The notes under the pieces are model-generated. The model was given only the letters and a program-made list of their open reading frames with translations, was not told the DNA's origin and did not search any database. This document shows positions 1 to 33,984 of a stretch of DNA of 33,984 nt, one piece after another. Made by a program: the position numbers and the translations under genes. Numbering within the stretch: position 1 is the stretch's first letter; every line of letters begins with the position of its first letter. This DNA is from Dimargaris cristalligena (taxonomy: Eukaryota): positions 1 to 33,984 of the forward strand of contig ML002398.1 in the NCBI GenBank assembly GCA_003614675.1, in the 5' to 3' direction.

Positions 1-332
1 AGACTGCTCCAGTTGGCCCTGATAAGGTTATCAGGCTATATTACCTTGTGGTATTAATTGCGACCACAATATATGCAAGTCTGTCGGCCCACCTAATCCT
101 CCCTAAATACGGGAATACTGATCATCCTATCTGATCTTGCCTTATTGCACTATATTCCTCTTCTCTTGCTATATAACCTACTATAACTGGGCCCCAATGC
201 TTCTCACACAATACTCCACTGGCTGATCCAACATTCCCCTATTCTTAGTGGAGTCTTCCAGAAGCAAGCCTGCCAGTCAAGGCCCCAACCCTCAACTCTT
301 CTTTAGTCATCACATTGCTCTTAAGGGCCCCT

Positions 333-604
333 TGTTATGAGAGGTCCCCGTGTATAAATAACCAGGCCCCTCTGGGACTGGTTCAGTTCCTTAGCTTATT
401 TCTTACCTCCATAGTTTACCCCAATAAACTCATTATATACTCACCCATTGTATTAACCAGTAAGTGTGCCCACTGCACATCCCTTGCATTAACCAGCCCT
501 CCCCCTTTATTGGTTAGTACCAATCCCTCCCTAATGCTAGTAGCCCGCTTAGCTAAGCCTAAGCCCTGCCTACCATTAGAAGCCTATCCCCGGGACTCTT
601 GACA
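333..604 (+). mobile_element. Probable retrotransposon long terminal repeat (272 bp); positions 1-332 may be decayed internal sequence
   Basis: Starts TGTTATGAG and ends CTCTTGACA (TG...CA with imperfect terminal inverted repeat). TATAAATA at 353-360 and AATAAA at 423-428. Only about 6 CpG in the first 600 bp. Flanking 5-mers differ (CCCCT/TACTA), so there is no solo-LTR target-site duplication. No second LTR or pol ORF is in the window. Confidence 0.45.
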
Positions 605-1333
605 TACTAAGAGTGGTGAATCTGGGTGACAAAGTCTTTGCGGTTTTATACTAATGGATGATTAAAAGACTTGCCAGGGTACCAGGGTATTAATAATTTC
701 AATTGTTGAGATGAAAATCTCAGTTTGTTTCTACATTAGCGCCAGATTCAAAACAAAGAGGTAATCATTTATGTCTTTTCTATCAATTTCCTATAGTTCA
801 TCAGGCATTGGTTGGAATTGTACGGAAACCCTGTGAATAACTCGACCCCCATTAGTCATTGGAGAGACTGTATCGTGCTTGACTAGGTTAGTACATAGAT
901 AGAACAACCGGTTCAGTCGGCATCCACCCCACGTCGGATAGGAATCTTCGTGTCTCTGTATAAATACAAAACATGTCTATTGTATAGGAAGGGTGCCTAA
1001 TTGTTGCTAGTATAAAATAGCAGCTATCAAGACCTAGTCTACCGGCTCTAACAGCGGATTTATGATTGACTTCGAACAACTCCATGTCCGCAGTTTAATT
1101 AAGACAAAGACGTCGATTGATATGCAAGACAATAGGTAGACAGGTTGGTATATTACATACTTAAGTGCACGATTAGCTTCTACTCAACCGCGTCATCAAG
1201 ATTTCCAATAAAATATATGGATATTTATTGGCGCCGAATAAATGTGAGATTAAATATTGGTTACCAATTCCAAATTAGTAAATTAGAAGGGTAGTGAGGA
1301 TACCAGGGCATGAACAAAGTGTCGGTGATCCAT

Positions 1334-2260
1334 TTAGTAGCCGCCGTGGCCATGGCCATGACCATAGTCGCCCCCGTGGCCGGAACCGCCACCATAGCCG
1401 GAGCCATGTCCACCGTGACCGTGTCCTTCATGCCCGCGGTCGTGGTCACCGCCATGGCCGCCGTGACCGCCATGACCATGGCCGTAATCGCCCCCATGAC
1501 CATGACCACTATCGTAATCGCGGCCGTGACCGCCGTGACCATGCCCGCCACTGCCACCATAACCGTATCCATCACCACGACGGTAAGCGGAGTGGCCGCC
1601 GCCGTGGCCCCCATGACCGGATCCTTTACCACCGTGACCATGTCCGTAGTCTCCGCCATGGCCACCACCGCTATGGCCGTGTCCTTCATGCCCGCGATCA
1701 TAACCACCACCGTTCCCACCGTGGCCGCCGTTACCACCATGACCACCATTCCCGCCGTGGCCGGAACCGCCGCCGTGGCTCGACCAGTGCCCGCCATGAC
1801 TATATTCGAATTCGTGACCGTGGCCACCGTGTCCGTGTCCGTGTCCGCCATTGCCGCCGTAACCGTATCCATCACCACGGCGATAAATCGAGTGGCCGCC
1901 GCCGTAACCGGAGCCATGGCCACCATGTCCGTGGTTATAATCACCGCCATGACCGCCATGTCCCGGACCGCCACCATGACCGGAGCCGTGGCCACCGTGA
2001 CCGTGTTCTTCGTGGCCGCGGTCGTAGCCACCTCCATGGCCGCCGTGACCACCGTGCCCGCCGTTTCCACCATGACCGCCGTGGCCATGGCCATAATCGC
2101 CTCCGTGACCGTGGCCGTAATCACCTCCGTGGCCACCATGCGAGTAGCCCGAGCCGTAGCCGTCACCACGAACCACGAGGCTGTCGGGGGAGGGAGCGGC
2201 CATGGTACTGGCGGCCATGACACTGGCGAAGAGAGCGACGAATACTGCGTTGATCTTCAT
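1334..2260 (-). CDS. Secreted Gly/His/Tyr-rich repeat protein (308 aa), putative Kex2-processed precursor with three modules
   Basis: Intronless ORF. Signal-peptide-like N-terminus MKINAVFVALFASVMAASTMA, short pro-segment ending VVR, modules beginning GDGYG after R or YRR, C-terminus HGGY. Paralogue at 24002-24712. Confidence 0.9.
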   Translation of the reverse strand: MKINAVFVALFASVMAASTMAAPSPDSLVVRGDGYGSGYSHGGHGGDYGHGHGGDYGHGHGGHGGNGGHGGHGGHGGGYDRGHEEHGHGGHGSGHGGGPGHGGHGGDYNHGHGGHGSGYGGGHSIYRRGDGYGYGGNGGHGHGHGGHGHEFEYSHGGHWSSHGGGSGHGGNGGHGGNGGHGGNGGGYDRGHEGHGHSGGGHGGDYGHGHGGKGSGHGGHGGGHSAYRRGDGYGYGGSGGHGHGGHGRDYDSGHGHGGDYGHGHGGHGGHGGDHDRGHEGHGHGGHGSGYGGGSGHGGDYGHGHGHGGY

Positions 2261-2540
2261 CGTGGGAGAGTTTGGGATCGAAAATTAAAGATTAGAGTTT
2301 GTGGACTAGAGATATTGAATATTGGGAGAATTGGATCGGCCAAACTGAACTAGGATAAGGTGAGTAATGGATTGATTCACGTGGATGTAGGGATATTGTC
2401 TGAAGTTATCAAATAAGGGGGTACCAAAGTTTGCAAGTGCTGCAACAACTAGATCCAATGGATCTTGTAGAGAAGATGTAAGAGTAAAGTGAAGGAATGA
2501 GCAGAAGCTTGGTGTTCCAATGAAGGCCGAAACATGTCCC

Positions 2541-2547
2541 TTTTATA
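2541..2547 (-). promoter_or_regulatory. Candidate TATA box of the Gly/His-rich gene
   Basis: TATAAAA on the minus strand about 280 bp upstream of the ATG. The paralogue has TATATATA at a similar distance (25039-25046). Confidence 0.4.
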
Positions 2548-4841
2548 ATAAACCAACATTTGCGGCACCTCGCAAAATACCCTGCGACTGCTCCCTTGTT
2601 CAGCTACCAATGTGGCAAGGCTACCTCCCTGAAACTCAGACAATTCCAGCACACCTCTCGGCAACTAAAAGAGCCAATGACCAATGCGCCATTCATACCT
2701 ACCCCTTGTTTTAACGACGGTGTTCGAAAAAGCTTCCACTCGACACCTACTATTGAATCGGGAGCACCTACTATTCCCCCTCTCCGCCAGAAAACTCTGC
2801 TATAATAGCTAACTGGACCAACTGATAGTCATATTAAAAGGGGAAGAGACGCCTGATTGGAGAAAGCGGGCGTTCATTGCGGATAACATGGCCAATGACC
2901 ATGTCGGTGCCTATTCAGTTAATTAAATCGTGGATTTAAAAGGGGTAAGGTACCAAAGTGAATCTGATGTCGAATGAAACGCCTTCCCCCCTCAGTGCAA
3001 GTTGGCTCTAGCCGAGGCATCCATTACTTACTTTCCAATCTCTCCTTGCTCTTCTCCATATCTCTATGTTGGGGTAAAGTATTGCTTTCGTTACGGCGAA
3101 GTCCTTAATGAATTCCCCTGTAACAGATGCATTAATCTGGAACGCCCCATGTACCCCTATTTATTAATATCGCCTGATATCCATTCTCCCCGGTTATGGT
3201 GAGCCACAGGTGATGATTAAAGTCCACCTGGCTTCGCTAAATCAATGGACTTCCTTGCTTGGTGGGGCCCGTCTGTGACTTGCTTCTTTGCCTCAAATCA
3301 GCGAAGCCACAGGCGGATTATAAGACAGTTCCATGGATGTGTGTGGGTGTGTAGGGGGGAGGTGAGTGCTACTGTAAAGAAAGCCTGAACACCTACTACC
3401 AAGGATAAGTCGAACGACTCCTCCCATTAAACCATCTGGTATCCCCCTATGGTGAATACTCCTTGTTCCGATATCTAGTACTGAACACTCGGCATTCCTA
3501 CAGCCTTAGCCCTGGTAAAAAGCATTGATGACGCCTTTCGCCCAAACTGACCAGTCACAGACACGGGTTTCAGTAGCCCTGGAACACGTTGTCGACGCGC
3601 TATTTTCCCCACACCCATACTATAAATGGGAATCGTGACTGCTGGTTCCCTGTCCCGTTACGGAACAGCTGCAAAACAGAGCGGATAGAAAGTAGACATG
3701 GGGGTTGACTGCCATGTGCTACCTAGTTTGGACCCCCTTTGCTCACCCCTCCTCCTGTACCTGATTTAGCTTTATTTGAAAAGTACTACATTGTCATTCT
3801 TGCACCAACGTACATGTACATACAGATGCTCATAGGATATCTGATGATTCAATCGTATTCGTGGTGGCAGGAGATTGGGACATTCAGGCGACAAGTGGGA
3901 GAAGTTCAGCCAAGCTGTATAACGAAAAATCCATTATATTCGGCCAATATTACTAGTTAAAAATATATTTCCTATATATTCACCCATACACATATAATGT
4001 AAACCCTTATATAGCTGGGCTGAATTTCACCCATGTAGATTATTCACCAGCATTGTTCACAATCTTTATTTCCCGCGATTGCTACCCCCACTGTGGCCCT
4101 AAGCTATGAAAAGGGGAATAGTTCCCAGGGCGGAAATGGGGTATATTAGACAGGGGAAGCGCCATGGAGCGACGTGATGACGAGGAGTGGGGCTACTGGT
4201 CAAATTCTTCCGAGTATTATAAGGCGGGTAAAGCGGAGAAGTATCTGGTGGGAATTCAATTAATGAAGTAGTGCTAAATGAGTCGCGCATTAATTAATAG
4301 AAGGCTTTTTAGAAGAAAGCTCATGCTCCACTATGAAGTCATGATGGACCCCCCCATGAACTTCATGAATTCGGGGAACTTAATTTGTAGATATTAGGGG
4401 CATGGGCCCACCCCGTAAAGGATTTAGTCAGGCACACCTAAACCCTAGTAAAGCTCCACTTTGACAAGGCAACCTGGCGTCAGCCTGGGAACACCCAGTG
4501 GGTTATTCCCGCCCTTCCAACCTTCGGAACCAAAACCAATACAATGGCCTGTTATTACGGCAAGTCGAATTTGTCACCAAATCGGGGTTTTTATTGCGTG
4601 ATGGTGATGGGAGAAGGTCGTATATTAAAAATCTGCAATTGACAGTGGAAAAAATAGAAGGAGGCTTTTCCTGGAGGGTCGTGGTCAAAGTACATGCTCA
4701 ACCAGCCATTTCTAGACAGTTGGCTGGCTAACAGGCGGATACCATGGCAGCTTTCGTGCTTTTTCCCTCGTTTTTGTTTTGTTTTTTTCATCGAAGACCC
4801 CAAACAAATAATAAATAAATAAATAGGGTGGAAGAAATGAT

Positions 4842-6393
4842 TTAGGCGTCCTTGCCCACAATGTCTTTCCAGCTTTGATCACCAAGCAGCTCAACCACCT
4901 CATCCTTTATCCGGCGCGGTAGGCCCGGTCCGTCGTAGACCATGGAAGTATAAAGCTGCACAGCAGAGGCACCTGCGCGGGCCAGGGCCACGGCATCGGC
5001 ACCCGAGCTAACGCCACCGCAGCCAATCAAAGGAATACGGCCATCGGTCAACTGGTACATTTGGCGAACCGTCCGTAGGGCCAGGTCCCGCACCGGCAGG
5101 CCCGATAGACCACCCTTTTCTTGGAAATTCTGGGCGCTCGACTCGCTTAGGGGTAGCAGTTGCCGGGGGCGCTGGGTCGTGGTATTCGAGATGATGATAC
5201 CGTCAACTCGGGCGGTTAAGGCAGCATCGGCGATTTCGCGAAGCTCGGCCTCACTGAGATCGGGGGAAATCTTTACTACCAGGGGGGGCTGGTGGCCATT
5301 CAGTTGGTTACGAGTTGATACCACCTAACCCATCAACAATGACGTTCCGCAAAATATATATTTGAAATAAAATTAGTACCGGTTAATACGCGATATTACA
5401 CTTAGTAAAGGGGGGATATCCTAGTATAACATGAATGCGGTTTAGTAGAGTGGATGCGACTCCAAGACCATGACCTACCTGTTTCAATAGAGACACCAAT
5501 CGACCCTCCTTCTGCTGTTCCCGCTGGCCGGGGGTGTTGGGGCAGCTCACATTTACCACCAGGTAGTCGGCTAGATGGCCAAACCGCTTGACGCCCTCCA
5601 CGTAATCTTCGTAAGAATCGGTCGGAGAATCGGTGTTTTTACCCAGATTGATACCCAAAAGACGGCCCGAGCGACCCGAACGGTAGGATTTTTCGATTGG
5701 CTCTTCAGTTCCACTGGTTTCAGGATCCAACGACTGGTTGCTAATAACGTGGCCCCAGTAACGGTGCATCAGGCGATCGTAAGCCGCGGCGTGACCCTCG
5801 GAGTTGAAGCCATACCGATTAATGACAGCCCGGGCCTCTGGGATACGGAAAACACGGGGCCGGGGGTTGCCAGGTTGGGGGCGTGGGGTGATACTGCCAA
5901 CCTCGACTAGGCCAAATCCCAGATCAAACATAGCATCCACGGCCTCGGCGTGCTTATCAAAGCCCGCCGCCAAACCCAGGGGGTTGGTCAGCGTATGACC
6001 CCACAGTTCCATTTCGAGGGCCGAGTCCTCACGGTCCCGCCGGGGATCTTTAGGACTCAGGCCGTAGCTCGCCAGCTGAATCGAGAGACGGTGGACGTCT
6101 TCGGGGTCCAATAGCCGCATGAGTGGCATAATCACGTAGGGGTAAATGCCGGCCTGGGAATCCATTAGGTAGAAGGACCCGAACGTGGCCCCCAGAACGA
6201 GCCCGGCGGTGACTAGACCCCGCCGAGTCGATGCCACCCCACGCTTCACGGCCTGGGCCGCACCGTCCACGGGACCGGTCGAGATCCGGACATTGGCTCT
6301 GAAGAAGGCGGAGCTGTGCAGAGCCTGGTGCTGGGGTCGGAACAGGGACGCACCCCGGCGTGAGGTCAAGGCAGCTGTACGAGTAAAAAGCAT
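4842..6393 (-). CDS. URA9: Mitochondrial class-2 dihydroorotate dehydrogenase (about 465 aa)
   Basis: Exons 6393-5479 and 5324-4842, GTAGGT...TAG phase-0 intron. Arg-rich presequence and TM anchor. Motifs DPEDVH, NPLGLAAGFDK, VEVGSITPRPQPGNPRPRVFR, INRYGFNSEG, NLGKN, NVSCPNTPG, VKISPDL, SNTT, GGLSG, ASAVQLYT. Confidence 0.97.
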
Positions 6394-7033
6394 GGCGGGG
6401 AAACGAGTTGGACAAGACGGAGAAATATAAAGCTAGTTGTCTGTTGATGCAGTTACACGGCCGAAAGCAGCAGAGCAAAGCGGGATTGAAACTCCAAACT
6501 GGTGTGACTGAGGGGCGTTAAGGAAAAATAAGAATTTGGGCCAATGTGGTTGCGGCTGTAAGTGGAATGTGGGCCCTCGCGGTGAGAGTGGCATACTACA
6601 GCTACCCAGATAGTTTAACAGTGGTGCGGAGCGCATTGTCTTTACTATAGCTCGTTTTTCTAGCATCAATTAGGACGCCGCGCTCCCGTTGCCCCAATGG
6701 GGATGAAAAATGGTACTTAGCCTCACTTTATCCTCCCATCCTAGTGGACTTGACCAACCGGAGGGCACCCCATGTGGCCTCATGAACCATTGGCAGAGGC
6801 TGAAACCCACCATCACTAAACTTATCTATACTCCACCCCACATTATAACAAGGTAGAGTAGGCTCAATTTATGGCTTAGATTCACAACTAGGGCACAAAG
6901 ACTCCATGGTGATTCCATTACTCACTATCCCCTCCATATTTCATCCTTTGATTCAATTGAGATCCTCTCACCTGCTTCTATTTACTCACTTTTCTCCATT
7001 CCCCCATTCCACCCTCCCAGTAAATCTTCCACC

Positions 7034-7377
7034 ATGCCTTCCAAAATCGCCAGCCGTACCTCGTTGAACAAGTTCAACCGCGTGATCTACAACACTCTCT
7101 TCAAGCGCAACTCTATGTTCATCGGTACCATCATGGCCTCGGCCTTTATCTTCCAACTGTCCTTCGACAATGTCGTCAATGGCTGGTTCGCCCGCCGGAA
7201 CGCTGGTGTAAGTCTATAGTGCCATAATACGTCCCATTCCCCTCGACTTGGGTTCGGTAACATACTGTCCAACAGAAAATATACATTACTAACCCAATAA
7301 GCCACCCCCGCCTTTCTCCTACTATTTAATCCAAATAGAAATCCTTCGAGGAAGTTCACTCCCGTTTCGTCCAGTAA
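7034..7377 (+). CDS. QCR9: Cytochrome bc1 complex subunit 9 (70 aa)
   Basis: Exons 7034-7207 and 7339-7377. GTAAGT donor, TACTAAC branch, TAG acceptor. Protein IYNTLFKRNSMFIGTIMASAFIFQLSFD...WFARRNAG|KSFEEV matches the UQCR10/QCR9 pattern. Confidence 0.93.
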
Positions 7378-8326
7378 ATATCACCGGGCCGACTGACTCT
7401 ACAACACATACCCCCGGCGGCCTTGGGTCCAATGTTCTCGTTTTATACGCTAACCTGCCCCCTCCTGAACTTTTATTGCGAATTGGTTAGTCGACTTTCG
7501 CTATCCGCTTAGTGGAGTCTGTAATAAATCAACACTAGATTCTATAATAGTACTCTACTGTAAAACCAATATACAGTCTAGGTACGGCAATGGGCATGCG
7601 GCGCTGTTCTTAGCCTTATTTGGTGCAATATATTTGCCCGATAACTCTAGCATAAACGCATTGGCAACGAGACGTTATTAGACAGGCTTGGAATATTCCT
7701 TAGAGCTGGGATTTTAAAAGGATTGGGTTAGAGGAGTTTCAGTTAGGCTGTTTAACGAATGGTTTGTTTGGCGAGACTAGGATTGCCGGATAAAAATAAC
7801 TATATCATCCATTTGACCATACACTTCATTAAATATATATTACTGCTGTAATAATTTTCACACATTTATATATATATATTTGGGCCAATTATGTTAATTC
7901 CAAGAAGAAACCATATCACCAACCTCAATTAAGATACATATTTTATTGAATTATTATATACACCAGTTTTCGGATATATTTCTTTAACCACCCATTCGCT
8001 TATAAGCGATATATAAGGGTATAGACGAAAGTAACAGGGACTCCTTGAGTCTGTTATTATTGACTCGACCTGATAGATTTGTTCGTTTTCTATTACAAGT
8101 AATCTATTAGTCCTTAAGCAAAAAGGTACTGTTCTGCCTCTCCAAAAGAGAAGCCATTGCTCCGACTTCCCAGCCCCCATCGTAAGCAGATAGGTGGTTT
8201 GGCCCCACGGCCCCCCATCTAAGTCCTCGCTAAATTATCCTGGTCTCCCAGGTCCTGACACTACACTTGTAGATTCAACGGTCGAATTTTGAAATCCTTG
8301 ATCAAAACCAACAAAATATAAAAATA

Positions 8327-8400
8327 CGCTCCTGGGTGGGCTTGAACCACCAACCTCCTGATTAACAGTCAGACGCGCTAGCCAATTGCGCCACAGAAGC
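8327..8400 (-). tRNA. tRNA-Asn(GTT), intronless
   Basis: GCTTCTG/CAGGAGC acceptor stem, A-box TGGCGCAATTGG, anticodon arm TCTGA-CTGTTAA-TCAGG, T-loop GGTTCAAGCC, followed by a TTTTT Pol III terminator. Confidence 0.97.
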
Positions 8401-8674
8401 TTATTGATATAATTATCTGTATGTATTATATATGTCAAAATAACTTGACTCGGCCTAGTAATGCTGACTAACAAAAGCTGTACTCCACTTCTTCAAATAT
8501 GGCGGGTTCATAGGTTGTATATTCCAATCCCGACTAGACCCGTTTGTGATTCCCCGTAACAGCTTCCATTTATTCGCCATTCTATTACACTCTCCTTCAA
8601 CGTTATACCTCCTTTCATTATCGACTTTTTATTATTATCACCTTTACTCCGTATTTCCCATACCATTAAACTAA

Positions 8675-9339
8675 ATGGTAAGATACGATGAGGGGTCATC
8701 CGGAACCTATTTTCACTTTTCGACATTGCCTCAGTACACCACTGGTAATCGGCCCGTCTTGTTAGGGCCCGCTTAATTCCACACGACCGAGTCTAACCCT
8801 ATCTGTAACGCACTCTATTTCTTGATGTATGCCCCCGACGGTTTGTCACACCTGTCTTGCGACCGGCGAATTCCGCGAATTCCTCCCTACCCCCTTAACT
8901 ACAGTCTTCCGCTTTGTCCATCATCCCGCAGGGCACCACCATCCCCCAGGCCAGTATTGCCGCCACAGCCACTGAATACGGTACCCATGACACCCTCCGC
9001 CATGGACTCCGCACTCTCCAGCACGAGATCGTCGCTACCCACCCTTTGGAAGCTCCCCTCAAGGACTGGCACCGGACCCGGGACCAGCTCCACCTGAACC
9101 TCCAGCGCCGCATGTACGGTTTGCACGCCCCGTTGCGTTTGACTATGGAACGTCGGATCGTAGCCAACATTAACCGGTTCCAAAACCCCGCGTCGTTGAA
9201 ACATTCCAACCTTGGCTTGGATATTCTCACCGGGCGTGATGAAACTCTGGATGTGGAAGATTTCCTGGGTGATGTGGAGTACCGTAAACCCACGACCGAT
9301 ATCCATGCGGCCCTTGCCCGTCAGCTCAACCTGTCGTAA
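8675..9339 (+). CDS. UMP1: Proteasome maturation factor Ump1/POMP (about 145 aa)
   Basis: ATG-only first coding exon 8675-8677 (ATG|GTAAGA), intron to CAG 8904, exon 8905-9339. Motifs HDTLRHG, HPLE, LQRRMYGLHAPLRLTME, LDILTGRDETLDVEDFL. Confidence 0.92.
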
Positions 9340-9890
9340 AGTGGGTGGTGTAATTGTATGAGGGTTGAATACAGTCGTTTCAGTTAAATGAACCTACACT
9401 GTAGCTTCCCTCTACTGGATTGCTCTGAGCTCCCAACCAAATGTACCATGTCTTTTTCTTCTCCTATTCACGCAATTTAAATGCGTTAGCGCACGGAAAT
9501 CCAATTACCCTTAAACATGTTGCTACTGTAGCCCCCGATTCCATTTTACTAAAGCCGCACTTTACTCTATGAATATGATTCGATTATTAGATCCCGGAAA
9601 GGAATGATAATATATAATGCGACTACTGGCGTCCAAGATTGGCTGAGCCCCGTGGTACTGGGTTAGATAATATCGAAATAATATTTCGGCCAACCAGTTC
9701 CGGCATTGCGTCCGGCATATTTCAATTAAATGCACTCATAACCTTATGAAAATACTCCAGTAAATATAGCCATTTAGAAAACATTTATAGTCTATCCGTT
9801 TTGTAGACAGATGAAAATAGTTTTATTGAGGCCTGGACAAATCAAATAGAGTAACACAGGTACAGTCTGGTTGTTTTTCACCCTAGGGTA

Positions 9891-12800
9891 TCACTCGCTA
9901 TCGGAGTCCGAAAGGATTGCTTTCCGTTTTTTTGGGATGGGTCCTACCAGCGGGTCACCAGGCCTCGTTGCACCAGCGGAGTTAAAGATGCCGAGAGGAT
10001 CACTGGCATTTGGGGCCTCCTCGGAAATGGCCATATCTATACTTGAAAGATCACTTAGGCTCTCGTCGTCTAGTTGATTGAGACAAATACATGGGATGTC
10101 GTTCAAAGAATTGAGTTAGGTAAAGTTGGCATAATCAAGAATATAATGCATACGTATCGAAATAGGGAATTGACTCAAGGTATAGCCGAGATATAAGCAA
10201 ACCATCGAGAATGTAGAAGGGCCGTGTACCCATCGCCAGCGATGTGAATGCATGGAAGTCCATTAGAATTATCTGTTGGTTATACTTACCTCCAAAAAGA
10301 TCTTTGTTTTCTTCGAGAATAGGGTCAGAGTGAAGCGGAAGATTGGCCAAGGCCACAGCGAGCTCTGATAACACCATAAAAAAACAATGGCGCCAGATCA
10401 ATTAATCAGTGGGGATACGTATGAGAGGTTCCCATATGGAATATACCGTGGTGCAGGGAGGGGGAGAGTGGGGGCAAAATGAACAATATCTTAATTATAA
10501 GCACGTTTAACTCACCATCAATAGTCTGGGATAGATCGTCAGGTAACCGATGAACAACATTCGTGGCCTTCCAGGACTGGAACAATTCCTTGACGAAACT
10601 GGTGGTCTGGGCGGACAGTCGCCCAGTGTTATTCAAAATTTGGTTCCAGGCCTGCAATAGCTGTTCAGGCCAGACACGGAGCCACTGAATGATCGCATTG
10701 GTGGCGAAATCGAGTAGTGGTGGTGAGTCGGTGGTTTCTAGGGCCAAAATCAGCTCGGGATTGGGCGGTACGCTACGTAATAGATTCAATAGGCCGTTGA
10801 TGGCTTCCGGATGGTCTGATACGTTAACAGTATACAATTAATTGAGTGGGATAGTAGTGGCAATAGCAGTATCAGTTAGAACCGATACCCAACTGATAAC
10901 GAATCCAATTAAAATTCGAACATGGGCATTTCTTCAAATCAGCTTATAACTTCGCAGGGTGCTAGCAAACCGACGTAGATCACAGTAAGCAGAGAGGGGA
11001 TGCGGTAGTTAAACGGAATTCATGGAAAACGAACACTTACAATCAGGATCGATTCTGGTAAGAATAGTAGTGGTAATTGTTTTGATGATATTGGACCGGC
11101 CTGCCGCCTCTGTATTAAGAAGCTGCCAAATACAAAGTTGCTCGAACGTTTCCCACTCCAGTGATTGGACTGACCGATAAGAATATATATCAACAATAAC
11201 CAAGGTGTCCCCCCAGCAAGGTAGTATTAGTAGTGGGTCGGATAGGATTTCAGCTCGATAATCTCCATCAGAGATGTCATTTATGCGGTACATTTGAAAT
11301 AACCAATTATGAGTATAAAGCTTACCTAAAGCGTCACTCGACTGTAAATCGCCGAATAGCCGAACTCCGCCCAGGAGAATTTGCCGATTAAGTGATAATA
11401 TCTGGAAATACCGGAAAATACGCGAACGTGGTAGATAAGAAGACAATCGAAATGCATTAGTTTTGATGTATCTGGACGGCATTGGGCGGTAGGACCTCAT
11501 TATATCGCGTAAGTTATTTTCTAAGCTACCTAGGGCACTTCAGGTACCTCGCAATGTCTAAACTACTGGTCTATATAGTTGTCAACTTACCTGAATCTGG
11601 TCAATCACGGCAACTAGAATATGCAGAGTTTCCGAGTGACCGACACACTCCTCAGCAAATACATTAAAGAGGAGCGGAACAAGCCAATAGAATAGAACAT
11701 GCGAGTGGTCTTGGAGGGCCCTTAGGCAGGCCGCCAGTGCAGTAGAGGCCGACTCGTTGGGATTGGCAGTCGATAGGTAAGCCAGTAGGGGTTCGAGGTG
11801 ACCCCGGAATTCTCGGATAGGGTCCCTCATCCGTCGCCCTGTGTTGGGTGATGAGCGAGAAGCAACCAGTTCCTCACCGCCCCGACGAAGCCAATAAAGC
11901 AACCAGCGCGGCAGAAGTCCTTCTACCAGGCCGCCCATAATGGTCACCAACTGGAAAAGCCGCTGGAGCTCCGTTGCCTTGTGGTGGGCCACAACCCCCT
12001 GCATCAGTGGTATAACCTCGCCTGCTATTAAGACACAAAATTCATCTAATACATCAAGCTCAACTTCAGAATCCCGGGGGCTAAAAATTGCTGGTAATCC
12101 TTCTTGATGTTGACCAAGTCCGCCGGAGTTCTTCGTATTCCCGTCCCCGACTGCCCCCAGAGAGCGGAGTCGATCGGTCTGCGCACTAGGAAGGAATGCC
12201 TGTAGGTCATCGGACAGGGGATATAAATCCTCCAACACACCCGGCGAGGGGATTTTGCGCAAGATTAATACGAGGGCCGCGCCAAGAATATTAGGCGGAA
12301 TGGCAGTTTCCCGGAAAGTTTGGACTATCGTACGGAGAAGAGTAACGGCCTGTTCGGAATTCGATTCGGCGATGGCCTGCTCTAAATCCGTTAAGCTAGT
12401 TCCAAATATCCAGAGAGCTGGATCCCGGGCTGCTGACTCCAGTTCGGCGGTTTCATCATTTGCTCCAACAGAATCGTGTCCTTCGCCTAAGTCCATCGAG
12501 TGGCTCATGGATGAGGCGGTGATGGACTGAAGGTACTCAGGTGGGGATCCCGCTGAGGTGGGGGATGATGATAAGAGTGGGTAGTCATTAGAGTCACGAT
12601 AGGTTGGAACGGACGATGGCCCGCCATCAGGCTTTGAATCGCCAGGGTTGGTCCCCGTCGTCATTGAGATATTAAATTGGGATTCCACGGGGGAGGGGTT
12701 ACTGTGCCCGTCGAATGAAGTGGCCACACCAAACGGACCAGGCATATCGTTTAACCCATTATTTTGGGTCGAGTCTGACGTCAGGAAAGACGCTGGAAGG

Positions 12801-15800
12801 CGGGCAAGTCTCATTTCAGTGTCAGAGAGTTCGAATAGCTCCCTCATCAATTTGGCAATTGCCGGGTCGATATTGGGGGCTTTGATTAGGCCATCCAATG
12901 ATCTTAAAATAGAAGCACAGGAAATCAAAATAAGAACGGATGGTGAAGCATCCAATGAAAGGTACAAAATATCGAAAGGTTAGCTTCATATATAGAGAAC
13001 AAAAGAGGTACCTTCAGAAGACTTGAAGCCAGAAGGCCTTCCAGTAGATTACGAACCACATGGCGCTACTTACTTTATGACTGATTTTGAAATGATGTCT
13101 TGCATAGCCCCGGCGACACTCCCCTTAATAAAATGCTTGATAGAGGGGGCGTATTCGTTCACTGTAAAATGAAGAAACTCGATTAACATAATTGTCAGGA
13201 AGGAATATTTCTCGATGGATCGCTCCATAAGTAAAATGGCCGGTTCTAAAGAGAAGGTATGGGGGAAGGTTTCAACCACAGTAGATGGATTAGATTAAGC
13301 GTCATGGTGGAAATGGTTTCAACAAATCATTATTCTGAAAATGAGGAAAGTAAGAGACTGAGTGAATCTCAATCAAGACTAGAGCGACTTTTAACGAGCC
13401 AATGGCAACATAGTGTTTCAATGGTATAATCCTAATATTGGACCTACCTATACTCATAATGCTATCGGTGGAAGGATCATAGAAAAGCCAGTCGTAGAAG
13501 AGAGCTAATTTGACATTGGCAGCGACAACATGCGACTAAATAAAGATAAGCAGATATCAAGAATATTGTTTACGAGCATGTTACAGTATAAGTTCGTATT
13601 GGGCTCGGAATGTCGCTGGTAAAGTGCAATAATCCGGTAAGGCTATGTAATGGAACATTCGGTAATAAAATTAGTATGGGGGGTGGACTGACCTTTATGG
13701 CTCGGAAAAGAGTACCAAGAACGAGATAGCGAGGCACTATATCAGACGCTAGAATCGCATTGGAGGGGTGGTATACGCCGCAGATATATCGCACAATATC
13801 ACTATAGAGGGTTTCCGATTCATGGCTTCCAAGAAACTTTAGCATAAACCAGTTAAGATTCCGCTGATGAGCCCCCCATTTGAGCTAGGCGCAAGTGCAT
13901 TAAGACAATCACAAAGGGTGAAAGTGATGAATATGCCGATGGGAATAATACAGAACATGTGGTATACGCGGGAATAAGCTGGGTTAGATAAAGCAATGAG
14001 ACGCGAAGAGTGTACATATGTAGCACCAAGTAAGCGCTTATACCAATCTTGTATGGTGGATACACCCTGTAACTATGGAATAAGGTATGCGCCAATGATA
14101 CAGACTACGCGTGCAAACTATAGTCCGCGCGCGTTTCCAATTACTTACTCGTTCCATAATGAAAAGGAGCTTTGTTTCCATATCAAAAGTTAGCCGACTT
14201 TGTAAATACATTTTGGGAGTCGGGACGGTCAGTAGCTGGTGCAAGCCTTTAAAATGGGGGTTGAGTTGCTCGGGGTGGCACATAAGGGTTATCCACAGCT
14301 GTTTAAAATCGGGGATTTGGGCGACACCCTGCAGCATCCGGACTAGTTCCCGGCCCATGTGACAGCATTCCAGGAATTTATCCCGTAGAAGCATAACCGT
14401 AAATTTAACCTCCCGCTCGCGGAGGGCGCCGTATTTCTGGTGATCCAGGATCAGGCGGGTGAAGTGGTAGGCCGCGGAGGATATAACGAAGGGCTGGTTA
14501 AAGAGCCAGGATATGTTACGTTCTAGACAGCCGAGGGTGGTATCAATTAATTTGAGGTTAAAAGAGCTGATGTCGCCACCTATACACGCGGGTCAATTTG
14601 GGACGGGAAGAATAGTAAAGTGTTAGCCCACATAGATCGGAGGAGTGGTATCAAAAAGCAAGTGCGTGGAAAGACTTGTTCGCGACAATGGACAAAGAAC
14701 AGTGACTAATTCAGTACGAATTGATTACCAGTTGATGGCGAGGACCGAATTTCGACGCAATTAAATAGTTTAATAATCGCCCGACAATAAATGGCTCTCT
14801 AATACTTACCCCGCATTTGCCGCATAAGGGCCATATAAAGACTGTCGATACCCGGAACATTAAGCTGTGTTATCCGGTGTAGGAGCCAGAACATCTGTAG
14901 ATGGGAATGTAACCAGTGTCGCCAATAGGGTATTAGACGATGGTTGAAAACAAAGTAGGATATATATGGGAAACTACTCCCCAGCAGCCTACTTAAATTA
15001 CCTGGCAACTGGATTTAGCCAGTATACCCAGATAAAAGTGATACATTTATATGCAAAATAAATGAATGACCTACTTGTTCTATTACTCCCCCACGGAGAC
15101 CGGCAAATTTAATGCAGGTTGCGAAATGACGGAACTGGTTGAGGACAATTGCATAGCCATCCCGAACCACGGCGTTTAAATAACGGTAATTCTATATTCC
15201 AAAATACGAAGGGCGGGACGAGGGTAAATTGAATTTAGGTTAAATGGGTTTTAGACGAGGTAACAAAATACTCGCCATGTACGGCCAACAGGATGGAGGT
15301 TCGACTAATATAAGCAAAATTTAAGATACTCAAAGGCCCCTGCGGATAGCGTTTTATTCCCGGGACGGGGCGCGGGAAGAATGACCATAAAATGATTCGC
15401 AACAATGGCATTGGTGGTTTCTCATCGCATTTATGAAAATAAGGTAGACTTACCGTTTCGGCTTGACTGGGATCGATCAGAATTCCGTAGAAAAGGCCAT
15501 TGACGATATCCGAGTGCTTTTTCATGCTTTGCGATGCGACATCCTGGAGCTCCTGGTGGATTTCAATTTCAGTTTTCCCAGTGAGCATTTCCTCGAGTTC
15601 ATGGCTGCATCTTTGGAGCTCCTGTAGATATGTGGATAGTCGGAGTGCAATAGTTAGAGAGAATTGTTTTGGGTAGGTTGGTTACTATTACTGGTTTCTG
15701 GAATCACACGCACTCCGATACCCGGGGATTCTCCTCAACCGGAAATTACGCTATGTAGTCGGAGGGCGAAACTAGATGACAATCCTATGGGCTGCTTTTC

Positions 15801-16454
15801 GGGCGGCGGTCTATGAGCCAGTCTAAAGTCTACCATATTATAGCGGATAGGCTTACGAAGCCCATAAGTTTAATCGAATTTAAAAATAAGGGCGGTAAGG
15901 GGGTGGGTGTGTGGGTGGCAAGGAACTTGAGTCCAGGCCACCGCTCCTAGTCCTGCCTGGATAGACTAGGGTATTATTCGTTTGGATGATTTTGTTTGGG
16001 AGTTTGTTTGGCTTGGAAAAAATAATAGACTAAGAAGCTGGGACCACCTCGCCCAGTGTTTTGGGGGAAAGGGACTGCACGACTATAGTATACCACCCAC
16101 CCCGGTCTGGCCAGCATACTCCCGCAGCAACTGTACTGGTTCAGTCGGCTTGTTCTAGGAAGCCAGCAGCCCCGCAATGCCAAGTGAGGTCTAGCATACC
16201 CGGGCAATTCGGAAGCCTAGTGGAAGCATTCCGTTTTTGAAGGGACTCACTGGGGCTGGGAAAGGAGAATGCGTAGGGTTTGGGTAGGGCTGGGTCTACA
16301 TGTAAGACGGACTGGACCTGGTCTCCCTTGGGATACGCGCATAGAGATGGTACAATAGGGGAGCGGAGTGGGTAATACTTACGGTTTCGACCACGTCCAA
16401 GGCGTCGATCGGAGTGAGGTCAAAGAGCAGGGATTTGGGCTCTTCGGTGGCCAT
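9891..16454 (-). CDS. INTS3: Integrator complex subunit 3 / SOSS-A homologue (14 exons, about 1131 aa)
   Basis: Exons 16454-16383, 15621-15454, 15191-15075, 14894-14810, 14579-14149, 13884-13693, 13535-13448, 13245-13074, 12902-11591, 11401-11326, 11169-11041, 10815-10516, 10364-10290, 10069-9891. All introns are GT-AG and the join is in frame (3396 nt). INTS3 motifs: VVRDG, MRGGDIS, RLILDH, GRELVRMLQGVAQIPDF, DIVRYICGVYHPSN, KLALFYDWLF, EPAIL, QSLEWETFEQ, HPEAINGLL, and a C-terminal KKRK...SDSD. Confidence 0.92.
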
Positions 16455-16627
16455 GGTAGACGGGGGTGGCTTCGCGTGGATGCGGTCAGTATTCGAGAAG
16501 GGAGTGGAATGCGGCTGGTAGGACTAAGGTAAAGTGGGGTAGAGGGAGCTAACTAGCGGAGGGGAATGGGAGGCGGGAAAAGAGAAAGGAAAAAGGATTC
16601 AGGTTGTGTTCGGTCAGAAGGACCAAG

Positions 16628-16663
16628 TGGAATGGAATGGAATATATATATATATATATATAT
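16628..16663. repeat. (TGGAA)3 followed by an (AT)n microsatellite in the INTS3/carrier intergenic region
   Basis: Directly visible: tggaatggaatggaatatatatatatatatatatat. Confidence 0.9.
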
Positions 16664-17101
16664 GCGGGCAAGTGGCTGGCGGGGAGGCAGGGCGCGGGGG
16701 GAGGCAATGAAATGATAGTGCTTCCCATACAAAGAACAGGAAGAAACGGCAAAATAAGCCCCGCAGTGGGAGGGCGGGATGGGAATATATTGATGAGGCC
16801 GATCAAGCCAAACAGACAAACTGATTATGATTAGTGAAGGGCGGTTGCTGGTGGGCATTGCTATCCGAAGTGACTGCCCCTCTGCCGTTTACTACCAGCT
16901 CGCTTATAACTTTCTAACTGGCCCATCCTTCCTTCCCTTTTTCTCTTTTGCCAATCCCCTTCCCCCTCGAGCTCCCTTTTAGAAAATAGTCCTTCAAGAG
17001 AGTGTACGCCCGTCCTTTTGCCAGCCGCCTCTTTTTTCCAAAACGACCCGGAAGCCCCACTGCTTCCATTTGGTTCCTCTCCCCTTCCCTGATAGTCCAC
17101 C

Positions 17102-18055
17102 ATGTCCGTTTCCCCACCGGAAACCACGGACCCTTTCCGGGCAGCCAAAGACTGTATGGCCGGGACCGTAGGCGGTATTCTTCAGGTCTTTTCCGGACAG
17201 CCCTTTGATACCGTCAAAGTTCGCCTACAGACCATGCCGCGCCCCGCCCCGGGTCAGCCCCCCCTCTACCAGGGTACCCTCGACTGTGTGCGACAGACGT
17301 ACCGGGCGGAAGGCCTGGCCGGGTTCTACAAGGGCACCACCACCCCTCTCGTCGGCGTGGGGCTGTGCGTATCCATCCAGTTCCTGGTTCTCGAACACAT
17401 GAAGCGCACCTTCGCCCAACATAACGCAGCGTCAACTACCCCCGCTCCCCTAAGTCTCACCCAGCTGTACGTGGCCGGGGCCACCGCCGGGGTGGCCAAC
17501 TCGGTAGTATCCGGTCCCGTTGAACACATCCGTACGCGCCTGCAGGTCCAGACCGGTAGTGCCGCCAGTACGGGTACCGGCGGTAGCGCCCGCCCCTTTT
17601 ACAACGGTCCCATCGACTGCGTTCGCCAGATTTACCGGTCCCACGGACTGCCCGGCCTCTTCAAAGGTCAGGCGGCCACCATCGTGCGTGAGTTCCAGGG
17701 CTACGGCGCTTACTTTTTGGCCTACGAATACATGATCCAGCGGACCATGGCCCGACGCCAAGTAGCCCGCGATCAAATCGCCGCCACCGAGGTGTGCCTC
17801 TACGGTGCCCTAGCCGGCTACGCAATGTGGGGCTCGGTCTACCCCGTTGACGTCATCAAGTCCAAATTGCAAACCGACTCTTTGGTTCCCCACCAACGCC
17901 AGTACCATTCGGTGCTGGATTGTGCCCGTAAAACCTTCCGCTCCGAGGGGGTAGCAGGCTTCTACAAAGGTATTGTACCCTGTCTGCTGCGTGCCGCCCC
18001 CGCGAACGCAGCCACTTTTATTGGCTTTGAACTGGCCATGCGCTTTTTGAAGTAA
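17102..18055 (+). CDS. YMC1: Mitochondrial carrier (SLC25) protein, YMC1/carnitine-ornithine carrier subfamily (317 aa)
   Basis: Intronless. Three signature repeats PFDTVKVRLQ, PVEHIRTRLQ and PVDVIKSKLQ, plus EGLAGFYKG, IVREFQGYGAYF and LRAAPANAATF. Confidence 0.9.
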   Translation: MSVSPPETTDPFRAAKDCMAGTVGGILQVFSGQPFDTVKVRLQTMPRPAPGQPPLYQGTLDCVRQTYRAEGLAGFYKGTTTPLVGVGLCVSIQFLVLEHMKRTFAQHNAASTTPAPLSLTQLYVAGATAGVANSVVSGPVEHIRTRLQVQTGSAASTGTGGSARPFYNGPIDCVRQIYRSHGLPGLFKGQAATIVREFQGYGAYFLAYEYMIQRTMARRQVARDQIAATEVCLYGALAGYAMWGSVYPVDVIKSKLQTDSLVPHQRQYHSVLDCARKTFRSEGVAGFYKGIVPCLLRAAPANAATFIGFELAMRFLK

Positions 18056-18260
18056 AGGGGGTTCAATCTCACCTCGAATTAGAGGGTCTTTTGGAGAGTA
18101 TAGATCATTTTTGATATGGCAAGACGAATTATTTATTATCAGTTGGGGTAACCCGCTGCGCACATAATTAGAATATATTTTGGCTAATAGAAAGCAGTAT
18201 TTAGTTCAGTATCGTATTGTGAAATATGCATATGTAAAATAGGGGGTAATTGGAGGCATT

Positions 18261-21200
18261 TTACAGTTCCGAGTGCTTCTTTGCAATGGGGAGGGAGAAG
18301 CATACGGCTGCATCATTGAAATGGGAGCCAAACGAGAGACAGGTCGACCCTCCACCAATGACGAGCACCCATTGCTCTGATTTTGGAGAATCCTCAAGTG
18401 GCTCAGATGGACTGGGCCGCCAGACCACGGAGCAGCCAATCGGCATCCAACGGGGACTTAAAGCCAGAGGGGGAGCTGCGTTGGGCAGAGCTAACCAGTT
18501 CTCAGTGCGGGTATCAAACAGGGCGACAGTACTATCCCAATCGAGAATGGTGCCAGGTGTGATGCCCCCCACTACTATCAGTAAGGATGGGCAAGAGGGT
18601 ACGGACATGGCCCGATGGCCGTAGCGGCGCCCAATTTGGCCAGCCGATTGACACCGAGCCACACCCCTACAATTCCCGGTTTTCAGGTCAATTACGTAAT
18701 CCTTGTTGCTGGGAATCCCAGCCACGGTTAAACCCCCCAGCAGCCAGCACTGCTGAGTGCCCGGAACAACGACCATACTATGGGAATGTAGTGGACCGGG
18801 CAGCTGACCGTCCTGGTCCATCGAAGGACAGAGCTGAACTTCGACCCAACTTTGGATGGTCATGCAGAACCTCCACAAATCGGAATAAACGCGACCATCG
18901 GAGGCAATGCCCCCAAATACCAGAAGTTTGGGAGCGGGGTCATTATACACACATGAGGTATGTCGGTAGCGCGGGCCAGGTTGTAGAAGGGCTGACTCGG
19001 GGCTGCTCGTGATTGGCTCCTTCGGGACGATGGGCTGCCAGATACCGGAGTGGGAAGTGATATCAAATAAATACAGGTCGTTGTAGGTCCGACAGGGACC
19101 AGCCCGGCCCCCGAATAAAAGGGCCTGGGTAGGCGATATCGCATCCATGGAATGGTAAATTCGCGCTGATGGCGGCGAGTGGTGATGGTTTATTCCAAGC
19201 GGAAGGGAGTGATTACCCTCGGTGGCCTGGGGGGACCATGGCTGTATTACTGGGGATGACTCGGCGCCCTTAATTGTCCAGATTTGCGTATCGCCCAAAC
19301 GGGCGTGGACATTAGCAGTCGGCTTGGCTGCCGTAACCATTGGCTGTCCGAAACCACCAAAGGTTACTACGACCGGGCTCGGCGAATTAGGAGGGGATAG
19401 AACTACACTACTGTGGCCCCACCGGTGTAACTTCTTTGGCCCATCGGGTAGTGATAGCTCCCCCCCATTGAAAGCTACCTCTTTCCACGGACGCTGGCCT
19501 TCAAGTAACATGGTGGTCAAGGACTGCGTGATGGCGTTGCAGCCATCTTGATGGTCGATTCTTGGGGGGGCGGTGAAGGTCGGGGGCAAAGGGGCATTCT
19601 GCGCAAAATAGTCAATAGGTAGCCAACGCTGCGGCCGTTCCAATGGGGGGTCTGCCCCACTACCCGGAGAACTTATTGGGTAGTTCATGGACGCGAAAAT
19701 GACAAAATAGTGGGCGCCATTCATGTGCCATTCTTCCCACTCATCAAACGGTTCAATAGTCAACAAACGCTGTTTTTCGGCAAACGGAAGCAGCCGATCC
19801 CAGAAATCATGCAAGCTTAGCGCCGACGTAAACGACCAGGCTTGTTGATGTAGCCGGTCCCGCTGGCCCTTGATCGTGGGGTACCGTTCGGTGACCTTGA
19901 GAGGGGATCGCATTTTCCGAAAGTGGGCCAGCATGGTGGAGCTAAAGGCATTGGGTGCGGGGGTAGGGATAGTCTGTTCATACATCACGAGCTGGCCTAT
20001 TAATCCATCGTGAGTTGGATTGCATATAATAGGTAAACCGAAGTAGGTATAGTCAAAAGAAACTAGTGGATTAATAATAGCTATCAATTATCTAGAGACA
20101 ATACATTATATATCGAACAACTGTAACCCCTAAGGGTTTAGTAGCAATATATATATATATATATATACTTAAATACGCAGTCAATTTAATCGGCAAGCTG
20201 CCGAAATCCCACTGACTTACCTTGCGGGTACGATGCCGCCCACTGTAGTACGCCGTCCGAATCCTCCGGCTCCATATAAACCAACGCCACTTCAGAAACG
20301 AACAGGATTTCGCTCTGCTTCGTTATGCCGAAATTCTGGAAAACCTCAGTCAGATTTTGCACCTGCTTCAGGTCGCACCCAACCAATTGATAGTCAGTGG
20401 CACTAATGTCGCCATTGTCTTTGAAAACGGGATTGGCGGTCTCTAAGAGTGCCATCAGTTCGGGATCGCTTTTGATGAGCCCAGATTTGCGCCGAACCAA
20501 ATCGGGAAAATCGACATCGACGAATAGCATCGGCGGCGTGTCAGCCCGGTGTTTAATTCTAAAGTAGGCCGGGTCACTAGTGGGACGGAAATAATAATAA
20601 TACAATGCCGGTATCAAATATCAGTATTAATATCTTGATAGTGACTAATCGGTAAATTCATGAAACCAATGGGTAAATTATTAAAGTGATTCCAATAGAT
20701 TCATTTAGACCTCTAATACAGAGAAAAGAAATGTTGCTAAAAATGACCTCAAGCCATTAGTAATCCACTTACAAGCCACAGCCGAGCAGCACAATTACCC
20801 GACGATCGACCACATCGGTGGCGGGTGGTTGGCTCGATGGAGACCAGCCTGGAATATCGAGATTGGCTGTTCGCATGGGGGTCTCTAAAAACCAGGACAT
20901 GAAGTAATCCATAATGAGGGACCGGGCAAAATAGGCCACATTGATGAGCGGTGAGCGACGCGCATATTTGGCCACGACGTTTTTAAGAAACTGCTCTTCT
21001 TGAAAGTAGCCCACACGATCGGCTGATCGTTTACTGACGATGGAGTTGTCATTAGTTCCTATACGGCAAGATTAAATCGAAAGGTTTTTAACAGGTAAGT
21101 GGGGTGGGTAAACGACAGGTAAGTCGGGTTTCTCGAAAAATAACTCCAGCAACGCGAATAGATCCTCAGTTTAATTGGGCGGACGGCAATGGCTGGGTAT

Positions 21201-21430
21201 AATCAGTGAGACGCTAAAACGCTCATTATGACTACAATGATTAAATTAACCTTTACAGCCCGACTTATGACAGCTTTTGTCCTTATGAAGGAAGGAACAA
21301 TGGTACAAGTATTGACCAGGATCTCTATTTTCATTATTGTTTGACCTCCACTCAACTCCAATCGCCGCTACACGGAATACTTACCCTGAACCGCAAGGTC
21401 AGCCACTTGGCTTTTCCGAATTGCCGCCAT
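18261..21430 (-). CDS. PPM2: tRNA wybutosine-synthesizing protein 4 / leucine carboxyl methyltransferase 2 (LCM domain + Kelch repeats, about 807 aa)
   Basis: Exons 21430-21385, 21058-20773, 20576-20221, 19996-18261, joined in frame (2424 nt). Motifs VQGTNDNSIVSKRS, RRSPLIN, LGCGFD, DVDFP, SEVALVYM, EPFDEWEE. Kelch motifs RWGHS, SARIYHS, PRYRHT, LVFGG and C-terminal GGGSTCLSFGSHFN. Confidence 0.93.
20147..20167. repeat. (AT)n microsatellite in PPM2 intron 3
   Basis: Directly visible run atatatatatatatatatata. Confidence 0.9.
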
Positions 21431-21803
21431 GACCAGCCTGAGTTAGTCGGGTATTAAGTATTTACTCAGCACTTATGGGGGATAGAGTGGCCAACGCAAA
21501 TTAGCATGGAAGCAGCCTGGTTGAAGTAAATGCGATGGAATGTATAAGCCTTCAAGAGGAAAGTGTAAACTACTCACTTCGCTTAGTATAGAGGGAGACG
21601 AAGTGAGGTCGCGCGGATTGACCCGAATAATACTTCTTAGGGATCGAGTGAAATGTGGGATCTCGTACAACCTATTAGGGTGCTTCAGTATGTTAATCCT
21701 TTGTCCACCAACATTTCCCGCCTTGGGTCGATTTCAACTACCCCGCCGTTTCTTTGAGAAGCAAAATGTACCCCGCAAACTGGGTAATCGCGACGATATT
21801 TAA

Positions 21804-21811
21804 TCACGTGA
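21804..21811. promoter_or_regulatory. Palindromic E-box TCACGTGA in the shared PPM2/BIN3 upstream region
   Basis: Perfect 8-bp palindrome matching the bHLH (Cbf1/USF-type) consensus between two divergent genes. Function not shown. Confidence 0.35.
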
Positions 21812-22012
21812 ATAACCCATCTTGGGGATGGGTGGAGCGGTTTTAGAATACTGCTTCAGACCTCGGGACATCCTGGAAGGCCTAAAAATAAGGGAGGGAT
21901 GAGCTAAAAATAAATAACTGTCCTGGACCCAGTTGTCATCTGTTTTCGGGCCCATTTCAATATTCGGTGGCTTCCAACCCCTTCTTTATTCTTCAAGTCA
22001 ACCTCTGGACTC

Positions 22013-23392
22013 ATGGCGGATTCACCGGCCCCTGCTGCTAAGAGAAAACCTTCCACCAGCGCAGCTCATTTACGAAAGAAAGTTCGAAGTCTGGAGGGTT
22101 TCCGGGCGCTCCAGGAAAACTTCGGTACGACCACCCCACCGACCGTACCATTACCAGCCGACCCACCCAGTTCAGGAATACAGTCCCAGCCTGTGGCCCC
22201 AATATCCAATTCCGACCAAACCAACGCTGGGGATAAGGACAAGAGCCAGTCGGAGTCCAAGAAGAGTAAGGAGTCGAAGCGATATATTTACGGGAACTAT
22301 GCCCAGTACTATGGCTACCGGCAGCCCTCCCAAGGGACAGTCGATCCTGTCGCCGCACTGGACCCGCGTATCGCATTATTAGACCCCGCGTGGATTCGGA
22401 ACCAGCGGGTCCTTGATATCGGTTGCAATGCGGGCTTTGTCACGTCCGGACTGGCCTTGCATTTGCAGCCGTGGTGGGCGGTGGGGGTGGATATCGACCC
22501 TACTTTGATTCGCAAAGCTAAGCAACACCTCCACTTCATTAATTCCCTGCTGCCACCATCGTTTCATTCGACTTCAATAGAGAACATATCGACCCGACCA
22601 GCCATCTACTTCCCTCTGTCTATGCCCCGCCTCTTTGGGAATATTCCAGTATTCCACCACCCCCAGGTTCCAGCGGAGTATTATACGAGGCAGAATGTAT
22701 CGGCCGTCCACAATCACTCAGGTGATAGAAAGACGGAGGAGAAGGAGCCTTCCCACTCCGCCCAATTAACCCCCACCCCGACTTTGGTCCAGTCTCCTTT
22801 AAAATTCCCGCAGAATGTGTTCTACCATTCACTCAACTGGCTCCACCCCCCCGACCCATCCCCCCTACCCACCCATTACGATACTATCCTGGCCCTCAGT
22901 GTTAGCAAATGGATTCATTTGCACCATGGTGATTTTGGCCTTTGCCAGTTTTTCCAAAAGGCCTACGACCAACTCGTCCCCGGTGGCCGGTTCGTGCTGG
23001 AACCCCAAGCCTTCGAAGGCTATGCTAAAAGGAGTCGCCTGACCGAAACTATGAGCCATAATTACCAATCGATACAAATGCGACCCGAACATTTTAAGGA
23101 GCATCTCATGTCGGTGGTTGGGTTCACCTCCGTGATGGTGCTACGAGACTCCGCGGATTCGTCTACAGGTAAGTCAATCCATCCCTCTCTCCGAAGTGCA
23201 ATAATTTCCCTAATTATGTTATGGTCTGCTTTCCGACTAGATTATTGTCTATTCAGACCACCCAGGGTAATTCGAATGACTTTACATACCCTTCTCGCCC
23301 ATTTTAACTTACCAACTCTATTGATCACCCCAACACCATTGCATTTACCGCCTTTAGGTTTCGATCGGCCCATTTACGCCTTTATAAAATAA
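22013..23392 (+). CDS. BIN3: Bin3/MePCE-family RNA methylphosphate capping methyltransferase (about 396 aa)
   Basis: Exons 22013-23168 and 23358-23392 (G|GTAAGT...TAG|GT). Motifs YGNYAQYYGYR, DPRI, VLDIGCNAG, GVDIDPTLI, YDTILALSVSKWIHLHHGDFGL, LVPGGRFVLEPQ, GFDRPIY. Confidence 0.93.
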   Translation: MADSPAPAAKRKPSTSAAHLRKKVRSLEGFRALQENFGTTTPPTVPLPADPPSSGIQSQPVAPISNSDQTNAGDKDKSQSESKKSKESKRYIYGNYAQYYGYRQPSQGTVDPVAALDPRIALLDPAWIRNQRVLDIGCNAGFVTSGLALHLQPWWAVGVDIDPTLIRKAKQHLHFINSLLPPSFHSTSIENISTRPAIYFPLSMPRLFGNIPVFHHPQVPAEYYTRQNVSAVHNHSGDRKTEEKEPSHSAQLTPTPTLVQSPLKFPQNVFYHSLNWLHPPDPSPLPTHYDTILALSVSKWIHLHHGDFGLCQFFQKAYDQLVPGGRFVLEPQAFEGYAKRSRLTETMSHNYQSIQMRPEHFKEHLMSVVGFTSVMVLRDSADSSTGKSIHPSLRSAIISLIMLWSAFRLDYCLFRPPRVIRMTLHTLLAHFNLPTLLITPTPLHLPPLGFDRPIYAFIK

Positions 23393-24001
23393 GGCTAGCG
23401 GTCTATTTTTTTCTTAAAGGGGACTGGGCTGTGACGGGCGCCAGATTCTAACAAGTGGATTCCCCCCTTGTATTTATAATTTAATAATGACAATTAAAAG
23501 GCCATGGCATAGTAATACCCACTAACATATACGTGTATAAATTACTCTACATATGTTGGTACGGAATGACGGCCTCGAAGGGGAGTCACCATACTCCAAT
23601 TCTGACAGGCAACCAATCGTATTATTAGTTAACCCATCCCCACGCCTAAAAGTCGAGACGCAGAATAAGTAGTTTAGGAATGCTACATTTTGAAAATCAA
23701 ATGATATATTGGTAGCAAAGTCGAAAATATAGGGCGAGTGATGAATATCCATGACTTATGGTAGTGAAAAATTGTTAGGAATAGTCATTATGACAACTCG
23801 AATACCTGTCAATAAAAGGGCATGTACTAAATGTTATATATCTCGTAGCTGTATCTGTTAGATGTTTGGTAATTGTTTTAATTTTATAATGGTTTATTGA
23901 GATATAGCGAATGTAAGTTCTCTAAGGTTGATTAGAGCGACATTTTCAGTGGTAACCGGATGCCACGGTACAATAGGGGATGTAAATAGTTAATGGCGTA
24001 T

Positions 24002-24712
24002 TTAGTAGCCACCGTGGCCGCCACCGCCGTGTCCCCAACCACCACCGCTGTTACCGCCGTGACCACCACCGTGGCCCCCACCGTGACCGCCACCATTGCC
24101 CCAACCGCCGCCGCTGCTACCGCCATGACCACCGCCGTGACCTCCACCACCATGTCCCCAGCCGTTGCCACCATGGCCGCCGCCGCCGTGACCACCACCT
24201 CCGTGACCCCATCCGTTGCCATGGCCGCCGCCGCCGTGACCGCCACCGCCATGTCCCCAGCCGCCTCCGCTATTACCGCCATGGCCCCAGGCGTTTCCGC
24301 CGTTGCCATAACCGTACCCATCACCGCGGCGGTAGAGGGCATAACCGCCGCCACTACCACCGTGACCACCGCCGCCATGGCCGCCGCCACCATGTCCGTG
24401 ACCACCATGTCCGTGACCACATCCGTCACCACCATGCCCGTGACCGCCACCAACGTGGCCCCATCCGTCACCACCATGTCCGTGACCACCACCACCATGC
24501 CCGTGACCGCCACCAACGTGGCCCCATCCGTCACCGCCGTGACCGCCACCGCCGTGGCCCCATCCGTCACCGCCGTGTCCGTGACCGCCACCGCCGTTGC
24601 CCCATCCATAGCCATCTCCGCGAGCGGCAAGCGAGCCGGTAGCGGGGGCGGCCATCGTGTTGACCGCCATGACGCTGGCGAGCAGAGTAGCCATTACAGC
24701 ATTGACCTTCAT
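24002..24712 (-). CDS. Secreted Gly/His/Trp-rich repeat protein (236 aa), putative Kex2-processed precursor with two modules
   Basis: Signal-peptide-like MKVNAVMATLLASVMAVNTMA, pro-segment ending LAAR, modules starting GDGYG after R and LYRR, GWGHGGGGH repeats, C-terminus HGGY. Clear paralogue of 1334-2260. Confidence 0.9.
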   Translation of the reverse strand: MKVNAVMATLLASVMAVNTMAAPATGSLAARGDGYGWGNGGGGHGHGGDGWGHGGGGHGGDGWGHVGGGHGHGGGGHGHGGDGWGHVGGGHGHGGDGCGHGHGGHGHGGGGHGGGGHGGSGGGYALYRRGDGYGYGNGGNAWGHGGNSGGGWGHGGGGHGGGGHGNGWGHGGGGHGGGGHGGNGWGHGGGGHGGGHGGSSGGGWGNGGGHGGGHGGGHGGNSGGGWGHGGGGHGGY

Positions 24713-27700
24713 CGTGAAGATAATTGGTTCAGACTAAGAGCCGCAGTCGAGTGGGTTAATTGTCGCCGAAAGGTGGCTGGTTGATCAACACCTGATCGAA
24801 ATTGCTTTGGATAATGTAAGAAGTTTGGATGTCGTGAAAGAAGTACCGACGCTGAGATTGAGCGCAGGTCACACTTGGAGTCGTTAAAGAGTCGTTAGAG
24901 GGAGTAATCTATAGAGAAGTTGGGTCTTGCGAATGTTGCAAGACCAATACTAGATTGAATCGTAACAGGCTTGAAAAGTGGTGTGTAAGAAGCGGAGAGC
25001 AGTGTTTTGATGAGTTAATACGAAGAGCAGGCAGGCCCTATATATACTAGCCATCAGCACTAATATTTTGATTTTCGTAGATATATTCCTAGCCTCGTCC
25101 ACCACCAAGGTACTAGAAAATGCAAGGCCTCTAGGAACTCTAGATGCTACACATCATTTAATGAATTCTGTATGAGTGATGCACCCCAAACCTCCGCCTT
25201 CCCCCCGGCATCGGATAGGTGGACTAAGCTAGGCACTGGACGATGTCCACCCCCATCGCCCGCCTTGCACTGCCTCCGGTCAGAAAACCTCGGCAGCAAT
25301 CTTTTATCTCGCTGATCTGTAATATTAAAAAGGAGGGAGGGGGCGTATGACGAGAGAACATGGCTACTCACAGTGAACACAGAATCACCCTCTCAGCCGA
25401 TGGACGTGTGTTATTCGAGTCATTCATGCAAAGGGGGGTATTCCGTGAAATTAAAGTAACCAACTGGATAATAACCCCCCTCTTCCCCTGGACGAACTAT
25501 TGGCCTTAACCCTCCCTCCCTCTTTTGGACCTTTCGCCTCCTGTGCACGCTTCTATTAAATTGCCTTGCTCACTCCACCCACTCCGCCAATTGACTAATG
25601 ACATTGACGCTGCACTCGGGGGGCCATTCGATAGACGAGTGGGCTCTAAATCATACCCTCTCCCTCAGCTTCCCAAGTCGGCATATTGTCACTAGGGGGT
25701 AAATCCACATTTCGAAATCTTAAATAGTCCAAGGAAACCCAGTCGCCCGATAAATGGGCATTTGGCTGGATCGGGAGGGGGGAGTGCTTCTGAACTACAG
25801 TTACAAAGCAGTCACAGACTCTATTCGGTTAAACTCTATTACGCAAATTCCAATACTAAGATTCGAAAAGGTACATAACCAACCGTCCACACATTTTCCC
25901 CCGTCCCTAACAGCGATCTCACAATTCAGTGAATAGGCAGTAATCTATGTGGCCTCTCCTGTTCTACTACATTCGTAAGCCCATTGCAATCCCTCCCATG
26001 TGGTTGATACACACCGGTTTGGGGGTATACTCCTTCTTACTGGAACATCCTTGGCTATGCTTAAATGGTCTGGATCCTAGCCCTGCCACTGTACCCCGAC
26101 AAAAGGTGGGAACATTGTGGCCACGTCGGCAATTGACCACTATAATGCATGCCACTCCTCTGTTCAGTCGCGGAACGAGGCTTAGTCAACTACGGCCACC
26201 TCGACGCTCACTCTGGCGTACATGCGCTTGCACATGGCCATATTGTTCGCTATGGGCCGAGTGGTTTGCTAGTACCCGCGGTTGAATTATGAGCTAACTT
26301 AGCGACTGTGTATGAATCAGCTTAATGGATGGCGCCATTGTCACATCCCTAAGGTATCAAGTATGCGTGACTCTTGATTGCAGATGCCTGCGGGAAATCG
26401 CTAGAAGAAAAAAACTGTAACATCTAATTCACTGACAACCTCTCGGCTGCTAGCATCTAAATGGCGCATACCCGTAGCGCCTCATTTTACTCATACGAAC
26501 CCCCTGAATATTGTATTCGCACTTTATCATTAGCCATTTCATCTCTGACAAGGTCATGTTATTCTCAAGTAAGTAGTGTCTACGCGGGGTTCGGGTCCGA
26601 TTACCTGATTGGGCTGAACCATCTAAAACCCCTCAAGTTAAAAATCGGAATGAAAGTTATTTAGGCTGACTAAGGGAGGTTTGGAGTCAGTGGACACATT
26701 CCAGTGAACTCGCACTTCGTTATGCTGGCAATAATGACGCCAGCCCAATATACGAGGAACTTGGTATTTGAAGTGGGTTAGGGGGTTACCTAGAATAAGT
26801 TGTCATAAAAATGGGTTTATAAACTATACTGAAGTAGTTTTACCTTGGGTTATGTGCTATTTAATGGTCTACGCCGCTATACTGTTCCTCAGGGATGGGT
26901 GGTGGAGAAGATGTCTACCCAGTTAATTGGCTATCCTTGGAAGTAGATAATGGGAGAACAAAATAGTTCTAAGGTACAGACTGACCTCCGATAACGTTTG
27001 GTGAACTTCATTTATTAGCCAGGCTTTGAGAAGCCGACAATTCTAATTATAGTGTCGCTCTATTATCTAGGCTGTAGGGGGGCGGAGGTCGGTCACCATT
27101 GAAAGAAGGGGGCGGGTATATCTAACTGAACCTGCCAGTGAGAAAGAATGGTCACCAAACGCCCTTAGTGGGAAGACTGAGGAGTCAAACTCGTGAAACA
27201 TTTCAAATGTATCCTAGTGAAGTATTGTTAGAGAAGGGGGATTTAATGTTTAATGTGAACCATAGGACTGGAAACCCTTTGAACCAGTTATACGTGTCGA
27301 AGGGATTCCACTACTACCCTACTGCTTCGAAAATACCCTAGTTATCTTTCTTAATTCCCCCGTCACTCCATTCCCCACCCACTATAAGCCCCAGTTACCC
27401 TCCACACTACCCTCCTCGAGTCCACTATCCGGCTATCGGGGGCATATGATTTCCCCCAAAATAGTTAGGTCGTATTTTAACATTATGATTGATGCGAACC
27501 TACCCACCTTTAATAATACGTTTCCCCTTTGACTAAAGATGGGTCTTTTCAGGCCATGCAATATTACATTTCATACTGCGGCCTCAATCGAAATACTCTG
27601 CTTATCCCCGGTGCCGTTCCCCTGCACTTAGGAGCTGGACTATGTAACGAATCATCAAAATCCTCGATTCGAGTTGGAAAGAGTAACACGGCTGGTTGTA

Positions 27701-28104
27701 CCCGTCACACTCTGTTGATAGTACGGCCAAATCACCGTGTTTCTTCAGAGTGTGGTTTATTTTGTCTATTGAGCCCCCCTTCCTCCCCCCCAAAAAAACT
27801 GCCCAAACTACACGAGTAAAGAACCACCGCCTGATTTCAGTTGAAAGGTCTGGTCGGTATGGTAGGAATAAAAATAAATACAATGTAATTACCTCGCCTT
27901 ATGCTAGTGGGCTGGATTTCACTCCCCCAGCCTGTAATTCGGCTATATGATGCGCCCTAGCCCTCTAAGATACCTTGATTTTATAACTGTGTATCCTGTA
28001 TCAACAATGCCTTTCGCCTATTTTCCTTTATCTTATTAGAGTGCAATACCTGTTGCCAACCCTCGACGAACTACAGCCTGTATTTTTGATGACACCGCTC
28101 CATC

Positions 28105-30031
28105 ATGGGACCATGTAGCATATATTTTATTATTTCGTGGACCTTGGTCCTTCTACTTAGCTTTGAAGTATTCGGCAACCCTGTTGACGCCAATACTAAC
28201 TCGATTAAAGTTAAACCAAACCAATTCAATAGCAATATCCAGATACCCTCATTGAATGATGATATTGACTCCGTGATGCCAGGAACCTATCCTCCTGCTA
28301 CCCACTTTGGGGCAACAGATTCCACTAAAGTTGTCAAGGCTGTGGTTTATGACTATGCGGAGTTGGACACGACCCGGAAGGACCAGCTATCCCATCTCCC
28401 CAATGAACTGCTAAACTGGATTCTCTACCTAGCATACGACCACCACTCTTGCACTGAGCTCACAAAAACTCCCTGAAAGATAGCGGCCATCCTTTCTTAT
28501 CACCCAATGGAACAAGTCAGGGTAAGCCATGTGTGTATTAATAAAGCAGTTGAAAGTCACGCTTCCGCAAAATTTACCCATAGCTTTTCACTCAGCCCAA
28601 AATATTCATTCACTCAACCTATCTTGCCCCTGATGCTTAATTACTGCCAACCCACATGTAACTGTACTAATCACCATATTTTTATACTTATGTTTACTCA
28701 CCTGTGTATTCAATGTCATGTGACTGGCACTCCAGTCAACTTTCAGGAATCTCCATCGGGGAATAAGCCAATTCAAGACTATGGAACTCACCACTAGCAG
28801 GGTCTTGGGTAAACTACAGATATGGCATGGCTAATCCAATCACTTGGTTGCTGACGGTTTGGCACCCCATAGTATTCGGGATATATTCCAAGCCTGGCAT
28901 CTATTACTCTGCTATCAAATAGATGGTGCCTATTTCAGCTACATCTACAGACACTGGGGGAAATTCACTGCTTTTATAAAAGCTGCCAATGCTAGCCAGG
29001 GTTTCCATGACCATCTCGCTAAACTCACCAGCTTCTATGCCCAGTTGAAAAAATATTGGGAATCTCCCATTTTCGAGAAAGACACATGGCGGTTCATCAA
29101 CCTTGCTGACCTATCTACTACAGATGTGGCTAAAAAGCTGCCGCTCATTGCCCTAGTCGATGATCAGCCAGATGGTTGCAGTGTTTGGCGAGTATTCCAA
29201 GTGCTCACAGACCCTACTATGCTCTGGCTCACCCAACACCCTTGGGTAGTTGATCATCATTTGGGATTCAAGCAACTCAACAGCACACTGCAGAATTGGA
29301 TATCCGCCGTTTGGCAGGCGGATGCCAGCTGGGACTATTCCCGGCTATGTGACCAACTATTCGGCACCGCCGCCACAATTCTAATGGCCCAGCTTACCAC
29401 CACCAGGCATTATGAGGAACTGTTGGACTTTATGATGGCTTTAAGCCAAGCGTATCTGGGCCGCCACAGCTGGGTGGTCACCCCCATTAGACTCTACTGG
29501 CTCTATGGCCTGGCTATCCTCCTGGTCGCCGTGGTTCGCCAAATGGATATGGTGGAATTTTTGGCTGTCTTGCACCACGACCATCACTCTGAGTCGAGCC
29601 CGGATTATTGTAGTCTAGGGGATGAAATGTGGGCGCTGGGCTTACTCGATAGTGCAGTTTTTCTAGAGTTGACCCTCAAGTGTGATGAATCACAGTTCGA
29701 CCAGCTGACCCAGCAACAGCAGTGGGAACTGACTTACAACCTCCCCTATCTTGACCAAATCCACCTCACGGATGATGGAAGTGCACAACTGGGTGTTGCC
29801 ATTCGTATAAGGGAATCAGAAATCGACAACCTACCTGAGTTGGCCGATATGGATGCATTTCCACCATATGAACCACAGTGGAACTTTATGGTGCACGCAC
29901 TTGATCCGGCGTTTTTTACTCTAGTCCGCAGTGCAGCCTATGCAGGATCTCGGCGTTTTATCCAAGAGCACAAAAACGTGGATATATCCAACCTTCTGCG
30001 GGATCGTTTCGAAATACCCTCTGATTTTTAA
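28105..30031 (+). pseudogene. Disabled paralogue of the secreted F-box-like protein gene (two in-frame stops)
   Basis: Exons 28105-28521 and 28736-30031, with the same phase-0 intron position as the neighbour. TGA at 28474-28476 and TAA at 28832-28834 interrupt a frame that aligns with the paralogue on both sides (TKTP*KIAAILSYHPMEQV vs LKTSKRIATIIMSHPTEKV; QIWHG*SNHLVADGLAPH vs EAWYLNLHRPMDSSLPTH). Confidence 0.8.
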
Positions 30032-30953
30032 CGAAGGCACACGGTGTATAGCCAGCAATACTATATGATATATATATATTATTACACAAAAAGCGTAGGC
30101 TTAAATCATACTATGTAGATATATAGATGGGAGAGAGGAGTTCAGTAAAGTTGTAAACGGCAGTATTTGTTATTATTAGATAAACGAGTAGGCTATTCGT
30201 TTTTCTATACATGGGAGAAAATCGACTGGAGTGCATTTTATCAAGTCCATTGAATGAGGAAAATACTATATATTAAAAAAAACCGTCTCCCCTGTTTTTC
30301 TATACTCATAGCATTTAAACCCTTATATTGCTGGGCCGAATTTCTTCCATCAAAGGCTGGACAAGACTTTTACCATGTTAACCTTATCATTTAACTATAG
30401 TTTTTTCTTTAGTCGCCATGAACGAGGGCGTCCAGTTGAGCCAATAAATAAAACAAAATGGAGGTCAGCCCAATTGGACACTTAAGTTACACAATATGTG
30501 CATCACCTGTTTAGTTGTAGCACTTCCGTCCACCCCCTGTGTCTTTCAAGGATAGGTTGGATGGGTTGCCCATTGATCAATCCCCATTAAAAAGTCGGCG
30601 GTGGCGTTGGTGATGGAATAATGGGCAACAAGGGGGGCGTTTATACGCAATTAGGTTATTTCCACAGTGTGTAAAAATAGGGATGCTCATACATTAGCCA
30701 ATGTGTAGGTAAAGCAGCTGAACTGGAAATCCTGGTTTGCGGTTCGCTGCAGCTTTGTTTACATTGTAACGAAACGGATCCGCTCACCCCAGCCTGGCCT
30801 TTCTCCTCTTTTATATGGTCTTCGGGGATTTTGTCGCTAATACGGTGACATTTGTCTAGATTATCTCGTCTGATTACTTTTCTAGTTTTTCTGGTCCATT
30901 GGAACGTAATCGCTTTCAGAAATCATTATTATATCAAAATACGTTCTTTTAGG

Positions 30954-32992
30954 ATGCGTCTCATTCATCTTATTGTCTTCGGTTTCAGTGTTAGGGTGCA
31001 CGCTCAGCTGGGCCCGGATACACTTGAAAGTACACTGGGTAAGTCCGACCTTGGCGATTCGGGTAAAATAACTGACTCAGCGGCCTTCCGAACCAGTACA
31101 CATCCACCCGTCCCAGCCGATCAGATATCAAGCCCCGCTACCCAGCCTGTCGAATTGCCAGAGCGAGCTTCATACCCTGACGCGATAATTGACCCCTCGA
31201 CACTTGATTTTCTGAAGAACATTCCCGTCGAAATATTACAGCCAATTTTGTATAAGGCTTATGACAGATATACCCGCCTAGAGCTTTTGAAGACTTCCAA
31301 AAGAATAGCGACTATCATCATGAGTCACCCAACAGAGAAAGTACTGGTAGGTTACTCGAACTATATATTTAGCAGTCTTTTGAGGGTTTATTATTATACC
31401 ATTAGTTGAAGGGGAGTCATTTCCGAACAAGACACCATTTTTTGACAATACTCTAGGATGGACCCAGCATAGTTTTCCATATTTAGATATTCGTTATTAC
31501 ATTTCCACACTAAGTATTGAAATACAATCTCCGAAACTTCGCCTATAGTAAATCGCACATCATATTGCAGCCACTAACTATTTACCCTCGACTTGATGTA
31601 CACCGTCCTTTGCTATACACCCCATACCATGGCTTTCTACCCACTCCTCGCACCCTGCCCCTTCACACTTGGGAAACTCAGACGCTATACCGCGGTTTAC
31701 AGCGTAGAATTAAACTGCATGAAGCGGAAGACTGGTCCTTAAGAGGCATCCGGGCGAAGTTCGAGGCCTGGTATTTAAATCTCCACCGACCGATGGATAG
31801 TAGTCTACCCACCCATGGGATTCCGGGGACACTCCAGGTCTGGTTTCAGTTGCTCTCTCACCAAATATCCGGCTGTCTATTTTTACACGAATTTTCCTCG
31901 CTGATATCATTGAACACTTGGTTTAAAGACCACCTCCTGGAAGAACAAACGGTGGTGAAACTCTACCAAATCGGACAGCAGTACAATTTTATGAGGGTGA
32001 ACCACAACAGGCCACGTTTTCAGAAAGACGCCTGGCGGACGGTTAATCCCACCCATATGACACCCTCGATCCTGGCCGACCAACTTCCTCTCGTGGCCCT
32101 CGTGGACGCAATACCCCGAGGCCCCGATCTCCTTGACATGTTGAGTACCCTCACTAATCCATTTCTCATCGAGCTCGTCCAACGGTTTGATACCCGAAGT
32201 CCCACCTCTGAATTTCGTGCATTGGATGAGGATTTAAGACACTGGATTGTACTAATTCAGGAGCCCGAGATTAGAGGGCGTATGTACTGGTTGTACCGGC
32301 GGCTTTTTCACAACATAGCAACTATTATTATGGCCCGGCTGGTTACTACTGAGCGGTATATTGATTTGCGCCAGTTCGTCGAAGGCCTGCCACGGGTATT
32401 GGAGCTGAGCGGTAAGTTCATGTATGATCCAAAAGATCTCGGGTCATTACAACGTCTGGCTATTGTAATGGCCGCCGTGGCCCATCAGAAGCAACAGGTG
32501 TACAACTTACCGGATTCCCACATCAGCGACACGACTGACCGTAGCCCTGCAACTACGTTAAAAGTGAAATGCTCATTAGCTGAAGTAATGCGAAAGCTGG
32601 ACTTACCGCGCGGTGCAGAGTTTTTGGAACAAACATTGACCTGCCCGGGGCCCGAACAGGATGGAGTAGATAGTCTACCGATATGGGAGGTGGGCCACTG
32701 CCTTAAATTTATCGAGCAAATCCGATTGACCGATGAGGATAGGCCGCAAATGGGAGTGGTCGTTCGCGACTTGAGGTTTCATTTTAGCCCCGCTGGAGAG
32801 ATGCCGAACATGGGACTTTGGCCGTATTACAGAACCACCTGGGACTTCTATACGCATGGGTATGACCCCAAGTTTTATGATCAGGTACGGAGAATAGCAT
32901 ATGTGGGTTACAAACGGTATGGGATTGGGAGTATTTTGATAAGACCAAGTGAGATTCTACGGGACCGTCGCTCTATTCCCACTGATTTTTAG
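30954..32992 (+). CDS. Hypothetical secreted protein with F-box-like motif and uncharacterised C-terminal domain (about 567 aa)
   Basis: Exons 30954-31346 and 31682-32992. GTAGGT donor, CTAAC branch at about 31574, and the first downstream AG at 31680-31681. N-terminus MRLIHLIVFGFSVRVHA. Motif LKNIPVEILQPILYKAY...LELLKTSKRI. Shares F.KD.WR..N, LPL.ALVD, QI.LTD, WDF..H..DP.F and LRDR..IP.DF with the upstream copy. Confidence 0.8.
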
Positions 32993-33984
32993 GTTACACT
33001 AGGTTTGGAAACAGCCACTGATTTTGGATATTCAAAAATGTACGCCGAATTATATCGGCAGTAACGGGTTGCAGCCAGGTCCTATATTCGAACAACTCAC
33101 CCATATGAAGCGAATCAAACAATAGAAGAAAAATATTGCAAGAGTGATAAGGTGAAAGCAATTTACAAAATACCACGCGCACGTATCTGCGGATAATGGG
33201 TTGAACGGGGGGGGCATGATTTAGGGCCAATAAAACTTCTTTGGTAACAAATAAGGGCCAGCGGACATGGCCGAACAAGAAGCCCAGACTAGGCCAAGGG
33301 TATTCAAACTAAAGAGATTATAGCCAGACTGGTCGTGTATGTCATAGTCTGGGTATCAGCATTAAATAAGTGTATTGCAAGTTTTCCATTGATAAAAAAA
33401 TACATGTTTAATATAAATCCCCGTATCATAAGCCATAGGCTATAATCAAGCCATCGCCGTGACCTACCAGAGAAAATAAAACATTCCTAAGGTCAAATTG
33501 GGAACGCTGGACCGGGTTCGGCTTGATTCAAAAGATGAGGGGCAATGCCATCCTGTGCCCAAAAGGGTATTGGTAATCTCACTCCAATGTCTAGTCGATT
33601 TCCGTAGAAAGTTTAATCTGGCACATCGTTTTTTGTTCACTTTACTCATTATTTGTGAATCAATTGTTCAGCCATCCCTCCAGCTTACCGATATAGAATC
33701 GTCCCTTCCTTCCCTATAGTGTAAATTGGCACTTAAAATAGATGGTGATGTACCAATCCCTTTCATATATATATCACTGAATTCTATCAGGCTATTAATA
33801 AACATACTGGTAAAGTCTATGTCACCCCTCCTAATCCAACCTAATCCATCCACTAATGATTGCCGTCATAATAGGCTGTATAGTGCTGTGGCAAGGTGGA
33901 GTGTCCCCTTGATTACCACAGGTATGAATTATTACTATTTGATTATTATATTTATATATAAGGTATGAAGTGGCTTTTTTATCT

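Follow-up and report, generated by a model that had tools for sequence, protein, structure and literature searches.

To our knowledge, the effectors of biotrophic fungi that parasitise other fungi are almost entirely uncharted, and whereas bacteria, viruses and a gall midge hijack host SCF ligases, we know of no characterised case in fungi. F-box proteins normally work in the cytosol or nucleus, and VirF of Agrobacterium is one example of a bacterial F-box effector. RipG7/GALA of Ralstonia and SSGP-71 of the Hessian fly are described as F-box effectors that bind host Skp1-like proteins, with RipG7 binding the SKP1-like proteins of Arabidopsis (PMC4617103). In Rhizophagus clarus, NLS_30765 is described as a predicted secreted protein with an F-box-like Pfam domain and a proposed role in interfering with host signalling (PMC4746824). 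Our literature search returned no paper joining 'Dimargaris' and 'F-box', and the genome paper does not use the terms 'secret', 'effector', 'F-box' or 'ubiquitin' in its main text.

The window considered here is the whole stretch of DNA that was analysed, 33,984 nucleotides long. Its source names place it in Dimargaris cristalligena, an early-diverging parasitic fungus that lives on other fungi and looks obligate; the Dimargaritales are described as haustorial mycoparasites (PMC3734964; PMC10386755). Weak growth of the parasite in axenic culture is reported (PMC6784888), and further Dimargaritales genomes exist for Dispira, Tieghemiomyces and D. xerosporica (PMC9866270). An earlier note on this DNA had supposed a parasitic early-diverging fungus, with which this origin agrees. 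The + strand carries two tandem paralogues, gene 1 (28105-30031) and gene 2 (30954-32992), with the following features.

28105-28521, + strand: gene 1 exon 1, comprising the leader (about 28105-28176), a linker and the F-box-like segment from 28387 (open reading frame, first ATG, homology to gene 2)
28474-28476, + strand: in-frame TGA within the gene 1 F-box-like segment (read from the sequence)
28522-28735, + strand: inferred gene 1 intron, GT..AG, phase 0, 214 nt (sequence, and homology of the flanking codons to gene 2)
28736-30031, + strand: gene 1 exon 2, C-terminal domain, stop codon included in the end (tblastn, BLASTP)
28832-28834, + strand: in-frame TAA within gene 1 exon 2 (the frame-2 open reading frame begins only past it)
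30954-31004, + strand: gene 2 signal-peptide-like leader, 17 aa, ending VHA before Q (first ATG of the open reading frame)
31005-31199, + strand: gene 2 linker, about 65 aa, rich in Ser, Thr, Pro and Asp (translation)
31200-31346, + strand: gene 2 F-box-like segment, 49 aa, closing exon 1 (alignment, AF2, Foldseek, VIA-align)
31347-31681, + strand: predicted gene 2 intron, GT..AG, phase 0, 335 nt (sequence and family alignment)
31682-32992, + strand: gene 2 exon 2, predicted alpha-solenoid plus a small C-terminal alpha/beta part, 436 aa and stop (open reading frame, AF2)

The two genes are laid out alike. In each, a hydrophobic leader starts at the first ATG of the first open reading frame (28105; 30954), with no in-frame ATG upstream of either position, and is followed by a Ser/Thr/Pro/Asp-rich linker, an F-box-like motif (LSHLPNELL from 28387 in gene 1; LKNIPVEIL from 31212 in gene 2) and a predicted phase-0 GT..AG intron immediately 3' of the motif end, 'HP.E.V'. 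In both genes leader, linker and motif lie within a single open reading frame running from the first ATG, which rules out that a faulty gene model brought them together. Identity between the two genes is 31% in the C-terminal parts (396 aa; BLASTP, E 2e-55) and 29% in the first exons (115 aa; E 3e-08); tblastn detected no third family copy in the window. The leader, the motif starts (conserved in the paralogues) and the shared intron are all as the earlier note had described them. Its claim of tandem paralogues of the same architecture holds for the layout and the identity, but gene 1 is broken by the TGA at 28474 and the TAA at 28832.

Read from the sequence, gene 2 is intact, with 131 and 436 uninterrupted codons and good splice sites. 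The preferred model joins the 131 aa of exon 1 to the 436 aa encoded from 31682, giving the spliced protein of 567 aa that had been proposed. With another in-frame acceptor, at 31570, the product would instead have 604 aa; the 567-aa model is favoured because homologues run straight from 'HP.E..' to '..TY..LQ' in the family alignment. The public gene models at the locus are fragments, i.e. 203 and 225 aa for gene 2 and, for gene 1, only a 270-aa model that starts at an internal Met (P0006/P0043).

The C-terminal domain of about 430 aa is confidently predicted to fold as an alpha-solenoid: AF2 modelling of 31571-32989, using family covariation, gave a pLDDT of 85.5 and a pTM of 0.86. No Pfam family was found for this domain and no LRR Pfam match in the family, the modelled solenoid being helical throughout apart from a small beta part. 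Candidate relatives were rejected. The best Foldseek match (E 0.089, TM at most 0.18) was not specific, and the best VIA-align score (Z 7.5) was to designed helical repeats, these fold searches barely reaching the last ~100 residues. The domain could not be assigned when it was first noticed, and these searches, including the Foldseek check proposed then, leave it without a specific relative. The solenoid contains Cys334 and Cys358 (numbered on the 473-aa translation of 31571-32989), which co-vary over the 33 rows of the alignment, both being present in 25, neither in 7 and one in 1. Such co-variation is what would be expected of a disulfide pair, and a disulfide-like pair is unusual in a protein meant for a reducing cytoplasm.

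Gene 1 is probably a pseudogene, the decayed neighbour of gene 2, because both of its stops occur in contigs from two studies; the TGA and the TAA are unchanged in the contigs of three runs. Exon 2 is open only from 28835, while tblastn with gene 2 exon 2 as query matched 28733-30028 (E 5e-53) in one alignment spanning the TAA, and homology to gene 2 likewise continues past the TGA (KIAAILSYHP in gene 1, RIATIIMSHP in gene 2). Splicing does not rescue the frame: removal of the TGA is ruled out as there is no upstream GT donor, and use of the 64-nt GT..AG pair that flanks the TAA would bring a frameshift and an early stop. These two stops would suit a locus that is decaying as a whole and has no present function, with gene 2 perhaps unexpressed, as would the fragmentary public annotations of gene 2 and the four differences between the contigs of the two studies, three of which change an amino acid. 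We nevertheless regard this as very improbable, given the unbroken frame and good splice sites of gene 2, the quality of its modelled domain and the retention of the architecture in about 30 paralogues.

The range of the family was determined with phmmer against 1.84 billion representatives (E <= 1e-3). This gave 35 matches, and 31 of the 32 with source names came from D. cristalligena; the family comprises about 33 loci. The lone match outside Dimargaris, Nakaseomyces glabratus P0011 (2223 aa), was rejected as a repeat-inflated chance match because a single 46-aa, 27.7-bit match is counted again in every copy of a perfect tandem repeat. In a word-indexed homologue search with gene 2 exon 2 none of 6283 candidates scored, and with the family profile only three proteins were recovered, all from D. 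cristalligena. In the ESM Atlas the highest score, 0.83, went to Clr5-type clusters; recognition was low, and this was taken as noise. Within the databases searched, the family is specific to this species, in line with the lineage-specific family first suggested. Mean column identity across the family is 17% and the median terminal branch in a quick tree is 1.06 changes per site; comparison of two assemblies over 9707 aligned residues showed 71 mismatches, the figure for three loci being near 3%. The family is lineage-restricted, expanded and divergent, as are secreted effectors of filamentous parasites.

We compared the F-box-like segment across the family and with known structures. The 18 aligned segments all share the Pro and one Leu, the Glu is at least 90% conserved, and the consensus is L..LP.ELL..I...A....R..L..TSK. 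The family alignment contains the F-box pattern, L-P-x-E-(I/L)-L ... L ... (V/T)-(S/C)-K, with conserved spacing. The motif is not a chance occurrence because it recurs at the same relative position in the paralogues. AF2 modelling of 31200-31346 (pLDDT 84.9; main helices 10-20, 23-32 and 34-41) predicts in silico that the segment adopts the three-helix F-box fold. Foldseek searches of this 49-aa model against the PDB returned F-box, Skp1 or SCF entries for 24 of the 29 matches listed, with TM 0.56-0.69 (0.46 in one row) and rmsd 1.2-2.7 A. When VIA-align was run on 48,161 representative chains, the best 16 rows were all F-box proteins (Z 5.6-3.8, 41-48 of the 49 residues aligned), and the second-best match was the Legionella effector AnkB bound to Skp1 (Z 5.4, 48 residues). 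The scores themselves are weak for this query of just 49 aa, with Foldseek E values all 3-10 and Z all below 6, and the AF2 model may merely echo a remembered motif.

Sequence profiles gave a mixed picture. In the Pfam check that had been proposed for the window's proteins, neither of the two exon-1 translations matched an F-box even at E <= 10. Across 23 family proteins, a single one, the paralogue P0035, cleared the PF00646 cut-off (22.0 against 20.5 bits), with P0034, P0044 and P0060 sub-threshold. The motif profile matched 15 PDB sequences at E <= 10, none of them an F-box. The profile's sole match outside the family, P0061, bears a Pfam F-box at residues 232-267, and hhalign places the profile in register on residues 232-271 of this protein (probability 67.6%). 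UniRef labels eight family loci 'F-box domain-containing'. The strict LPxE pattern is present at 20 of the 33 loci, one of them probably false, and leader and motif occur together at 15 of 33, many of the public models being truncated. Helix 3 of an F-box usually has a Trp, which is absent from the family segment. The F-box assignment of the earlier note is supported by the consensus, the predicted fold and P0035, but not by Pfam on the window's own proteins or by the PDB sequence search.

These gaps bear on a second reading, in which the three-helix segment, whether F-box-derived or convergent, caps the solenoid of secreted or cell-surface parasite proteins that do not bind Skp1, have no role in ubiquitination and act outside the host cytoplasm, e.g. 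in the haustorial matrix or wall. Pfam matches that are absent or sub-threshold in most members, a PDB sequence search free of F-boxes, the loss of a clear LPxE from about one third of loci and a co-varying Cys pair suited to an extracellular protein all argue for it, while N-glycosylation sequons, of which there are none, point neither way. We consider it rather unlikely, as the near-invariant positions are the hallmark F-box Pro, Glu and Leu, held in a family of such low mean identity, and two independent structure searches ranked Skp1-bound F-boxes first.

The (-3,-1) rule describes signal-peptide cleavage sites, and the positive-inside rule states that membrane topology follows the distribution of charge. 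In gene 2, an 8-residue hydrophobic window (KD 2.64) lies behind a positive n-region. Across the family, a crude heuristic of hydrophobicity and charge called 24 of 33 loci signal-peptide-like, with one evident false positive and two evident misses by eye, and was negative on all five housekeeping controls from the window. On this hand-made heuristic, the leader, previously proposed to be a signal peptide, looks like a cleavable one. The hydrophobic cores are short (8-16 uncharged residues in most) and are followed by small residues, as at cleavage sites. Charges precede the short h-region rather than follow it, the sequence being net positive before the core and neutral or negative beyond, which by the positive-inside rule would place the C-terminal part in the lumen.

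This topology matters for a third reading, that these F-box proteins are ordinary intracellular ones belonging to the SCF ligases of the parasite itself, with the hydrophobic stretch as an ER or organelle anchor that leaves F-box and solenoid in the parasite cytoplasm. The cytosol or nucleus is the normal site for such proteins and membrane-associated F-box proteins exist, both of which fit. Set against this are the short cores, the lumenal placement of the C-terminal part, the cleavage-site-like small residues, the co-varying cysteines and a family range, among 1.84 billion representatives, unlike that of housekeeping SCF receptors. We judge the intracellular reading distinctly unlikely.

The best explanation of the evidence, unproven and falling a little short of probable in our estimation, is that the gene 2 product is a secreted F-box effector that hijacks the host SCF. 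The protein would begin with a cleavable signal peptide and continue through a disordered linker and an F-box to an alpha-solenoid specific to the family. It would enter the secretory pathway, be released at the haustorial interface and reach the host cytoplasm, although we know of no route of protein uptake into a fungal host. There, conserved host Skp1 would be the docking site of the F-box, a host SCF would form around a receptor supplied by the parasite, and the solenoid would pick host proteins for ubiquitination. More tentatively, the family as a whole may comprise some 30 F-box proteins exported via haustoria into host hyphae, where they would join host Skp1 and Cullin to doom host proteins; this would be the first E3-ligase mimicry of fungus on fungus, with an alpha-solenoid receptor not seen before. 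The pairing of signal peptide and F-box makes host SCF hijacking a clear and testable prediction, and with about 30 natural variants of a single new substrate-binding fold, the family would be useful for finding host targets.

How does the family compare with known systems? Canonical F-box proteins (Pfam PF00646 and PF12937; e.g. Skp2, Cdc4, FBXL, FBXO) share with it the LPxE(L/I)L...L..(V/T)SK pattern, the predicted three-helix fold and a C-terminal interaction domain. However, canonical members lack a signal peptide, and the Dimargaris members mostly fall under Pfam thresholds and lack the helix-3 Trp. The bacterial effectors RipG/GALA, AnkB and VirF resemble the family in the F-box mimicry proposed for it, by which host SCF ligase is recruited. 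They differ in their delivery by type III or type IV injection and in their LRR or ankyrin domains, whereas the Dimargaris proteins would travel by the eukaryotic ER pathway and have a new domain. NLS_30765 is likened to the family by its description, since it too belongs to an early-diverging fungus, is predicted to be secreted and has an F-box-like domain, but it is a single uncharacterised candidate from a plant symbiont. SSGP-71 of Mayetiola destructor differs in having LRRs in place of the orphan alpha-solenoid, a plant rather than a fungal host, and demonstrated Skp binding where that of the Dimargaris family to Skp1 is predicted. In other respects SSGP-71 resembles what is predicted for Dimargaris, as a large lineage-specific family of a eukaryotic parasite that combines an N-terminal secretion signal, an F-box missing in some members and a repeat domain thought to choose host targets (PMC4617103).

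The two-gene anatomy of the tandem pair is real, with leader, linker, F-box-like segment, intron and C-terminal domain laid out as follows:

28105-30031, + strand: gene 1, laid out as gene 2, with a predicted phase-0 intron (28522-28735) in the matching position
30954-32992, + strand: gene 2, recognised by its ORF and homology

From its first ATG, the gene 2 ORF opens with MRLIHLIVFGFSVRVHA/QLGPD and continues into a linker rich in Ser, Thr, Pro and Asp; exon 1 closes with the segment TLDFLKNIPVEILQPILYKAYDRYTRLELLKTSKRIATIIMSHPTEKVL at 31346, followed by the donor GTAGGT. Two in-frame AG acceptors are available, at 31570 and 31681, the first of which would give a product of 604 aa. In the family alignment the homologues run directly from 'HP.E..' to '..TY..LQ..L', where TLYRGLQRRIKL of gene 2 matches, and the 37 gene 2 residues upstream of TLYRGLQRRIKL have no counterpart. 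Because the homologues join at this point and those residues are unmatched, the preferred intron is 31347-31681, giving the 567-aa spliced product proposed in the earlier note, which the ORF structure also supports. The public gene 2 models are fragments, one a partial of 203 aa and the other a protein of 225 aa.

The same note had described two paralogues of one architecture. The layout and the phase-0 intron are indeed common to both, but gene 1 is broken, one of the two family genes in the window, by a TGA (28474-28476) within the F-box-like segment and a TAA (28832-28834) in exon 2. Its homology to gene 2 (31% identical, E 2e-55) persists across both stops. The 5 kb of both genes is spanned in one piece by contigs from three runs, which belong to two studies. 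The contig of one study departs from the window sequence at four positions (28389, 29931, 31724 and 32339), none of them at a stop; with the codons read by hand, one difference is silent and the other three replace an amino acid. Gene 1 is read as a recent pseudogene, and both public annotations show it only as a 270-aa model starting at an internal Met. In a quick tree the two genes were not mutual nearest relatives, gene 2 grouping with the family protein P0036 (SH-aLRT 94) and gene 1 with P0009 (SH-aLRT 90). Within 28000-33000 all four between-study differences lie in coding parts of the two genes, and the ∼1.5 kb of intronic and intergenic sequence has none; these numbers are too small to test. 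Between the genes, the contigs of each of the three runs cover 30295-30344 at 10-25 times the depth of its flanks; because many short contigs also terminate there, this looks like a dispersed repeat of ∼33-50 nt.

The assignment of the motif to the Skp1-binding F-box pattern stood in part. Pfam gave no match at E ≤ 10 on the window's exon-1 translations, and a motif profile of 18 aligned segments found no F-box among PDB sequences. The consensus of this profile, by contrast, is L..LP.ELL..I...A....R..L..TSK, with the Pro and one Leu invariant, and AlphaFold2 predicted helices at residues 10-20, 23-32 and 34-41 of the 49-aa gene 2 segment (pLDDT 84.9). Against 350,542 PDB chains, 24 of the 29 Foldseek matches listed were F-box, Skp1 or SCF entries (rmsd 1.2-2.7 Å over 33-46 columns), although with E-values of only 3-10. 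VIA-align, which is independent of Foldseek, was run against 48,161 representative chains and its best 16 rows were all F-box proteins (Z 5.6-3.8), including FBXO42, Legionella AnkB-Skp1, FBXL17, FBXL2, FBXL5, Skp2, FBH1, Cdc4, FBXO3, cyclin F, beta-TrCP, COI1, FBXO31 and Fbs2. Among 23 family proteins, P0035 alone passed the curated Pfam cut-off, with P0034, P0044 and P0060 sub-threshold; eight family loci carry the UniRef name 'F-box domain-containing'. Searched against longer proteins, the profile matched 10 D. cristalligena proteins and one outsider (P0061, E 9.7), whose Pfam F-box lies at 232-267 and on which hhalign places the profile at 232-271. By fold and consensus, the gene 2 segment is reasonably supported in silico as a divergent predicted F-box.

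With the 33-row family alignment, AlphaFold2 modelled the C-terminal domain (pLDDT 85.5, pTM 0.86) as a helix stack from about residue 31 to 370 followed by a small alpha/beta part. Pfam assigned no family; the best Foldseek match had an E-value of 0.089 (TM at most 0.18), and the best VIA-align match, to designed helical repeats, had a Z of 7.5, under the tool's own meaningful level for helical proteins. The domain that the earlier reader could not place therefore appears to be a helical-repeat scaffold without an identifiable relative. Such a shape would plausibly suit a substrate receptor; the predicted fold says nothing specific on function.

A phmmer search of 1.84 billion cluster representatives with gene 2 exon 2 gave 35 matches at E ≤ 1e-3 (28 at E ≤ 1e-10, five at E ≤ 1e-30). 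Source names were obtained for 32, leaving out P0030, P0031 and P0033, and 31 of these were from D. cristalligena, in two annotated assemblies. The other, a 2223-aa Nakaseomyces glabratus repeat protein, was rejected as a relative: a weak 46-aa match had been tallied once per tandem repeat. Word-indexed searches found nothing further beyond D. cristalligena. The proposed lineage-specific family is supported in the databases searched. With one locus for each representative, and the two window genes added, the family comes to 33 loci. Exact look-up gave D. cristalligena as the source of the window's closest database proteins. Dimargaritales are described in the consulted parts of two papers as mycoparasites that attack Mucorales and some Ascomycota by haustoria (PMC3734964, PMC10386755); the family is, as far as the databases go, confined to a haustorial mycoparasite. 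The 718-aa public model P0047, on another contig, runs a family member together with part of a cytochrome P450 (Pfam p450 at 622-683; UniRef name 'Cytochrome P450') and is probably a merged gene model.

Most of the longer family models start with similar leaders, e.g. MQPRYIGLLSLAVLSLLL and MKAQRISIVGLVVLGLAV. A hand-made heuristic (hydrophobic 8-residue window, its position and uncharged-core length) was positive for 24 of 33 loci, with one evident false positive, which stems from a truncated model, and two clear leaders missed; five housekeeping proteins of the window were negative. The strict LPxE pattern occurs at 20/33 loci, and together with a leader at 15/33; several misses of either are truncated or mis-spliced public models, and in one clade the motif seems degenerate. 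The leader cores are short, with positive charge ahead of the core and the next 15 residues neutral or acidic, which suits a cleavable signal better than an anchor with the C-terminus on the cytosolic side. Two Cys in adjacent solenoid elements co-vary (both in 25 rows, neither in seven, one in one), a signal inflated by row relatedness; a disulfide pair would do this. One subfamily (P0050, P0051, P0035 and P0032) has a common conserved stretch, A-A-P-G/S-L/I-S-M ... H-D-D-F-D, that directly follows the leader and could act as a motif in processing or targeting.

Elsewhere in the window lie housekeeping genes with introns (dihydroorotate dehydrogenase, UMP1, Integrator subunit 3, a mitochondrial carrier, a Kelch/LCM protein and a Bin3 methyltransferase). 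Two paralogous ORFs, 1334-2284 (-) and 24002-24733 (-), have signal-peptide-like starts, MKINAVFVALFASVMAAS.. and MKVNAVMATLLASVMAVN.., then long Gly/His-rich repeats (GGHGGHG..); both were positive by the leader heuristic, neither has a Pfam family, and they are possibly secreted, as metal-binding or wall proteins.

Our literature search found no description of this family and no paper combining 'Dimargaris' and 'F-box'. The main text of the D. cristalligena genome paper nowhere contains 'secret', 'effector', 'F-box' or 'ubiquitin', and a zygomycete secretome paper has no mention of Dimargaris or F-box; the supplements of either could list the proteins. Secretion to hijack a host SCF ubiquitin ligase, with putative Skp1 binding, is a coherent proposed mechanism, to which we give slightly less than an even chance. 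Comparable systems appear in the consulted parts of the published record: Rhizophagus clarus has an F-box-like secreted candidate (PMC4746824), and host Skp1 is bound by F-box mimics, secreted or injected, of Ralstonia (RipG7) and the Hessian fly (the SSGP-71 family) (PMC4617103).
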